Shown here: in pieces, positions 1-64,000 of the stretch
Layout of the letters: each line of letters begins with the position of its first letter
Numbering within the stretch: the stretch's first letter is position 1
Source: Spirochaetota bacterium
GTDB lineage: Bacteria; Spirochaetota; Brachyspiria; Brachyspirales; JACRPF01
Length of the DNA stretch: 64,000 nt
Assembly: GCA_016214035.1 (NCBI GenBank)
Contig: JACRPF010000004.1
Coordinates: forward strand, 144,322 to 208,321
Reading direction: 5' to 3'
The notes under the pieces: model-generated
The model's database searches: none
What the model was told of the DNA's origin: nothing
What the model saw: the letters and a program-made list of their open reading frames with translations, nothing else
Program-made: the position numbers and the translations under genes

Positions 1-1
1 C

Positions 2-2710
2 TTTGAAGACGTTCTCACCTGTAAAAACGGATCCATCCGCAACAGCAGCGTATCCGCCCGCATAATACACATCGGCGGTGAAGCGTGCATACTGTCCGTC
101 ACCCACGACATCACCGAACGCAAACAGATGGAAATTGCATTGCGTGAAAGCGAGCAGAAATTCCGGCAAGTCGTCGAATCCGCGCCATGGGGCATGCATT
201 TCTGCGAGCTTCGGGACGATAAAATTATCTTTGTGGGCGCAAATCCATTCGCCGAACGCATACTCGGCAGGGATCACCGTCCGTTCATCGGGAAATCTAT
301 CGACGAAGTTTTTCCGGTGATACGTGAACCTGATATCGCATCGATCTATAAGACCATCGCCCAGAAAGGCGGCATCTGGACAACCGAACAGGTAAACTAT
401 GACAACGGGAAGATAAAAAACGCATTCGAGGTCTTTGCGTTCCAGACGGCCCCGAACAAAATGGTTGCATCGTTCTCCGATATCTCCGACCGGATGAAAG
501 CACAGCAGGAACTGCAGGAGAAAACCGACGAACTCGACCGTTTCTTCAATTCAACACTCGATCTTCTCTGCATCGCCGATACTGACGGATTCTTCAGACG
601 GCTGAACCCGGCATGGGAGACAACGCTCGGATATATGATCGAAGAGCTTGAAGGTAAAAAGTTTCTCGATCTGGTGCATCCGGACGATATACCGGCAACG
701 CTGCAGACGATGCGGACACTTGACGGCCAGCATGAAGTCCTTAATTTCACGAATCGCTACCGGCATAAAAACGGTTCGTACCGGCATCTTGAGTGGCGCT
801 CATTTCCTTCCGGAAATCTCGTGTATGCCTCCGCACGCGATATCACCGACCGTATCACCATGGAGTCAGCACTCGGTGAAAGTGAAAAACGCTATCGCAC
901 CATCGTAGAAAACCTCAACGACGCCTATATACGGCACGACTTCAACGGCACCATCAACGGCTGTAATGAGATTGCATATCGTATACACGGTTATACTGAG
1001 GAGGAATTCATCGGCAGGCATCTGAGTGAAATTACCTCGCCGAAAAGCGCGCTGCTCGTCAAACAGCGGCTGCAGGAACTCGTTGAGCGCGGCAGTATAG
1101 AATTCGATGCCGAGCACATACGCAAGGACGGATCGGTCATTCCGGTTTCCGTCAGTGCGCGTGTGGTCACCGAATCGGGCGGCGGCGTTATACAAAGCTT
1201 TGTACGCGATATCACCGAACGTGTGGCAATGGAAGCCGCGCTGAAGGAAAGCGAGCAGCGATTCAGAAGCATTTTTGATGAAAGCCCCTACCCGATCACG
1301 CTGTCGAGACTTCCGGACGGCATCATCGTCGACGTTAATAAAGAGTTCACCAAAGCCACGGGGATGACGCCGGAAATGGCACGCGGAAGAATGGCCTCCG
1401 AACTCGGCATCATGCGTACTGAGGACGATGCCGCATTAACCGCATCGCTGATGGAATACGGCGTCATCGGACCTGTCGAACTGCCGGCGGGAACATCCTC
1501 CAATCCGCGTGTGGGGCTCATCATCGCCAAACGAATCGAGATTAACGGCGTGCAGTACAGTCTCGCGATGGTGCAGGACATCACCGACCGTAAACGGGCG
1601 GAGGAAGCGCTGCGCGCCAGTGAGGAAAAATACCGTTCACTCGTCGCGAATATGCCGGATATAGTTCTGGTGCATATCAACGGCAGAATTATCTATATCA
1701 ACGACACCGCGCGTGCGGTCACCGGATATTCAGCCGAAGAACTCCTCGGCACGAGCGTACTCGATTATGTCGATAAGGACGACGCCGCGCTGATGATGAA
1801 TATCGCCGGGAAACGTCTGGACGGAGAGCAGGTACCGGATGTGTACGAGCAGCGCTTCATCACCAAGAACGGCGGCATACGCGACCTCGAAGTACGTGTG
1901 GCGCTTATCAGTTATGAGGGCGAACGCGCCAACCTGGTGGTGCTCACCGACATCACCGAGCGTAAAAAAACCGAGGAACAGCTCCGTAGATACACGGCGG
2001 ACCTCGAGCGTTCAAATCGGGATCTTGAGGATTTCGCCTACATAGCATCGCACGACCTGCAGGAGCCGCTGCGCAAGGTGCAGGCGTTCGGCGACCGGCT
2101 GAAACAGAAATGCCTTCCGATACTCGGCGATGACGGAGCGAATTATATCGAGCATATGTCCTCGTCGACCAAACGCATGCAGCAGCTCATCAACGACCTC
2201 CTGGCGTATTCACGTGTCGGGGCAAACACACACCTGTTCGCGCCCATAAACCTCACCGAAACGGTTGAAGAAGCCATGTCGGCACTCGACGTGAAGCGCG
2301 CCGAAACAAAAGCGGTGATATCCTTCAATGCGCTTCCCGTCATAGACGCAGACCGCATGCAGATGACGCAGCTTTTCCAGAACCTGCTGTCCAACGCGCT
2401 GAAGTTCAGATCCGCGGACATCGCACCGGAAATTCGCATCACCGCGCGCGATATCGAAAATGACATGATCGAGATATCCGTTTCGGACAACGGCATCGGA
2501 TTCGATGAAAAGTATCTCAACAAGATCTTCACGATATTCCAGCGACTGCACCCGCGCGAAGCATATGAAGGCACCGGCGCGGGACTCGCAATCTGCAAAA
2601 AGATCGTCACGCATCACGGGGGGAGTATTACCGCGGCAAGCAGCCCCGGCAACGGCGCCACATTCATCATCAGACTTCCACGGCGTCACGAAGCGGGAAG
2701 CGAACGGTAG
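2..2710 (+). CDS. Multi-PAS sensor histidine kinase; 5' end lies outside the window
   Basis: ORF track gives 128..2710, but the same frame stays open back to nt 2. It reads ..VTHDITERKQMEIALRESEQKFR, the same PAS-end/linker junction (DIT[DE]R..E.AL.ESE..[FY]R) that recurs at four later positions. The C-terminus has the H-box FAYIASHDLQEPLRKV and HATPase_c motifs (DNGIGF, GTGAGLAICKKIV). Confidence 0.9.
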   Translation, partial: FEDVLTCKNGSIRNSSVSARIIHIGGEACILSVTHDITERKQMEIALRESEQKFRQVVESAPWGMHFCELRDDKIIFVGANPFAERILGRDHRPFIGKSIDEVFPVIREPDIASIYKTIAQKGGIWTTEQVNYDNGKIKNAFEVFAFQTAPNKMVASFSDISDRMKAQQELQEKTDELDRFFNSTLDLLCIADTDGFFRRLNPAWETTLGYMIEELEGKKFLDLVHPDDIPATLQTMRTLDGQHEVLNFTNRYRHKNGSYRHLEWRSFPSGNLVYASARDITDRITMESALGESEKRYRTIVENLNDAYIRHDFNGTINGCNEIAYRIHGYTEEEFIGRHLSEITSPKSALLVKQRLQELVERGSIEFDAEHIRKDGSVIPVSVSARVVTESGGGVIQSFVRDITERVAMEAALKESEQRFRSIFDESPYPITLSRLPDGIIVDVNKEFTKATGMTPEMARGRMASELGIMRTEDDAALTASLMEYGVIGPVELPAGTSSNPRVGLIIAKRIEINGVQYSLAMVQDITDRKRAEEALRASEEKYRSLVANMPDIVLVHINGRIIYINDTARAVTGYSAEELLGTSVLDYVDKDDAALMMNIAGKRLDGEQVPDVYEQRFITKNGGIRDLEVRVALISYEGERANLVVLTDITERKKTEEQLRRYTADLERSNRDLEDFAYIASHDLQEPLRKVQAFGDRLKQKCLPILGDDGANYIEHMSSSTKRMQQLINDLLAYSRVGANTHLFAPINLTETVEEAMSALDVKRAETKAVISFNALPVIDADRMQMTQLFQNLLSNALKFRSADIAPEIRITARDIENDMIEISVSDNGIGFDEKYLNKIFTIFQRLHPREAYEGTGAGLAICKKIVTHHGGSITAASSPGNGATFIIRLPRRHEAGSER

Positions 2711-2828
2711 ACTGCGGCGTGCGTGTTGCGAATATTTGAAAACGGTTTATACTGTGCGTACGACACTTGTCCAGCTACCGCAACGGCGCGTTTACTCGAT
2801 CGATACACGGCGCAGAAAAGGAGTTCTG

Positions 2829-3281
2829 ATGGAAAAACGCAAGCCCGTAAGCATTCTCATAGCCGAAGATGACAGCGAAGACCGCATCCTCATACAGGAA
2901 GCCTTCCATGAAAGCCGTCTTGCTAACGACATTAAATTCGTCGCGGACGGTGAAGAACTCCTCGATTATCTGCGCCACACCGGCAAATACCACGGCGACA
3001 AGAGCGCAACGCGTCCGGGCATCATACTCCTCGATCTCAACATGCCGAAAAAAGACGGCCGTGAAACGCTCAGAGACCTGAAAGCCGATCCGCTGCTTGC
3101 CACCATACCGGTTATCATTCTCACCACCTCGCAGGCTGAAGAGGATATCGTAAAAAGTTACAAGACGGGCGCGAGCGGATTCATTACCAAGCCGGTCACC
3201 TTCGACGGGCTAGTGAATGTCATGCGCATCATCGGAAAATACTGGTTCGAGATTGTCGAGCTGCCCGGCCCGCGCAGCTGA
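2829..3281 (+). CDS. Stand-alone response-regulator receiver protein (Rcp1/phytochrome-RR-like)
   Basis: Internal ATG of ORF 2505..3281. The product starts MEKRKPVSILIAEDDSEDRILI, has the phospho-acceptor context ILLDLNMPKKDG and the conserved K in FITKP. The longer start would overlap the kinase 3' end. Confidence 0.85.
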   Translation: MEKRKPVSILIAEDDSEDRILIQEAFHESRLANDIKFVADGEELLDYLRHTGKYHGDKSATRPGIILLDLNMPKKDGRETLRDLKADPLLATIPVIILTTSQAEEDIVKSYKTGASGFITKPVTFDGLVNVMRIIGKYWFEIVELPGPRS

Positions 3282-3303
3282 CGGAACGGGACGCGGAGGT
3301 TTC

Positions 3304-5253
3304 ATGTCGGGCGAAGATATTATCAGAGTACTTGTCGTCGATGACGATGAGGACGACTATATCATCATCCGTGAACTCTTACGCGAAGTGCACCATCGAA
3401 GTTATGAGACGGACTGGCTGCCGCACGGACGCGACATCGCCGGGGCGCTCGCGAAAAAAACATACGATATCTGTCTCATCGACTACAACCTCGGCGGCGA
3501 CAACGGCATAGCCATCATCCGCTCGGTCATGACCGCCGGCAGATCCATACCCTTCATACTCATCACGGGTCAGGACGACTATGAAGTGGACCTGAAAGCC
3601 ATGCAGGCGGGCGCACGCGACTACCTTTCAAAAAATACGCTCTCGCCCGATTCACTAGAACGGTCGATACGCTATGCGGTCAATGAGCACCGGCTGGAAC
3701 GCGAACGCATCAACGCGCTCCTTGAACTCGGCGAAAGCGAACGGGCGCTGGCCGCGGCTGCCCGCGACTGGCAGAACACGTTTGACGCCGTGGGCGACGC
3801 CATCTGGCTCCTCGACCGCGAACACCGCATTGTACGCGTGAACAAGGCGACCAGGGAGCTCTTCGGCGTAGAACAGAGCGCGATACTCGGGATGTACTGC
3901 TGGAAAGTGGTGCACAACACCGATACACCGCTCCCGAACTGCCCGGTAAACACGGCGATGAAGACGAAAAAACGCGCGTCGCTGGAAATCTCATCCGGAA
4001 ACCGGAAATTCCTCATCGTAGCCGATCCCATCCTTGAGAAAAACGGCGATTATCGCGGAGCCGTGCATATCGCGTCGGATATCACTGAACGTACACGCAT
4101 CGCATCGGCGCTGGCAGAAAGCGAGGAAAAGTTCAGAAGCATCATCGAGCAGTCCGCCGACGGCATCGCGCTCAGCGACAAGGACGGCATCATCATTGAA
4201 TGGAATCACGGCGAGGAACTTATCACCGGCATCCCGCGCGCGGAGGCGATGGGAAAGCCGGCATGGGATCTGCAATCAAGCCTCATCGTGGACACGACGC
4301 AACAAGAGGCCATCGCCGACAGGATGCGCGAACAGATATCACTGATGCTCAGGAATGAGAACACGCCGAACATGACACAGGAGACCGTTTTCCGGCGCCG
4401 CGACGGCGAGATCCGCACTATGCAGATCACCATGTTCGTCATCAACGCATCGCACGGACGCATGGTGGGAACGTTCACGCGAGACATCACCGAGCACAAG
4501 CGCGTCGAGGACGAGCGGCTGTTCCAGGAAAAGATCATGCAGCGCACCGAACGTCTCGCCTCGCTCGGACAGATATCGTCGGCAATCGGCCATGAGATCA
4601 ATCAGCCGCTGCAGTCGATTAAGGTCATCGCCGGAACGGCGGTGTATCTCCATGAACATGAACAGCGCACGCTCTCCACGGAAACGCTCATCGGCGATTT
4701 CAAAAAAATCATCGAGCGCGTCGATCGGCTTGACGGCATCATCAAGAGTATGCGCGTCATGCTGAAATCGTCTGACAAGATAGACGCGCGTCCGCTCGAC
4801 CTCAACAAGTGCATCCATTCGACGCTCGACATCTTCAAACAGAAGCTCATCTCGCACGGCGTTGCGCTCACCACGGTATTCTCCGACGGTCTCGGCAAGG
4901 TGCTCTTTCCCGAGGTGCAGCTCTCCCAGGTCATCGCCAATATCGTGGACAATGCGGTCGCCGCGCTCGACAACGCCGCGCATGAAGAACGGCGCATCGT
5001 GATCTCCACCGGCATGAAAAACGGCAGCATATACCTCTCCATCGCGGACAACGGCCCGGGCATACCCGACGAGCAGAAGGAACGCATCTTCAACCCGTTC
5101 TATTCGCTGCAGCAGAAAGAACACAGTATGGGACTCGGGCTCTATATCGTCACCACCATCCTGAAATCATTCGACGCCACCATCGCGGTATCGGACAACG
5201 ACATGGGCGGGGCGACGTTCACGGTGCGCTTTGCTCCGGAGCGTCCCGCATGA
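3304..5253 (+). CDS. Hybrid receiver-PAS-histidine kinase
   Basis: An ATG preceded by GGAGG lies inside ORF 3217..5253. N-terminal receiver (VLVVDDDEDD, LIDYNLGGDNG), two PAS-like segments ending DITERTR / DITEHKR, H-box SSAIGHEINQPLQSI, and an ATPase domain (DNGPGIP, GLGLYIV). Confidence 0.88.
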   Translation: MSGEDIIRVLVVDDDEDDYIIIRELLREVHHRSYETDWLPHGRDIAGALAKKTYDICLIDYNLGGDNGIAIIRSVMTAGRSIPFILITGQDDYEVDLKAMQAGARDYLSKNTLSPDSLERSIRYAVNEHRLERERINALLELGESERALAAAARDWQNTFDAVGDAIWLLDREHRIVRVNKATRELFGVEQSAILGMYCWKVVHNTDTPLPNCPVNTAMKTKKRASLEISSGNRKFLIVADPILEKNGDYRGAVHIASDITERTRIASALAESEEKFRSIIEQSADGIALSDKDGIIIEWNHGEELITGIPRAEAMGKPAWDLQSSLIVDTTQQEAIADRMREQISLMLRNENTPNMTQETVFRRRDGEIRTMQITMFVINASHGRMVGTFTRDITEHKRVEDERLFQEKIMQRTERLASLGQISSAIGHEINQPLQSIKVIAGTAVYLHEHEQRTLSTETLIGDFKKIIERVDRLDGIIKSMRVMLKSSDKIDARPLDLNKCIHSTLDIFKQKLISHGVALTTVFSDGLGKVLFPEVQLSQVIANIVDNAVAALDNAAHEERRIVISTGMKNGSIYLSIADNGPGIPDEQKERIFNPFYSLQQKEHSMGLGLYIVTTILKSFDATIAVSDNDMGGATFTVRFAPERPA

Positions 5254-6683
5254 CGGTCTTTGTCGTCGACGACGAAGCCGACTGCTGCGACGATCTGTCG
5301 TCATTCGTCCGCGCCATCGGCCACACGGTCACGGGATTCACCGACCCGCGCGCTGCGCTCGACGCCATCATCAAGGAGCCGCCGGACGTCATCATCACCG
5401 ACGTCAACATGCCGTATATCAACGGCATCGAACTCTTCAGCCGCATCCGTGAAAAAAACTGCCGCGCCGAGGTCATCTTCATCTCGGGCAAAGCGGAAAC
5501 CATTGAATCCATCAACGCCATGGAACGCGGCGTGTATGATTTTTTCATCAAACCGGTGGACGTCAGCAAGGTAGCGGAAGCGCTCTCCGGCATCGCCGGG
5601 CTTCGCGCTGCCGAAACGGGCAAGCTGCCGGCGCATACTCTTGCCGAGGCCGTGGCAAAACTGGAGCGCATCGCCGTCGATGAAGTGACCTTCTCCCCGG
5701 ACGATTTTCCCGGACCGCGCTACGGCGAGGACATCGGCATATTCTCAGAACGGATGAAGGCGGTATACCGCAAGCTCAAAAAGCTGCGCGAATATCCGAA
5801 CACCCCGGTGCTCATCGAGGGCGAAACGGGCACCGGCAAGGAAATCATCGCGCAGTTCCTGCATTACGGCGGATCGCTTTCCGACGAACGCCCGTTCATC
5901 GCCATCAACTGCCCCACCATCGGCAAGGACATCTTCGAATCGGAACTGTTCGGCTACGAGGGCGGCGCGTTCACCGGGGCGGACCCGAAAGGCCGCGCGG
6001 GAAAGATAAAGGCCGCCGAGGACGGCACGCTCTTTCTCGACGAGGTGACTGAACTTGATACCGGTTCGCAGGCGAAACTCCTGCGCGTGCTGCAGGAGAA
6101 TGAATACTACCGCGTGGGCGGCACAACGAAAATTCACACCAACGCACGCATCGTCTGCGCGACCAATCTGGCGATGGAGAATCTGGTCGCACGGGGACTG
6201 TTCAGAAGCGACCTCTATTACCGGCTCAACGTCTGCAAAATATCGCTCCCGCCGCTCCGCGACCGCCGCGAGGAGATAGCGCCGCTCGCGGTGCTGTTCG
6301 TGAAGGAATGCAATCGTAAATTCGGAAAAACGATAACGCATATTGAATCGGCAGCGCTCACGCGTCTTGCCGCGCTTCCGTGGACGGGAAATATCCGCGA
6401 ATTGAAAAACGTGATAACCAACAGCATGCTGTTCAAGGAAGGCGCCACACTTACAGCGGCTGATTTTCCCGTACTCCTGGGAGAAACACCAGCACCCATC
6501 GCGCCTTCGATGCGGTTTCCCGATACGCCATTCGATCTGCAGCTCTATGTCAAAAAAGCGGCTGATGATATGAGCGTGTCTATCATTGAAGAAATTCTTA
6601 AAAAATTCAATGGCAACAAGACCAAAGCCGCTGAATTCCTGAAACTTTCACGCATGCAGTTCTACCGGCTTTATAAAAAATAA
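5250..6683 (+). CDS. Sigma-54-dependent response regulator (NtrC-family bacterial enhancer-binding protein)
   Basis: ATGA overlap with the upstream kinase. Receiver (VVDDEAD, IITDVNMP), AAA+ Walker A GETGTGKE, the signature GAFTGA, Walker B LFLDEV, and a C-terminal Fis-type HTH KTKAAEFLKLSRMQFYRLYKK. Confidence 0.92.
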   Translation: MTVFVVDDEADCCDDLSSFVRAIGHTVTGFTDPRAALDAIIKEPPDVIITDVNMPYINGIELFSRIREKNCRAEVIFISGKAETIESINAMERGVYDFFIKPVDVSKVAEALSGIAGLRAAETGKLPAHTLAEAVAKLERIAVDEVTFSPDDFPGPRYGEDIGIFSERMKAVYRKLKKLREYPNTPVLIEGETGTGKEIIAQFLHYGGSLSDERPFIAINCPTIGKDIFESELFGYEGGAFTGADPKGRAGKIKAAEDGTLFLDEVTELDTGSQAKLLRVLQENEYYRVGGTTKIHTNARIVCATNLAMENLVARGLFRSDLYYRLNVCKISLPPLRDRREEIAPLAVLFVKECNRKFGKTITHIESAALTRLAALPWTGNIRELKNVITNSMLFKEGATLTAADFPVLLGETPAPIAPSMRFPDTPFDLQLYVKKAADDMSVSIIEEILKKFNGNKTKAAEFLKLSRMQFYRLYKK

Positions 6684-6687
6684 CTTC

Positions 6688-6757
6688 CGCAACAATTCCG
6701 TTACACTTTCACGCAACATTTCTGTTACGTCGTATCATTTCCGTAACAGAAAGTGCG
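6688..6757 (+). promoter_or_regulatory. Candidate upstream activator sequence: three copies of a 15-17 nt motif
   Basis: CGCAACAATTCCGTTAC (6688..6704) and CGCAACATTTCTGTTAC (6712..6728) are direct copies. GTAACAGAAAGTGCG (6743..6757) is inverted. Copies 2 and 3 form TTTCTGTTACG-N12-CGTAACAGAAA. The array lies about 85-155 nt upstream of the -24/-12 element and directly after the bEBP gene. Confidence 0.6.
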
Positions 6758-6841
6758 TGTCCTTTAAAGACAATAAACTGTTAACCGGCCGTTTCAATGC
6801 AAAAATAGACGTTTCTACTGTCCGCACCGAAACGTTATAAT

Positions 6842-6857
6842 TGGCACGTCGATTGCA
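6842..6857 (+). promoter_or_regulatory. Sigma-54 (-24/-12) promoter
   Basis: TGGCAC-GTCGA-TTGCA is an exact match to the TGGCAC-N5-TTGCW consensus. It is the only such match I found in the window. The predicted TSS is near 6868. Confidence 0.75.
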
Positions 6858-6916
6858 ATATACTACCTATGAACGCAGCACTTCAAACACCAACATCGGT
6901 CAAAGGAACCCAAGCT

Positions 6917-7279
6917 ATGCTGAAAATCCTGCTTGTGGACGACAACAAATACGTCATTGAGGACATCGGCGGCGCGCTTGAATCGATGGGACATTACTGC
7001 ATCGGAGAAGTAAATCCGCTGCACGGACTCGAGCTCTACAAGAAAGGTGATTTTGACGTCGTCATCGTCGACGTGAAAATGCCGGGAATGAACGGCATCG
7101 AGTTTCTCAAGGAAGTGCAGCAGTTCAATCCGAACGCAGCGGTGATAATACTCACCTCATACGGCGACAGCGAGACATACAAAGAAGCCATGAACAACCG
7201 CGCGTATGCGTTCTTCAGCAAACCGTCAATGGACATCAGGGAATTGATGGAATGCCTTGCGAAGATCGAGCACGCATAA
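6917..7279 (+). CDS. CheY-like single-domain response regulator
   Basis: Internal ATG of ORF 6869..7279 giving MLKILLVDDNKY.., with acceptor VIVDVKMPGMNG and the conserved K in FFSKP. The 6869 ATG would sit at the predicted sigma-54 TSS, so I prefer 6917. Confidence 0.8.
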   Translation: MLKILLVDDNKYVIEDIGGALESMGHYCIGEVNPLHGLELYKKGDFDVVIVDVKMPGMNGIEFLKEVQQFNPNAAVIILTSYGDSETYKEAMNNRAYAFFSKPSMDIRELMECLAKIEHA

Positions 7280-7296
7280 CGGAAGGAGGATCTCTC

Positions 7297-7506
7297 ATGC
7301 ACAAAAAGCACTGTGAGCGCTGCGGCAAGCAGGAATTCCCGCTGTTCGTAGTGGCAAACTACACGAGAAAATACAAACTCGTTTGCGGGACCTGTCTCCT
7401 GCATGTAACCGCGCTGGCATCCGTACAGGAACGGAAGACCACACACGGACAGATCATGTTCGACTCATACTTAGAGGCCGGGTATCATGGAAATAAAAGT
7501 GTGTGA
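7297..7506 (+). CDS. Small zinc-ribbon-like protein (69 aa), CxxC-x20-CxxC
   Basis: ATG 6 nt after GGAAGGAGGA, inside ORF 7252..7506. Product MHKKHCERCGKQEF..KLVCGTCLLHV. It is a paralog of the next ORF. Confidence 0.65.
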   Translation: MHKKHCERCGKQEFPLFVVANYTRKYKLVCGTCLLHVTALASVQERKTTHGQIMFDSYLEAGYHGNKSV

Positions 7507-7654
7507 AAAATGCAAGAACATGACCTTGAAGCTGTATCATGTCGATGACTATTCCGAACAGTACTCCATGGTCTGCGGCACATGTTTTCTTGATATTTTA
7601 CGCACCGTGGTGACCAAGAACGAAGAACGGTTGCCGCAGGGAGGGTTACAATGA
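7487..7654 (+). CDS. Small zinc-ribbon-like protein (55 aa), paralog of 7297..7506; not in the ORF track (<60 aa)
   Basis: Manual translation: MEIKVCEKCKNMTLKLYHVDDYSEQYSMVCGTCFLDILRTVVTKNEERLPQGGLQ*. It has the same CE[RK]C..Y..[KQ]Y.[LM]VCGTC[LF]L pattern. A GAGG lies upstream, and the stop overlaps the next start as ATGA. Confidence 0.6.
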   Translation: MEIKVCEKCKNMTLKLYHVDDYSEQYSMVCGTCFLDILRTVVTKNEERLPQGGLQ

Positions 7655-7866
7655 CCTGCAGCAAGCTTGCACATTGCCCCTTTTTCAACGACGAATTCGA
7701 CCGCATGCCGCTTCGCTCCGGTATCCTCAAACGCGTCTATTGCATGACGGCGCCGGATGCATGCGCCCGCTATCAATTAAAGGCACATCACGAGGATGCG
7801 CCGCATGATCTCCTCCCCGACGGGACGAAACTGGCCGCGGGTGAACGCAAAGAGGCGATTGCATGA
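7651..7866 (+). CDS. Small Cys4 protein (71 aa), C-x5-CPFFN ... YC-x6-CARY type
   Basis: ORF track. GGAGGG lies 6 nt upstream and the start is coupled to the previous ORF by ATGA. Cysteines are at residues 3, 9, 31 and 38. Confidence 0.65.
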   Translation: MTCSKLAHCPFFNDEFDRMPLRSGILKRVYCMTAPDACARYQLKAHHEDAPHDLLPDGTKLAAGERKEAIA

Positions 7867-7899
7867 TCTTTCAAACTGCCGTCCGACTCCCTTGATACA

Positions 7900-7944
7900 C
7901 CGGTGAACCGCCGGGTAACACCGACGGTTCACCGGATATTTTTT
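7900..7944 (+). terminator. Rho-independent terminator of the sigma-54 operon
   Basis: CCGGTGAACCG (7900..7910) pairs perfectly with CGGTTCACCGG (7925..7935). A 14-nt loop separates them and ATATTTTTT follows. Confidence 0.8.
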
Positions 7945-8199
7945 CGACTGAAACACGTGATCTTTGCAGCAATACCGGGCGCCCGCGGGATCTGAATATC
8001 CGCTGGGACACTCCTGCCTCACCTACTGTGCTTACGGGGACTTCAAGGCCGCTTGTCGGCTTTCTCCGGGCGCCCGTCTTTTTTTTTCAGCTGCCTGCGG
8101 CTGTCATGTTACAGCCCGCTTTCCCTTGCTTTTTCACCATACTGCATATACAATGGCCGTCGTTGCGACGCATAGAAATGACGCCGCTAAGGAAAAACA

Positions 8200-8916
8200 A
8201 TGGCCACCGAATCGCCCGAATCACCCGTAACCACATCCACCACGAACAAATGGACCAGCGAGCGTGTCCGTCAGGAAATAATCGCATTCATCGGTAAATA
8301 TCAGAAGATAATGCTCACCAGTCTGATAGCGGTGGTAGCCGCAGGCGTACTCGCCGCGGGATGGGCGATATATCAGAACAACCGCGTACTCATGATGAAC
8401 ACCACCTTCGAAAAAGGCTTTAATCTTTACCTTAGAAGCCAGCGCACACAGGATGCCTTCTCGGCGAATCAGTATGTAAACGAAGCAATCAGCACGCTTG
8501 AAACGGTGGAAAAAAAAGTGCGCGGCACGGCACTCGGCAACCGCGCGTCGTATATACTCGCCAACTGCTACTATCAGACCAAGAAAAGCGATGAAGCGAT
8601 CAAACGTCTGAAGAAAGTGAGCGAACAGCGCGGTTTTTATCTCGCACCGCAGGCGATGTACGACCTCATCATGATCACCGTGGAAGCGGGCAATTATGAT
8701 GACGCATTGATGTATGCCCAGAAGTTCAAGAAAATGTACGCAAAATCGTATCTTGCCGGAGAGGTGGTCATCACCGCTTCCACCGTATACCGCAAGCTCA
8801 ACGACCGCGAGAAGGCGGTAAACGTATTGAAAGAGTTCCTCAAGGCAAATCCGGAAAGCTCCTACAAAAAAAAGATGGCCGAGCGCGTTGCGCTTCTGGA
8901 AGCCAAGGTATTGTAA
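8200..8916 (+). CDS. Membrane-anchored TPR-like protein (YfgM/UPF0070-like)
   Basis: ORF track. One N-terminal TM (LTSLIAVVAAGVLAAGWAIY) followed by helical TPR-like repeats. Confidence 0.6.
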   Translation: MATESPESPVTTSTTNKWTSERVRQEIIAFIGKYQKIMLTSLIAVVAAGVLAAGWAIYQNNRVLMMNTTFEKGFNLYLRSQRTQDAFSANQYVNEAISTLETVEKKVRGTALGNRASYILANCYYQTKKSDEAIKRLKKVSEQRGFYLAPQAMYDLIMITVEAGNYDDALMYAQKFKKMYAKSYLAGEVVITASTVYRKLNDREKAVNVLKEFLKANPESSYKKKMAERVALLEAKVL

Positions 8917-10181
8917 TGCTCACCGCCGTTCAAGCAGATTCGCTCAGCCGTTCGATCGTATCGTTCGACGAAGCGGTTCTCCGGACGGTGGAAGGCATCG
9001 TAGCCGACGTCAAAGCTAACGGCGAAAGCGCGGTTGCCGCGTATGTAAAAAAGCATGACGGTGTCACCGCATCCAGCATCAACCTCACCATCGAACGCGC
9101 CGAAATCGAACGCGTCACCGAATTCCCCGATGGCAAAGTTTTAAAAGCGCTTCTCACCGCCAAAAGCAATATCGAACGGTTCCACCAGATGCAGCGTCAG
9201 CATTCGTTCTATACAGCGAACGCCGACGGCATGCTCGGACAGTCGGTGATACCGCTCGACCGCATCGCGGCATATGTCCCCGGCGGCAGGGCGTTACTTT
9301 TGAGTTCGCTCCTCATGGCCGTCATACCCGCCGTTGTTGCCGGCGTGCCGGATATCTCCATCATAACACCGCCGCAGCAGGACGGATCGATACGCGAGGA
9401 GATAATCTATCTCGCGAATATACTCGGCGTCAAACGCATCATCAAGGCGGGCGGCGCGCACGGCATTGCGTATGCGGCATTCGGCGGCGCACACCTGACA
9501 CCCGTGGACAAGATCGTCGGGCCCGGCAACGCGTATGTTACGCTCGCCAAAAAGACGATATACGGATATTGCGCCATAGACATGCTCGCGGGACCGTCCG
9601 AGATAATGATAATCGCCGACGACACGGCACAGCCTGCGGTGCTCGCGCGTGACCTTCTCGGTCAGGCGGAACACGACGAACGCGCGTCATCCATTCTTAT
9701 CAGCACCTCGCAGAAGCTCATCGATGCCGTCAACAAAGAGCTTGCCGTCATGGTACCCGCATCCCCGCGCCGGAGCATCATCGAAGTGTCGCTCGCGCAG
9801 AACGGAAAATCTGTCCTCGCCGCAAGTATCGCCGAAGCATTCAAAATTGCAAACAGGTTCGGACCGGAACACCTTGAAGTCATCGCGGCGATACCCGACA
9901 CGGAAGTTATCGCGAATGTACGCAACGCCGGTGCGCTTTTCATCGGCGGACACAGCCCCGAAGCGCTCGGGGATTATCTCATCGGCTCCAATCATGTGCT
10001 GCCTACCTACGGCGCAAGCCGTTTCGCCTCGGCACTCGGCGTCTACGACTTCTACCGCCGCGTAAACGTCATCGCCGCCAACCGCGACTATCTCGCGAAG
10101 GTCCGGGACGCCGTCAAGACGCTTGCGGAATACGAGGGCTTGTATGAGCATGGGGCTTCGGTGACCGAACGGTTCAAATAA
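8916..10181 (+). CDS. hisD: Histidinol dehydrogenase
   Basis: Motifs GPGNAYVTLAKK, AGPSEIMIIAD, QAEHDE and a HisD-like length. TAATG overlap with the upstream gene. Confidence 0.92.
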   Translation: MLTAVQADSLSRSIVSFDEAVLRTVEGIVADVKANGESAVAAYVKKHDGVTASSINLTIERAEIERVTEFPDGKVLKALLTAKSNIERFHQMQRQHSFYTANADGMLGQSVIPLDRIAAYVPGGRALLLSSLLMAVIPAVVAGVPDISIITPPQQDGSIREEIIYLANILGVKRIIKAGGAHGIAYAAFGGAHLTPVDKIVGPGNAYVTLAKKTIYGYCAIDMLAGPSEIMIIADDTAQPAVLARDLLGQAEHDERASSILISTSQKLIDAVNKELAVMVPASPRRSIIEVSLAQNGKSVLAASIAEAFKIANRFGPEHLEVIAAIPDTEVIANVRNAGALFIGGHSPEALGDYLIGSNHVLPTYGASRFASALGVYDFYRRVNVIAANRDYLAKVRDAVKTLAEYEGLYEHGASVTERFK

Positions 10182-10260
10182 CGTACCGTCGCTGCACATG
10201 CCGGTTGCGGGTTTCCCCCCTCCATGATATACTTCGTGCACCGTAATTTAAGGAGTTTTT

Positions 10261-11598
10261 GTGTCAATTACCATACGTCACGATAATGCAAAACGTTTTA
10301 TCGGCGAGCATGAACTCGCCTGTCTTACACCCGCGGCCATTGCGGCAAACAACATGCTCGCGAAAGGAACCGGCGCGGGGAACGATTTTCTCGGCTGGGT
10401 GAACCTTCCCACGCAGGCGAAAAAGGATGCAGCCGCGGTAAAAAAAGTGGCGCATGAGATACGCGACAACGCGGAAGTGCTTGTGGTCGCGGGCATCGGG
10501 GGATCGTACCTGGGCGCCCGGGCTGTCGTTGAATCGTTCGCCGATTCATTCGCGCTCGCGGGAGCAAAAAAAGGATCGCCCGCGATAGTATATGCGGGAA
10601 ACAATCTCTCGGGCCGTTACCACAATGAACTCATGCGCTATCTGGACGGCAAAGAGTTTTATGTGAACGTCATCTCGAAAAGCGGCACCACCACGGAACC
10701 GGCCATAGCATTCCGCCTCCTCAAGGAATACACCGAAAAACGGTACGGCGAAAAAGCATCCGAACGCATTATCGCCACAACCGACCGGGCCAAGGGCGCG
10801 CTCCGTACGCTTGCTACCGAAAAGAAATACAGAACATTCGTCATACCAGACGATGTGGGCGGACGGTACTCGGTGCTCACGCCGGTGGGACTCATCCCCA
10901 TCGCGGCGGCAGGCATCGATATCGACGGCATCATCGACGGCGCAATAGCGCAGGAGAAAGAGACCGCGTCTGACAGCATCGAGAAAAATACGGCGCTCCG
11001 TTATGCGGTGCTGCGCAATGCGCTTTATGCGAAGGGTTTTGCGACAGAAATAATGGTGAACTACATACCGCGGCTGCACTTCATTGCTGAATGGTGGAAG
11101 CAGCTCTACGGCGAGAGCGAAGGCAAGGATCAGAAGGGCATCTTCCCCGCGGCGGTCGATTTTACGACCGATCTTCACTCGCTCGGCCAGTATATCCAGG
11201 ACGGACGGCGGACATTGTTCGAAACGGTGCTCCGCGTCAAGAGCGACGGCAGCGACATCACCATGCAGAAAGCGGGCGACGACGCCGACGGCCTCAACTA
11301 TCTGGCCGGAAAGGGCATGCACGAGATCAACGACACGGCTCTCATGGCAACCGTGCTAGCGCATACCGACGGCGGCGTACCGAACCTTGCGCTCGAACTC
11401 GATGCGGTAAGCCCGTACACCATCGGCGAACTCCTCTATTGCTTCGAAAAGGCGTGTGGCATCAGCGGTTATATGCTCGGCGTAAACCCGTTCGATCAGC
11501 CGGGCGTTGAGGCGTATAAAAAGAACATGTTCGCACTGCTCGGGAAAAAGGGCTATGAAAAAGAACGTGAAGCGCTCATGGCCCGCGTGACACGTTGA
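10261..11598 (+). CDS. pgi: Glucose-6-phosphate isomerase (about 445-aa type)
   Basis: GTG start 5 nt after AAGGAG. Motifs GIGGSYLGARAV, SKSGTTTEP and DDVGGRYSVLTPVGL. Confidence 0.92.
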   Translation: MSITIRHDNAKRFIGEHELACLTPAAIAANNMLAKGTGAGNDFLGWVNLPTQAKKDAAAVKKVAHEIRDNAEVLVVAGIGGSYLGARAVVESFADSFALAGAKKGSPAIVYAGNNLSGRYHNELMRYLDGKEFYVNVISKSGTTTEPAIAFRLLKEYTEKRYGEKASERIIATTDRAKGALRTLATEKKYRTFVIPDDVGGRYSVLTPVGLIPIAAAGIDIDGIIDGAIAQEKETASDSIEKNTALRYAVLRNALYAKGFATEIMVNYIPRLHFIAEWWKQLYGESEGKDQKGIFPAAVDFTTDLHSLGQYIQDGRRTLFETVLRVKSDGSDITMQKAGDDADGLNYLAGKGMHEINDTALMATVLAHTDGGVPNLALELDAVSPYTIGELLYCFEKACGISGYMLGVNPFDQPGVEAYKKNMFALLGKKGYEKEREALMARVTR

Positions 11599-11650
11599 CG
11601 AATCCGAACAGATTACTACATTATTATGAAAACTTCTGGAGTCAATTCCC

Positions 11651-12631
11651 ATGGAATTAGATATAGTACGTGTCCGTTTCCATTACCATATCGGCAGGTT
11701 TAGATACAACATCACCGAACCGTTCGCTATCGGTGACACCTGCATCGTAAATACCGAAGAAGGACAGGACTACGGTACGGTGGTGAGCTTCACGAAAGTG
11801 GAGGACGCCCCGCCCGAAGCACTCGTCTTTTTCGATGAGCAGGGCACCGTGCAGGGCGACGGCAAAGGCAACGATATTCATGACGATGTCGACGAGGACT
11901 CTCGCGATCATCGTCACGCGCCGGCGAACCGTAAACAGCAGACGCGCGCGAAGAACGATCCGCACAAGATATATGAAGTGGTCCGCAAAGCGAACGCCGA
12001 AGATCTCAAACGCAACAAAGAAAACGAGGAGCTTGAGAAGCAGGCGTTCAAGGAATGCCGTGAGCGCATCGAGCATCATAAGCTCGACATGAAACTCATC
12101 AGTGCGCATTACTATTTCGACCGGTCAAAGCTCCTGTTCGAGTTCATCGCCGAACACCGCGTGGACTTCCGCGACCTGGTCAAGGACCTCGCGGGACATT
12201 TCCGCACGCGCATCGACCTCAGGCAGATAGGGGTGCGCGATGAGGCAAAAATCATCGGCGGCTGCGGCGTCTGCGGACGCGACCTCTGCTGCAACCGCAT
12301 GAAGGGCGACTTCGAGGCGATATCGATCAAGATGGCCCGCGAACAGAATCTGTCGCTGAACACGGCGAAGATTTCGGGTCTCTGCGGACGGCTCATGTGC
12401 TGTCTCTCGTACGAATACCACACCTACTGCGAAATCAAGAAAGGACTTCCCCGCCAGGGTGACCGCATCATCTTCAATGAAACCCCCGCTGAGATACGCG
12501 ACGTCAATCCGCTCAGCCGCAAAGTCCTCATCCAAACCGAGGATAAACGCATGCTGTACATCAAAGTTGACGACATTAAAAAAACGTCGGACGGACGGTC
12601 GGTCGTCACCATGGAAGTGACAAAAGAATAG
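11651..12631 (+). CDS. PSP1 domain protein (RicT/YaaT-like)
   Basis: Cys-rich PSP1 C-terminal signature GGCGVCGRDLCCNRMKGDFEAISIKMAREQNLSLNTAKISGLCGRLMCCLSYEY. Confidence 0.85.
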   Translation: MELDIVRVRFHYHIGRFRYNITEPFAIGDTCIVNTEEGQDYGTVVSFTKVEDAPPEALVFFDEQGTVQGDGKGNDIHDDVDEDSRDHRHAPANRKQQTRAKNDPHKIYEVVRKANAEDLKRNKENEELEKQAFKECRERIEHHKLDMKLISAHYYFDRSKLLFEFIAEHRVDFRDLVKDLAGHFRTRIDLRQIGVRDEAKIIGGCGVCGRDLCCNRMKGDFEAISIKMAREQNLSLNTAKISGLCGRLMCCLSYEYHTYCEIKKGLPRQGDRIIFNETPAEIRDVNPLSRKVLIQTEDKRMLYIKVDDIKKTSDGRSVVTMEVTKE

Positions 12632-12663
12632 CAGAATTATTTCTGCGCACAAGGAGCGGCACG

Positions 12664-14244
12664 ATGTCATACGCACTGGGTATTGAACTTTCCACGCAAT
12701 CGGCAAAAATGGTCGTCCTTGATGCGGAACATGGCACCGTCATATACACCGGCGGATTCACGTATGAACGCGAATTCCCGAAGTACGGGACAGTGAACGG
12801 CGTACTCCCCTCGCCCGACGCATCGGTACGGCACACGTCGCCTGCCATGCTCATCGAAGCACTCGACCGCGTATTCTCCATGCTGAAAAAAGACGGCGTC
12901 GACTGCACGAAGATTGCCGCGATAAAAGCGGATGCCATGCAGCACTGTACCGTGTATGCTGATGCCTCGCTTGCACAAAGGCTTCGGGCAATCGATCCGG
13001 CACATGACCTCGTCACGGCACTGTCGCCCTCGCTCTCGCGAAAGACCGCGCCCATCTGGGAAGACCGCAGCACCGGGACGGAGACAGCATTCATCGAACA
13101 GTCGGTAAAAAAGGGCGTGGTGAACGTCACCGGCAATCGCGCGGAACTTCGTTTCCCGCTCGCACAGATAATGAAATGGGGCAGAGAGAACCCGGCTGAG
13201 TACGCAGCCACCGCGCATATCATGCTGTTAAGCGCTTATCTCACGAGTATATTATGCGGGAAAATTTCACCGGTCGACACCGGCGACGGCTGGGGCACGA
13301 ATCTCAACACGGTAAACATTGGACACCCGGATTTCAGCGGTGACATGATAGCTGTCGCGGACCGGTATATCAACGTGTGCGGGAAGGACTCAGTCAAACG
13401 AAAGATCGGCGGCATGGCGCACTTCGATGCTCCCGCGGGAAAGATCAATCCGTACTTCACCGTAAAACACGGCGTCCCCGCGTCAGCGAAAATACTTGTC
13501 GGCACCGGCGACAATCCGGCGACGTTGCTCGGCTGCGGCGGCAACATCGTCATCTCGCTCGGTTCAAGCTATACCGTGAACGGCATCATGCGCAGGGTAA
13601 AACCATCCGCCGCCGGAGAGTACAACGTCTTCGGTTACACCAAAGGTACGGCGATAGCGCTCTCCTGTTTCACCAACGGCGGCAAACTGCATGAGACATT
13701 CGCGCGCCGGTATATCACTCCGGATGCAGCCGCGAATCTCACCTCCGCCGATTGGGACCGGTACCGCGACGCATGCGGTGCGCCGCTTCTGTCCGTCGAT
13801 GAACGACTCATGCTCCCTTACCTTATGGATGAATCTGTGCCGGTCAGAAAAGCGGGCATTATACGCGAAGGTTTCTCCGAAGACTCGCCGGAGAACATCC
13901 GGGCGCTGCATGTATCCCAGGCGCTGGCGATGAAAGTGCACAGCGCGCACCTGAGCGATGTCGACGAAATATGCGTTGTGGGCGGCGGAGCGCGGAACGT
14001 GTTCCTCCGTCAGGTCATCAGCGACATGTTCAACGCAAAGACCTATACCATAAGAAACGCGGACGTGGCCGCAGCATTCGGCTGTGCTATCAGTGCCGCA
14101 CGCGTCATCAGCGGTATATCCTATGAAGCGGCATTTGAACGATATCTCCAGAAAGACGCCGCCTCGGCATTGCTGCCGACCGGGAACGAACATGTTGTCG
14201 CGCGGCTCATCGAACGCTACAGCGGACTGGAAGGACGGGCTTGA
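12664..14244 (+). CDS. FGGY-family carbohydrate kinase (xylulokinase-like)
   Basis: N-terminal YALGIELSTQSAKMVVLD, GTGDNPATLLGCGG, and C-terminal VVGGGARNVFLRQVISDMF. Confidence 0.8.
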   Translation: MSYALGIELSTQSAKMVVLDAEHGTVIYTGGFTYEREFPKYGTVNGVLPSPDASVRHTSPAMLIEALDRVFSMLKKDGVDCTKIAAIKADAMQHCTVYADASLAQRLRAIDPAHDLVTALSPSLSRKTAPIWEDRSTGTETAFIEQSVKKGVVNVTGNRAELRFPLAQIMKWGRENPAEYAATAHIMLLSAYLTSILCGKISPVDTGDGWGTNLNTVNIGHPDFSGDMIAVADRYINVCGKDSVKRKIGGMAHFDAPAGKINPYFTVKHGVPASAKILVGTGDNPATLLGCGGNIVISLGSSYTVNGIMRRVKPSAAGEYNVFGYTKGTAIALSCFTNGGKLHETFARRYITPDAAANLTSADWDRYRDACGAPLLSVDERLMLPYLMDESVPVRKAGIIREGFSEDSPENIRALHVSQALAMKVHSAHLSDVDEICVVGGGARNVFLRQVISDMFNAKTYTIRNADVAAAFGCAISAARVISGISYEAAFERYLQKDAASALLPTGNEHVVARLIERYSGLEGRA

Positions 14245-14269
14245 TCTTCCGGTATTCTCCGGCGCTGAC

Positions 14270-14298
14270 TTGACAATACCCGCCTCCTGCCGTAGAAT
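14270..14298 (+). promoter_or_regulatory. Sigma-70-type promoter (TTGACA-17-TAGAAT)
   Basis: TTGACA 14270..14275, a 17-nt spacer, TAGAAT 14293..14298. Only 6 nt separate the -10 from the ATG at 14305. Confidence 0.55.
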
Positions 14299-14304
14299 GA
14301 ACAG

Positions 14305-15159
14305 ATGAACACGGGAAGTATAAATTGCAAAAAAATGCCTTTTTTCTGGCTTTTTTTGACAATACTCTTCAGTTTCGGCATACTGTCGCTTATCTCCTGC
14401 GGAGAACAGAATCCCAACGAGATTCCGCTGGCGCTGAATGTACCGCATATCACAAGGATTGTTCCCGGCGACGGAAAAATTACGGTATATTTCCAATCTC
14501 AGAATAACGAACCAGGATTCTCCGGCTATAATATATACTGGAGCGACGATATAGCCCAGCTGCAGAATCAACTCCTGCTGAACGAAACGTTGTCAAAACC
14601 TACGATAAAGGCACAGGCCTCCGTGATTATGCAGGAATATTCGTTCACCGTTGAACATAGTATCACGTACTTTAAATCCACCGCATCGAGCAACACGAGT
14701 GCGACAAAAGTATCGCTGTTCAACGGTCTGGTCTATTATTTTTATGTCAAGGCATATAACGGCCAGCCGGAATACGAAAGCACTTTCGACAGCGCGCTTA
14801 CGGCGAATGGATCACCTCGTCCGCAAACACTTTCATACAGGATGGATACGAACACCGGGCTCACCTTCGGCAGCGGACAGGTGAAAGTGCTGCTCACTAA
14901 TGACAGCGGCAGTCTCTATTTTCTGCCGATGTCAAACGGAATACAGCACATGGGCAGCGGTACGCTTACCTCGCTGACGGTTGCTCCCGCCAACGGCTAT
15001 GATACATTTCCCGTCATCGCTGCGGCGGGACATCTCTACGCCGTACGAACCGCCGTCACCAATTACGCGAAGATTGCTGTTCTGTCCACGGACATTTCAG
15101 GCGCCTTTGCCGTCATCGATTACTGCTATCAGCCGACCGCCGGCGTGGTGAGTTACTGA
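14305..15159 (+). CDS. Lipoprotein with FN3-like module, function unknown
   Basis: Signal peptide with lipobox LISC|GEQN. FN3-like pattern ITVYFQS..GFSGYNIYWSD..YYFYVKAYN. Alternative start at 14335. Confidence 0.7.
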   Translation: MNTGSINCKKMPFFWLFLTILFSFGILSLISCGEQNPNEIPLALNVPHITRIVPGDGKITVYFQSQNNEPGFSGYNIYWSDDIAQLQNQLLLNETLSKPTIKAQASVIMQEYSFTVEHSITYFKSTASSNTSATKVSLFNGLVYYFYVKAYNGQPEYESTFDSALTANGSPRPQTLSYRMDTNTGLTFGSGQVKVLLTNDSGSLYFLPMSNGIQHMGSGTLTSLTVAPANGYDTFPVIAAAGHLYAVRTAVTNYAKIAVLSTDISGAFAVIDYCYQPTAGVVSY

Positions 15160-15160
15160 T

Positions 15161-16024
15161 ATGCTGCGCCCGATACTGCTGTGCGTATGCGCGCTCATGA
15201 TCGCAAGCTGCGGTAACAGCCCAACCGCCGTCGTCGACTACTATGACATGCCCGCCGATGTCGTCATCATCCCCGGCAACCGCTCGCTCACGGTCAGATT
15301 TATCTCGATGCCTCAGGTTATCGATTTCCTGGGCTTCAACGTTTATATCGGCATTACTTCAAATCAAGGTTCCGTCACGCGTATCCCGGATTCGACCGGA
15401 GCCGTCCCGACATTCAATTACAAGGACAAAGTGACGACCAATTCCGTCATAAGCCTAACCATCACCAATGATGCGGCCAGTAACGCGCTTGTCAACGGAA
15501 CAACGTATTATATCGCCGTAACCGCCTACGGGACGAACGCATATAAGGATGTTGAAGGCGGCGGCAAAATCGAAACACCGCGCGGCACGCTGTTCCGCGG
15601 CACACCGCGCGAGGAAGGCGATATTGTCATATCCAATCAGTTCATGTATACCGCAGATAACGGCATCGCCTACAGTAGCGGCACCGGCAAATGCGTGCTG
15701 ACCAATGAGAATGTGATTGTGGCAAGTGTGGCGTCAGCGTTCTATACAAAAATCACCAACTACGCGGGTACTCCATCCGTAGCTCAGGCGTCGAGCGGTG
15801 CGCTCTCGGGCTTTGCTATTCAATGCATGGGCTATCGCGACGATCTGGCGTCCTGTCCGATCCCGGCCTCGGGATTTCTTGCCGCGGGTTCTTCATTCCC
15901 GCTCGCGCAGGGGCAGATATACGCACTCAACAACGGGACTGTCACCATCATGCTGCGCGTGACATCGGTTGTCGAAAACGCCGGTTCACTTGTATCGAGC
16001 ATCCATTGGGCCGTCATACCCTGA
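15161..16024 (+). CDS. Lipoprotein, paralog-like neighbour of 14305..15159
   Basis: Lipobox MIASC|GNS. LTVRFIS..FLGFNVYIG..TTYYIAVTAYG repeats the architecture of the upstream gene, and there is a 1-nt intergenic gap. Confidence 0.7.
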   Translation: MLRPILLCVCALMIASCGNSPTAVVDYYDMPADVVIIPGNRSLTVRFISMPQVIDFLGFNVYIGITSNQGSVTRIPDSTGAVPTFNYKDKVTTNSVISLTITNDAASNALVNGTTYYIAVTAYGTNAYKDVEGGGKIETPRGTLFRGTPREEGDIVISNQFMYTADNGIAYSSGTGKCVLTNENVIVASVASAFYTKITNYAGTPSVAQASSGALSGFAIQCMGYRDDLASCPIPASGFLAAGSSFPLAQGQIYALNNGTVTIMLRVTSVVENAGSLVSSIHWAVIP

Positions 16025-16049
16025 CACGGCGCCGCAAGGACATACTGAC

Positions 16050-16664
16050 ATGACACCGGTACTCTACGTAGCAACCAAGAACGACGGCAAACGGAGAGAG
16101 ATTGAACATCTCCTCGCAGGAACGTCATATGAGGTGCGATCGCTTCCACGGGAATATCCCGACATCCCCGAAACCGGCAGCACGTTCCATGCAAACGCGC
16201 TCCTCAAGGCGCAGGCCGCATATACGGCACTCGGATTTCCGGTCATCGCCGATGACTCGGGCCTTGTGGTTCCATCGCTCGGCGGCGCACCGGGAGTGCT
16301 CTCAGCCAGATACGCCGGCGAGAATGCCACGCCCGCCATGTTGGTGCAAAAACTCCTCGCCGTCATGCAGGATTTCGGCGACGCGAAACGCAGCGCGCAT
16401 TTTCGCACATCCCTTGTACTCATGCTCAGCAGCACGATGTACGCGTCATTTGACGGCATTGTTTACGGACGCATCATAACCGCGCCGAAGGGAACGAACG
16501 GCTTCGGATACGATCCGGTTTTCGTACCGAACGGCCATACGGCAACATTCGCGGAGATGACACTGGAAACCAAAAACCCCATGAGCCATCGCGGCATGGC
16601 AATGCGCAAGTTGAAATCTTTTCTGCAGCACCTGACACTATCTGCCGCCACGCCGTCCGGATGA
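16050..16664 (+). CDS. rdgB: Non-canonical purine NTP pyrophosphatase (RdgB/HAM1 family)
   Basis: Internal ATG of ORF 15969..16664 giving MTPVLYVATKNDGKRREI. Motifs DDSGLVV, GFGYDPVF and SHRG. The longer start would overlap the lipoprotein gene. Confidence 0.85.
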   Translation: MTPVLYVATKNDGKRREIEHLLAGTSYEVRSLPREYPDIPETGSTFHANALLKAQAAYTALGFPVIADDSGLVVPSLGGAPGVLSARYAGENATPAMLVQKLLAVMQDFGDAKRSAHFRTSLVLMLSSTMYASFDGIVYGRIITAPKGTNGFGYDPVFVPNGHTATFAEMTLETKNPMSHRGMAMRKLKSFLQHLTLSAATPSG

Positions 16665-16670
16665 TGCCCC

Positions 16671-18821
16671 ATGCAGGAAATAATCGAAACATACAACCGC
16701 TCGCGTTCGTACCATGAGCTTGAGCACCGGCTGAAGGAGCTTGCAGCAGACGGCGGATACACCGTGGTAAAATCGCTTGCGGTATTGTACCGGCTGGTGC
16801 ATTTCAAAGAGGAACGTATCCTTATCCTGAAAACGCTTATCGACTGTCAGAAGGAAAAGGCGCTGCTTGAAACACTCGTCGAGTTCTCGTTCACCGACGA
16901 TACCGATGCGCTCCTGATCATTCTTAAAGGGTTCTACCGTTTTCATGATAATATGTTTCACCCGCGCACCATCGAGATACTGCACACGACAAAAAGCACC
17001 GACATCAAAATTCACTGCATCCGCATCCTCGGACGTATCGGACGAAAGGACATACTCCCGGTCTTCGATGCGCTCTTTGACAGCGAATCCGTGCCGGTAT
17101 GCTACGAACTTCTCCATGCGATGCTGCTCATCGGCGAACATGTCAGCGCCACCGCGCTTGAAAAACGCATCATCGGGCATAAGCGCGGCAATCTGTTTCT
17201 CAAGGACAAACGCATCCTTGAAACGTTCATCCTCGCGGTGTTCCATCTCGGCGGACGGGAACGGCGCGCGGTACTCGACCGTTACCGGTTCTACCCCGAA
17301 AAAAAAATAGCGCTCCTTGCCGGCAATTACCGGACGCTTATTGATATTGAAAAGGAATTGTTCAGCTCGGACAAACGCGCAAAAAAGTACATCGATTCGA
17401 TGTTCGAACTGCTCATCAAGGGGAATGCGGTACCTCGCGAAGACGATGCGGATGACGGGCAGACGAAAACCGAATCCTCGGCGGCAGCGGCAGTACCGGC
17501 AACCGGTAATGAATGGGATATCAGCGCCGCAATCTTCTGCAAACGCAACCGCGACCGCCTCAAGGACGATCTCATCGCCTACATCAAGGCGCATGTGTTT
17601 CAGTTCGAAAAATACGACGCGTCGATACGCTTTTTCGTCGAGAATATCGCCCGGCTGGATATCGACTACATCAATGAACTCCTTTGGGATGTGTATTTGA
17701 GCGAGGAGAACAAGTATCTGCTCGCCGCGGTGCTCGATAACGTGACCGGCAGCGACACCGCCTTCATAGAAAAGGTGACCGCGCGTCTTATGAGCACCAT
17801 GGGCACCATCGACGCCAAGATGATCTATCAGCGCATACCGTTCACGATGATACGCCTGAAAAAGGAACAGGCGGTCGTCAATCTGCTCACGCTCGCATCA
17901 CAGCATCTGCCGCCCGAGAAGGAAGAGGTGGTCTTCCGCTGTCTCCATGATGCGCTCGTGCTCAAGGATTATTATCAGCATCTTCCCGAAGGTCATGCGG
18001 GTGCCGTCAACGATTTTTTCGATACGGTGGCGGCAGGCTCCTTCTCGGTACGCGCCAAGGAAATAACCGCGTCGATCATCGCGAAGCTCGGACTTGACGC
18101 GTATGAACAATTCATCCTCGCCGAGTTCAGACGCGATCGTTTCAATCCGGCGTTCGTCAACGCCATGCTCGATCTGCATACACCGGCCATCGACGTCGAA
18201 TTAAGTTCGCTCTTTTTCGACCCGGCGATAATCGACCACGCGGACAGCTATTACCTGAACCTCGTGCTTGAGCATTTCTCGTCGCATCGCCATGAGACGC
18301 CGCCAATCCCGCCCGAAACGGTATCGCGCATGCTCGGTTTGCCCCAGTTCGCGCCGGCCTGCATCAGCTATATCGGCACGTATCAGCTTACGGGCATGAA
18401 GGAGAGCCTTGCATCCATGCTTGCCGATGAACTTCCCTACCTTACGCACCTTCGCATCATCGAGACGCTCGGCATGTTCCGCGACGCCGCACTCCTCCCG
18501 GTATTCGCGCGGGAACTGTACACAAACGATTTTCTCACGATAATCACCTCGGCGCGTGCGGTGAACGCGCTGTCATCGACGGCCGGTTTCTCCGAACTCC
18601 TGTCGTACTGCACACGCACGGACGTGAGCGATGACATAAAGGTCCGCATTCTCACCGACGTCAACGTCTCATTCGACAACGCGCTTGAGACCATCGGCAG
18701 GATAATCGAGATCAGCGAATTCGCAAAATCGCCTGAACTCCATGCGATACTCATCGACCTGCGTCTGCGCATCGACATTGACGACCGGCTTGCACATCTG
18801 AAACGCGAGCGCGGCATATAG
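16671..18821 (+). CDS. HEAT-repeat-like protein, 716 aa, function unknown
   Basis: ORF track. Repeated helical units resembling PBS-lyase/HEAT repeats (CIRILGRIGRKDILPVFDALFDSES; IIETLGMFRDAALLPVFAREL). No catalytic motif recognised. Confidence 0.6.
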   Translation: MQEIIETYNRSRSYHELEHRLKELAADGGYTVVKSLAVLYRLVHFKEERILILKTLIDCQKEKALLETLVEFSFTDDTDALLIILKGFYRFHDNMFHPRTIEILHTTKSTDIKIHCIRILGRIGRKDILPVFDALFDSESVPVCYELLHAMLLIGEHVSATALEKRIIGHKRGNLFLKDKRILETFILAVFHLGGRERRAVLDRYRFYPEKKIALLAGNYRTLIDIEKELFSSDKRAKKYIDSMFELLIKGNAVPREDDADDGQTKTESSAAAAVPATGNEWDISAAIFCKRNRDRLKDDLIAYIKAHVFQFEKYDASIRFFVENIARLDIDYINELLWDVYLSEENKYLLAAVLDNVTGSDTAFIEKVTARLMSTMGTIDAKMIYQRIPFTMIRLKKEQAVVNLLTLASQHLPPEKEEVVFRCLHDALVLKDYYQHLPEGHAGAVNDFFDTVAAGSFSVRAKEITASIIAKLGLDAYEQFILAEFRRDRFNPAFVNAMLDLHTPAIDVELSSLFFDPAIIDHADSYYLNLVLEHFSSHRHETPPIPPETVSRMLGLPQFAPACISYIGTYQLTGMKESLASMLADELPYLTHLRIIETLGMFRDAALLPVFARELYTNDFLTIITSARAVNALSSTAGFSELLSYCTRTDVSDDIKVRILTDVNVSFDNALETIGRIIEISEFAKSPELHAILIDLRLRIDIDDRLAHLKRERGI

Positions 18822-18831
18822 TGCACGTCCC

Positions 18832-19575
18832 ATGCCTACGATAAAACTCATCATCGAATATGACGGTACGCGATATGCCGGCTGGCAGCTGCAGGACAAT
18901 GCATGCACGATACAGGGCGTGATGGAGACGGTGCTCGCGCGCATTTATAAAAAACCGGTACGGCTTACCGCGAGCGGCAGAACTGACTCGGGTGTGCACG
19001 CGCTTCACCAAGCCGCACATTACATCGTGGATGACGTAACGGTACCCATCGAACGTCTCCCTGCCGCGCTCAATTATCATCTGCCGATAGATATCCGTGT
19101 AACGGATGCGGCAATTGTCCCCGACAGTTTTCACGCACGATTCAGCGCACGGCAGCGCAAATATGTGTACGTCATGCGTAACGCCAGATATAACTCAGCG
19201 TTCTACAGGAATTTCACCTGGTTCTATCCCACCCGTGAGCCGCTCGACATCAAGAGGCTTAACGCGTATGCGGAATACGTTGTCGGCACGCATAATTTCA
19301 GGGCGTTCTGCGCCATCACCGACATGAACCGGAGCAAGATTCGCACCGTGACACGATCATCGTTCACCCGTCGCGGAGAATTCGTATACTTCTTCATATC
19401 CGCCGATGCGTTCCTTCACAATATGGTACGCATCACTCTCGGCACTATCCTTGACCTCTACAGACGCAACGCCTCGCCCGACGCAATGCTTGAGCTCATC
19501 ATCTCCGAGAACAGGAAGAACGCAGGCACAACGGCGCCGGCGCACGGACTATTTTTAAAAGATGTGATATACTAG
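18832..19575 (+). CDS. truA: tRNA pseudouridine(38-40) synthase
   Basis: YDGTRYAGWQ.Q, catalytic GRTDSGVHA, and a typical length. Confidence 0.92.
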   Translation: MPTIKLIIEYDGTRYAGWQLQDNACTIQGVMETVLARIYKKPVRLTASGRTDSGVHALHQAAHYIVDDVTVPIERLPAALNYHLPIDIRVTDAAIVPDSFHARFSARQRKYVYVMRNARYNSAFYRNFTWFYPTREPLDIKRLNAYAEYVVGTHNFRAFCAITDMNRSKIRTVTRSSFTRRGEFVYFFISADAFLHNMVRITLGTILDLYRRNASPDAMLELIISENRKNAGTTAPAHGLFLKDVIY

Positions 19576-19599
19576 CGCGGAGTATTAAAGAGCACACCC

Positions 19600-20883
19600 A
19601 TGGCAAAACCAAAGCACAGCACCTACGATATCGCGGTCATCGGAGCGGGTCCGGCCGGGCTTGCTGCTGCAAAAGCGACCGCACAGCGCGGCCTGCGCAC
19701 ACTCGTGATCGAGAAAAACCGCATCGGCGTTACCGGAAAAACATGGCTCTCCTTTGACGAGGCGATTGAAGCGCACGGGCTCTCCGGGGTTGAGCGCGGA
19801 CGATTCTCATCGGTGGTTTTCTCAAGCTACCTCGGCAACGTTCACCGCTGCACAACGAAATTCCTGTGCCCGCTCGATGAGAAAAAAGCGCTTCTCGCCC
19901 TCGCCGAACAGGCGCGTAACGCCGGTGCGACGATATGCGACCGTGAAGCTTTCTTCAATTATCGCGAAGAAAACGGCGGCGTTACAATCGTCACTGAAAA
20001 ATCCACCTATCATGCGCGTCTGGCTGTCGACTCAATGGGGAGCACTTCAGCCATACTGCCGAGCAACGGGCTGAGCAACACCCATCTCGACATGGGCTGT
20101 CTGTCGCTCTTCCTCACGAACGCGTCCGGATACGAGGAAGATACATGCCTGCTCTACGACTCGTACTTTCCCGGGCGTGATTATTTCTGGATAGTACCGA
20201 TGGGCTCGCGTACCGTGATGGCGGGAATTTTCTTCTTTTCAACGCTGAACCATTCCAACCTCGACGAAAAACTCGCAAAGCTCATGTCGTATATCAAGGC
20301 GCGGAAACTGAAAGGCCTCGTAACCGAACGCCGCATGGGGAATATCCCTCTCGGCGGCCAGAAACATATGGCGGCATTCCCGTTCATCTCGTTCGGTGAC
20401 AGCGCGAACACAGCACTGCCGTCGTCGGGATTCTCGTTCTCCCGCTGCCTGCACGAATCGCGGACACTCGCCTCGTTCTGCGCACAGTTCCTTGACGGCA
20501 AAAAAGCGATGCGCGATTACAAAACCATGATGCTCGCCGAAAAGATCCCCGGCATCGAAGTCCATCTGATAATATCCGACATGCTGTCGAAATTCACGGA
20601 TCAGATGCTTAACAAGGGCATCGGCGGCATGGGCGTATTCGGCGACGAGTTTATCATCGATTTTCTGAGCGGCCGCGATATGAGTCTGCAGTTCTGCGTC
20701 AAGGCGCTGAAAGCGATACTGAAGACATTCACGATCAGCGAAGTGCGCGACCTGTCGCTCAAGCAGGAATATATGAAACACCTCGCAAGCATTTACAATC
20801 TTTTGGGCGCCGTCCCTGAGGCGCATCTTGGCAAACAGATCATGCAGACACTTCAATATCTGCAAATACACGAAAAAAAATAA
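19600..20883 (+). CDS. FAD-dependent oxidoreductase (geranylgeranyl-reductase / lycopene-cyclase-like)
   Basis: N-terminal Rossmann motif YDIAVIGAGPAGLAAAKATAQRGLRTLVIEK. Confidence 0.65.
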   Translation: MAKPKHSTYDIAVIGAGPAGLAAAKATAQRGLRTLVIEKNRIGVTGKTWLSFDEAIEAHGLSGVERGRFSSVVFSSYLGNVHRCTTKFLCPLDEKKALLALAEQARNAGATICDREAFFNYREENGGVTIVTEKSTYHARLAVDSMGSTSAILPSNGLSNTHLDMGCLSLFLTNASGYEEDTCLLYDSYFPGRDYFWIVPMGSRTVMAGIFFFSTLNHSNLDEKLAKLMSYIKARKLKGLVTERRMGNIPLGGQKHMAAFPFISFGDSANTALPSSGFSFSRCLHESRTLASFCAQFLDGKKAMRDYKTMMLAEKIPGIEVHLIISDMLSKFTDQMLNKGIGGMGVFGDEFIIDFLSGRDMSLQFCVKALKAILKTFTISEVRDLSLKQEYMKHLASIYNLLGAVPEAHLGKQIMQTLQYLQIHEKK

Positions 20884-20941
20884 CCGGATCGCAGTCGAAT
20901 CCGCATTTGCAAATTCGTATTTTTTATAGTACTGTATCCGT

Positions 20942-21934
20942 ATGCACAGGGACACTCTGCATCTATCTGCCGGAACCATATTCGCGGCGCTGATTATCAT
21001 CGGCTGCGGGTATCGGGAGCAGCCCCGTTCAAATCCATTTGACCCGGACAGTACAGACTACACTCCGGCGGCATACTGGGAACATATCAGCAATTACAAC
21101 AGCAGTTACTTCAACAGCAGGTGCGGACAGTCCGTCATCGCTTTCAATGGAAAGATGTGGCAGATCGGCGGATATGACGGCAGTAACTATATGAATAACA
21201 GTGCATATACCTCTGACGGGAGATCGTGGGACGGCAGCGCCGGTATTCCGGGACCTTCGCGGGCGGGCCACCGCGCACTCGTGTTCGGCGGAAAGCTCTA
21301 TGTCATCGGCGGGTATTCCGGAAGTTCATATCTGAACGATGTCGTCGCAACCGAAGGAACTTCATGGTATACCGTGGCAAGCAACACCGCCTTCACACCG
21401 CGTGCTTTTTTCGGCGCCACGGTTTTTAACGGCAGGATGTGGGTCATCGGAGGACACTCCAGCAATGCACCGTATTACTACAATGAACTGTGGTATTCAT
21501 CAAACGGCACAACATGGACGAATACGACCCCGGGGCCGTTTTCCGGACGCGAAGGCTGCGAGGTATTTGTTTTTAACAACAGGCTCTGGCTTATCGGCGG
21601 TTTTGACGGCACCGCACGCCTGAACGATATATGGTCTTCGTCGGACGGTTTCAGCTGGCAGGCGCAGGGCTTCGCGCCGTTCACGGGCAGAACACATTTT
21701 ACCGCAACGGTTTTCAACAAACATATCGTCATCATCGGCGGAGAGTCAATGCCGGGCGTTAAACTCGCCGATATCTGGTACTCTGCGGACGGCGCCATGT
21801 GGCAGCAGGTTAACACACCGGCCGGACCGGCGGCACGCAGCGATCACGCGGCGACGGTGTATAAGAACAAATTATGGCTTTTCGGCGGATCCAACAGCTC
21901 AGTTCTTGCCAGCGACAACTGGTTTGCATACTGA
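20942..21934 (+). CDS. Kelch-repeat lipoprotein
   Basis: Lipobox IIIGC|GYR. Six repeats of the form ..[VIL]IGG[YFHE]....[LY].[ND].[WVA].S.DG..W. Confidence 0.8.
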   Translation: MHRDTLHLSAGTIFAALIIIGCGYREQPRSNPFDPDSTDYTPAAYWEHISNYNSSYFNSRCGQSVIAFNGKMWQIGGYDGSNYMNNSAYTSDGRSWDGSAGIPGPSRAGHRALVFGGKLYVIGGYSGSSYLNDVVATEGTSWYTVASNTAFTPRAFFGATVFNGRMWVIGGHSSNAPYYYNELWYSSNGTTWTNTTPGPFSGREGCEVFVFNNRLWLIGGFDGTARLNDIWSSSDGFSWQAQGFAPFTGRTHFTATVFNKHIVIIGGESMPGVKLADIWYSADGAMWQQVNTPAGPAARSDHAATVYKNKLWLFGGSNSSVLASDNWFAY

Positions 21935-22101
21935 CCCTCACAATCATCGAAAAAACGCATCCATCTGCCGTATCGACAGATAAATTCAGCTAATATTACC
22001 TCATTATTATGCCGAAAATTATGTTAAGGTGCACCCGGCTGTTTTTCGAAGAAATTCAGGTTATTTCACCCGCGGGCAGCACCGGCAGTTAGCATAATGA
22101 G

Positions 22102-24057
22102 ATGAACATGCACGGTAACAAAATATACTTTAGCATATGCGTACTCTTCTGCGCATTCCTGACTGCGGTATTCGCACCCGCTGTGAATGGTGCCTGGATA
22201 GAAGAAGAGGATGAGCAGGAGACCAAGAAGGTTATACTGAAAAAAAAGAACCCCGCCGTGACAACGACACGCGAAACAAATGTCACCCCCCCGGAGATGC
22301 TGCCGCCGCCGAAAACAAATATCATGTCCACCGGATCATATATCACCCTGCTTTCGACCGAACGCAGGGGTACCAATGTCATCGTCACCTGGATCGATCT
22401 GCCGCGTACCGGCGTCACCTATAAAGTATACCGGAGCGATTCGGCAATAGCCACGTTAAGCGCCTTCGACAACGCACGGTTTCTCGGCAGCGTCGGAGAC
22501 GGCATCAGCAGTTTTGTCGATACCCCCCCGCCCCCGGGACCGTATTACTATGCGGTCACCGCCACTGTGAACAATGTGGAACAGCGCGTTCTCGTCATCG
22601 ACCAGTCATACACGTCGCTTCCCGTCAGCCTGAAGCCCGACGGCCCTGATGAAGATACGCTCTTCGTGAAAAACATCAAATCTTTCTATGAACCCAATAC
22701 GCGCTCGGTCATCGTACTCTGGGATGTACTCACCGAACCGGGCAGGTATCATCTCTACCGTGCCGAGACGCCGATAATCGACTCGACAGCGCTCGTGAAC
22801 TGCGAAACCCTTGATGATGTTCCGTCAGACCAGTCGTTCTTCGTGGACCGCAACATCGATATGCGCCGGTCGTATTACTACGCCGCACTTTTTGCGCGTA
22901 ACGACCGTGAGATCAGGGTGTTCTCAGCGAACAACAATTATACCACCATGCCCGCATCAATCACTCCGCGAAAAACGCTTGCCGTGACAGCCCCCGCCGC
23001 CCCGGAAATAGCATCGAACACAAATACCCCGCCGCCGGTTGTCACCAATGTAGTAGTGGTAACGAACACCAACACCGCGCCTACGAATGAGATGAAACAG
23101 GCTGAAGTCAAGCTTCCGCCGAAGATTTACACCGTGACCAATATTGCGTCAAAACTGCTTGCAGGCAATGCCGCCATCGAGATATCCTGGGAAATGCCGG
23201 CAGACATACGCGGGCCTTTCATGCTGCTCCTCTACCGGGCGAAAGTGGAACTTTCCTCTCCGCTCCTGCTCGGCGACTTCCTCTATAAGTCAATAAGTCC
23301 CTATGAAAACATATCGGGCACACGGCGATATTCGTTCATTGATATCGATGTTGTACGTGAAACACCCTATTACTATGCGGTCATCGTAGCTAACGGCACA
23401 TCATCAATGGATCACCCCATGATGCCCCAAGTAAATTACTCAACCAACGCCGTGATTGTGCCGAAAATACCAATAACGACCAATATTGTTGTGGAAACAA
23501 ACTATGTCATGGCGACAAATATGAGCACGAACTATTATTCGAACGTACAGGCGATAACCCTGACCAACGTGGTGAATGAAACGGTGACCAACAATGTCAC
23601 CAACAATATAACCAATGTGTTCACCAATTTCGTGACCAATGTAGTCACCGAGGTATTCACCAACATTGTGACGAATTATGCCACGGTTCCGGCCGGGTCG
23701 ACCAACATCGTACCTGTTGCGCCAATGGTTGTCGCACCGCCCGTGACCATCGACGGGGACATCGATCTTTTTGTGAAGAACACGATTACCGGCAGGTTTT
23801 ATAAAGGGCTGTACCGTGAAGCGGCTGCCGAACTGTCATTGGCGCTTGAACGGCGGGACACCATGGGAACGAACACACCCTATCGCGCGTATCTGTTTCT
23901 CGCCCGCTGTTATCTCGAGCTTAAGGATTACCGGCAGTCGCTTGCAACATTCGTCATGCTGCGCAAAGTCGTTCCCGATTACCCGCAGGATGAAGTTGAT
24001 TTCTGGCAGGAGAAGGTCATCGCAGGGATACGTTCCGTGAAGGAGTTACGGCAATGA
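22102..24057 (+). CDS. Secreted protein: three FN3-like modules, N/T/V-rich repeat region, C-terminal TPR
   Basis: Signal peptide ..APAVNG|A. Three modules share the pattern W....G.Y.[VL]YR....YYYA[VA]. A tetrapeptide repeat block follows, then TPR-like helices (YRAYLFLARCYLELKDYRQSL). Confidence 0.75.
   Translation: MNMHGNKIYFSICVLFCAFLTAVFAPAVNGAWIEEEDEQETKKVILKKKNPAVTTTRETNVTPPEMLPPPKTNIMSTGSYITLLSTERRGTNVIVTWIDLPRTGVTYKVYRSDSAIATLSAFDNARFLGSVGDGISSFVDTPPPPGPYYYAVTATVNNVEQRVLVIDQSYTSLPVSLKPDGPDEDTLFVKNIKSFYEPNTRSVIVLWDVLTEPGRYHLYRAETPIIDSTALVNCETLDDVPSDQSFFVDRNIDMRRSYYYAALFARNDREIRVFSANNNYTTMPASITPRKTLAVTAPAAPEIASNTNTPPPVVTNVVVVTNTNTAPTNEMKQAEVKLPPKIYTVTNIASKLLAGNAAIEISWEMPADIRGPFMLLLYRAKVELSSPLLLGDFLYKSISPYENISGTRRYSFIDIDVVRETPYYYAVIVANGTSSMDHPMMPQVNYSTNAVIVPKIPITTNIVVETNYVMATNMSTNYYSNVQAITLTNVVNETVTNNVTNNITNVFTNFVTNVVTEVFTNIVTNYATVPAGSTNIVPVAPMVVAPPVTIDGDIDLFVKNTITGRFYKGLYREAAAELSLALERRDTMGTNTPYRAYLFLARCYLELKDYRQSLATFVMLRKVVPDYPQDEVDFWQEKVIAGIRSVKELRQ
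23563..23679 (+). repeat. In-frame 12-nt (tetrapeptide) tandem repeat [VIF]-T-[NE]-x, about 8-9 units
   Basis: Translation reads LTNVVNETVTNNVTNNITNVFTNFVTNVVTEVFTNIVTNY. The DNA shows gtSaccaaYaaY-like units. A shorter related run, VVTNVVVVTNTNTAPTNE, lies near 23040..23095. Confidence 0.8.
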
Positions 24058-25106
24058 AAATTTACATCGCTATATTCACCACGCTGCTCACGCTCGGCGT
24101 GTTCGCCGGCGCCGGGTATCTCGCGTATACCAATACGGGACTGAATCAGGACCGTTCGTATTACCGCGGCATCAAGGAATACGAGATAGGCCATTTCCAG
24201 GAATCCATCAACTATTTCAACGAATTCCTGTCGCTGAACCGCAACAATAAAAAAAGTCAGGATTCGAAATTCCGCATCGCCCTCGCGCTCAAGCTCATGG
24301 GCGACACCGAGAACGCGAAACGCAAACTGGTGGAAATCATCAACGAGCGGTACGGCGACGACGAGATAGCCCGCGCGGTAATCGAATATGCCGACATCTG
24401 CCGCATGGCAAACATGTACGACTACTACATCATCGGGCAGATAGAGCTCATGCTCAAAAAGTTCCCCGCCGGCTCCGCGAACGAGAACAATCTTAACACG
24501 CAGTTCGGTTACCAGCAGTTCTTCCTCAAGCAGTATGACGCCGCGCTGCATCACTTCATGAATTCGAGCACCGACCTCGCCATGCTCGGCAAGGCGCGCG
24601 TCTATCAGCAGATGGGTGAATTCGACAAGGCGCTCGCCGTATATGAGGAGTTTCTCACCTACAAGCGCGGCACACCGTATTATCAGGAAACGCGCAACAG
24701 TTATAAACTGATGACATTCCGCGAAGGGATGGCGCAATATAAAAAGAAACAATACACGCAGGCACTCGCCTATTTCGACCGGATTCAGAAATTCTTCGCC
24801 AATACCGATGACGCCGAGCAGGCGCTATATTTTGCCGGCGAATCATGCTACGAGATGGAGCAGTATGAACCGGCACTGAAATATTACGCCGCCGTCATCG
24901 ACAATGACGTTGAACTGCGCGATGCGGAGGCGCTCCTCAAAGTGGGCCTCTGCTACTACTGGCTCAAGAATTATCCCGCCTCGTTCAACGCGATGGATAA
25001 ATTCCTCAGGGAATATCCGTCAAGCGCTTTCGCCGCTCGTGCGCAGAAATGGAAAGAAATGGCGAAAAAAGAGATCGAATATATGGGCGGGGCGGCAAAA
25101 GAATAA
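24054..25106 (+). CDS. Membrane-anchored TPR protein (YbgF/CpoB-like repeats)
   Basis: 4-nt overlap with the upstream gene. N-terminal TM, then multiple TPR-like units (..YTQALAYFDRI.., ..YEPALKYYAAVI.., ..YPASFNAMDKFLREYP). Confidence 0.7.
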   Translation: MKIYIAIFTTLLTLGVFAGAGYLAYTNTGLNQDRSYYRGIKEYEIGHFQESINYFNEFLSLNRNNKKSQDSKFRIALALKLMGDTENAKRKLVEIINERYGDDEIARAVIEYADICRMANMYDYYIIGQIELMLKKFPAGSANENNLNTQFGYQQFFLKQYDAALHHFMNSSTDLAMLGKARVYQQMGEFDKALAVYEEFLTYKRGTPYYQETRNSYKLMTFREGMAQYKKKQYTQALAYFDRIQKFFANTDDAEQALYFAGESCYEMEQYEPALKYYAAVIDNDVELRDAEALLKVGLCYYWLKNYPASFNAMDKFLREYPSSAFAARAQKWKEMAKKEIEYMGGAAKE

Positions 25107-25126
25107 TAGCAAAGCACGCATCTTCC

Positions 25127-25155
25127 TTGCAAGATACGCCTCTTTGATATAGTAT
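25127..25155 (+). promoter_or_regulatory. Possible sigma-70-type promoter (TTGCAA-17-TAGTAT)
   Basis: TTGCAA 25127..25132, a 17-nt spacer, TAGTAT 25150..25155, about 20 nt before the ATG at 25176. Confidence 0.4.
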
Positions 25156-25175
25156 ACAATAAAAGAGAGTGTATT

Positions 25176-27407
25176 ATGTCCCAGGAACGCATCATTATCA
25201 TCGGTGCCGGTGTGCTACAGATGCCGGCTATTGAAATTGCCCAGGAAATGGGCCTTTACACCATCGTCTGCGACTATAACCGCGAAGCCCCCGGCATGAA
25301 AATAGCCGATTATACCGTCATCGTCTCCACACGCGATGTCGACGGCAACGTACGTATCGCCCGCGAATTGGCGTCGAAGATGCATATCCACGGCGTCATC
25401 ACCGCCGGAACCGATGCATCCATGACCGTGGCAGCCGTGGCGAACGCGCTTAATCTCCCGGGCATCAAATTCGAGGATGCATCCGCAGCCACGAACAAGA
25501 TAAAGATGCGGGAACGTTTCGCCATTCACAAAGTACCGCAGCCCGGTTTTTTTCCTTCATGGACATACGCCGAGGCGCTTGCCGCATTCCGTAAACTTGA
25601 AAAGCCGGTAGTCGTGAAACCGGCGGACAACATGGGTTCGCGCGGCGTTATGAAAGTTGAAAAAGAAATCGACATGCTCTACGCGTTCCAGCGGGCGAAG
25701 TCGGCATCGCCGTCCGGCGAGGTCATTGTTGAAGAATACATGGACGGCCCGGAACTTTCCATTGACATGCTCATACACGACGGCACCATACACATCACCG
25801 GTGTCGCGGACCGCATCATCGAGTATCCGCCGTATTTCGTGGAGACGGGACACATACTCCCCTCGGCGCTTCCGCAGAAGGATATCGATGCGGGCATCAA
25901 TGTCATGAAACAGGGTATCGCTGCGCTCAACCTAACCATAGGTTCGGCAAAAGGCGACATCAAGATAACGAGCAAAGGCGCCATGGTGGGCGAGATCGCA
26001 GCCCGGTTATCCGGCGGTTTCATGTCGGCATACACCTACCCGCTTGCAACAGGCGTCAACCTCATCAAAAATGCCATCGAAGTTGCGCTCGGTAAAGCCC
26101 CGTCGGACCTCAAAGAAAAGCATGCGCGTTTTTCCATGGAAAAGGCGCTCATACCCGGCAGCGGCATCGTGCAGGCTGTCGAGGGCGTTGACCGCGTACG
26201 GAAAATGGACGGCGTCGTCGAGGTTTTCCTCCGCGCGCGCACCGGCGACATCCTTGTCATGCCGACGAACAATCTTGAAAAAGCGGGAAACGTCATCGTC
26301 TGGGGCAACACACGCGATGAGACGATAGCCCGGGCGAATGCGGCCGTTGATGCGATAAAAATAAAACTCACCACCGAAGACACCGTGAATATGCTGCAGC
26401 TCAAACGTGTGGCACGGGAAAAATTCGCCGGTTCTTGCCGTGCGTGCCGCGAATGCGACGGCGAGGCCTGCCGCGGCGAGGTACCGGGCATCGGCGGCAT
26501 CGGGACGGGTGACAGTTTCGTACGCAATGTGCAGGCGCTCAAATCGTTCACGCTCAATACGGCGTTGATACACGGCATACGGGAACCGAACACCAACACC
26601 GACATCTTTACGTATCACCTGGAACTGCCGCTCATTGTCGCGCCCGTTCACGGCACGAATCTCAATATGGGCGGCGGCATGTCGGAAAGCGATTTCGCCG
26701 AAACCATCGTCGAAGGCGCGCGTGAGGCGGGCATCATCGCCATGGTCGGCGAGAGCGGCGAAACGGACTCCTACCGCGTTGGACTGAAAGCCATTCAAAA
26801 ATTCGGCGGCTATGGTATTCCCGTGTTCAAACCGGTGCGTAATCAGAATGATATCATCAAAAAGATAAAAATGGCCGAGGACGCGGGATGCGTTGCGGTG
26901 GCAATCGATATCGATGCCGGCTCATTTCTGGCGCTCGGCAATAATAAAGATGAGCTCGTCACAAAGACCGAGGATGAAATACGCGAACTGACATCGTCAA
27001 CGGCGCTGCCGATTATTCTTAAAGGCATCATGAGCCTGTCGGATGCGAAAATAGCCGTAAAAGCCGGGGCAAAAGGCATCTATATATCCAATAAAGGCGG
27101 CCGTGTGCTTGAAAGCTCGCCGGCTACCGTCAGCGTTTTGCCGGAAATCGGCTCAACAATCAAGAACAAGGCGCTTATTATCACCGACGGCGGATTCCGA
27201 AACGGTGCAGATGTGTTAAAAGGTTTGGCACTTTCTACCGATATTATAGGTGTAGGGCGCCCGATGGCTATTGCCGCATATGGTGGAGGCGCCCGCGGTG
27301 TGCAGTTCGTCGTCGGCAAATTCAAGGAAGAACTGATGCGCGCGATGATACTTACCGGTGTACGCGCGGTGAAAGATGTTACCAAGGAGATAATGAGCCG
27401 TCTATGA
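25176..27407 (+). CDS. Fusion protein: ATP-grasp (L-amino-acid-ligase-like) + Cys-motif + FMN-dependent alpha-hydroxy-acid-oxidase-like TIM barrel
   Basis: N-terminal half: KPVVVKPADNMGSRGV, EVIVEEYMDGPELSID, ETGHILPSALP. Linker: CRACRECDGEACRGEVPGIGGIGTG. C-terminal half: PIILKGI, ISNKGGRVLE, ITDGGFRNGADVLKGLALSTDIIGVGRP. Confidence 0.75.
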   Translation: MSQERIIIIGAGVLQMPAIEIAQEMGLYTIVCDYNREAPGMKIADYTVIVSTRDVDGNVRIARELASKMHIHGVITAGTDASMTVAAVANALNLPGIKFEDASAATNKIKMRERFAIHKVPQPGFFPSWTYAEALAAFRKLEKPVVVKPADNMGSRGVMKVEKEIDMLYAFQRAKSASPSGEVIVEEYMDGPELSIDMLIHDGTIHITGVADRIIEYPPYFVETGHILPSALPQKDIDAGINVMKQGIAALNLTIGSAKGDIKITSKGAMVGEIAARLSGGFMSAYTYPLATGVNLIKNAIEVALGKAPSDLKEKHARFSMEKALIPGSGIVQAVEGVDRVRKMDGVVEVFLRARTGDILVMPTNNLEKAGNVIVWGNTRDETIARANAAVDAIKIKLTTEDTVNMLQLKRVAREKFAGSCRACRECDGEACRGEVPGIGGIGTGDSFVRNVQALKSFTLNTALIHGIREPNTNTDIFTYHLELPLIVAPVHGTNLNMGGGMSESDFAETIVEGAREAGIIAMVGESGETDSYRVGLKAIQKFGGYGIPVFKPVRNQNDIIKKIKMAEDAGCVAVAIDIDAGSFLALGNNKDELVTKTEDEIRELTSSTALPIILKGIMSLSDAKIAVKAGAKGIYISNKGGRVLESSPATVSVLPEIGSTIKNKALIITDGGFRNGADVLKGLALSTDIIGVGRPMAIAAYGGGARGVQFVVGKFKEELMRAMILTGVRAVKDVTKEIMSRL

Positions 27408-28414
27408 GCAAGGGAACGATACAAAAAGGCGTCAAACACGCGCTTACCGCGATCATCCTCGGGTTTTTCTGCGGCTTTCTCATCGCCGCGGCGGGCTTCG
27501 TCGGCATTGAAGCGGTGGTCCGCTCGTTTACCGTCGACAGTTTCGCCTCATTCGGCGCGGCGCTGCGCACGGATCTTGACGCATACGCAAAATATATCGT
27601 CATTTTCGCCTTCGTCATGAGCATCGCCGCCTTCACTGCGGTTCAGGGCTTCGGCGCTAAACTCCAGAAACACAAACGGCTCATCACCACGCTGATATTC
27701 CTCCTTGTCGCCGTTGCGGCATTTCTCATCATGGGTCTTCGCTCGGGTATCGCTTCGCGCAAACCGGCGCTCATCCTGTTCATCGCCGGCGTGGTCATAC
27801 TGGTCCCCGCGCTGCTCGTTCCGCTGCGCAACGCCTTCTTTGCGCTGTATGCGCGTGCACTTACGATATTCATGATCGAGAATAAGAACGCCTATCTTGC
27901 AGATACGGGATATATCGCCGCTGAAAAAACACAGGACTATGAACGTTTCTTCTCCGAGGTCGAAGAGACTATCGCGGTGAGCCGACGCTACATGCGGCCG
28001 TTCGGCCTGATGGGTATCAAAATCAGCAATCAGCTCGAACTCATCAAACGCTACTCATCCGACGGGTATGATTTCATTGAGAAGCAGCTTATCGATCTCA
28101 TCAAGAAGAACGCCCGCGCCGGCGAAAACCAGTGCCTGGTGCAGAAGGGCAGCATACTTTCAATCGTTCTCGCGGGAAGCGCCAATGCATACGGAGCGCT
28201 TGCCCGTTACGAAGACCTGGTGAAGAAGCACACGTTCTTATACCGCAGCGAACCGGTGAACGTACGCATCGCATTCGGTATTGCCGGCGTTGACTTCAGC
28301 ACATCGGCCCACGGCGAGGCGGCAGCAGCGATCCGCGATTCGCTCATGCTCAAGGTAATCGACGCATTAAGCGATGCCGAGCAGAATGACACGATCATAG
28401 TACGATATATGTAA
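27404..28414 (+). CDS. Polytopic membrane protein with C-terminal degenerate GGDEF-like domain
   Basis: ATGA overlap with the fusion gene. About 5 TM helices, then a segment that follows the GGDEF-fold pattern (..VSRRYMRPFGLMGIKISN..ARAGENQCLVQKGSILSIVLAG..VRIAFGIAGV) but has no GG[DE]EF motif. Confidence 0.45.
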   Translation: MSKGTIQKGVKHALTAIILGFFCGFLIAAAGFVGIEAVVRSFTVDSFASFGAALRTDLDAYAKYIVIFAFVMSIAAFTAVQGFGAKLQKHKRLITTLIFLLVAVAAFLIMGLRSGIASRKPALILFIAGVVILVPALLVPLRNAFFALYARALTIFMIENKNAYLADTGYIAAEKTQDYERFFSEVEETIAVSRRYMRPFGLMGIKISNQLELIKRYSSDGYDFIEKQLIDLIKKNARAGENQCLVQKGSILSIVLAGSANAYGALARYEDLVKKHTFLYRSEPVNVRIAFGIAGVDFSTSAHGEAAAAIRDSLMLKVIDALSDAEQNDTIIVRYM

Positions 28415-28420
28415 GCGGGT

Positions 28421-29806
28421 GTGCGGCAGTACTGCCGCGCATCGGAGGCACGGGAGCTTGTGGAAGCGATAATAGTAATTCTGGCGGTGACGATAGTCCT
28501 CGTTTTCCGTTATATATGGGACGGTGTCTCGTTCCCGCGCAAACTCGCCAAGCTCAATGCCGCATTCGAACGCAGCGATTTCGAAACGGTGCTCAATGAG
28601 ATCAATACCCTCTCGAAAGACAGAAAGAAACTCCCCCCGGTACAATGGCTTCTGGCGCGCGTCTATTTCCAGCAGTCACAATTCATCATGGCAATGGTGC
28701 ACCTGAACGAGATCGTCAACGCCAACGCATACTCACGGGAGATACCCGCCATCGACGTGCATACCATGCTCGCCAGCATCTATGAACGCACCGGCAAGCC
28801 CAAAAAGGCCGTTGAAGAATACGAAGAGATAATCAAGCTTGATCAGAGCAATGTTACCGCTTTCACCAAAACCGGCACCTACTACTACACGAACAATGAT
28901 TATGAGAAGGCCGCGCCGTATCTTGAAAAGTCGCTCGCGCTGGACGAGAACAATGCCGAAATTCTCTACATGCTCGCCGTGATAAGCACCGCCCGCAAGG
29001 ACAATGAATCGGCATTGCGGTATGCCGAAAGCTGTCTCGTCATCGACCCGAATTACAACAAAGCAGTAGTGCTGCGCGGCCGCCTGCTGTATTCGCTGAA
29101 ACGCAACGACGAAGCGAAAAAGGATCTTCTGACCGCATACAACATCTCCGAATGCAAGATGGACGCGGCGATATTCCTCGGCCGAATGGCGAGCGAAGAG
29201 GGTGACGCGGAAAGCGCGTACCGGTTCTTCTCCGACGGGCTTACGCTCAACAACAACACCGATGAAGACACCATGCATGCGCGGTATGAATTCGCCATAC
29301 TGCTCGGCACCATGAAACGGCTGCAGGAGTCGCTGGAACAGTTTCGTATCATCAGGAACGCCCGCATGACCATGCTCGATGTCGAAGACCGCATCGAGAC
29401 ATACAGCAAGATTCTATCGAACCCGGCGCTCCGCGATGTGGCGCACGCGGATATCGCCGACTATCTCGACGAGACGCTTTACAAAATCCTTTCCAAGAGC
29501 GGCTATGCGGTCATCGAGAACAAAGAGGTCAGCTCCGGACGCATCTTCTTTGTAACGCTCAAAAAGATCGGCGGCGGCATGCAGGCATACCGTACGAGTT
29601 TCGCCCTCGACACGTCGCTCAATGTCATCGGGGTGGACGATATCCATGAATTCAACGACTATATCAAAGACAAACGTGCGCATAACAGCTTCTATTTCAG
29701 CCTCGGCGGATTTGAACCGAATGTACGTGCGTCGCTTCCCGCGCCTATAGAACTTTTCGATGCCGACAAGTTCGAACAGGTCATCAGCGGCAAGCTCAGC
29801 ATATAA
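28421..29806 (+). CDS. Membrane-anchored TPR protein with C-terminal restriction-endonuclease-fold-like (Mrr_cat-like, probably degenerate) domain
   Basis: GTG start, an N-terminal TM and about 6 TPR units. The C-terminal 120 aa (LYKILSKSGYAVIENKE..IFFVTLKK..VIGVDDIHEFNDYI..FYFSLGGFEPNV..IELFDADKFEQVI) resembles the Mrr catalytic-domain layout without a clear D..(D/E)xK. Confidence 0.45.
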   Translation: MRQYCRASEARELVEAIIVILAVTIVLVFRYIWDGVSFPRKLAKLNAAFERSDFETVLNEINTLSKDRKKLPPVQWLLARVYFQQSQFIMAMVHLNEIVNANAYSREIPAIDVHTMLASIYERTGKPKKAVEEYEEIIKLDQSNVTAFTKTGTYYYTNNDYEKAAPYLEKSLALDENNAEILYMLAVISTARKDNESALRYAESCLVIDPNYNKAVVLRGRLLYSLKRNDEAKKDLLTAYNISECKMDAAIFLGRMASEEGDAESAYRFFSDGLTLNNNTDEDTMHARYEFAILLGTMKRLQESLEQFRIIRNARMTMLDVEDRIETYSKILSNPALRDVAHADIADYLDETLYKILSKSGYAVIENKEVSSGRIFFVTLKKIGGGMQAYRTSFALDTSLNVIGVDDIHEFNDYIKDKRAHNSFYFSLGGFEPNVRASLPAPIELFDADKFEQVISGKLSI

Positions 29807-29825
29807 ACGGCGGTGAACGGAGAAC

Positions 29826-32800
29826 ATGCCACGTAAAGAAGACATCGACAGTATCGGCGCGGTAATACACCTGCTCGGCGACAAGCCGCTTCCCGAAAAA
29901 ATCGGGAAAGAGGACTATAAAGAGTATAAGGCGCTGTTCACCGACGAGATGCTCGCAACGATATCCACCGCGAAGAACGTAGTTCCTTCCATCGATGAAC
30001 TCATGGCGCTCGACGCCGCAGCAGCTGCCGGCCAGACTGCTGAAACCCCTGCCGCAGCGGCCGCAGCCGTGGACTCCTCGGCATCGGAATCCGGCGCTCC
30101 GGGCGCTGAATCCGCGACCGCACCTGCTCCGGAAAAAGAACAATCCATTGATGAGCTCCTGTCCTTCGACGATCTCACCGATGTTCAGGCGCCGAATGCG
30201 CCGATATCGCTTGACAGCATACTGACGCAGGGCGGAGAGACGGCATCCAAAGCCGGCCCGGCCGATATCGATGTCACGGTTCCCGATGAAACACCTGTCG
30301 AAGAAACTCCGTCCACTGAGATATCACCTGATCTGGATATAACTCCCGCCGCCGCCGCCACCGAAGAACCGCTTTCCGAAGCGCCTGCGGCAGCGAAGGA
30401 TGAATCGCCTGCCGACGACTCGCTTGAAAGCCTGCTCGCCGGGCTCGAAACACCGAAGGCAGAAACACCCGCGGCAGACGAGCAAACGGAAGTTGCCGCA
30501 GCCGGAGAACCTGAAACCCCGGCAGTACCGGACGATATTTTTTCTGCCCCCCTCGAGGACGAAACTCCGCCGGCCATTGAAAATGCCGTCGAGAACGAAG
30601 ACAACGCCGACATAGCGGATCTGCTGCCGCCCGCCGAGGAACCGGCAATCGCAACACCTGAGACCGCCGAGGAAAGGCCGCTCACGGAAGCTCCGGCTGC
30701 CGATGTAATAACGCCCCCGGCTGACGCTATTCCCGCCGACGAACTCCCGCCGGGATTACGCACCAGCAAATATCCGCGCATCCGTCTTGATGAGGACGCA
30801 CTTGCCGCTGTCATCACGCATATGCGTACGCTGTCCCCGGCGCTCCTGCCGGTTGTGGTGGATACGATACTGCACGACAAGCTTGATGAAGACACGATGA
30901 TTGCGCTTGTCGATCTTCTGCGTGAAGGGAAAAGCGAAAAAGAAATTGAATCCATATTCTCGAAAACGCTCGGCATCGTAACCTCGGCAGCAGCCGTCAC
31001 GGAGGCGGGCGAAAGCGCCATGCCGAAAACGGCGGCAAAACTCCTGCCGACAATCACCGCGTTCATTGAGAATTATCTCCCCACGCTCAGGGTTGCCGGA
31101 ATGGTGCTGGCGGTTATCATCTTCATCGTTCTGGTAGCCTATGCGCTCTGGGTCCCGTGGCATGTCACCATGCTGATCGAAAAAGGGATCACGTTCATCG
31201 ATAACGGCGATACGGACACGGCAAACAGGAATTTCAATGAAGCGGTGAACTATCGCTATTTCTTCACGAAAGCGTTCCTTAAAAAATACGAATGGTATGA
31301 CCGCTATGCGAAACAATTCATAAAAAAGGGTTCGCTGGAACTGGCGAAGGAAAAACTCGACCGCGCGCTCGGTTTCGACCCGCGTCATTTCGACATACGC
31401 CTCACCTACGGAGACTACTACCGCCGCAAAGGCGAGCTTGAGGAAAGCGAGGACGCATATCGCATGGGCGATATCCTTTACCGCCATTTCATCTCCGGCT
31501 ATGACCGGACAAGGGAACTTGACGCGGTCCGTTCACCCCGCAGCGTCGTAAGCAATGCGAATTTCATCCGCAATGAGACCTGGGCGACAAATGTGCGGCG
31601 ATTCGAGCCGGTACGTTCGGCCAAGAAACTCATCCCCGTGTTCGACGGCCGCGGACGGCTGTATATGAGCTGGGGCGACACGTTCAAACGCACGGAACGA
31701 TATGAGGCAGCGCTTGAGAATTTCCGGCGCATGATGAGCCTCACCGGAGACGGGCTTTTGCCCCGCAGACGTCTGGCCGCGCTTTACATCCGTCTGGACA
31801 ACAGAAAGAAAGTGGAAGAAAATCTGCGGCGCATCGAGACTTTCAAGAAAGGGTATGTCGATGACGAATTATTCCCCGAGGTTGCACGGTATCTGCTCGA
31901 CAAGAAGGACTATGTGCGCGCGCGCGTTCTGCTGGAAAATATACTCAAAGTATTTAACAACAATGAGCTTGCGCTCCTGACCGCCGCCGATTATTATATC
32001 AGACTGAAGGATTACGAGACGGCAAAAACGATACTGAATAAAGGGATAATCAGCAACAGCGACTTCATGCGCAACGGCATTCAGGGCGGCGGTTTCAGCG
32101 GCAAACGCGAAGCGGTGCACACGATGATCGGCATTATCCAGTACAATCAGAAAAACTACGCATCGGCGATTGCCGAGTTCAGTGAGGCGCTGAAAATTAA
32201 CGCCAATTATCCCGACGCGCACTTCTATCTCGGTCAGACATACTTCTATCAGGTGGACAATTACGATGCGGCCGCCTACCACTATGAAAACGCCGATATG
32301 CGCATCGCCGACAAGGACCGCAGACCCGTGCTGCTCGATTTCAACCTCGGCTATATCTACTATTTCCGGCGCGACGATAAGGGTTATGAATATGCCGCTG
32401 AACGCTTCACACGCGTGTACCACCGCATGCGCGGCAACCCCGTGGCCGCATATGCCCTCGGCAATACGATGCTCCACCTCGGGCGCGACTCGGTTGCCGA
32501 AGGATTATATCTCGATGCTATAAAAATACTCGAACACATCCGCGACAAATACGGTGCGCTCTCGATGGAAAATGCCGTTGAATTCAGGGCGGTGAACTTT
32601 CTCGCATCGCTCTACAACAATCTCGGTGTAGCGTATTTCAGGAAAGCTGCAAAAGGAGTAGACCGCGAGGCCAATGAACAGGCAGCGTTCCGCTATTTCG
32701 TGAAATCGGCGGAATACTTCGACCTTATCAAGAGTTCGCACGCGGAACTCCTGGAAGAGCGCACACGCCTTATCGGCAAGCTCGCGCAGGGCGATATCGG

Positions 32801-32915
32801 CATCCCGAAGCTCAATATATTGAAGCTGCATGACCCCGCACGCTACCGGAACAGAAAATACGCCGAAGTCATCGATGACTATATACCGAAGGACATCAAC
32901 TCGCTGACCAGGTAG
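29826..32915 (+). CDS. Large bitopic protein: about 250-aa acidic Pro/Ala/Glu-rich disordered region, one TM, long TPR array
   Basis: ORF track. Low-complexity region about 30013..30760, TM about 31081..31160 (VAGMVLAVIIFIVLVAYALWVPW), then many TPR-like repeats to the C-terminus. Confidence 0.75.
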   Translation: MPRKEDIDSIGAVIHLLGDKPLPEKIGKEDYKEYKALFTDEMLATISTAKNVVPSIDELMALDAAAAAGQTAETPAAAAAAVDSSASESGAPGAESATAPAPEKEQSIDELLSFDDLTDVQAPNAPISLDSILTQGGETASKAGPADIDVTVPDETPVEETPSTEISPDLDITPAAAATEEPLSEAPAAAKDESPADDSLESLLAGLETPKAETPAADEQTEVAAAGEPETPAVPDDIFSAPLEDETPPAIENAVENEDNADIADLLPPAEEPAIATPETAEERPLTEAPAADVITPPADAIPADELPPGLRTSKYPRIRLDEDALAAVITHMRTLSPALLPVVVDTILHDKLDEDTMIALVDLLREGKSEKEIESIFSKTLGIVTSAAAVTEAGESAMPKTAAKLLPTITAFIENYLPTLRVAGMVLAVIIFIVLVAYALWVPWHVTMLIEKGITFIDNGDTDTANRNFNEAVNYRYFFTKAFLKKYEWYDRYAKQFIKKGSLELAKEKLDRALGFDPRHFDIRLTYGDYYRRKGELEESEDAYRMGDILYRHFISGYDRTRELDAVRSPRSVVSNANFIRNETWATNVRRFEPVRSAKKLIPVFDGRGRLYMSWGDTFKRTERYEAALENFRRMMSLTGDGLLPRRRLAALYIRLDNRKKVEENLRRIETFKKGYVDDELFPEVARYLLDKKDYVRARVLLENILKVFNNNELALLTAADYYIRLKDYETAKTILNKGIISNSDFMRNGIQGGGFSGKREAVHTMIGIIQYNQKNYASAIAEFSEALKINANYPDAHFYLGQTYFYQVDNYDAAAYHYENADMRIADKDRRPVLLDFNLGYIYYFRRDDKGYEYAAERFTRVYHRMRGNPVAAYALGNTMLHLGRDSVAEGLYLDAIKILEHIRDKYGALSMENAVEFRAVNFLASLYNNLGVAYFRKAAKGVDREANEQAAFRYFVKSAEYFDLIKSSHAELLEERTRLIGKLAQGDIGIPKLNILKLHDPARYRNRKYAEVIDDYIPKDINSLTR

Positions 32916-32932
32916 CGGATGGATGCGCCGTT

Positions 32933-34165
32933 CTATTTCCCGCGCATATCAGCGCAGACGAGTTCGCCCGCCGCATTGCGCACATAGACAAGACCGCCGC
33001 TGAACGCCGGAGCAGACCAGCATCTTCCCGAGAGAACTTTCGCGGCAGCCAGCGGCTGATATGACAACTCGGTCGCGGTGACAACGGACAGTGTTCCGTC
33101 CTCGGTAAGCGCAACAATCTTCCCGTCCGAGATGAGCAGTGTACCAAGCCGGTTGAGGTTCGTCGACCACATGACATCGCCTGTTTTCCAGTTCACGCAG
33201 CTTAAACGCTTATAATCGAATCCATACAAATATCCGTTCCACAGCACCGAACTGCCGAGCTCATTGCACATCTTTTTGTTGCGCCATCGTTCGGCCGGTA
33301 CCGCTCCGCTCACGTCAAACAGAGCCGCACCCTTGCTGTGCCCGCTCGATACGAAAAGCATACCCGTATCGGCGATGACATCAGCTGCGTTCTGATCCCA
33401 CGTCGTGCGCCATGGTATTTTCCATAGCACGGCGCCCGAATCCTGCCGGGCGGCGACGACCTCGTGACCGCTTACGAACGCAAAACACGGCACGGCAGCT
33501 ATCTGTAATGGAACCGGCGACGAATATCCCGGACGGCCGTTACCGTTATTCCAGAGTATCGCTCCGTTCCTTGTATCAACCGCAACGCCTGCGGTTCCGA
33601 CCGGATAGATCACACGATCTCCTGTAACGAGAGGAGAACCGGCGAAGCCCCACCACGCGCCGTAATCACCTTCATTCGTACCGGGGTTGTCGAATTGCCT
33701 CGCCCACCGCACCGCGCCGGTAGCAGCGTCAAAACAGAACGCATGCCCGAATTTGCTGAGCGTATATACGCGGCCTTCATCGACCGCAGGTGTTGAACCG
33801 GGTCCGCCTTCATATGATAAGGGGTGGAGTCCGCACGGATAGGAATATTCCCACACCTTCGTTCCCGTCAATGCGTCAAAACAGAAAACCGTATCCTTCT
33901 CATCACGATTACCGATCGTGTACACACGTCCGGCCGCCACGGCGCATGATGAAAATCCCCGCCCTACTGTTACGCGCCAAAGCACCGTCGGTCCGTCATC
34001 CCTCCACGGCACCTCCGCGATCGTCTCTGTAGAAATACCGTTATGCTCAGGTCCGCGCCAGCACGGCCAGTCCGCGGAAAAAAGTACGCCGGCAACCGAC
34101 AGCGCCAGCGCACAATACCGTGCGCGTACCGTCATTGCGAAAAAACGTTCATACTGATTACTCAT
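32933..34165 (-). CDS. PQQ-like beta-propeller repeat protein (BamB-family fold), secreted
   Basis: Signal peptide, then ADWPCWRGPEHNG and repeated ..G.[VL][VY]......G.[LV].[AC].D..TG...W units. Confidence 0.75.
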   Translation of the reverse strand: MSNQYERFFAMTVRARYCALALSVAGVLFSADWPCWRGPEHNGISTETIAEVPWRDDGPTVLWRVTVGRGFSSCAVAAGRVYTIGNRDEKDTVFCFDALTGTKVWEYSYPCGLHPLSYEGGPGSTPAVDEGRVYTLSKFGHAFCFDAATGAVRWARQFDNPGTNEGDYGAWWGFAGSPLVTGDRVIYPVGTAGVAVDTRNGAILWNNGNGRPGYSSPVPLQIAAVPCFAFVSGHEVVAARQDSGAVLWKIPWRTTWDQNAADVIADTGMLFVSSGHSKGAALFDVSGAVPAERWRNKKMCNELGSSVLWNGYLYGFDYKRLSCVNWKTGDVMWSTNLNRLGTLLISDGKIVALTEDGTLSVVTATELSYQPLAAAKVLSGRCWSAPAFSGGLVYVRNAAGELVCADMRGK

Positions 34166-34242
34166 ATTCGACCTCGTTCAGAATCAAGCCAGTAAATTAC
34201 ACTATTTCAGATGATATCGCAACCGAAGGATGTATGCCTCAG

Positions 34243-34270
34243 TTGCGTTCCGCATCATGACAGATATAAT
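34243..34270 (+). promoter_or_regulatory. Sigma-70-type promoter (TTGCGT-16-TATAAT) for hypF
   Basis: TTGCGT 34243..34248, a 16-nt spacer, and a perfect TATAAT at 34265..34270. The hypF ATG is at 34279, only 8 nt after the -10. Confidence 0.5.
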
Positions 34271-34278
34271 AAACCCAT

Positions 34279-36558
34279 ATGAACGAGACCATCCAGATAG
34301 TATTCAAAGGCATCGTGCAGGGTATCGGTTTCCGCCCCCTGCTCTACCGGCTCCTCTCCGAACGCAGCATAGCCGCGCATGTCTATAATTCCGCCCGCGG
34401 TGTTATCGTTGAAATGAATACTTCCCGCGATACGGCAGACACCTTCATCATCGCCGTTCGCGAGTCCATGCCGCCGCTGGGATCGCTCACCGAGGTGCTG
34501 GTGGACACGGTTCCGTTCAAATCAATCGAACGGTTGACCATTCTCGAAAGCGACGACGCCGGCGAACCGGAGACCGTCACGCCTCCCGACATTGCGATAT
34601 GCGACGACTGCCGCCGGGAGCTCTTCGACAGCCATCATCCGAAATACCGCTATCCGTTCATCAACTGCACGAATTGCGGTCCGCGTTACAGCATTCTCGC
34701 GGCATTACCATACGACCGCGAGAACACCTCCATGGATGCTTTCGCGATGTGCGAACGGTGCGCGCATGAGTACGCAGACCCCGCAGACAGAAGATTCCAC
34801 GCGGAGCCCGATGCCTGCGAGCGCTGCGGTCCGCACCTGAAACTCCGGCGCGACGACACAACCGTGCTTGCCGACGGCGATGAGACGTCGATAGCCGCCG
34901 CGACGGCACTGCTGCTCAGCGGAAAGATCGTTGCCGTGAAAAGCATCGGGGGATTCCATCTCGCGTGCAACGCTTTCGACGATGAGGCGCTGAAACGTCT
35001 GCGCCATATGAAAGGACGCGACGCGAAACCGTTCGCCATCATGGTGCGTTCCGTCGAAATTGCGAAACGGTATGTAAACATCACCCGAGCGGAAGAACTG
35101 CTTTTGACATCGGGAAGCGCGCCCATCGTGCTGCTGCCGCGCAGGACAACTGACCACGGCATACCGCCGCTCCCGGAGACAATAGCCCCGGGCAACGCGG
35201 CACTCGGCATCATGCTCCCGTACACGCCGATGCATCTGATGCTGTTCAGCGACGGACTTGATATACTGGTGATGACCAGCGGCAATAAAAAAGACGAGCC
35301 CATCGTCATCGACGACCACGAGATGATGAAGCTTTTTGAGAATGAAGCGGACGCGTTCCTCGTGCATAACCGCGGTATTCACAACCGCCTCGACGATTCC
35401 ATCGTCCGTATGGCGGGCGATCAGTCCATTCTGCTGCGCCGCTCAAGGGGTTTTGTCCCGTACCCCATCACCATCAGTACACCCGCGCCACGCGCCGTTC
35501 TCGCCCTCGGCAGCGATGTGAAAAACGCATTCGCCCTCGCGCGCGACAGCAGCATTACGTTGAGTCAGTACACGGGAGACCTGAGCTCCATCGCAAACTT
35601 TTACCAGATGCAGCAGACGGTAGACTCCCTCAAAAAGCTCATGCGTTTCGCGCCCGACGTCATCGCCGTCGACATGCACCCGAACTATTTTTCAACGCAG
35701 TTCGGCGAGCACATCGCGCAGACGCTGGAACTGCCGGTGGTCTCCGTGCAGCACCACATCGCACATGCCGCGGCGCTCATCCTTGAGCACGGCGTAACCG
35801 AACCGGCAGCGGTGTTTACCTTCGACGGGACAGGCTTCGGCACTGACGGCACCATCTGGGGCGGTGAGATAATCCGTTTCGACGGCAGGCATTATCACCG
35901 CCATGCGCATCTTACGCCGTACGCGCTCCCGGGATCCGATCTTGCCGTACGTGAAGGACGCCGTGTGGCAGCGTCACTCCTCTACTCGGTCTACGGCAGA
36001 GATTTCCTCTCACTCGATATCCCGTTCGTCAAACACAACGATTTCGACGACATACTGTTTCAGATCGAGCATAAGATCAACGCGCCGTATGCGAGCAGCA
36101 TGGGCCGCCTGTTCGATGCCGTTGCCGCGCTCATGGGCGTTAAAGAAGAGAACACATTCGAAGGCGATGCCGCCATAATGCTGGAAAGCATTGCCGACAT
36201 CGCCGAGACCGGGACACTGACCGGCGATGATGAGCTTACCGCGCTTGACTTTACGCCGCTGATTATGAATATTGTTGAAGCGATACGCCGAAATGTTCCG
36301 GCGCCGATTGTGGCCGGACGGTTTCATAATACCATTGCCCGCATCATGCTGGTGCAGGCCAAGATGCTTCGCGAAGAGACCGGCATACAGGTGTTCGGCG
36401 CGAGCGGCGGCGTGTTCCAGAACGCTTACATCGTCCGCCGTGCCGGGGAATATTTCACAGCCGCCGGATATACGCTTCTGTTCCACCGGCTTGTCGCACC
36501 GAATGATGAATGCATTGCGCTCGGCCAGGTTGCCGTAGTGCTCAGTGAGGAGAATTGA
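34279..36558 (+). CDS. hypF: [NiFe]-hydrogenase maturation carbamoyltransferase HypF
   Basis: Acylphosphatase-like N-terminus (GIVQGIGFRP), two zinc-finger pairs (CDDCRRE..CTNCGPRYSI; CERCAHEY..CERCGP), and YrdC-like and Kae1-like domains. Confidence 0.93.
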   Translation: MNETIQIVFKGIVQGIGFRPLLYRLLSERSIAAHVYNSARGVIVEMNTSRDTADTFIIAVRESMPPLGSLTEVLVDTVPFKSIERLTILESDDAGEPETVTPPDIAICDDCRRELFDSHHPKYRYPFINCTNCGPRYSILAALPYDRENTSMDAFAMCERCAHEYADPADRRFHAEPDACERCGPHLKLRRDDTTVLADGDETSIAAATALLLSGKIVAVKSIGGFHLACNAFDDEALKRLRHMKGRDAKPFAIMVRSVEIAKRYVNITRAEELLLTSGSAPIVLLPRRTTDHGIPPLPETIAPGNAALGIMLPYTPMHLMLFSDGLDILVMTSGNKKDEPIVIDDHEMMKLFENEADAFLVHNRGIHNRLDDSIVRMAGDQSILLRRSRGFVPYPITISTPAPRAVLALGSDVKNAFALARDSSITLSQYTGDLSSIANFYQMQQTVDSLKKLMRFAPDVIAVDMHPNYFSTQFGEHIAQTLELPVVSVQHHIAHAAALILEHGVTEPAAVFTFDGTGFGTDGTIWGGEIIRFDGRHYHRHAHLTPYALPGSDLAVREGRRVAASLLYSVYGRDFLSLDIPFVKHNDFDDILFQIEHKINAPYASSMGRLFDAVAALMGVKEENTFEGDAAIMLESIADIAETGTLTGDDELTALDFTPLIMNIVEAIRRNVPAPIVAGRFHNTIARIMLVQAKMLREETGIQVFGASGGVFQNAYIVRRAGEYFTAAGYTLLFHRLVAPNDECIALGQVAVVLSEEN

Positions 36559-36559
36559 T

Positions 36560-36781
36560 ATGTGCTACAGTGTCCCCTGTAAAGTCGTACGCCTGACCGG
36601 TAATAACCGCGCCATCGTCATGCTCGGAGATGTTGCATATGAAGCCGTAGTAACGCTGGTGCCGCAGGTGAAGGCGGGCGATTATATACTCCTTCACGCC
36701 GGATACGCGCTTGAAATCATCGACGAGGAACGCGCCGCGGAAACGCTGGCGCTTATGAAAGACGTGGGGATGGAGCCATAA
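36560..36781 (+). CDS. hypC: Hydrogenase maturation chaperone HypC
   Basis: Internal ATG of ORF 36545..36781 gives the canonical N-terminus MCYSVPCKV (Cys2). Length 73 aa. Confidence 0.88.
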   Translation: MCYSVPCKVVRLTGNNRAIVMLGDVAYEAVVTLVPQVKAGDYILLHAGYALEIIDEERAAETLALMKDVGMEP

Positions 36782-36790
36782 CGCGGGATA

Positions 36791-36828
36791 AAAAAAGGGA
36801 TGTCACGGATAACTACCCGCGACATCCC
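36791..36828. terminator. Hairpin between convergent genes (bidirectional terminator; best on the minus strand)
   Basis: GGGATGTCACGG (36797..36808) pairs with CCGCGACATCCC (36817..36828) with one mismatch. A6 on the plus-strand 5' side becomes T6 after the stem on the minus strand. Confidence 0.65.
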
Positions 36829-36854
36829 GGAATTTCTGAAATCTCGGATTAACG

Positions 36855-37448
36855 CTATTCTTTTTCCTCTTTTGTCGCTTTACCGCGTTTGTCACGGGCG
36901 CTCTTCATGTGCTCTTCCATCTTTTTGCGCATCTCTTTCATCTTTTCAATCTGTTCGGGCTTCAAGAGCGGCTTGATATCGATATTGAATTTGAACCGCA
37001 GGAATTCCATCTCGCCGAGTGATTTGGCGCGTTTCTCGATCGCATCTTTCACCTTTCCCAGATCGGGGGTGTCTTTCGCGCGTTCCGCATCAAACGCCTC
37101 GATTATTTTCTTCAGTTCCGCTCCCTTCACGTCAAGCTCTTTCTGTCCTTTTTCGGCGAGTTCCTTCACTTTTTTATACTGCTCGTCGGTAAGCTCGAGT
37201 GTCTTCTTGAGCATCTCCGCCATGCCGGTCAACGACTGCATGTCGGGGCGTTTCTGCTCACCGCCTTCTTCGCGCGCGGGTTTCTTTTTCTCAGTTACTT
37301 TGGTCTCATCGGGAATATCGGCGACCGCATTTGTTTTTTTCACATCCGCGGCAAAGACAAACATACAGGCGAACACGAACGAAAACAGACATACCAGTGC
37401 ACGTTTCATACGATTCCTCCTATGGTTTATGGCAGTATTATACGGCAT
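36855..37448 (-). CDS. Periplasmic Spy/CpxP-family (LTxxQ) protein
   Basis: Signal peptide. A highly charged helical protein with LELTDEQYKKV and LKPEQIEKM motifs. Confidence 0.65.
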   Translation of the reverse strand: MPYNTAINHRRNRMKRALVCLFSFVFACMFVFAADVKKTNAVADIPDETKVTEKKKPAREEGGEQKRPDMQSLTGMAEMLKKTLELTDEQYKKVKELAEKGQKELDVKGAELKKIIEAFDAERAKDTPDLGKVKDAIEKRAKSLGEMEFLRFKFNIDIKPLLKPEQIEKMKEMRKKMEEHMKSARDKRGKATKEEKE

Positions 37449-37519
37449 GACATTATCCTGTCAAACCGTTCTGCCGGCATAGATATGACGCCCTTCTCCG
37501 GAAAAAGTTCCGCTGCGGT

Positions 37520-38377
37520 CTAGGCGCTTTCTTTTGCCGTCAAAATCGATTGCTTATACTCGCTCGGCGACATTCGTTCATATTTTTTGAATAAACGGCT
37601 GAAATAGAGCTCATCCTTGAAACCGGAATGTATCGCCGCCTCACGCACACTGTACCCCTGCATCAGAAGGTCTTTGCTCTGACGAAGCCGCATGTTAAGG
37701 AAATACCGCTTGGGTGTCATTCCGACATGTTTTTTGAACAGCGCCGCCGTGTAATCATAACCGTACGGCGACAGTGAGAACGCATTGTTCACGGCATTAT
37801 CGTCAATAAGCCTGCTGTCGATGTAACTCATCATTTTGATGATGAAATAGTAATTATGGTCTATCATCGAATCCTTTTCAGCGGTAAATGCGTCGTAAAT
37901 GAACTCGGCGAGCACTGAAAAGAACAGGCTGTGCTGCAGTATCGTCTTTTCGCGCTTCATATTAAGCGCGGCGAAACGTTCAAGTGTGGCGCCGACGTAA
38001 TCCCAATTGGAAAAGCGAACCATATGATGATAGTTAATCAGCGAAAAAAAATCAGCCGCGCCGAAAAGTCTGAGCTCAAAATGCTGGGCTATGGCATCGA
38101 ATGTTCCCGGTCCTTTATGTACGGCATACAGCGGCGCATTCGGAGTGGCGAGAAATCCGTGTCCCTCTTTGACGAGGAAACGCTTTCCCCCGAGTGTGAA
38201 CTCAGCCGAACCGCCGTAACAGACGAAAAGATCGTAATCCTTGTAGCCGGACGGATTGTTGATACGCCAGTCGTCGCCCTGCCGCTGTTTGAATGCTTTT
38301 GACGTGATGATCAGCTTCAGATTGTCAGGGTGAATGACATCAAGGAATGACGCCCCGGCTGCACCCGCCCGTTTCAT
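37520..38377 (-). CDS. AraC-family transcriptional regulator
   Basis: C-terminal double HTH (..LFKKHVGMTPKRYFLNMRLRQSKDLL..SVREAAIHSGFKDELYFSRLFKKYERMSPSEY). The start overlaps the ptsI stop (ATGA). Confidence 0.85.
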   Translation of the reverse strand: MKRAGAAGASFLDVIHPDNLKLIITSKAFKQRQGDDWRINNPSGYKDYDLFVCYGGSAEFTLGGKRFLVKEGHGFLATPNAPLYAVHKGPGTFDAIAQHFELRLFGAADFFSLINYHHMVRFSNWDYVGATLERFAALNMKREKTILQHSLFFSVLAEFIYDAFTAEKDSMIDHNYYFIIKMMSYIDSRLIDDNAVNNAFSLSPYGYDYTAALFKKHVGMTPKRYFLNMRLRQSKDLLMQGYSVREAAIHSGFKDELYFSRLFKKYERMSPSEYKQSILTAKESA

Positions 38378-40158
38378 TCGTCCTTTGCCTTATTGCGCGA
38401 TATGATATCGGGAAACCGTTTTTCCATGTATTCGATGACTACGCGGCGCACATCGGATGAACGTTCCAGGGTGAAAAGCGTTTCGGTAAAGGCCGCGCAT
38501 TCAGTGGAGGACAGCCCGCGTATGACGCGCTTCATGTCCGGAATGAGCGACGGCGCCATCGACAGCGCATCAACACCAAGGCCGATCAATATGCATGCGT
38601 ACAGCGGCTGCCCCGCCATCTCACCGCATATCGCCACCGGGATCTTCGCCTTGTGCGCGCTTTCTACCGTCGTCTTGATGAGCGACAGCACGGAAAGATT
38701 GAGCGGATCATACAGATAGCTGATGCGCTCATTGGTCCTGTCGCAGGCGAGCGTATACTGAATAAGATCGTTCGTCCCGATGCTGAAGAAATCAACCTTG
38801 TTCGCGAACTTCTCCGCCATGATCGCCACCGACGGTATCTCAACCATGATGCCGATTTTCACGTTCGGATCGAACGGATGACCGGCTTTCGTAAGCTCGT
38901 CCTTCGCTTCCTGCACCAGCACCGCCGCCTGCTCATACTCCTCGACATTGCTCACCATCGGGAACATGATGCTGACACGCCCGAAGTGCGATGCCCTGAG
39001 TATGGCTCTGAGCTGCGTTTTGAAGATCAGCGGATTGGCAAGACAGAAGCGTATGGCGCGCCAGCCGAGAAACGGATTCTGGTCGGCATCAACGCTGCCG
39101 ATCTCGTTCGAAATGAATTTATCGCCGCCCAGATCGAGCGTGCGTATGGTCACCGGAGCGTCTTTAAACGCCTCTACGACCTTCTTGTAATTATGATACT
39201 GCTCTTCTTCGGAGGGATAACTTTCTTTCGCGATATACAGAAACTCGGTACGATAGAGCCCGATGCCTTCGGCGCCGAAACGCTTCACCTCACCGATATC
39301 GTCCGGTATCTCAATGTTCGCTTCAACCGAAACGACATGGTCGTCAACGGTCTTCGCGGGTACGCCGGAAAGACGTATATGCTCTTTCTGAAAACGGCTG
39401 AATATCTCGCGCATAGCCTCGTATTCACGGATATTCTCTTCGCTGGGATTGATGATGACGCTGCCGTGGATACCGTCAAGTATCATCATGTCGCCGTTTT
39501 TAGCCTGCGCGGCGAAATGCTGGAGCCCCACCACCGCGGGGATGTTGAGCGAGCGGGATAGTATCGCCGTATGCGAGGTGCTCCCGCCGATATCAACCGC
39601 AAACCCGAGCAGGTAACGCCGGTCGAAATGAAGCGTATCGGATGGCGTGAGATTATGCGCGACTACGATAACCGGTTCGCTGATGTTGGCGCTCGCCGCC
39701 ACGTCGCGGCCTGACAAAAGCTGCCTGAGCACACGGTTTCTGATATCAAGCACATCGTTCGCGCGGTCTTTGAGGATAGGATTATCGATGGCGTCAAGAC
39801 GATGCACGAACCGGAGCATGATCTCATTATAAATATGCTCTACGTTCTTCTTCTGTTTACGCACCTCTTCGCGGACCTCGGAAAGTACAACCGGGTCTTC
39901 CAGTATCTGTATGTGCGATTTCAGTATCTCGGTAATATCCTTCTGCACGTCCTTCTCGAACGTACCCTTCATCGCGAGGATTTCGTCACGGGCGCGGCGC
40001 ACCGCGAGGTCAAGCCTGCGCAGTTCGCGCTTGATCATATCGTCGGAAATGTCGCACACCTCGACGACAATATGGTCCTTGCGATAGAGGTATATCTTAC
40101 CTATCGATATGCCGGCACTTGCGCCGATACCGCTGAATGTAGAGCTGATTTCTTTCAT
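38374..40158 (-). CDS. ptsI: Phosphoenolpyruvate-protein phosphotransferase (PTS Enzyme I)
   Basis: Active-site region GGSTSHTAILSRSLNIPAVVG, the PEP-utilizer C-terminal TIM domain (FFSIGTNDLIQYTLA, CGEMAG), and a typical length. Confidence 0.92.
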   Translation of the reverse strand: MKEISSTFSGIGASAGISIGKIYLYRKDHIVVEVCDISDDMIKRELRRLDLAVRRARDEILAMKGTFEKDVQKDITEILKSHIQILEDPVVLSEVREEVRKQKKNVEHIYNEIMLRFVHRLDAIDNPILKDRANDVLDIRNRVLRQLLSGRDVAASANISEPVIVVAHNLTPSDTLHFDRRYLLGFAVDIGGSTSHTAILSRSLNIPAVVGLQHFAAQAKNGDMMILDGIHGSVIINPSEENIREYEAMREIFSRFQKEHIRLSGVPAKTVDDHVVSVEANIEIPDDIGEVKRFGAEGIGLYRTEFLYIAKESYPSEEEQYHNYKKVVEAFKDAPVTIRTLDLGGDKFISNEIGSVDADQNPFLGWRAIRFCLANPLIFKTQLRAILRASHFGRVSIMFPMVSNVEEYEQAAVLVQEAKDELTKAGHPFDPNVKIGIMVEIPSVAIMAEKFANKVDFFSIGTNDLIQYTLACDRTNERISYLYDPLNLSVLSLIKTTVESAHKAKIPVAICGEMAGQPLYACILIGLGVDALSMAPSLIPDMKRVIRGLSSTECAAFTETLFTLERSSDVRRVVIEYMEKRFPDIISRNKAKDE

Positions 40159-40244
40159 AATTCCTGCCCTGTTACGGGAGTGGTATTATAAACAATCCGT
40201 CTTTTTTTACAAGGCCGGGACCGATGAAAACCTGATGCCGCACA

Positions 40245-40273
40245 TTGAAAAAAACGGCAAAATACCCTATACT
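40245..40273 (+). promoter_or_regulatory. Sigma-70-type promoter (TTGAAA-17-TATACT) for pyrB
   Basis: TTGAAA 40245..40250, a 17-nt spacer, TATACT 40268..40273. The 38-nt leader contains the GC hairpin GCCGCAGCGCCG..CCGGCGCGGC. Confidence 0.45.
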
Positions 40274-40311
40274 GCCGCAGCGCCGAAGACCCGGCGCGGC
40301 AAGGAAACCGC

Positions 40312-41244
40312 ATGGCATTCAAACATCTTCTCGGACTTGAAGAACTGTCGAAAACAGATATCGAAAGCATACTCACCTCGGCAAAATCGTTCAAAGAGGT
40401 GTTCACCCGTTCGGTGAAAAAAGTGCCGGCGCTCATCGGAAAGACCGTCGTCAATCTCTTCTTCGAACCGTCCACCCGTACGCGAACGTCCTTCGAACTT
40501 GCGGCGAAGCGTCTTTCCGCCGACGTCATCAATTTCACGGCGTCGGGAAGTTCGGTATCGAAGGGTGAAACGCTTATCGACACGGCAAAGACCATCGAAG
40601 CGCTCGCCAGCGACATCATCGTCATGCGCCACAGCGAATCCGGAGCGGCAAGCCTCCTTTCAAAAAATGTGCGCTCAAGCGTTGTCAATGCCGGCGACGG
40701 CATGCACGAACACCCCACGCAGGGACTGCTCGATATGTTCACCATGCTCGAGCATAAAGGCCGCATTGAAGGGCTTAATGTGGTTATCGTGGGAGACATC
40801 CTCCACTCGCGCGTGGCACGGTCGAATATCTACGGCCTCATCAAACTCGGCGCCAATGTAACGCTCTGCGGACCGCCGACACTCGTGCCGTCATTCAGCG
40901 GACTTCCGGTCAGGATTGAATACGATCTTACCAAAGCGCTCGAAAATGCCGACGTGGTCAATATCCTCCGCATACAGCGCGAGCGTATGGACGCAAACTA
41001 TTTCCCGTCGCTTCGCGAATACACCAAATTTTTCGGACTGACAACGGATAAACTTGCGCACGCGCCCAAGGACATACTCATCATGCATCCGGGACCGATG
41101 AACCGCGGTGTTGAGATAGCCCACGAGGTCGCGGACTGCAAGAACTCTGTCATCACCGAACAGGTGACCAACGGGGTCGCCGTCCGGATGGCGGTACTAT
41201 TCCTCGTTTCCGGCGCCAAGGAGAAGAATTTTGAAACTGATTAA
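40312..41244 (+). CDS. pyrB: Aspartate carbamoyltransferase catalytic subunit
   Basis: [38 protein letters not shown]. Confidence 0.93.
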
Positions 41245-42508
41245 GAACGGTATTGTCAACGACCCGGCGGGAAACATCGTCAATGAAAAACTCGACGTGC
41301 TCATCGGCGGTGACCGCATCATCAAACTGCAGAAGAGCATCGACGCGCCCGGCGCCGAGATCATCGACGCCAAGAACCGGTATATCTTCCCGGGACTTGT
41401 CGACATGCACACGCATCTGCGGGAGCCCGGCGAGGAACACAAAGAGACCATCGAATCCGGAAGCCGCGCCGCCGCAGCGGGAGGATTCACCTCCATCGCC
41501 TGTATGGCGAACACCAACCCCGTAACCGATTCAGCAAGCCAGATAAAGTACACGGTGGTGACCGCGGAAAAGGAAGCCATCGTCAATGTGTTCCCATACG
41601 GCGCCGTAACCAAAGGGCTCAAGGGTGAAGCGCTCACCGAATTCGGCGACATGAAGGAAGCCGGCGCCATCGGTTTTTCCGACGACGGCAGGACCATCAT
41701 GAACGCCAACGTCATGCGACGTACACTAGACTATCTGCGCATGTTCGGGATGCCGGTAATCGTACACGCCGAAGACGACAGTCTCTGCGGCAACGGAACG
41801 GTACACGAAAGCTCGTTCGCGCAGAAAAAGGGGCTCAAGGGCATACCCAAAGAAGCAGAGGAGATTATCATCGCGCGCGATATACGCCTCGCGAAACTCA
41901 CCGGCGGGCGTGTGCACTTTACGCACATCTCAAGCGACGGTTCCATCGCGCTCATCCGTGACGCGAAAAAGAACAAGCTCTTCGTCACCGCCGATGTAAC
42001 ACCGCATCACCTCGCCTTATCCTGTGAGGAAGTCGGCGATTACAACACGAACATGAAGATGCGTCCTCCCCTGCGCTGTGACGAAGATCGCGCCGCGCTC
42101 AAAGCGGCCGTGCTCGACGGCACCATCGACGCCATATCCACCGACCACGCACCGCACAGCACCTTCGAGAAATCGCTCGAGTTCGGCATTGCACCAAACG
42201 GCGCCATCGGTCTTGAGACAGCGGTACCGGTGATACTCGCCGAGATCGTCGAATACAAGACCGACCGGCTGCCGCTGTTCGCATCCATCCTGTCGCGCAA
42301 TCCCGCGTCCATACTCCGCATTCCGAAAGGAACGCTTGCCGCGGGTGCCGATGCCGATATCACCATCATCGATATCGACTGCGAATATACGTATACCACC
42401 GAAATGATCGTCAGCAAGAGCAAGAACTCGCCGTTCGTCGGGCGGAAACTACGCGGCGCGGCGTCGCACACCATCGTTGCCGGCGAGATCGTTTACCAGC
42501 GCGCGTGA
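41231..42508 (+). CDS. pyrC: Dihydroorotase
   Basis: TTG start after AAGGAGAAG. Motifs [21 protein letters not shown]. The start overlaps the pyrB 3' end by 14 nt. Confidence 0.9.
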
Positions 42509-43491
42509 GAACACATCCCGCGGCAGCACAACCGGTGAACATCAACGATTTACTCGCCAACTTCTGCTACGCGGACGGTAACGCGCTTGAGCGCATGATA
42601 CGCGAGGTTCAGATAATCGGCGAACGGATATCGTTCACCGCGCTCGGCGCTGAACTCGGCTGCTTTCCGAACCTCAGGAAGGTTACGGCAAAAAACGTAT
42701 TCCCCGAACATCATCATGATTTCTTCGAGCTTTCGTTCATACTCGACGGCAGCGGGACGCATACCGCGGGCGGCAACCGCTACACCGTCCGGCAGGGGGA
42801 TGTATTCTTTCTCAACAATGAACTGCCGCATCGGTATATCGTCTCGAAAAACGAACATCTGACCGTGCTGAATTTCGCCTTCGTGCCGGAATACCTGGAA
42901 CGCAATGTCACCTTTGAAAAGCTCCGCGGCGGGCTGCACTTTTTTCTTGTTGAACCGTTCTTCCGCCAGCTCGACAATGCGCGCGACAAGCTCACGCTCA
43001 CCGGCCCCTCGTTTTTCCGCACCGCATCGATAGGGCTCTGCGCGCTTGACGCGTTCAACCGTTCATATCCGGCGAAGAGCGATCTGATGCAGCACCTGTT
43101 CAAAGCGTACATCATGAGTATCAACGAAGCATTTGAAGAAAAACTCGACTCCGCACCCGGCTTTCATGAACGGCGTGAAAAACTGTTCCGCGACATAATA
43201 ACATTCATAGATGCGCGTCTTGCGGAAAAGATATCACTCGCCTCGATCAGTGAAGCCGTCGGCCTCGGGCGCACACGGCTTGCCGAGGTGTTCAAAGACC
43301 GCCAGGGCGAGACCATCGTGGAATATATCAACCGCAAACGCGTTGAGCAGGCGCAGGAACTGCTGCGCACCACCGACATGCCGGTCATCGACATAGCGCT
43401 TGAGACCGGATTCGGGGACATATCGAATTTCAACAGAACCTTTAAAAAAACAGCCGGTGTCTCGCCGCGTGATTTCCGCAGGAACGCTTAG
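42505..43491 (+). CDS. AraC-family regulator with N-terminal cupin sensor domain
   Basis: GTGA overlap with the pyrC stop. Cupin segment HHHDFFELSFILDGSGTH..GDVFFLNNELPHRY. C-terminal HTH ..ETGFGDISNFNRTFKKTAGVSPRDF. The true start could be an internal Met. Confidence 0.8.
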   Translation: MRTHPAAAQPVNINDLLANFCYADGNALERMIREVQIIGERISFTALGAELGCFPNLRKVTAKNVFPEHHHDFFELSFILDGSGTHTAGGNRYTVRQGDVFFLNNELPHRYIVSKNEHLTVLNFAFVPEYLERNVTFEKLRGGLHFFLVEPFFRQLDNARDKLTLTGPSFFRTASIGLCALDAFNRSYPAKSDLMQHLFKAYIMSINEAFEEKLDSAPGFHERREKLFRDIITFIDARLAEKISLASISEAVGLGRTRLAEVFKDRQGETIVEYINRKRVEQAQELLRTTDMPVIDIALETGFGDISNFNRTFKKTAGVSPRDFRRNA

Positions 43492-43546
43492 CGCCGGACA
43501 TTTCCTACTGCCCAATATGATAAAATGATAGTATGCCAAGAAAAAT

Positions 43547-43645
43547 ACGCGCATGGATGCGCGGAATATTGTAAAGCTCCGCGCTAACGCCAGCGCCAGC
43601 GGTGCCGGATGCACCGCGAGAGCGACAACAAATAGGAGAAGGTAG
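43547..43645. repeat. Copy A of a dispersed about 100-nt GC-rich structured element
   Basis: ACGCGCATGGATGCGCGG..CCGCGCTAACGCCAGCGCCAGCGGTGCCGGATGCACCGCGAGAGCGACAACAAATAGGAG aligns with 62759..62852 and 63757..63860. Hairpins are at 43548..43563 and at 43599..43605/43611..43617. Confidence 0.7.
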
Positions 43646-43697
43646 TTTACGCAGAGAATGCAAAATATAAAAGTAAGCACTTACCGCCTGACAATAT

Positions 43698-44774
43698 TCA
43701 ACCCGATTCCCGTTCAAACAACGTCAGCGGGATCTCATCAGCCCTCCCGAGCGTCTGATTTCGTTCAAGTTTCGTCTTCAGTAATTCCCTGAACGAACAC
43801 AGAATACGTTCATTATCCATTGCCACCGATGTAATGCCCGGCGTGAAAAACATCGCTTCCGGCTGATTTTCACGGCCGATGATACGCACATCCGTTCCCG
43901 GCGTTCTGCCGAGCGCGCGCATGGCGAGCAGCACGCCCATCGCCATATGATCGTTTGTGGTGATGACCGCATCGCATACGGCGAACTGCTTCTGTTCCTG
44001 CAGTACGGTGTTGTACGCCGTCCGTATTTCAGACTGTATCCGGAGATCATCGGGTAAAGGCTCAATGATGACAGCCCCGTTCAATGCGGTGTGTGATTCC
44101 ATATAGCCGTTGAACACATCGATAAGCCTGTCGTTCACCGTATTCCAGTCTGTCCCGCGACGGGCCCGCACATTCCATGTGGAAAGATAGCATATGTTCC
44201 GCGATTGTTTGACGGCAAGATGCTCAAGCGACATCGCCATCGCGTTCTCCATGAGGCAGTAGATGCTGTCGACATCGGCCGACGGCCTGCCCTCTTCCGT
44301 GATGAACACGAGCGGTATATTGCGCCTGTCGCATACCTCGATGAGCATCGCGTCGCATTTCCCGAACACGATGACTGCCTCGGCGTCGATGACCGCATCG
44401 CGCCAGGAAGCCGCGTTCGTCCGGTCAGGCACGTTGCGCACTACGAGCTCAGCGGCAAAGTGCTCCGCCGTTGTCTCGGCAAGCCGTGCCAGCATTTCCG
44501 ATATATGCGGTACCGAGTATACCCGTGCAGGCGTTTGCTCCGTGTACGATCCGAAGATAAAAACGAACCTGCGCGGGGCTGTCCGTTTGCCGCCCATCAT
44601 GCTCGATGCCGCGTCCGGCCGGAAGTTATGCCGCTGAATCGCCGCACGCACCGCCGCCCTGGTCCGGTCGCTCATCGGGAATGTGGATGTGCCGTTCAGG
44701 TAATTCGATACCGTGCGGAGCGATACTCCCGCCTCTTCGGCTATGGTCTTTATACTGACGCGCGGGCGTTCCAT
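43698..44774 (-). CDS. LacI-family transcriptional regulator
   Basis: N-terminal HTH VSIKTIAEEAGVSLRTVSNYLNG plus a periplasmic-binding-fold effector domain. Confidence 0.88.
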   Translation of the reverse strand: MERPRVSIKTIAEEAGVSLRTVSNYLNGTSTFPMSDRTRAAVRAAIQRHNFRPDAASSMMGGKRTAPRRFVFIFGSYTEQTPARVYSVPHISEMLARLAETTAEHFAAELVVRNVPDRTNAASWRDAVIDAEAVIVFGKCDAMLIEVCDRRNIPLVFITEEGRPSADVDSIYCLMENAMAMSLEHLAVKQSRNICYLSTWNVRARRGTDWNTVNDRLIDVFNGYMESHTALNGAVIIEPLPDDLRIQSEIRTAYNTVLQEQKQFAVCDAVITTNDHMAMGVLLAMRALGRTPGTDVRIIGRENQPEAMFFTPGITSVAMDNERILCSFRELLKTKLERNQTLGRADEIPLTLFERESG

Positions 44775-44775
44775 C

Positions 44776-46974
44776 TTACTTGCGTATGGTGATCCCGGCC
44801 ATGCTGTGTTTCGGCAGATCGATGTTCAGCGCACCGCCCGAAGACGACACCGTATATTTTTCAATGCTTACCGGCTTCACCGCCTCATTCCATCCGGCGA
44901 AGTTCTGCGTATCAAGCGCATCGCCGAACATGAGCGACACTGCGGCCTGAGACGCTTTGGTCTGCCAGCGCACACGGTTTGCATTATCGGAGTCGAGGTT
45001 TATCGCGACCAAATATCTGTTCGTTGCGTCTTCCGATGCGAAGAGATACACCGCCGGAATCTGCTCGCCGTCAATCGACAGCATCGGCATGCCGGACGTA
45101 CGCACCGCGGCGCGCATCGTTCCGGTGTGATTTCCCCATACGCGAAGTCCGAGCATCGCGGGATGCTCCAGCGGCTCGCCTTTCGCCAATTCCTTTCTCG
45201 TCCAATACCAGAGCGTCTGCATATCACCGAGCGAATGTGCTACCGCGATCTCATTACGGGCGTCCTCGAGCAGTCTGCCGAAATAGTACGCCATGTTGAT
45301 GCCGTTGCCGAGCATATAGTAATACCCCTGCTCCGGCTTCACCTTGCCGCTGCCGCCGGGGACCGAATATCCGAAATTGCACGCCCATTCCGTGACCGCG
45401 ATGCGCGCGGGCGACGAATATTTTTCAATTGACGCATATTGCGTGTGCATCTTCTCGTTCTTCCACAGCTTGACGGTGGTCTCAAGATATTTCTGCTTCG
45501 CGTCGCCGCTGTCATTCGTGCTGCTCACATAGGGATGCGGCGCGATATAATCAAAGCTTCCCGCCGCAATCGTGAAAAGCGCGTCATACCATTCCGCGGG
45601 AGTATTGGATACCGCGGTACGCGGCTTCCACGAGGGATCGCTTTTGCTGAAATCAAGCCACGACGACGGGTCGAACACTCTCGTTTTTTCCGATAATCCG
45701 CACGCGATTATCTTTATCGACGGGTCCACCGCACGCATCGCTTTGGCATATTCAACGACATACCGGGCATACTCTTTACCGAACAGCCAGATCCACACTT
45801 CATTGCCGATCTCCCAGTATTTCACATTCCACTTGTTCTTGATGTTCGCATCATAAACCCACTCAGCCGCCCGTTTCGCGCCCAGACGTATCGCTTCGAT
45901 GTCATTGGGGTTTATCCTGTTCGCCGTGCGGTCGACGCTCAGCGTGTTCACCTGGAATATCGCCTCAGACCCGATCGCGCCGCATATCCTCATGAAATCA
46001 TCGGGCTTGATGATGGTGTCCGCGCTGCCGACGCTGAAATAGCCGGACTTCGGATCGTTCCAGATATAATGATCGCATACGGTGCCGCCGGGATAGCGGA
46101 GCATGCGTATCGGTACGCTTTTCCATGTGCGCAGGAGGTCATCGCTTTTCATCCGCTGACGTATGCCGGACTGGAACATCTCAAATTGACTGCCCGATAT
46201 CATATGTATCGGCTGCATCCCCGACGTTACCGTCACCGTCACTTCGGCCTTCGGCGTCACCGCCGATATTTTCTTTTTAGACGCGTCGGCCTGCGCTGCT
46301 ATCTTCGCGCATCCGTCGGCATACTGTGACGCGGCATCGTCAGCGCTCAGTGCCTTTGCAAAGACCATCACCTCGTCGATGAATCCCGAAAATCCCGCCG
46401 TACCCGACGCATCGAATGCGCCGATGGTGAGATTCGCTTTCGATGGAGCGATCGTCCCGGGCCGGGCAAGTGTTCCGGCTTCTACGCCGTTAATAAAGAT
46501 CCTCATCTCGCTGCCGTCATACGTGCAAACGACATGATTCCATTCACCGGTATTTAACCCGGTCGATGCGGTCAGCAGAATTCCCCACGGCTTATCCGCC
46601 GATGGTATCTGCCAGGTAATGCGGTTTCCATCGATTTTAATGCGATACCCGTCTTTTCCGCTCGACGTCTTTGCAATCAGCTGTTTGTCATTCTGATCGG
46701 CAGCGGTACTTTTAAGCCACAACGCAATTGACAGCGGTGCTGCGTTAAGCTCATCCGTACTTTTCACGGCAACCGATGATTTCCCGTTGAACAGGAGCGC
46801 TTTGCCTACCGCGCCGCTTACCCACTGCGTCCCGGTAATCGTACCGCTTATGGTACCGCCTGATGCCGCTGTTCCCGAGCCTTCATCAAACGAAAAGTGC
46901 ATCAGCGGTTCAACCGCATGGCTGAGTACAGCAAAACAAAGCATCATCATTGCGGTGAAAAGTACTTTTTTCAT
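44776..46974 (-). CDS. Secreted LamG/concanavalin-like lectin domain + clan GH-A (TIM-barrel) glycoside hydrolase
   Basis: Signal peptide. Laminin_G_3-like segment (..SIALWLK..FDASGTAGFSGFIDEVMVFAKALS). A catalytic-type VKYWEIGNEVW motif as in the GH51/GH39/GH30-type families. The family is not resolved. Confidence 0.6.
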   Translation of the reverse strand: MKKVLFTAMMMLCFAVLSHAVEPLMHFSFDEGSGTAASGGTISGTITGTQWVSGAVGKALLFNGKSSVAVKSTDELNAAPLSIALWLKSTAADQNDKQLIAKTSSGKDGYRIKIDGNRITWQIPSADKPWGILLTASTGLNTGEWNHVVCTYDGSEMRIFINGVEAGTLARPGTIAPSKANLTIGAFDASGTAGFSGFIDEVMVFAKALSADDAASQYADGCAKIAAQADASKKKISAVTPKAEVTVTVTSGMQPIHMISGSQFEMFQSGIRQRMKSDDLLRTWKSVPIRMLRYPGGTVCDHYIWNDPKSGYFSVGSADTIIKPDDFMRICGAIGSEAIFQVNTLSVDRTANRINPNDIEAIRLGAKRAAEWVYDANIKNKWNVKYWEIGNEVWIWLFGKEYARYVVEYAKAMRAVDPSIKIIACGLSEKTRVFDPSSWLDFSKSDPSWKPRTAVSNTPAEWYDALFTIAAGSFDYIAPHPYVSSTNDSGDAKQKYLETTVKLWKNEKMHTQYASIEKYSSPARIAVTEWACNFGYSVPGGSGKVKPEQGYYYMLGNGINMAYYFGRLLEDARNEIAVAHSLGDMQTLWYWTRKELAKGEPLEHPAMLGLRVWGNHTGTMRAAVRTSGMPMLSIDGEQIPAVYLFASEDATNRYLVAINLDSDNANRVRWQTKASQAAVSLMFGDALDTQNFAGWNEAVKPVSIEKYTVSSSGGALNIDLPKHSMAGITIRK

Positions 46975-47056
46975 AAAATCACCTTGAATTTGATATATGT
47001 ATAACGTTATAAATTATACGCAAATAAATCCAATCTGTCAAGGTATTCGGCAATGA

Positions 47057-48424
47057 TCAACTGTATTCCGACTCAATGACCTGCATAAACCGCCATTTTC
47101 CCTGAAGAAAACGGACGAGTATCACAAAGAACAGAAGGATTATATAGGCGACTATAAGCCAGAATGTCATTTCAAGTCCGAGGCGGAACTTTAAGATAAT
47201 AAAATACGCCGGCAGCACCAGAAAGAGCGGCGCGGATACACTTGTTGCCACCATGATAAAGAACGTATCTCCGGCGCTCCTGAGTACCGACATAAGCGTC
47301 ATAAGTACCGCGTTGAACAGCACCCAGGCTGCCACAATGCGTATCAGCGGCAGCGCCAGCGCCTGAACCGCGGCAAAGCTGCTGTCGTTCGGGTTATTGA
47401 ACGGCATGATAAACAGTCCCGGCACGACGATGAATAATGCGGCCAGTACGGCGTTGAATCCGAGCGCCACCGCAATCCCTTTCCGGGTTACGCGCCAGAC
47501 GTTATCGGGACGCTTTGCCCCCATTTCCTGACCGGCGATGATACCCACACCGCTCGCGAGCCCCATTACCGGCATGAAGGCGATCATTTCAATATTGAAC
47601 GCTATGCTCGCCGCCGCCATCGCATTACGGCCGGTCTGTTCGATGAACATGATGAATATTCCCCAGCCGCCGATATCGATGAAGTTCTGAAGCGCCGAAG
47701 GGAATCCGAAATACAAAAGCTTTTTCATCATCGCCCCGTCGAACTGCATCGCCTGTGTCGTATAGGCCATGGTGCGGTAATGCCTGTTGAAAAAGAACGC
47801 CGCGTGGAACAGGAGATTGGCGGCCGACGCTATCAGTGTTGCAACACCGGCGCCGGTAACGCCGTGCAGCGGAATACCGAAAAGCCCGTTGATGCAGATA
47901 TAGGCCAGCACCGCGTTCAGGACGTTTGCCGCGATATTAGCCGCCATCGGAATGCGCGTCTCTCCGCGGCCGTTGAAAAACCCGCCGATGCAGACGGTCA
48001 CCATGCTCACGATATTGGCACCCATGGTGAGATAAAAGTAGTTCTGTGCGAGCACGATTGTCGCATGCGGACGCCCCTCGGTTGCCAGCAGCTTAACCGC
48101 GAAGGGTGATGCGATGAGGAGAATGACCCCGGCCGCGAACGAGAAATATATCCCCTGCCATACGGCACGTGCGGCATCCTTCGGACGATCGGCGCCGTAA
48201 TATTGCGCCACGAGCGACGGCACATACCAGCCGATGCCGATGAAAAGCGTCGCCACCGTGAACGAGAGCATTCCGCCGGGCATGGCGACGCTGAAATCCT
48301 CAAGACTGTAGCGTGAAAGGAACACGCGGTCGAGGAACATCATCAGATTGCCTGAGAGCGTGGATATGACCGCGGGGACGGATATGCGCAGAATGCGTGA
48401 TAGTGCTGTCGGATCTTTGTTCAT
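47057..48424 (-). CDS. MATE-family efflux transporter
   Basis: About 12 TM helices and a MATE-type N-terminus (ILRISVPAVISTLSGNLMMFLDRVFLSRYS). Confidence 0.85.
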   Translation of the reverse strand: MNKDPTALSRILRISVPAVISTLSGNLMMFLDRVFLSRYSLEDFSVAMPGGMLSFTVATLFIGIGWYVPSLVAQYYGADRPKDAARAVWQGIYFSFAAGVILLIASPFAVKLLATEGRPHATIVLAQNYFYLTMGANIVSMVTVCIGGFFNGRGETRIPMAANIAANVLNAVLAYICINGLFGIPLHGVTGAGVATLIASAANLLFHAAFFFNRHYRTMAYTTQAMQFDGAMMKKLLYFGFPSALQNFIDIGGWGIFIMFIEQTGRNAMAAASIAFNIEMIAFMPVMGLASGVGIIAGQEMGAKRPDNVWRVTRKGIAVALGFNAVLAALFIVVPGLFIMPFNNPNDSSFAAVQALALPLIRIVAAWVLFNAVLMTLMSVLRSAGDTFFIMVATSVSAPLFLVLPAYFIILKFRLGLEMTFWLIVAYIILLFFVILVRFLQGKWRFMQVIESEYS

Positions 48425-48440
48425 ACATTTACCGGATACA

Positions 48441-48478
48441 AGAAACCGCAGGCGCAGTCACGGGGACCACGCCTGCGG
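48441..48478 (-). terminator. Possible intrinsic terminator downstream of eno
   Basis: CCGCAGGCG (48446..48454) pairs with CGCCTGCGG (48470..48478). On the minus strand the stem is followed by TTTCTTGT. Confidence 0.45.
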
Positions 48479-48518
48479 CGTCATTTTTCTGTTATGCCGC
48501 CGGGCGGCGACTCACATT

Positions 48519-49856
<1,338 letters not shown>

Positions 49857-49964
49857 TCATAGTTTACAGGAAAGCTCAATCGCCGGCAAAAATATTTCAT
49901 TGCTTTAATCGAACTCATGCCCTATACTTTCATGGTGAACGCACGGCAAAAAGAGGGCATCATC

Positions 49965-51578
49965 ATGAAATCGAAAATTCCCGCCTGGCTCGCATCGGCC
50001 GTTTTTTACGAGATCTATCCGCAGTCATTCTACGACGCCAACGGCGACGGCATCGGCGATATCGCGGGCATCATCGGCAAACTCGACCACGTGAAGTCGC
50101 TCGGCGCGAACGCCATCTGGCTCAACCCCTGTTTCACATCGCCCTTTCAGGACGCAGGGTATGACATTTCTGATTTTTATTCAGTAGATCCCCGCTACGG
50201 CACCAACGAGGATCTCCGGCGGCTCTTCTCCTCCGCAAAAGAAAAGGGCATACGCGTTATTCTGGACCTCGTGGCCGGACATACATCGGTTGAGCATCCG
50301 TGGTTCAAGGAATCCGCGCGCGCGACCAAAAATAAATATTCAAACTGGTACATCTGGACCGACAGCGTCTGGCACGGCGGAAGCGGACACGCCACCGTGA
50401 ACGGCTACGGCGAACGCGACGGCAATTATCTCACAAACTTCTTCTGGTTCCAGCCCGCGCTCAATTACGGTTTCGCCAAACCGGACCCGAAATGTCCCTG
50501 GCAGCTTCCCGTGACGCACCCCGACGTGAAAGCGGTCCGCGCCGAACTGAAAAACATCATGCGCTTCTGGCTCGACATGGGCGCGAGCGGTTTCCGCGTG
50601 GACATGGCCGCGTCGCTCGTGAAAGGCGACCAGGATAAAAAAGCGGTAAGCTCGTTCTGGCATGAAGTACGCGCCATGTTCGACAGGAATTATCCCGATG
50701 CGGTGCTCGTGTCCGAGTGGGGCTCGCCAGAACAGGCCATACCCGCGGGCTTCCATATGGATTTCACGATACACTGCGGTTCACTCGGCAAGGCGTACAC
50801 ATCGCTCCTGCGCAATGACCCGGGCAGCAACGTGTTCCCGGTGAACGGCGTGAGCTTTTTCAACCGCTCCGGAAAGGGCGATATCACCGCGTTCCTCAAG
50901 GATTATCTCGCCGTACACGCAAAGATAAAAAGCAAAGGCCACATCTCCATCCCCACCGGCAATCACGACCTGCCGCGCATATCGTTCAACCGCAATCACC
51001 GGGACTGCGAATTGATATTCGCGTTCCTGCTCACCATGCCCGGCGTCCCGTTCATCTACTACGGAGACGAGATAGGCCTTGCGCAGCAGTCCGACCTTAC
51101 GTCGAAAGAGGGCGGCTATAACCGCACCGGCGCACGGACGCCGATGCAGTGGAACAACGGCAAAAACGCCGGGTTCTCCCGCGCCGATGAAAAATCGATC
51201 TATCTCCCCGTCGACAATAAAAAGGGCCGGCCCTCCGTTGAGGAACAGGAGCACGACCGCTCATCGCTCCTCAATAAGATACGCGTGCTCTCGGAACTCC
51301 GGCACACAAACCCTGCGCTCGCATCCGACGGGGAACTGACCATCGTCTACGCAAAACAGAAGACCTATCCGCTCATCTATCTTCGTGCGGACGAACATGG
51401 CCGTTTCCTCATCGCGATAAATCCTTCACAGAAACCGGTATCACTGAAACTGCGCACCGCGAAAATTAAACAGATACGCGAATGCGTCATCGACCGCGGA
51501 GCGATTATATCCATGAAAAAAGGCACCTGCTCGTTCTCCATGCGGGGTGTGTCATACGGCGTATATAAGATCGAATAG
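49965..51578 (+). CDS. GH13 alpha-amylase-family glycosidase (alpha-glucosidase / oligo-1,6-glucosidase-like)
   Basis: ATG after AGAGGG inside ORF 49917..51578. Conserved regions VILDLVAGHTS, GFRVDMA, VSEWG and TGNHD. Confidence 0.85.
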   Translation: MKSKIPAWLASAVFYEIYPQSFYDANGDGIGDIAGIIGKLDHVKSLGANAIWLNPCFTSPFQDAGYDISDFYSVDPRYGTNEDLRRLFSSAKEKGIRVILDLVAGHTSVEHPWFKESARATKNKYSNWYIWTDSVWHGGSGHATVNGYGERDGNYLTNFFWFQPALNYGFAKPDPKCPWQLPVTHPDVKAVRAELKNIMRFWLDMGASGFRVDMAASLVKGDQDKKAVSSFWHEVRAMFDRNYPDAVLVSEWGSPEQAIPAGFHMDFTIHCGSLGKAYTSLLRNDPGSNVFPVNGVSFFNRSGKGDITAFLKDYLAVHAKIKSKGHISIPTGNHDLPRISFNRNHRDCELIFAFLLTMPGVPFIYYGDEIGLAQQSDLTSKEGGYNRTGARTPMQWNNGKNAGFSRADEKSIYLPVDNKKGRPSVEEQEHDRSSLLNKIRVLSELRHTNPALASDGELTIVYAKQKTYPLIYLRADEHGRFLIAINPSQKPVSLKLRTAKIKQIRECVIDRGAIISMKKGTCSFSMRGVSYGVYKIE

Positions 51579-51644
51579 CCCCGCGCATCATCGCTCTTGT
51601 GAAACCCTGTTGCACTTGCCTGCTTTTTCTGGTATAGTAACTCT

Positions 51645-52241
51645 ATGAAAAATCTGATATTGTTCGCGCTCGCGTCACTTCCGCTCATTGCCGGGTCGCT
51701 TGATAAAACATACATCAACGATGTGGCGAAAATAGCTGAAAAGGATTTCGGCTATAAACTCAACACCTACATGATCATCGTCAGCGTTGATGCACAGTCG
51801 ATGTATGTCATCAAAGACAAAAAGCTCTTTACCAACTACCGTGTTTCCACATCAAGCTACGGCGAAGGCAGTAAAAAGCGGAGCTTCAAGACCCCTTTGG
51901 GATTTCACGCCGTCAAAGACAAGATAGGCGCCGGAGCGAAAAAAGGCATGGTATTTGAAAACCAGAAAGCGACCGGCCGCATCTCCCCCATATTCTACGA
52001 TGACACGAACGTCGAGGTCGACCCCGTACTCACCCGCGTCATGCCGCTTGACGGGCTAGAACCGGAACGCAACAAGGACGGCGATGTGGACTCATACAGC
52101 CGCGGCATCTATATACACGGCACGCATGAAGAAGGGCTGCTCGGACGGAAGGCCTCGCACGGCTGCATACGCATGAAAAATGACGACGTGATATATCTTT
52201 TCAATCTTATCCCCGTGGGAACTATCGTCTATATACGATGA
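51645..52241 (+). CDS. L,D-transpeptidase (YkuD domain)
   Basis: Signal peptide and the catalytic motif IHGTHEEGLLGRKASHGCIRM. Confidence 0.85.
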   Translation: MKNLILFALASLPLIAGSLDKTYINDVAKIAEKDFGYKLNTYMIIVSVDAQSMYVIKDKKLFTNYRVSTSSYGEGSKKRSFKTPLGFHAVKDKIGAGAKKGMVFENQKATGRISPIFYDDTNVEVDPVLTRVMPLDGLEPERNKDGDVDSYSRGIYIHGTHEEGLLGRKASHGCIRMKNDDVIYLFNLIPVGTIVYIR

Positions 52242-52266
52242 AAATACACGGCACAGTGATACCATA

Positions 52267-53724
52267 ATGAAAAACACAAAAGACTTTATTGAACTTCTGA
52301 AGAAAAACGGCGAGATTGTCATCATCGACGCTCCGGCGTCGGCGCATCTTGAGATACCGGCACTCGCGGAAAAGATGATGAAGAAACCCGCTGGCGGCAA
52401 GGCGATGCTCTTCACGAATGTTGAAGGTACGCGCATGCCCGTGGCCGTCAATCTCTTCGGCTCAAAACGGCGGCTCGCTCTCGCGTTCGGCGTTGACGAT
52501 CTCAAAGAGATACCCGACCGCATCCGCAAACTCATCGGTCTCACCAAGAACACCGGCGGACTTACCAACATACTTTCACTCCTCGGCGAGGCGAAAGGCC
52601 TCATGCATGTACCGCCCAAAAAAGTGGACGGCGGTTATTGTCAGGAGATTATCAAGCGCGACGACGCGGCATCGCTCGACGACGTACCCATACTCCACTG
52701 CTGGGAGGGCGACGGCGGACCGTTCATAACGCTCCCGATGGTGATAACCAAAAGCCCGCGTGACGGCATCTACAACATGGGCATGTACCGTATGCAGAAG
52801 TTCGACGCAAAGACCACCGGCATGCACTGGCATCGTCATAAAGTGGGCGCACGGCATTATCGCGAACACAAGGAGATGGGCATCAAGCGTATGCCCGTAT
52901 GCGTAGCCATCGGAGGATCGCCCGCGCTCATCTACTCGTCTACCGCACCGCTGCCTCCGCAGATCGACGAATATGCGTTCACCGGTTTTCTGCAGGACGA
53001 GAATGTCCGCATCACCAAAGCGGTCACCAACGACCTCATGGTCCCCGCAGACGCCGAGATAATCCTTGAGGGCTATGTGGACACCGAAGAACCGTACCGC
53101 CGCGAGGGACCGTTCGGCGACCACACCGGCTATTATTCGCTTGCCGACGATTACCCCGTGTTTCATCTCACGGCAATAACCACGTGCAAGAATCCCGTAT
53201 ACCCGGCAACCGTGGTGGGTGTTCCGCCGATGGAGGATTACTATTTCGGCCACATGACGGAACGCATCTTCCTCCCGATACTGCAGATAATGCTCCCGGA
53301 GATCGTCGAGTACGCGATGCCGTCATGGGGTGTATTCCACAATTTCGTTTTTGTTTCCATAAAAAAGGAATTCCCGTCACACGCCAAGAAAGTCATCTAC
53401 GGCCTCTGGGGACTCGGCATGATGATGCTCACCAAGGTCATCGTGGTCGTGGATGCCGACGTGAACGTGCATGACGACCATGAAGCGCTCTGGGTAACGC
53501 TCAACAACATTGACCCGAAACGCGACCTGGTCTTCGGCGAAGGACCGCTTGATGAGCTCGATCACGCGGCACCCATCGCAGCCGTCGGCGGCAAGCTCGG
53601 CATCGACGGTACACGCAAATGGCCCAATGAGGCGAATGTCCGCGAATACCCGGATAAACTTGCCCGAAGTGAATCGTTCATGAATGATCTGCGGAAAAAG
53701 TGGAACCATCTCGGTCTTTTCTGA
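52267..53724 (+). CDS. UbiD-family (prenyl-FMN dependent) decarboxylase, menaquinone/ubiquinone-type
   Basis: Full-length UbiD-like pattern (..GGPFITLPMVITK..GMYRMQ..HWHRHK.., ..GPFGDHTGYY..). Confidence 0.8.
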   Translation: MKNTKDFIELLKKNGEIVIIDAPASAHLEIPALAEKMMKKPAGGKAMLFTNVEGTRMPVAVNLFGSKRRLALAFGVDDLKEIPDRIRKLIGLTKNTGGLTNILSLLGEAKGLMHVPPKKVDGGYCQEIIKRDDAASLDDVPILHCWEGDGGPFITLPMVITKSPRDGIYNMGMYRMQKFDAKTTGMHWHRHKVGARHYREHKEMGIKRMPVCVAIGGSPALIYSSTAPLPPQIDEYAFTGFLQDENVRITKAVTNDLMVPADAEIILEGYVDTEEPYRREGPFGDHTGYYSLADDYPVFHLTAITTCKNPVYPATVVGVPPMEDYYFGHMTERIFLPILQIMLPEIVEYAMPSWGVFHNFVFVSIKKEFPSHAKKVIYGLWGLGMMMLTKVIVVVDADVNVHDDHEALWVTLNNIDPKRDLVFGEGPLDELDHAAPIAAVGGKLGIDGTRKWPNEANVREYPDKLARSESFMNDLRKKWNHLGLF

Positions 53725-53780
53725 CAGCACGACGTTGACTTTGATGATGCTATTTCACATATTTTAAGGGGAGTTACATT

Positions 53781-54344
53781 ATGAGAAGAATGACATTCAC
53801 ACTTATCGCGATCATTTCCGTATTCGCATTGGCCGCAGCAAAGGAGAAACCGATGAAAACGATCTATGATTTTACCGTCAAGAACATCGACGGCAAAGAG
53901 GTATCGCTCGCCGACTTTAAAGGGAAAACAGTGCTTATCGTGAACGTCGCCAGCAAGTGCGGTTTTACGCCGCAGTATGAAGGGCTGGAAAAGATATATA
54001 AAAAGTATCAGGCCAAAGGTTTCACGGTAATCGGCTTTCCGGCGAACAATTTCATGTGGCAGGAACCGGCCGATGAAGGCGAGATTAAAAAGTTCTGCAC
54101 CCTGAATTACGGCGTTACCTTCCCGATGATGTCGAAGATCTCGGTAAAAGGTGCCGACATACATCCGCTCTATGCTTTCCTTACATCAAAGGCAGACAAC
54201 CCGAAGTTCAGCGGCGATATCGGATGGAATTTCACGAAGTTCCTAATCGCAAAAGACGGCACCATTGCCGCTCGTTTTGAATCGAAGATCACGCCTGAAA
54301 GTGCGGAGCTTATTGGAAAGGTTGAGGAGCAGTTGGGACGCTGA
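53781..54344 (+). CDS. Glutathione peroxidase-family protein (possibly exported)
   Basis: IYDFTVKNIDGKEVSLADFKGKTVLIVNVASKCGFT and WNFTKFLI. The 24-aa N-terminal extension looks like a signal peptide (..ALAAA|KE). An alternative start at 53853 follows AAGGAGAA. Confidence 0.85.
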   Translation: MRRMTFTLIAIISVFALAAAKEKPMKTIYDFTVKNIDGKEVSLADFKGKTVLIVNVASKCGFTPQYEGLEKIYKKYQAKGFTVIGFPANNFMWQEPADEGEIKKFCTLNYGVTFPMMSKISVKGADIHPLYAFLTSKADNPKFSGDIGWNFTKFLIAKDGTIAARFESKITPESAELIGKVEEQLGR

Positions 54345-54397
54345 ACGCGCCCCTTCTGGTGCTTCGTTCTCCGCTACACACACATATACGGCTGCAT

Positions 54398-54585
54398 GGT
54401 CGCTTCGATACTTCGACTACGCTCAGCACAAGTACGCGAGATATGCTACTCAGCGACCGGTTTGGACTAATACGATGTGTAAACCGGTCACTGAGTAGGC
54501 CGAGCGCAAGCCGTAGGACATGGATACCCCTGGGCGAGCGGCGGCAAGGATGCCTCATAGCGAGCGAGGCCGTATCGAAGTGACC
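54398..54585. other. 188-nt non-coding unit closed by a 14-bp terminal helix (structured RNA or MITE-like element)
   Basis: GGTCGCTTCGATAC (54398..54411) pairs with GTATCGAAGTGACC (54572..54585) with one G-U. An inner 15-bp hairpin (54449..54463 / 54481..54495) has one mismatch. GAGCG-containing motifs occur three times. Confidence 0.45.
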
Positions 54586-54640
54586 GCGTTTGTATACTGC
54601 CCCGAAACATGACAGCAGTTTGCGGATGTGTTTGATTCAA

Positions 54641-54655
54641 GGGGGGGGGGGGGGG
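54641..54655. repeat. Homopolymeric G15 tract in non-coding DNA
   Basis: 15 consecutive G, followed by ATTAAGGGG, TTGACC (54665..54670) and TTGACA (54680..54685). Confidence 0.9.
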
Positions 54656-54921
54656 ATTAAGGGGTTGACCCACGTATTTTTGACAAGTACTCATGAGCCA
54701 ATGGCATTAACATTAATAGCCGCTATTCGGAGCCCTGAGTTGGCCAGGACGCTTTTTTTTTGCGAGCCTACCGCCAGAATATGCAGCATATTTGTCCATA
54801 CAGAATGTGACATTTCAAATCGGAGCAATATGGTTAATCTTGAGGATGAAAAAGAATATGAAACACTGCAGCGCATAAAATAAACCGAAAGAAACCCGCC
54901 GAATAAAAAGAATAACCCTTA

Positions 54922-57900
54922 CTATTGATTCAGCTTCAGCGTATACTTTCTTGATCTTGTCGTGCCACCTGATGCGCCGTTCTTCTCAAGCGAGTACATA
55001 AAAGGAACTCCCGTATCCTGCACGCGTACAGTGGTCTCATACGGGAACGAGTTCATCGTAACGCGCTGTTCCGCGCCGCCCGCCGTATATACAAGTGTCA
55101 GCGCTCCGTTCGTCATATCAGTATTGATGAACGCATCATAGTAATCATTCACCGGATGGGCGATGAGCACCGCTTCGATACGATTCCCCAGCGCAATATC
55201 CACTTCACGCATGAACGACGATTTATCGGCAACCGCCGGTTTGCCCCGTGTAACGAATTTCTTACGCTCGCTCGTACGCACGCCCATGAATGACAGCGCA
55301 CACACGCCCTTTGCCGAAACGGTAACGTTCACCGCCCCGTTCTTCATCTGCATCTTCACCGGTTTTCCATTATCTGTTATTATAGTAACAGTACCGTTTC
55401 TGTCACGCACCGTCAATCCACCGTCCAATGACACCGTCATCGCAGCTGGTTTATCGTCCTCGTTCATCAGCAATACGTAAAAATTATCGTTCCCGTACGC
55501 GGTGATGTAATTACACGCGTCCGATGAAAGCGCGATGAGCCCTTTCTTCATCGTCAGATATACATTGGTCTCGCCGTAGAACGTACCGGCCTCATGACCG
55601 TACATCCTGTTGATGAACCACACATAACCCTGCTGGAGAACCGACGGGAATCTGACGGCACCTTCCGAGCGGACATCGGCGCTGGTGATGAGATAGTCGA
55701 TGGTGAACGCGAGGTGCACCGGTATGTGATGATAATAGATATCCGAAAGATCCGGACCCTTGAACGGATATTCCGCGGTACGTTCTGTCGTCGACAGCAG
55801 GTGAATATAGTATCCCGGGTAATTCATGAACTGGCCGAGTATGCCGTTACGCGAATATGTCCAGTAACGTTTCTCCTTAGTAAGCCCGTAGAGCCGCATG
55901 AGATATGCCACCTCGCAGTTCTGACGAATCGGGAATATCGGCATCTCGGTTATGGGGATATCGTTCACGGTGAACGCGCGGGTGATGGTGAACGGCTGCT
56001 CGATGGACAATCCCACCGGCGACACCACCCATGCGGGAACAGTCTCCTCGCGAATGCCCGACGTATCCTTCAGGAAATCGGAGATTGGATACAGCGGCTT
56101 GATGCGATCAAGTGACTGGTCGTATGCGGAGAGATCATACCCGAGTCGGAAGCGCTTGCTGTCATACCACCACGGACTTGGACGCAGCGTCTTGAGTATG
56201 TCGTCGCGCTTGACCGAATACGTCTGTTGGAACGGATATGGATGGATGTAGAGCGTCGTCAGGAGCACATCGGCCGCTGTTTTCGCCGCCTCGAGCACGG
56301 CAGGGTCTTTCGTCTCTTCATACATATCCACAAGCGCCCAGAAATACGGCGGTATCGACACTTTGATGAATGCCTGATAATTGCGCGCATTCGATGCAGG
56401 CGTATCCACAAAATCAGCGATGTACTTTTTACATCCGGCAATGGCGTCGTCGAGATACTTCTTATCCTTGGTAAGCCGATATGCGTAGAGCTGTTCGCTC
56501 CAGAGCGGTATGGAATTATAACCGTTGTTGAGCTTCGCGCTGCCGTCGGGATTAAGGGCATCGTGATAGAACACCGGTGTCCGCCCGCGATACATCTCAT
56601 GAAAGCCTTGATACGTACTTGTACCGTACAGTTTTATCGGCCCGTCGAGGTCTACCTTGTCCACATAATGCGCCCCGTATTCGGTGGGGTGCGTAGGAAA
56701 ATGCTGCCGCCCGCGTGAAAAGAGGAATTCAACCGTTGGAAGCACCCGCTCATCATAGATGCGTTCATCTCCGGTGAGATAATACATCTCGAGCATGGTC
56801 AGGAGCGATGAATGCGACACCGTATTCTTGTTCTCTATCTGCACGAAACCCTTGTGCGGTGCGTTCCAGCCGGTAAGCTTGTCGTTCATGAGAAGTTCCA
56901 TCATATTGCATGCGGCTTCATACACGGTTCCGTTGTAGTTCTTCCGGCAGTCCGAAAGATAAAGCTGATCATAAGCGATATCGTTGAAGGCTTCGTTCCA
57001 CTTTTTCTCGGCGCCGTACAACCCGAATGAAAATGAGAACGGTGTTCCGGACCGCATCGCGCTTTTACGTGTTGCCGGCACCGGCGCGAATATCCCCGGC
57101 TGAACCATTTTCTTTTCGTTATGAATGGCGAACGCCGCAAACGACATATCATAGGCAAGCCAGGTGAACTCCTCGTCCTTGAGATTACCCGCTATTGCGC
57201 AGGATATCGTCTTACCGCTTCGTTTCGTCTCAACAAGCGACAGCGGTGCTGTTGCCACGAACGAAGGGAGTATCTGCATGGTCGACGGAAAACGACGCGC
57301 CTGATAGTAATACGGCATCAGGAAGTATGAGCATTCCTCCTGCGTCATCGGTGTGAACGCGTACGCACCCACCGTAGCGTAGCCATCAGCTTTCGGCGTC
57401 ACGGACACGGTAACGAAGGGATGTCCACCGGAGAATGCATAGGTTATCTTCGCCGTGAGAAATGCATTTTCCTTTATGAGCGTCACAGAATCCTTCGCCT
57501 TGGTCAGCACGCGTTCGCCGTAGAAATAGCTTTTGGTCTGCGCAGCAATAAAAGGGTCCTGAAATGTCACAACACTTTTCCGATGAAAGGAACCCACCGA
57601 ATACTCGCCTTCAGAAGCGAAAAACGGCGCATGTGAACGGTGCGGGTCGTAGAAGGCGTTGCTTTCCGCGGAATACAGATAGACGAAATATGAATCGCGC
57701 GGCGAAGAGATGAGCGTCCCGTTGCGATACATCGCCGGAGCAACTGCCGTTTCACCGCTGACGGTAAATGTTGTGAAAACAAGCTTGTAACCGTCATGCT
57801 CGATACGCACCGCTTCAGCGCCGGTGTCCGAAACCGGGGCGAACACCGATGCGCTGTTATCGTAGCCCGAAACACGTTTCGGCTGTTCATGCGCCACATT

Positions 57901-58938
57901 CTCACCGCCGCCTTTACCTGACGGTTTATAGTTGTGATCGAGTGTTAATAGAAGCTTATCGCAGCGGGCGAAAAACGCCGTTGTATCAAGCAGCATGAGC
58001 ACCGTCTGCCCTTTCCTGAGCGCAAACACTCCGCCGTCCTGCCACTCATAACCCTCTTTGCCGTGGTTTCCGAATTCCATGGCGGTGCGCACCCCGTTCA
58101 CCGACACGGCAAACTTCCTGGTACCGGGATTTTGTTTTGCGTAATCCTTGGCTCGTACCCAGAGCCTGAAACTGCCGTCCTGAGGCGCATTGAATACCGT
58201 TACCGCCGACGTCTCATCAGGCCGCGCATTCGAATCACTGCCGCCGAGGAGCACACCCGTACCGGAATCGGACATCGTCTTCCAGCCGCCGGGCAGCGTA
58301 AAATTCTCCGCCTCAATCCAGAGATATACCGGCATATTTTTATGCACCGCAGTCACGGTCGCCGCAGGTGCGTTTACGGCTTGAGGTATCGCCGCATCCG
58401 CATCATCGATGAACACCAGATGCGGCACACCGCGCGAAGCCCCGTCGATACCGTCATGTCCCGGTATATCAACCCGCCCCGCGTCAACGACACGTGTGTA
58501 CACGTCATCGACGAATTTACTTTTGCCGTCTGTAGACTGCCACTCGATGACAAGACCGGTCTTTTCCCAGCCGTCGGAAACGGTTACATTTCCGCGGCGG
58601 AGCACGGCGATATATACACGCGCTCTCGATTCAAGCGAGAACGACCACGCAGGCGACGCTTTTGAGCCGTCCCCCCGGCCGCAGATGACGACAGACTTGC
58701 CGACGAACGCTGCGGGGATACCGGTAATCGTATGAGCGCCGGAAAGTCTGTTCATGCCTACAGTGAACGGCAGAACCTTCCCCCGCATCGACGGTGTGAT
58801 ATCCCGGGGAACGGGAATAGCGGCAAGCACCAGTACCCCCGATAGAAATACTGTGACCGTCCGCAACATCATACGCATTATCCGCTGTATCATTGTCCGC
58901 TCCATTGAATACTGTTTAGTTCCGTCGTGATATTTCAC
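54922..58938 (-). CDS. Very large secreted/anchored protein (1338 aa), function unknown; probable glycan-binding or glycan-active protein
   Basis: ORF track. N-terminal hydrophobic anchor. An IEAENFTLPGGWK..FRLWVRAKDY segment is reminiscent of carbohydrate-binding beta-sandwich modules. The start overlaps the upstream gene by 4 nt. No catalytic motif recognised. Confidence 0.7.
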   Translation of the reverse strand: MKYHDGTKQYSMERTMIQRIMRMMLRTVTVFLSGVLVLAAIPVPRDITPSMRGKVLPFTVGMNRLSGAHTITGIPAAFVGKSVVICGRGDGSKASPAWSFSLESRARVYIAVLRRGNVTVSDGWEKTGLVIEWQSTDGKSKFVDDVYTRVVDAGRVDIPGHDGIDGASRGVPHLVFIDDADAAIPQAVNAPAATVTAVHKNMPVYLWIEAENFTLPGGWKTMSDSGTGVLLGGSDSNARPDETSAVTVFNAPQDGSFRLWVRAKDYAKQNPGTRKFAVSVNGVRTAMEFGNHGKEGYEWQDGGVFALRKGQTVLMLLDTTAFFARCDKLLLTLDHNYKPSGKGGGENVAHEQPKRVSGYDNSASVFAPVSDTGAEAVRIEHDGYKLVFTTFTVSGETAVAPAMYRNGTLISSPRDSYFVYLYSAESNAFYDPHRSHAPFFASEGEYSVGSFHRKSVVTFQDPFIAAQTKSYFYGERVLTKAKDSVTLIKENAFLTAKITYAFSGGHPFVTVSVTPKADGYATVGAYAFTPMTQEECSYFLMPYYYQARRFPSTMQILPSFVATAPLSLVETKRSGKTISCAIAGNLKDEEFTWLAYDMSFAAFAIHNEKKMVQPGIFAPVPATRKSAMRSGTPFSFSFGLYGAEKKWNEAFNDIAYDQLYLSDCRKNYNGTVYEAACNMMELLMNDKLTGWNAPHKGFVQIENKNTVSHSSLLTMLEMYYLTGDERIYDERVLPTVEFLFSRGRQHFPTHPTEYGAHYVDKVDLDGPIKLYGTSTYQGFHEMYRGRTPVFYHDALNPDGSAKLNNGYNSIPLWSEQLYAYRLTKDKKYLDDAIAGCKKYIADFVDTPASNARNYQAFIKVSIPPYFWALVDMYEETKDPAVLEAAKTAADVLLTTLYIHPYPFQQTYSVKRDDILKTLRPSPWWYDSKRFRLGYDLSAYDQSLDRIKPLYPISDFLKDTSGIREETVPAWVVSPVGLSIEQPFTITRAFTVNDIPITEMPIFPIRQNCEVAYLMRLYGLTKEKRYWTYSRNGILGQFMNYPGYYIHLLSTTERTAEYPFKGPDLSDIYYHHIPVHLAFTIDYLITSADVRSEGAVRFPSVLQQGYVWFINRMYGHEAGTFYGETNVYLTMKKGLIALSSDACNYITAYGNDNFYVLLMNEDDKPAAMTVSLDGGLTVRDRNGTVTIITDNGKPVKMQMKNGAVNVTVSAKGVCALSFMGVRTSERKKFVTRGKPAVADKSSFMREVDIALGNRIEAVLIAHPVNDYYDAFINTDMTNGALTLVYTAGGAEQRVTMNSFPYETTVRVQDTGVPFMYSLEKNGASGGTTRSRKYTLKLNQ

Positions 58939-60932
58939 TGCACCGGCATGCCGAGTCTCGCCCGGGCGCCCGGTGAATATTCATATGCGTTCCCCATTGA
59001 GACATTTCCCTGCTCGGCACTCTGCAGAAGCGCACGCTCATAGGATACATCCACCTCGCGTGTAAGCGGACGCATCATGACGTAGCGGTATTTATGCCAG
59101 AGGTCTCCCGCCGCTTCCGCGTTCACCGAACGCATCGCCTTTGCGCGCATGATAGAAAGCTGTTTTTCATCGGCCGCAAGCGAACGCCGCCAGTTCTTGT
59201 TGACGGTGAGATAATCCTGATAACCGCGCGAGAGATAATACGGCTCAAAGTCAGCGCGGAACTTATCGTACGACACCTGCCCAACCCAGTAGAGCGTATA
59301 GAGCTGCTGCCATTTGATGACCGATTCACCGCCGATGCTGAAGTTCATGCCCGGAAGCACGCCGTCGGGATGCGGCACGAAATATTTGAGCACGCCTTTT
59401 GCCGGTGCGCCTTTCACATACGGAGGCCAGCCGGTGATATCGTTAAGCGCGATGTTATTATCCTTCGCCACCATGAAAAGCAGAAAGTCTATCGTGGTTC
59501 GCCGGCGTTCCGGATCGCTTTCCGGCGTTGCAACGGCGAACTTGAAGCTTCCCCACGGGTCTTCGAACGCAGGGCCTTCCATATACTTATAAAGTTCGGG
59601 CGAATCAGGCCCCGGATACGGAAAGTCCATAACGCCGAGTTCGAATCCATTGTCCTCGGCCTGCTTCTGAAGCATACCCGCCTCCCACGTTCCAGTAGGG
59701 ATGAACAACGAGCGCGACTGTATGAACGACATAACCGCATCGTCACGGTTGAGTCCCGCAAAACCGGGAACTGAATACGCGCAGTAATTGGAAACAATCT
59801 CGAACTTTGCGCGGTACGGTCCATAGTTCATATCGATGCGTTTGAGTTTCATGGCGATATACTGTTCAACGGCGCTCACGCTGCAGTCGTGATTATAATC
59901 AACGATGGTGCGCGCTTTCGAGGTGATAGCGTTAAAGAGCCAGTTCTCGACGGCGTTCATGTGATATTTCGAATTCGCGATCGGCATCATCCGCTTGCCC
60001 GTGCGCACCGCTTCGTCAAGCATACGCCGCTGTTCGGCAATCTGCGCGTCGATACGTGCTGCATCGGAGCTTTTCTTTTGCCGTTCCGCCGAAAGCCGTA
60101 CCAGTTCATTGCTGTACGACGCAATGCTCTTCCGCGCGGCGGTGTCATAATACGGCTCTTTGGCGATAAGCGCGCACACATCCATGAACTCCTTGAACGT
60201 CTTCGGCGGATCATCGCTGCCGGTAACTTTTTTCAGCATAGACTTATTGTAATACATACGCACGAGATGCTGTGCGAGCCCGATGGTCATATACTCCTGC
60301 AGGTCTGCATTATAGCAGCTGCGAAGCCCGTCTTTTATGGTGTCGCGCAAAGGAGTGTTCTCGAATTCGGTGCCCTTGTTATACGGATTTGGCTTCATGA
60401 CATATTCGGTGAGCGGCGTGAAATACCGGATGTAGTATGAAATAAGAAGCGGATACGCCACGCCCGCCTCGTGCATGAGGTCCGCCGGTGTATGGCCTAC
60501 CATCTGCGTCGTATACCACTGCGCGTAGGTGGACTCGGGTATCGCCTCCTGGACGATGCGTACATTCGGGTGGAGCGCCGTGTAGCGCTTGATCATGAGA
60601 TTGACGCCTTCACGGGCGCCGGGCTCGAGATTCCAGTGCGCAAGCCGCACCGTGATGAGCTTTGCGCGTGATTCGCGCGGCAGCTTGATCTTTGAGCCGG
60701 GCGTAAGCGGCACCGCCGGTGACAGATCGGGATAATTCTCTTCGCAGAGCTTTTCCACCGTTGTCTGATATTCCTCGGCTATCCGCGCGAGCGTATCGCC
60801 CGTTTTTATCACATACTGCGTATCGGCAACCTGCACGTTGTTCACCGTGACAATCACCGCCGAAACGACGAACGCCGCCGCGATGATGAGAATGCCGAAA
60901 TACTTTTTTACAAACTCTTTCAAAGAATCCAT
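58935..60932 (-). CDS. TM-anchored LysM domain fused to an ABC-type extracellular solute-binding (family 1-like) domain
   Basis: TM (ILIIAAAFVVSAVIVTV). LysM signature YVIKTGDTLARIAEEYQTTVEKLCEENY..LTPGSKIKLP. An SBP-like body follows (ITVRLAHWNLEPG..IKRYTALHPNVRIVQEAIP..). Confidence 0.7.
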   Translation of the reverse strand: MDSLKEFVKKYFGILIIAAAFVVSAVIVTVNNVQVADTQYVIKTGDTLARIAEEYQTTVEKLCEENYPDLSPAVPLTPGSKIKLPRESRAKLITVRLAHWNLEPGAREGVNLMIKRYTALHPNVRIVQEAIPESTYAQWYTTQMVGHTPADLMHEAGVAYPLLISYYIRYFTPLTEYVMKPNPYNKGTEFENTPLRDTIKDGLRSCYNADLQEYMTIGLAQHLVRMYYNKSMLKKVTGSDDPPKTFKEFMDVCALIAKEPYYDTAARKSIASYSNELVRLSAERQKKSSDAARIDAQIAEQRRMLDEAVRTGKRMMPIANSKYHMNAVENWLFNAITSKARTIVDYNHDCSVSAVEQYIAMKLKRIDMNYGPYRAKFEIVSNYCAYSVPGFAGLNRDDAVMSFIQSRSLFIPTGTWEAGMLQKQAEDNGFELGVMDFPYPGPDSPELYKYMEGPAFEDPWGSFKFAVATPESDPERRRTTIDFLLFMVAKDNNIALNDITGWPPYVKGAPAKGVLKYFVPHPDGVLPGMNFSIGGESVIKWQQLYTLYWVGQVSYDKFRADFEPYYLSRGYQDYLTVNKNWRRSLAADEKQLSIMRAKAMRSVNAEAAGDLWHKYRYVMMRPLTREVDVSYERALLQSAEQGNVSMGNAYEYSPGARARLGMPVQ

Positions 60933-60945
60933 TTCATCCTCCTCG

Positions 60946-62601
60946 TTACTTTATCAATTCAAACCGCGCCGCATCAGCGCGGAGATATCCGCTTCCGTCG
61001 CCCTTCATGAGCACGTTACCGTTCGTCCCCTTCGCAAAGGTGAATACTCCTATCTCAACCCAGTCATTGCCGCCCTCGGTAAGATCGAGCGTGCTTTCAT
61101 TCATTCCCTTGTCATGCGTCACGGTGATCTTAGCCGCCTTCACATTGCCCGCACGCCCCAGCCGGTAGAGCGACACACGGTACTCTCCGGCCTGAACAAT
61201 ATCCGGACGCCACCATACTGAACCGTTGTCCTTCGCATCAAGATATTTCGACGGACTGTTCGCATACCCGAGCAGCGAGCTTTCCTTCCATGGTCCTTCA
61301 CAGATGAATTCGGGTTCATCCGGATACACGACGATGCGTGCGGGGTCTTTCACCGCAACGGCATCATCGAACTCATCTGATCGAATGCCGGTCATCTGAA
61401 CGAATTCAACCGCATCCACCGCGAGCCACTGTCCGGCCTCGGCCTCTGATGTGAACGCGATCATCGCTCCGTTCATTCCGGAAACGGAAATATTATCAAT
61501 CGTTATCTTCTGCCACTCGCCGGAATGCGGAACGGCAATGTTCATCTCAACTCCGCCATGCCCATACACCCGCATGCGTGCATTAATCTTTCCACCGGAA
61601 CTTTTCACCATCGCGGAAAGCCGATACGTTGCGGGCATTATGAACGGTATATGCTGCCGCGTGGTCACCGCGTACGTCTTGTCCGAGATATGCTTCAGCG
61701 CATAGCCCTTTGAAAACGCCTTCGGCTGATCCGAAACAATTGACGCATCGGCATCGCCGTCCTCGATCCAGGAAACCGGGAGCTGCATGTTCCGCCGGAA
61801 ACTTTTCTCAAACGAGGGCCCATCGTTGAATTCAAAATCACCGTTCGCGGCAAGATTGACGCCCACAAGGTCCCGCGCATAGTAGCGGAAATAATCCCAG
61901 CTCGATACACCGGGAAGCGCGCTGTCATCGATGGCTTTCCCGAGGTCCCACGCAAGCGCGGTGAACCACTGGTTCTGCGGCCCGTAGAATTCACGACGCA
62001 CGGTGACATTCGTGAACACCGGTTTTCCGTTAATGTAGAAGATGATCTTTCCAGGCAGCCATTCGAATCCGGCGGTAAAATCGTCCGTGGAAGAATCGAT
62101 TTCCGGATAAATTGCGTGGCCGTGAGACTTGTGACTGCCCACGTAGGTATGCCGGTTGAAAGCGATGTTCTTCGGCTTGATAGAATCTATCTCATATCCG
62201 TCTATTTCGGTGAGCTGATTCGCCTTCGGCGTATTCACCCCGTCACCGGCGACACCCATGGTCCAGAACGAGGAATGCAGTCCCGATTTTCCGTGGAGTT
62301 TCGCCTTCGTCTCGAAATAGCCGTAACCGAAAATACGTTTCGATATGATGCCGCCGCAGGTATATTGATTGCTGCCGCCGATGATCTCTTTCTTGAAATC
62401 AATGCAGAGCCGCCCGTTCTCCGTGCGCACATTCCCCGGCAGATTCAGCCCGTTGAAACGCGCCCCCGTACGATAGGTCCATTCCTTCATGTTCAAAGGG
62501 CCGTCGAATTCGTCGGCATACATCAGCGTGTACCGGTCCGAAGGCGGTACGGCGGAAAGTATGACGGCTGAACAGAAACAGACGATCACAAATCGCAGCA
62601 T
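60946..62601 (-). CDS. GH16-family glycoside hydrolase with C-terminal carbohydrate-binding-type domains
   Basis: I prefer the internal start MLRFVIV.. (signal peptide, AGAGG upstream) within ORF 60946..62661. GH16 catalytic motif EIDGYE with SSFWTMG upstream. CBM4_9-like NGDFEFNDG and a golvesin-C-like tail (GEYRVSLY..NDWVEIGVFTFAKG..ADAARFE). Confidence 0.75.
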   Translation of the reverse strand: MLRFVIVCFCSAVILSAVPPSDRYTLMYADEFDGPLNMKEWTYRTGARFNGLNLPGNVRTENGRLCIDFKKEIIGGSNQYTCGGIISKRIFGYGYFETKAKLHGKSGLHSSFWTMGVAGDGVNTPKANQLTEIDGYEIDSIKPKNIAFNRHTYVGSHKSHGHAIYPEIDSSTDDFTAGFEWLPGKIIFYINGKPVFTNVTVRREFYGPQNQWFTALAWDLGKAIDDSALPGVSSWDYFRYYARDLVGVNLAANGDFEFNDGPSFEKSFRRNMQLPVSWIEDGDADASIVSDQPKAFSKGYALKHISDKTYAVTTRQHIPFIMPATYRLSAMVKSSGGKINARMRVYGHGGVEMNIAVPHSGEWQKITIDNISVSGMNGAMIAFTSEAEAGQWLAVDAVEFVQMTGIRSDEFDDAVAVKDPARIVVYPDEPEFICEGPWKESSLLGYANSPSKYLDAKDNGSVWWRPDIVQAGEYRVSLYRLGRAGNVKAAKITVTHDKGMNESTLDLTEGGNDWVEIGVFTFAKGTNGNVLMKGDGSGYLRADAARFELIK

Positions 62602-62663
62602 GTAAGTACCTCTGATACCATAATATAATAGCATCAGTATACTGCAAGACACCCCGGACAATG

Positions 62664-62692
62664 TTGACTATTTTGACCGCGGATTGTACTAT
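62664..62692 (+). promoter_or_regulatory. Sigma-70-type promoter (TTGACT-17-TACTAT) reading toward the AraC/PocR-like gene
   Basis: TTGACT 62664..62669, a 17-nt spacer, TACTAT 62687..62692. It would give a leader of about 195 nt. Confidence 0.45.
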
Positions 62693-62703
62693 ATTTACCG
62701 AAG

Positions 62704-62744
62704 CGCCATAGCATCATTCCGCAAACCAGAATGATGCTATGGCG
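62704..62744 (+). promoter_or_regulatory. Perfect 15-bp stem hairpin in the predicted leader
   Basis: CGCCATAGCATCATT (62704..62718) pairs with AATGATGCTATGGCG (62730..62744) across an 11-nt loop. No T-run follows. Confidence 0.5.
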
Positions 62745-62758
62745 GTATCAACAATAGA

Positions 62759-62852
62759 ACACGCACACGGATGTGCGGAGTATTGCCTGACTCCCGCGCT
62801 AACGCCGAGCGCAAGCGACGCCGGATGCGTCGCGAAAGCGACAACAAATGAG
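62759..62852. repeat. Copy B of the dispersed structured element
   Basis: ACGCACACGGATGTGCGG..CCCGCGCTAACGCCGAGCGCAAGCGACGCCGGATGCGTCGCGAAAGCGACAACAAATGAGG. Hairpins are at 62762..62777 and at 62815..62821/62827..62833. Confidence 0.7.
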
Positions 62853-62891
62853 GAAGATATTGTGCGAATTCTGCGCGAATTTTAAATGTAG

Positions 62892-63725
62892 TTGTATATG
62901 CAAAAACCTATCGAATATCTCATCTCGCGGCTTGAAAAGGGCAACGTGCTCAGTATCAGTCCGCTGCCGCTCTCGCCGCTCCGTGACACCAAACACCTCG
63001 CCTACAGCAAGAACTGTTTTTATCACCACAGTGCGCTCTGCGAACAGATAAAAAAAGACCGGGCGAACCACAAGATATGCCTTGAGCACAAGAACCGGAA
63101 AGTGGCGTATGCGCTTGAGAACAGCGAGCCGTTCTTTGACATATGCCCGTTCGGCGTACTCGATTATGTTTGCAGGATAAAATCGCGCAATCCGCTCTTC
63201 ATCCTGTTCATCACCTACACCGAGACCGCATATGCCCCGCGGCGCGCGGCACGGGCATTGATGAGAATACCCGAAAACAGAATAGCCGCTGATCCGCGCG
63301 CAGCGTCATATTATCAGCAGATACAGCCGCTTCGCACCATCATGGAGGCTGCGCTCTTCGCCGGCATCGATATGCTTTCGTTACCGGCGAAAGAAAATCC
63401 GCTGACGAACAAAATATACATCGCACGCGACCTCGTTAATGATTATTTTAAAATTGATATCTCGTTGAAAAAAATAGCGACATCCCTGCATGTTTCTGAG
63501 CCGCTCCTCGCGCGTTATTATAAAAAGATATTCGGCGTCACCATGCATGATGACATCAACAACCACCGCATCGCATATGCGAAACAGCTGCTTGACAAGA
63601 ACTACCCTATCACCGAGACAGCGTTCGAGGCGGGGTATCATGACACAAGTTACTTCTGCCGTATTTTCAAACGGATAGCGGGGACGACGCCACGGGGATG
63701 GAAATCGCGGGAATCGCGGGCTTAA
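62892..63725 (+). CDS. AraC-family regulator with Cys-rich PocR-like N-terminal sensor region
   Basis: C-terminal double HTH (..YYKKIFGVTMHDDINNHRIAYAKQLL..ITETAFEAGYHDTSYFCRIFKRIAGTTPRGW). N-terminal ..LCEQIKKDRANHKICLEH..FFDICPFGVLDYVCRI resembles a PocR domain. Alternative start at 62898. Confidence 0.75.
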   Translation: MYMQKPIEYLISRLEKGNVLSISPLPLSPLRDTKHLAYSKNCFYHHSALCEQIKKDRANHKICLEHKNRKVAYALENSEPFFDICPFGVLDYVCRIKSRNPLFILFITYTETAYAPRRAARALMRIPENRIAADPRAASYYQQIQPLRTIMEAALFAGIDMLSLPAKENPLTNKIYIARDLVNDYFKIDISLKKIATSLHVSEPLLARYYKKIFGVTMHDDINNHRIAYAKQLLDKNYPITETAFEAGYHDTSYFCRIFKRIAGTTPRGWKSRESRA

Positions 63726-63756
63726 ATGACAATAGTAGATAATGAATAGCAACTAC

Positions 63757-63860
63757 AACGCACACGATGTGCGACAGTAATTTAAATTGAACTCTGCCCG
63801 CGATCGCTAGCGCCAGCGGTGCAGCAGCGCCTGACTGCTGTTGCCGGGAAACAACAAAAA
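63757..63860. repeat. Copy C of the dispersed structured element (more diverged)
   Basis: AACGCACACGATGTGCG..CCCGCGATCGCTAGCGCCAGCGGTGCAGCAGCGCCTGACTGCTG..AACAACAAAAACGAG. Hairpins are at 63759..63773 and 63822..63840. Confidence 0.6.
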
Positions 63861-63864
63861 CGAG

Positions 63865-64000
63865 CTGGTGTATGCACCGTATACGCCGGTGCATGCAGCA
63901 CGTATGCCTGCTCACGTACCGCATACACCGGCTCGAGTTGTCTGTATGCCGGCGTATGCGGCACGTACACTGGTGTGCAGTTGTCGGTGAGCACATATAT
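63865..64000. repeat. Degenerate tandem repeat with 21-nt period (>=6 units), running into the window edge
   Basis: Units start at 63865, 63886, 63907, 63928, 63949 and 63970 (for example CCGGTGCATGCAGCACGTATG and CCGGCGTATGCGGCACGTACA share 16/21). Confidence 0.6.

Follow-up and report, generated by a model that had tools for sequence, protein, structure and literature searches.

The stretch of DNA analysed here (the window) is 64 kb long and is part of a contig that measures 368 kb or more. The source organism is a groundwater-metagenome bacterium. Four genes lie in a row in one orientation and encode, in this order, a kinase with several PAS domains, a stand-alone receiver, a hybrid of receiver, PAS and kinase, and an activator of the NtrC type; downstream of them lie repeats, a promoter, four ORFs and a terminator:

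1..2710, + strand: sensor histidine kinase 1, with at least four PAS domains, HisKA and HATPase_c
2817..3281, + strand: stand-alone receiver of 154 aa within the kinase cascade (Pfam Response_reg, E 1.9e-20)
3304..5253, + strand: hybrid kinase with an N-terminal receiver, two PAS domains, an NtrB-like H-box (GHEINQPL) and HATPase_c
5250..6683, + strand: NtrC-family bacterial enhancer-binding protein of 477 aa (receiver, AAA+, Fis-type HTH)
6688..6705, + strand: candidate enhancer repeat 1, CGCAAC-AATTCC-GTTACA, with an imperfect dyad inside
6712..6729, + strand: candidate enhancer repeat 2, CGCAAC-ATTTCT-GTTACG, the best copy and left arm of an 11-nt inverted repeat
6742..6757, - strand: candidate enhancer repeat 3, CGTAACAGAAAGTGCG, inverted, 2 nt shorter, right arm of the inverted repeat
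6842..6857, + strand: predicted sigma-54 promoter, TGGCACGTCGATTGCA (TGGCAC-GTCGA-TTGCA)
6917..7279, + strand: single-domain response regulator of 120 aa (Pfam Response_reg, E 8.1e-23)
7297..7506, + strand: ORF3, zinc-ribbon-like orphan of 69 aa, C6-x2-C9-x20-C30-x2-C33
7487..7654, + strand: ORF4, 55 aa, paralogue of ORF3 and identical to it in Cys4 spacing
7651..7866, + strand: ORF5, 71 aa, C3-x5-C9-x21-C31-x6-C38
7900..7945, + strand: intrinsic terminator, a 14-pair hairpin (7900-7936) followed by the T-run ATATTTTTT

The sequence features on which the sequence-only reading of this DNA was built were all found where it had placed them, and they exceed chance. Taken together, the activator gene, the probable enhancer repeats, the -24/-12 promoter, the four-gene operon and the terminator appear to form a coherent unit, and the anatomy of the locus gives the proposed regulatory reading good support. 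To call this unit self-contained, and its operon the only output, was an overstatement, as the window covers 64 kb of the contig and further targets of the activator are possible. No rpoN gene was found among the 10 large ORFs scanned in the window. GTDB genomes and JGI metagenomes gave no orthologous locus, and among RNA runs none was found to contain it.

Sensor histidine kinase 1 was matched in Pfam by PAS_9 (E 1.4e-47), HisKA (E 6.6e-10) and HATPase_c (E 1.3e-27). From base 2 up to the ATG at 128 its frame has no stop (...THDITERKQ-MEIAL), which makes a gene start upstream of the window probable. No second domain was found in Pfam for the 154-aa receiver, whose position in the gene row appears to be that of a phospho-sink or shuttle. 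The hybrid kinase was matched by Response_reg (E 1.1e-17), PAS_4 (E 8.1e-25) and HATPase_c (E 2.5e-20). Its start was set at ATG 3304 rather than 3217 because 3304 lies after the stop of the preceding gene. The PAS-kinase cascade noted earlier is indeed a multi-step one; the gene of its last kinase and that of the activator have 4 nt in common (stop and start share ATGA). The activator has the receiver, AAA+ (GAFTGA) and Fis-HTH that had been assigned to it (Pfam Response_reg E 1.3e-22, Sigma54_activat E 1.3e-57, AAA_lid_14, HTH_8 E 5.9e-8), with Walker A GETGTGKE at aa 191, GAFTGA at aa 239 and receiver residues D7, D8, D51 and K101. The best NCBIfam equivalog models were AtoC (317 bits, cut-off 714) and NtrC (315 bits, cut-off 559). 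Scores were far under all cut-offs, so the activator is the orthologue of no named regulator.

The four ORFs downstream of the promoter are tightly packed, as described earlier, and each is preceded by a Shine-Dalgarno sequence (AAGGAA, AAGGAGG, GAGG and GGGAGGG, 7-9 nt before the ATG). ORF4 overlaps ORF3 by 20 nt, and the start of ORF5 overlaps the end of ORF4 in ATGA. Codon usage was scored against known genes (0.62 +/- 0.18), and the annotated frame scored best of six for every operon ORF. Variants were compared with a near-identical strain from a wastewater metagenome, whose contigs bridge the receiver-ORF3 junction and the ORF4-end/ORF5 junction; ORF4 lies outside their coverage. The strong terminator said to close the unit was confirmed by folding a 71-nt stretch (-28.8 kcal/mol, z = -4.65; 0 of 200 shuffles as good).

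The first ORF encodes a receiver with all phospho-acceptor residues (D8, D9, D52, T80 and K102). Its start is most likely 6917 rather than ATG 6869, because 6869 lacks a Shine-Dalgarno sequence and lies at the predicted transcription start. Elsewhere in the source sample there is a diverged copy, whose alignment runs exactly from 6917 to 7279. Five of the six differences from the wastewater strain are synonymous. The protein had been called CheY-like, which holds only in that it is a single-domain receiver. Nothing links it to chemotaxis: no che genes are adjacent, and scores against the CheY models were far under the cut-offs.

The other three products had been presented as Cys4 mini-proteins. 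Each does have four cysteines, but the ORF5 pattern differs, and the set comprises two orphan paralogues and one member of a widespread family. No family was assigned to ORF3-5 by HMM searches of Pfam and NCBIfam (E-value limits 0.1 and 1), and PHROGs, PADLOC and PDB gave none either, in line with the earlier view that the cargo has no assigned function. ORF3 and ORF4 are tandem paralogues that share an identical CxxC-x20-CxxC pattern and are 36-38% identical over their whole shared length (BLASTP E 3e-11). Neither had a homologue in the fetched loci or across 5.8 billion protein clusters, so the pair is lineage-specific. The only matches, all sub-threshold, were to small zinc-finger DUFs (DUF7685, DUF7573 and Elf1). 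Small zinc-finger micro-proteins of the C(P)XCG type, for example in Haloferax, are comparable to the 55-69-aa ORF3/ORF4 in having CxxC knuckles about 20 residues apart. ORF3/ORF4 differ from these in being bacterial, a tandem pair and under putative sigma-54 control, and significant similarity was found to none of them.

ORF5 is a member of a widespread, uncurated family and not an orphan. Phmmer retrieved 83 representatives of 50% identity clusters (E < 1e-3), and a family profile search retrieved 112 clusters. The family is of about 70 aa, spans at least 83 of the 50% identity clusters in bacteria and archaea and has the pattern C-x5-CPFF…MP…K..YC-x6-CAR…P.DL.P (consensus M..C..L..CPFFND....MP......K..YC......CARY.V....VP.DLFP). 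Its alignment has six invariant and six near-invariant columns, and the four cysteines are invariant. Every member is labelled 'hypothetical', and no match was found in Pfam, NCBIfam, PDB sequences or PDB folds. ORF5 has all invariant and near-invariant residues and the typical length; it is a divergent member (83 bits; of 11 others scored, 10 reached 92-106). The AF2 model was confident (pLDDT 86, pTM 0.72), and all 13 differences from the wastewater strain are synonymous. Among the members whose loci were examined, ORF5 is the only one behind a sigma-54 promoter in an operon. Most of the 11 others stand alone as single genes, in surroundings that are unrelated and where no sigma-54 promoter was found; context is therefore uninformative on the function of the family. 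One member carries a fused GAF domain, and three consist of tandem duplicates, which fits a signalling or dimeric module.

In the reading preferred here, the three mini-proteins would bind metal (Zn or Fe) and carry the response as regulators or adaptors. ORF5 would have been recruited from a widespread family of stand-alone genes, and ORF3/ORF4 would be a lineage-specific duplicated zinc-ribbon pair. A possible but rather unlikely alternative keeps the promoter and the operon and takes the cargo as redox or metal-stress effectors. ORF3/ORF4 would then be Fe(Cys)4 proteins of a rubredoxin-like kind, and ORF5 would carry Fe-S or Zn; oxygen- or redox-sensing PAS kinases would induce them, and the receiver would serve feedback only. 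The CxxC-x20-CxxC spacing (CxxCG in ORF3) would suit knuckles of the rubredoxin type, the kinases have many PAS domains, oxygen is the signal of the analogous Nmp cascade and oxygen-use genes are under its control, and anaerobes predominate among the named hosts of the ORF5 family (Thermodesulfobacteriota, Phosphitispora, Thermoplasmata and Acidiferrum). However, none of the Pfam and NCBIfam searches gave ORF3-5 a rubredoxin or Fe-S family, the fold searches gave nothing significant, and redox enzymes are absent in and beside the operon.

Three repeats had been reported just 3' of the activator stop, and their number there is above chance. They begin 5 nt past this stop. Repeats 1 (6688-6704) and 2 (6712-6728) are direct copies, and a further, weaker copy is at 6731-6747. 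Two arms of 11 nt, TTTCTGTTACG (6719-6729) and CGTAACAGAAA (6742-6752), form a perfect inverted repeat around a 12-nt spacer. In the 64 kb the 9-mer TTCYGTTAC has three occurrences, always within 6696-6751 (0.65 expected), and the 18-mer repeat with up to 3 mismatches was found in the window only at this site (0.07 expected). TGGCAC-N5-TTGCW has a single exact match in the window, at 6842..6857, and the exact TGGCAC-N5-TTGCA promoter proposed earlier is the sole such copy. It lies 85-155 bp downstream of the three repeats of roughly 18 bp, 85 nt from repeat 3, and 60 nt upstream of ATG 6917; both its place and its orientation suit the operon. Measured from the -24 GG, the dyad centre is 108 nt upstream, a distance typical of NtrC-like activators (PMC11841059). 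The activator is predicted to bind 6688..6757, and transcription is predicted to start near 6867-6868. Less probably still than redox cargo, the repeats are not sites of the adjacent activator: another enhancer-binding protein would drive the promoter, or the repeats would serve another regulator or be a relic of duplication, and the activator would act elsewhere. The internal dyad pattern CGYAAC-N6-GTTRCG is by itself not enriched (15 matches in the window vs 12.5 expected), the best relatives of the activator (44% identical) have different, unrelated downstream genes, and genomes of this kind usually hold many activators (37 in D. vulgaris; PMC4641369). Against this stand the repeats' place next to the activator stop, at a canonical distance from the sole sigma-54 promoter of the 64 kb, and the common control of adjacent operons by such activators; NmpR, for instance, binds the promoter of a putative operon holding its own gene (PMC11841059).

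That ORF3 and/or ORF4 are untranslated, leaving an operon of the receiver and ORF5 with structured or spacer RNA between them, would suit the missing homologues, coding scores below the gene average (ORF3 0.32; ORF4 0.18, the weakest), the poor ORF3 model (pLDDT 58) and the two non-synonymous, though conservative, changes among five ORF3 strain differences (three synonymous), but it is very improbable given a mutual similarity with all four Cys and their spacing kept, not expected of non-coding DNA, an annotated frame that is best of six when off-frame windows of real genes never exceed 0.1, and Shine-Dalgarno sequences and overlapping, translationally coupled junctions on both.

In the preferred reading, which is probable without being firm, the locus would be an operon that depends on sigma-54 and forms the output of a two-component cascade with several steps. 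The first kinase would signal to the hybrid kinase via the N-terminal receiver of the latter. The hybrid kinase, with its NtrB-like H-box and a gene overlapping that of the activator, would phosphorylate activator D51. Each repeat is an imperfect dyad (CGYAAC-N6-GTTRCG) that would suit one Fis-HTH dimer, and the dimers of the activator bound to the three repeats would come together as an ATPase ring. The GAFTGA loops of this ring would remodel the closed sigma-54 RNA polymerase at 6842..6857, giving a transcript of about 1.07 kb from near 6868 to 7945. The receiver, once induced, could draw phosphoryl groups off these kinases and serve as an inducible sink (negative feedback) or a branch point. 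The cargo role (receiver as sink or branch point, mini-proteins as metal-binding adaptors) is the weakest step of this proposal.

The locus adds a new member, with uncharacterised cargo, to a kind of regulatory system that is already known. NtrBC-glnAp2, ZraSR and AtoSC have the same receiver/AAA+ (GAFTGA)/Fis-HTH architecture, dyad-like enhancer repeats about 100-150 bp upstream of TGGCAC-N5-TTGCA and an adjacent, overlapping kinase gene. Their cargo consists of metabolic or transport genes, whereas here it is a receiver and mini-proteins. Myxococcus xanthus NmpUTSR is a multi-component phosphorelay whose receiver-only protein is a proposed phospho-sink (PMC11841059). Both cascades comprise a sensor kinase that is soluble, a protein consisting of receiver only, a hybrid kinase whose N-terminal part is a receiver, and a regulator of the NtrC-like type, and the first three genes follow the nmpU-nmpT-nmpS order. 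In both, the regulator has paired dyads near a sigma-54 promoter (binding being predicted here). The Nmp sensor is a protoglobin and the sensor here is multi-PAS; NmpT has two receivers and the middle protein here one; the hybrid kinase here has two extra PAS domains; the Nmp repeat is GCGCA-N5-TGCGC instead of CGYAAC-N6-GTTRCG; and the known NmpR targets are oxygen-use genes instead of mini-proteins. The likeness may be taken as a functional analogy only, a precedent for the cascade logic and the receiver sink. Single-domain response regulators that act as sinks or hubs (CheY1-type sinks, MrrA and DivK) are likewise receiver-only, and the 120-aa protein here has a complete phospho-acceptor pocket. 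It differs from them in being the first product of the putative sigma-54 operon of its own pathway, and so would be an inducible element.

The module is a further case of a very well-known regulatory kind; its notable by-product is the uncurated family of its last small protein, ORF5. The features were assigned as follows (window coordinates).

Features of the locus.
Frame open from the window edge to ATG 128: first kinase, multi-PAS, HisKA/HATPase
Second cascade gene: receiver-only protein, 154 aa
Third cascade gene: hybrid kinase; receiver at the N-terminus, two PAS domains, H-box GHEINQPL of NtrB-like type; stop codon overlapping the activator start
5250..6683: NtrC-type activator, 477 aa; receiver, AAA+, AAA lid, Fis-type HTH
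6688-6704 and 6712-6728: direct repeat copies, the first beginning 5 nt past the activator stop codon
6731-6747: weaker direct repeat copy
6719-6729 / 6742-6752: perfect 11-nt inverted repeat, TTTCTGTTACG-N12-CGTAACAGAAA
6842..6857, + strand: predicted sigma-54 promoter TGGCACGTCGATTGCA, oriented toward the next gene, whose ATG 6917 is 60 nt on
6917..7279: operon receiver, 120 aa, PF00072 as sole domain
7297..7506: ORF3, 69 aa, with a Shine-Dalgarno sequence
7487..7654: ORF4, 55 aa, with a Shine-Dalgarno sequence
7651..7866: ORF5, 71 aa, with a Shine-Dalgarno sequence
7900-7936: intrinsic terminator, a hairpin followed by ATATTTTTT, by folding

The activator was analysed with Pfam. Its N-terminus is a receiver (PF00072, E 1.3e-22), its central part the AAA+ sigma-54 interaction domain (PF00158, E 1.3e-57) and its C-terminus a Fis-type HTH (PF02954, E 5.9e-8, aa 445-473). 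Its Walker A motif (GETGTGKE, residue 191) and its GAFTGA loop (residue 239) were both located. The phospho-acceptor pocket of the receiver was read from the sequence as D7, D8, D51 (TDVNMP) and K101 (FIKP). A GAFTGA activator implies sigma-54; rpoN was absent among the 10 large ORFs scanned in the window. Orthology to NtrC, AtoC, ZraR and similar regulators was not found, the NCBIfam equivalogs all scoring far under their cut-offs. With the activator as query, GTDB genomes and JGI metagenomes were searched for orthologous loci, and none was retrieved. The top matches (44% identity) came from low-GC Spirochaetota MAGs with unrelated genes downstream, and because of these different downstream genes the repeats and promoter have no phylogenetic footprint. 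In the locus of the closest activator relative (L001, 7337..9908, a Spirochaetota MAG, 44%), a receiver-kinase hybrid with the H-box VHEIRQPL, similar to that of the window hybrid, lies directly 3' of the activator gene. The pairing of activator and hybrid kinase may therefore predate the operon cargo.

Four co-oriented genes lie 5' of the promoter, encoding the kinase, the receiver-only protein, the hybrid kinase and the activator. The frame of the first kinase at window positions 1..127 reads ...THDITERKQ-MEIAL, a typical PAS-domain end. Since it is open to the edge, the first kinase is probably longer and cut off by the window. In the Myxococcus Nmp system, NmpU is a kinase, NmpT a receiver-only protein and proposed phospho-sink, NmpS a receiver-kinase hybrid that phosphorylation of its receiver switches off, and NmpR an NtrC-like regulator whose binding sites are paired dyads close to sigma-54 promoters (PMC11841059). 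Like Nmp, the window encodes together, according to domain calls and gene order, a kinase, a receiver-only protein, a receiver-kinase hybrid and an NtrC-like regulator. Unlike NmpU, which carries a protoglobin (heme) oxygen sensor, the first kinase of the window has PAS domains only, and the repeats differ in sequence from the Nmp operator GCGCA-N5-TGCGC. By analogy, the resemblance of the cascade to Nmp is taken to be functional only.

Three clustered candidate repeats lie 85-155 nt upstream of the -24/-12 element, with the centre of the main dyad 108 nt 5' of the -24 GG. The window contains three copies of the 9-mer core TTCYGTTAC (0.65 expected in 64 kb), each within 6696-6751. Matches to the repeat 18-mer with up to 3 mismatches were confined in the window to the repeat region, against 0.07 expected. 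Each repeat of about 18 bp is an imperfect dyad, CGYAAC-N6-GTTRCG, which by itself is not enriched across the window (15 found vs 12.5 expected). One such dyad match with two mismatches (CGCAACGGCGCGTTTACT, 2779..2796) falls in the gap that separates the receiver-only gene from the first kinase gene; a match of this kind is expected by chance, and no -24/-12 element was found near it. The exact TGGCAC-N5-TTGCW was found once in the window, at 6842..6857, with GG at -24 and GC at -12. The 71-nt stretch of the terminator folds at -28.8 kcal/mol (z = -4.65) and 0/200 shuffles were as stable. A second hairpin (8025-8095) was not significant (z = -0.43). An Rfam scan of the whole window returned no RNA family. 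The sequencing runs containing the locus are DNA metagenomes only. The features on which the sequence-only reading was built were thus recovered: the activator domains, the repeats, the sole exact -24/-12 element of the window, the packed ORFs with Shine-Dalgarno sequences and the stable terminator. Its interpretation is partly supported: the regulatory part is sound, as a prediction from parts and geometry, but a CheY-like receiver, a single Cys4 class and an 'only output' called for correction.

ATG 6917, with AAGGAA 8 nt upstream, is most likely the start of the operon receiver. ATG 6869 is a less likely start; it has no ribosome-binding site and coincides with the predicted transcription start. 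The acceptor pocket is complete (D8, D9, D52, T80, K102). The protein is a single receiver domain, as had been stated, but not a CheY: it scored 56.8 bits against CheY_Halo (cut-off 200) and no che genes are adjacent. Among the three other receivers of the locus, that of the activator is the closest, at a non-decisive 31% identity. A second copy of the receiver gene was found on a 3,475-nt contig of the groundwater metagenome run from which the window comes. It aligns at 82% nucleotide identity, without gaps, exactly from 6917 to 7279, start codon through stop codon, and its depth is similar to that of the window copy (18.8 vs 21.2). Its 30-nt leader is identical at 19/30 positions, Shine-Dalgarno sequence included, and a different ORF (MGIIIVV...) follows in place of ORF3. 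This copy belongs either to the genome that carries the window, as a paralogue, or to a relative.

The receiver and ORF3 are separated by 17 nt, ORF3 and ORF4 overlap by 20 nt and ORF4 and ORF5 by 4 nt (ATGA), a pattern predictive of translational coupling. A codon-usage log-odds score was derived from 22 long ORFs in the window; true genes reached 0.62 +/- 0.18 in their own frame, against -0.91 +/- 0.32 in the other frames. ORF3, ORF4 and ORF5 scored 0.32, 0.18 and 0.37, respectively; the annotated frame was the best of six for each, and none of the out-of-frame windows scored >0.1. A strain variant was compared using low-coverage contigs of a wastewater metagenome run (X5), 92-97% identical to the locus (window 6973..7976). 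These cover the receiver/ORF3 and ORF4-end/ORF5 junctions; ORF4 itself is uncovered. Each of the 13 differences listed for ORF5 changes a third codon position and is synonymous (13/13). Synonymous differences make up 5/6 in the receiver and 3/5 in ORF3, where the other two are conservative (H2Q, L28V). Four lines of evidence, namely codon usage, the paralogy of ORF3 and ORF4, the strain comparison and the ORF5 family, thus argue that the small ORFs are real genes.

The three small proteins were searched against Pfam, NCBIfam, PHROGs and PADLOC with nothing significant, in agreement with the sequence-only reading, which had recognized no function for them. Searches of PDB sequences, and of PDB and BFVD folds with Foldseek, were likewise without a significant match. 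Each protein does contain four Cys, but the three are not one class: ORF3 and ORF4 are paralogous orphans, and ORF5 belongs to a widespread family. ORF3 and ORF4 are 36-38% identical (BLASTP E 3e-11) and share Cys 6, 9, 30 and 33, which form two CxxC knuckles. A word-indexed search of 5.8 billion clusters with their alignment returned only themselves, tblastn and HMM searches of the 66 loci that were fetched detected no relatives, and a tblastn search of plasmids with ORF3 gave no homologue. Matches in curated libraries were sub-threshold only, to various small zinc-finger DUFs. The AlphaFold model of ORF3 was poor (pLDDT 58), and a fold search with it gave nothing significant. ORF3 and ORF4 are best described as putative lineage-specific zinc-ribbon-like micro-proteins derived from a tandem duplication.

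A word-indexed search had returned ORF5 only, and its family became visible because an exhaustive phmmer search was used. Among 1.84 billion representatives, 83 proteins, nearly all of 65-90 aa, were found at E < 1e-3 (7e-12 to 1e-3). An alignment of 49 members gave the consensus M..C..L..CPFFND....MP......K..YC......CARY.V....VP.DLFP, with the Cys spacing C-x5-C-x21/22-C-x6-C. C3, C9, C31, C38, P51 and P56 are invariant, and F11, P20, K27, A39, R40 and L54 nearly so. ORF5 scores 83 bits against the family HMM and is a member. The profile search collected 112 clusters (90% identity), and all of these carry the label 'hypothetical'. Among the hosts with a name are Thermodesulfobacteriota, Phosphitispora, a Thermoplasmata archaeon and Acidiferrum. 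Pfam and NCBIfam models matched 0/49 of the aligned members, the profile had no match among PDB sequences, and a literature search for the CPFFND motif returned no paper. The ORF5 model built from the family alignment was confident (pLDDT 86, pTM 0.72) and consists of two short helices and long ordered loops, with no fold match in PDB or BFVD.

The ORF5 family has no constant gene context. Eleven members on long contigs were examined; they have unrelated neighbourhoods and are mostly lone genes. None of seven upstream regions scanned (0/7) carries a sigma-54-like promoter, and several have sigma-70-like boxes. A family-wide link to sigma-54 or signalling was dropped on these two grounds, and the placement of ORF5 after a predicted sigma-54 promoter, beside a receiver and zinc-ribbon-like proteins, is therefore peculiar to this locus. 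Neighbourhoods elsewhere offer no functional clue to the family. A role in anti-phage defence was considered and rejected. Fusions are also found: one 259-aa protein (P0034) joins the ORF5-type domain to a GAF domain, and three proteins of 151-180 aa (P0004, P0009 and P0025) carry two ORF5-type domains in tandem. These forms hint at a signalling link for the domain and at its working as a pair. In locus L030, a family member (5001..5225) lies 1.4 kb from a region (6638..10225) with a GAF/sigma-54 activator of NifA-like architecture next to nifH and a P-II gene. It is the sole context of the 11 with a nearby sigma-54 activator, and the upstream region of the small gene showed no sigma-54 promoter. 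In locus L032 (5001..7047), a HisKA/HATPase kinase gene begins 50 nt past the family gene on the same strand; given this spacing, the two may be co-transcribed.

From what is known of NtrC-type systems, the hybrid kinase would phosphorylate D51 of the activator. Activator dimers would fill the three repeats of about 18 bp, and the activator ring, with ATP and its GAFTGA loops, would open the sigma-54 closed complex. The transcript would start near 6868 and end at 7945. The induced receiver might then compete for phosphoryl groups, as an inducible sink or a branch, and the Cys4 proteins might be metal-binding regulatory partners. A serious rival gives the cargo a role in redox or metal stress instead. 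It is also conceivable, though we consider it improbable, that ORF5-type proteins are new, widespread four-Cys metalloproteins with a fold outside the PDB, and that the copy studied here, together with ORF3, ORF4 and the receiver, acts as a protein-level output stage dedicated to the phosphorelay. The mini-proteins would in that event bind the phosphorylated receiver, or sense the redox or metal state, and relay the signal, and the operon would be the first lead to what the entire ORF5 family does. To call the operon the only output of the cascade was an overstatement, as 64 kb cannot establish exclusivity.

Phosphorelay, NtrC and sigma-54 logic being standard, little is learned from the regulatory logic itself. 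The value of the locus is as an entry point, three unannotated mini-proteins being placed behind one well-defined, engineerable switch. The ORF5 family spans bacteria and archaea and has no Pfam or NCBIfam model and no solved structure; a defined inducing pathway and co-expressed partners can render such a small-protein family testable. The locus also adds a case of a signalling protein, the inducible receiver, serving as the transcriptional output of a pathway, which bears on the design of two-component feedback.

Downstream of the operon, window positions 8200..12631 carry housekeeping genes. A TPR protein was identified by Pfam, and the ORFs after it are presumably hisD-like, pgi-like and PSP1-like, as read from translations only. 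Enolase, alpha-amylase, UbiD and MatE genes were found elsewhere in the window. With such neighbours, the module sits in the core chromosome and not in a mobile element. The wastewater metagenome belongs to a different study from the groundwater source; as it contains the 92-97% identical variant, occurrence of the organism, or of a close relative, is not limited to the groundwater site.
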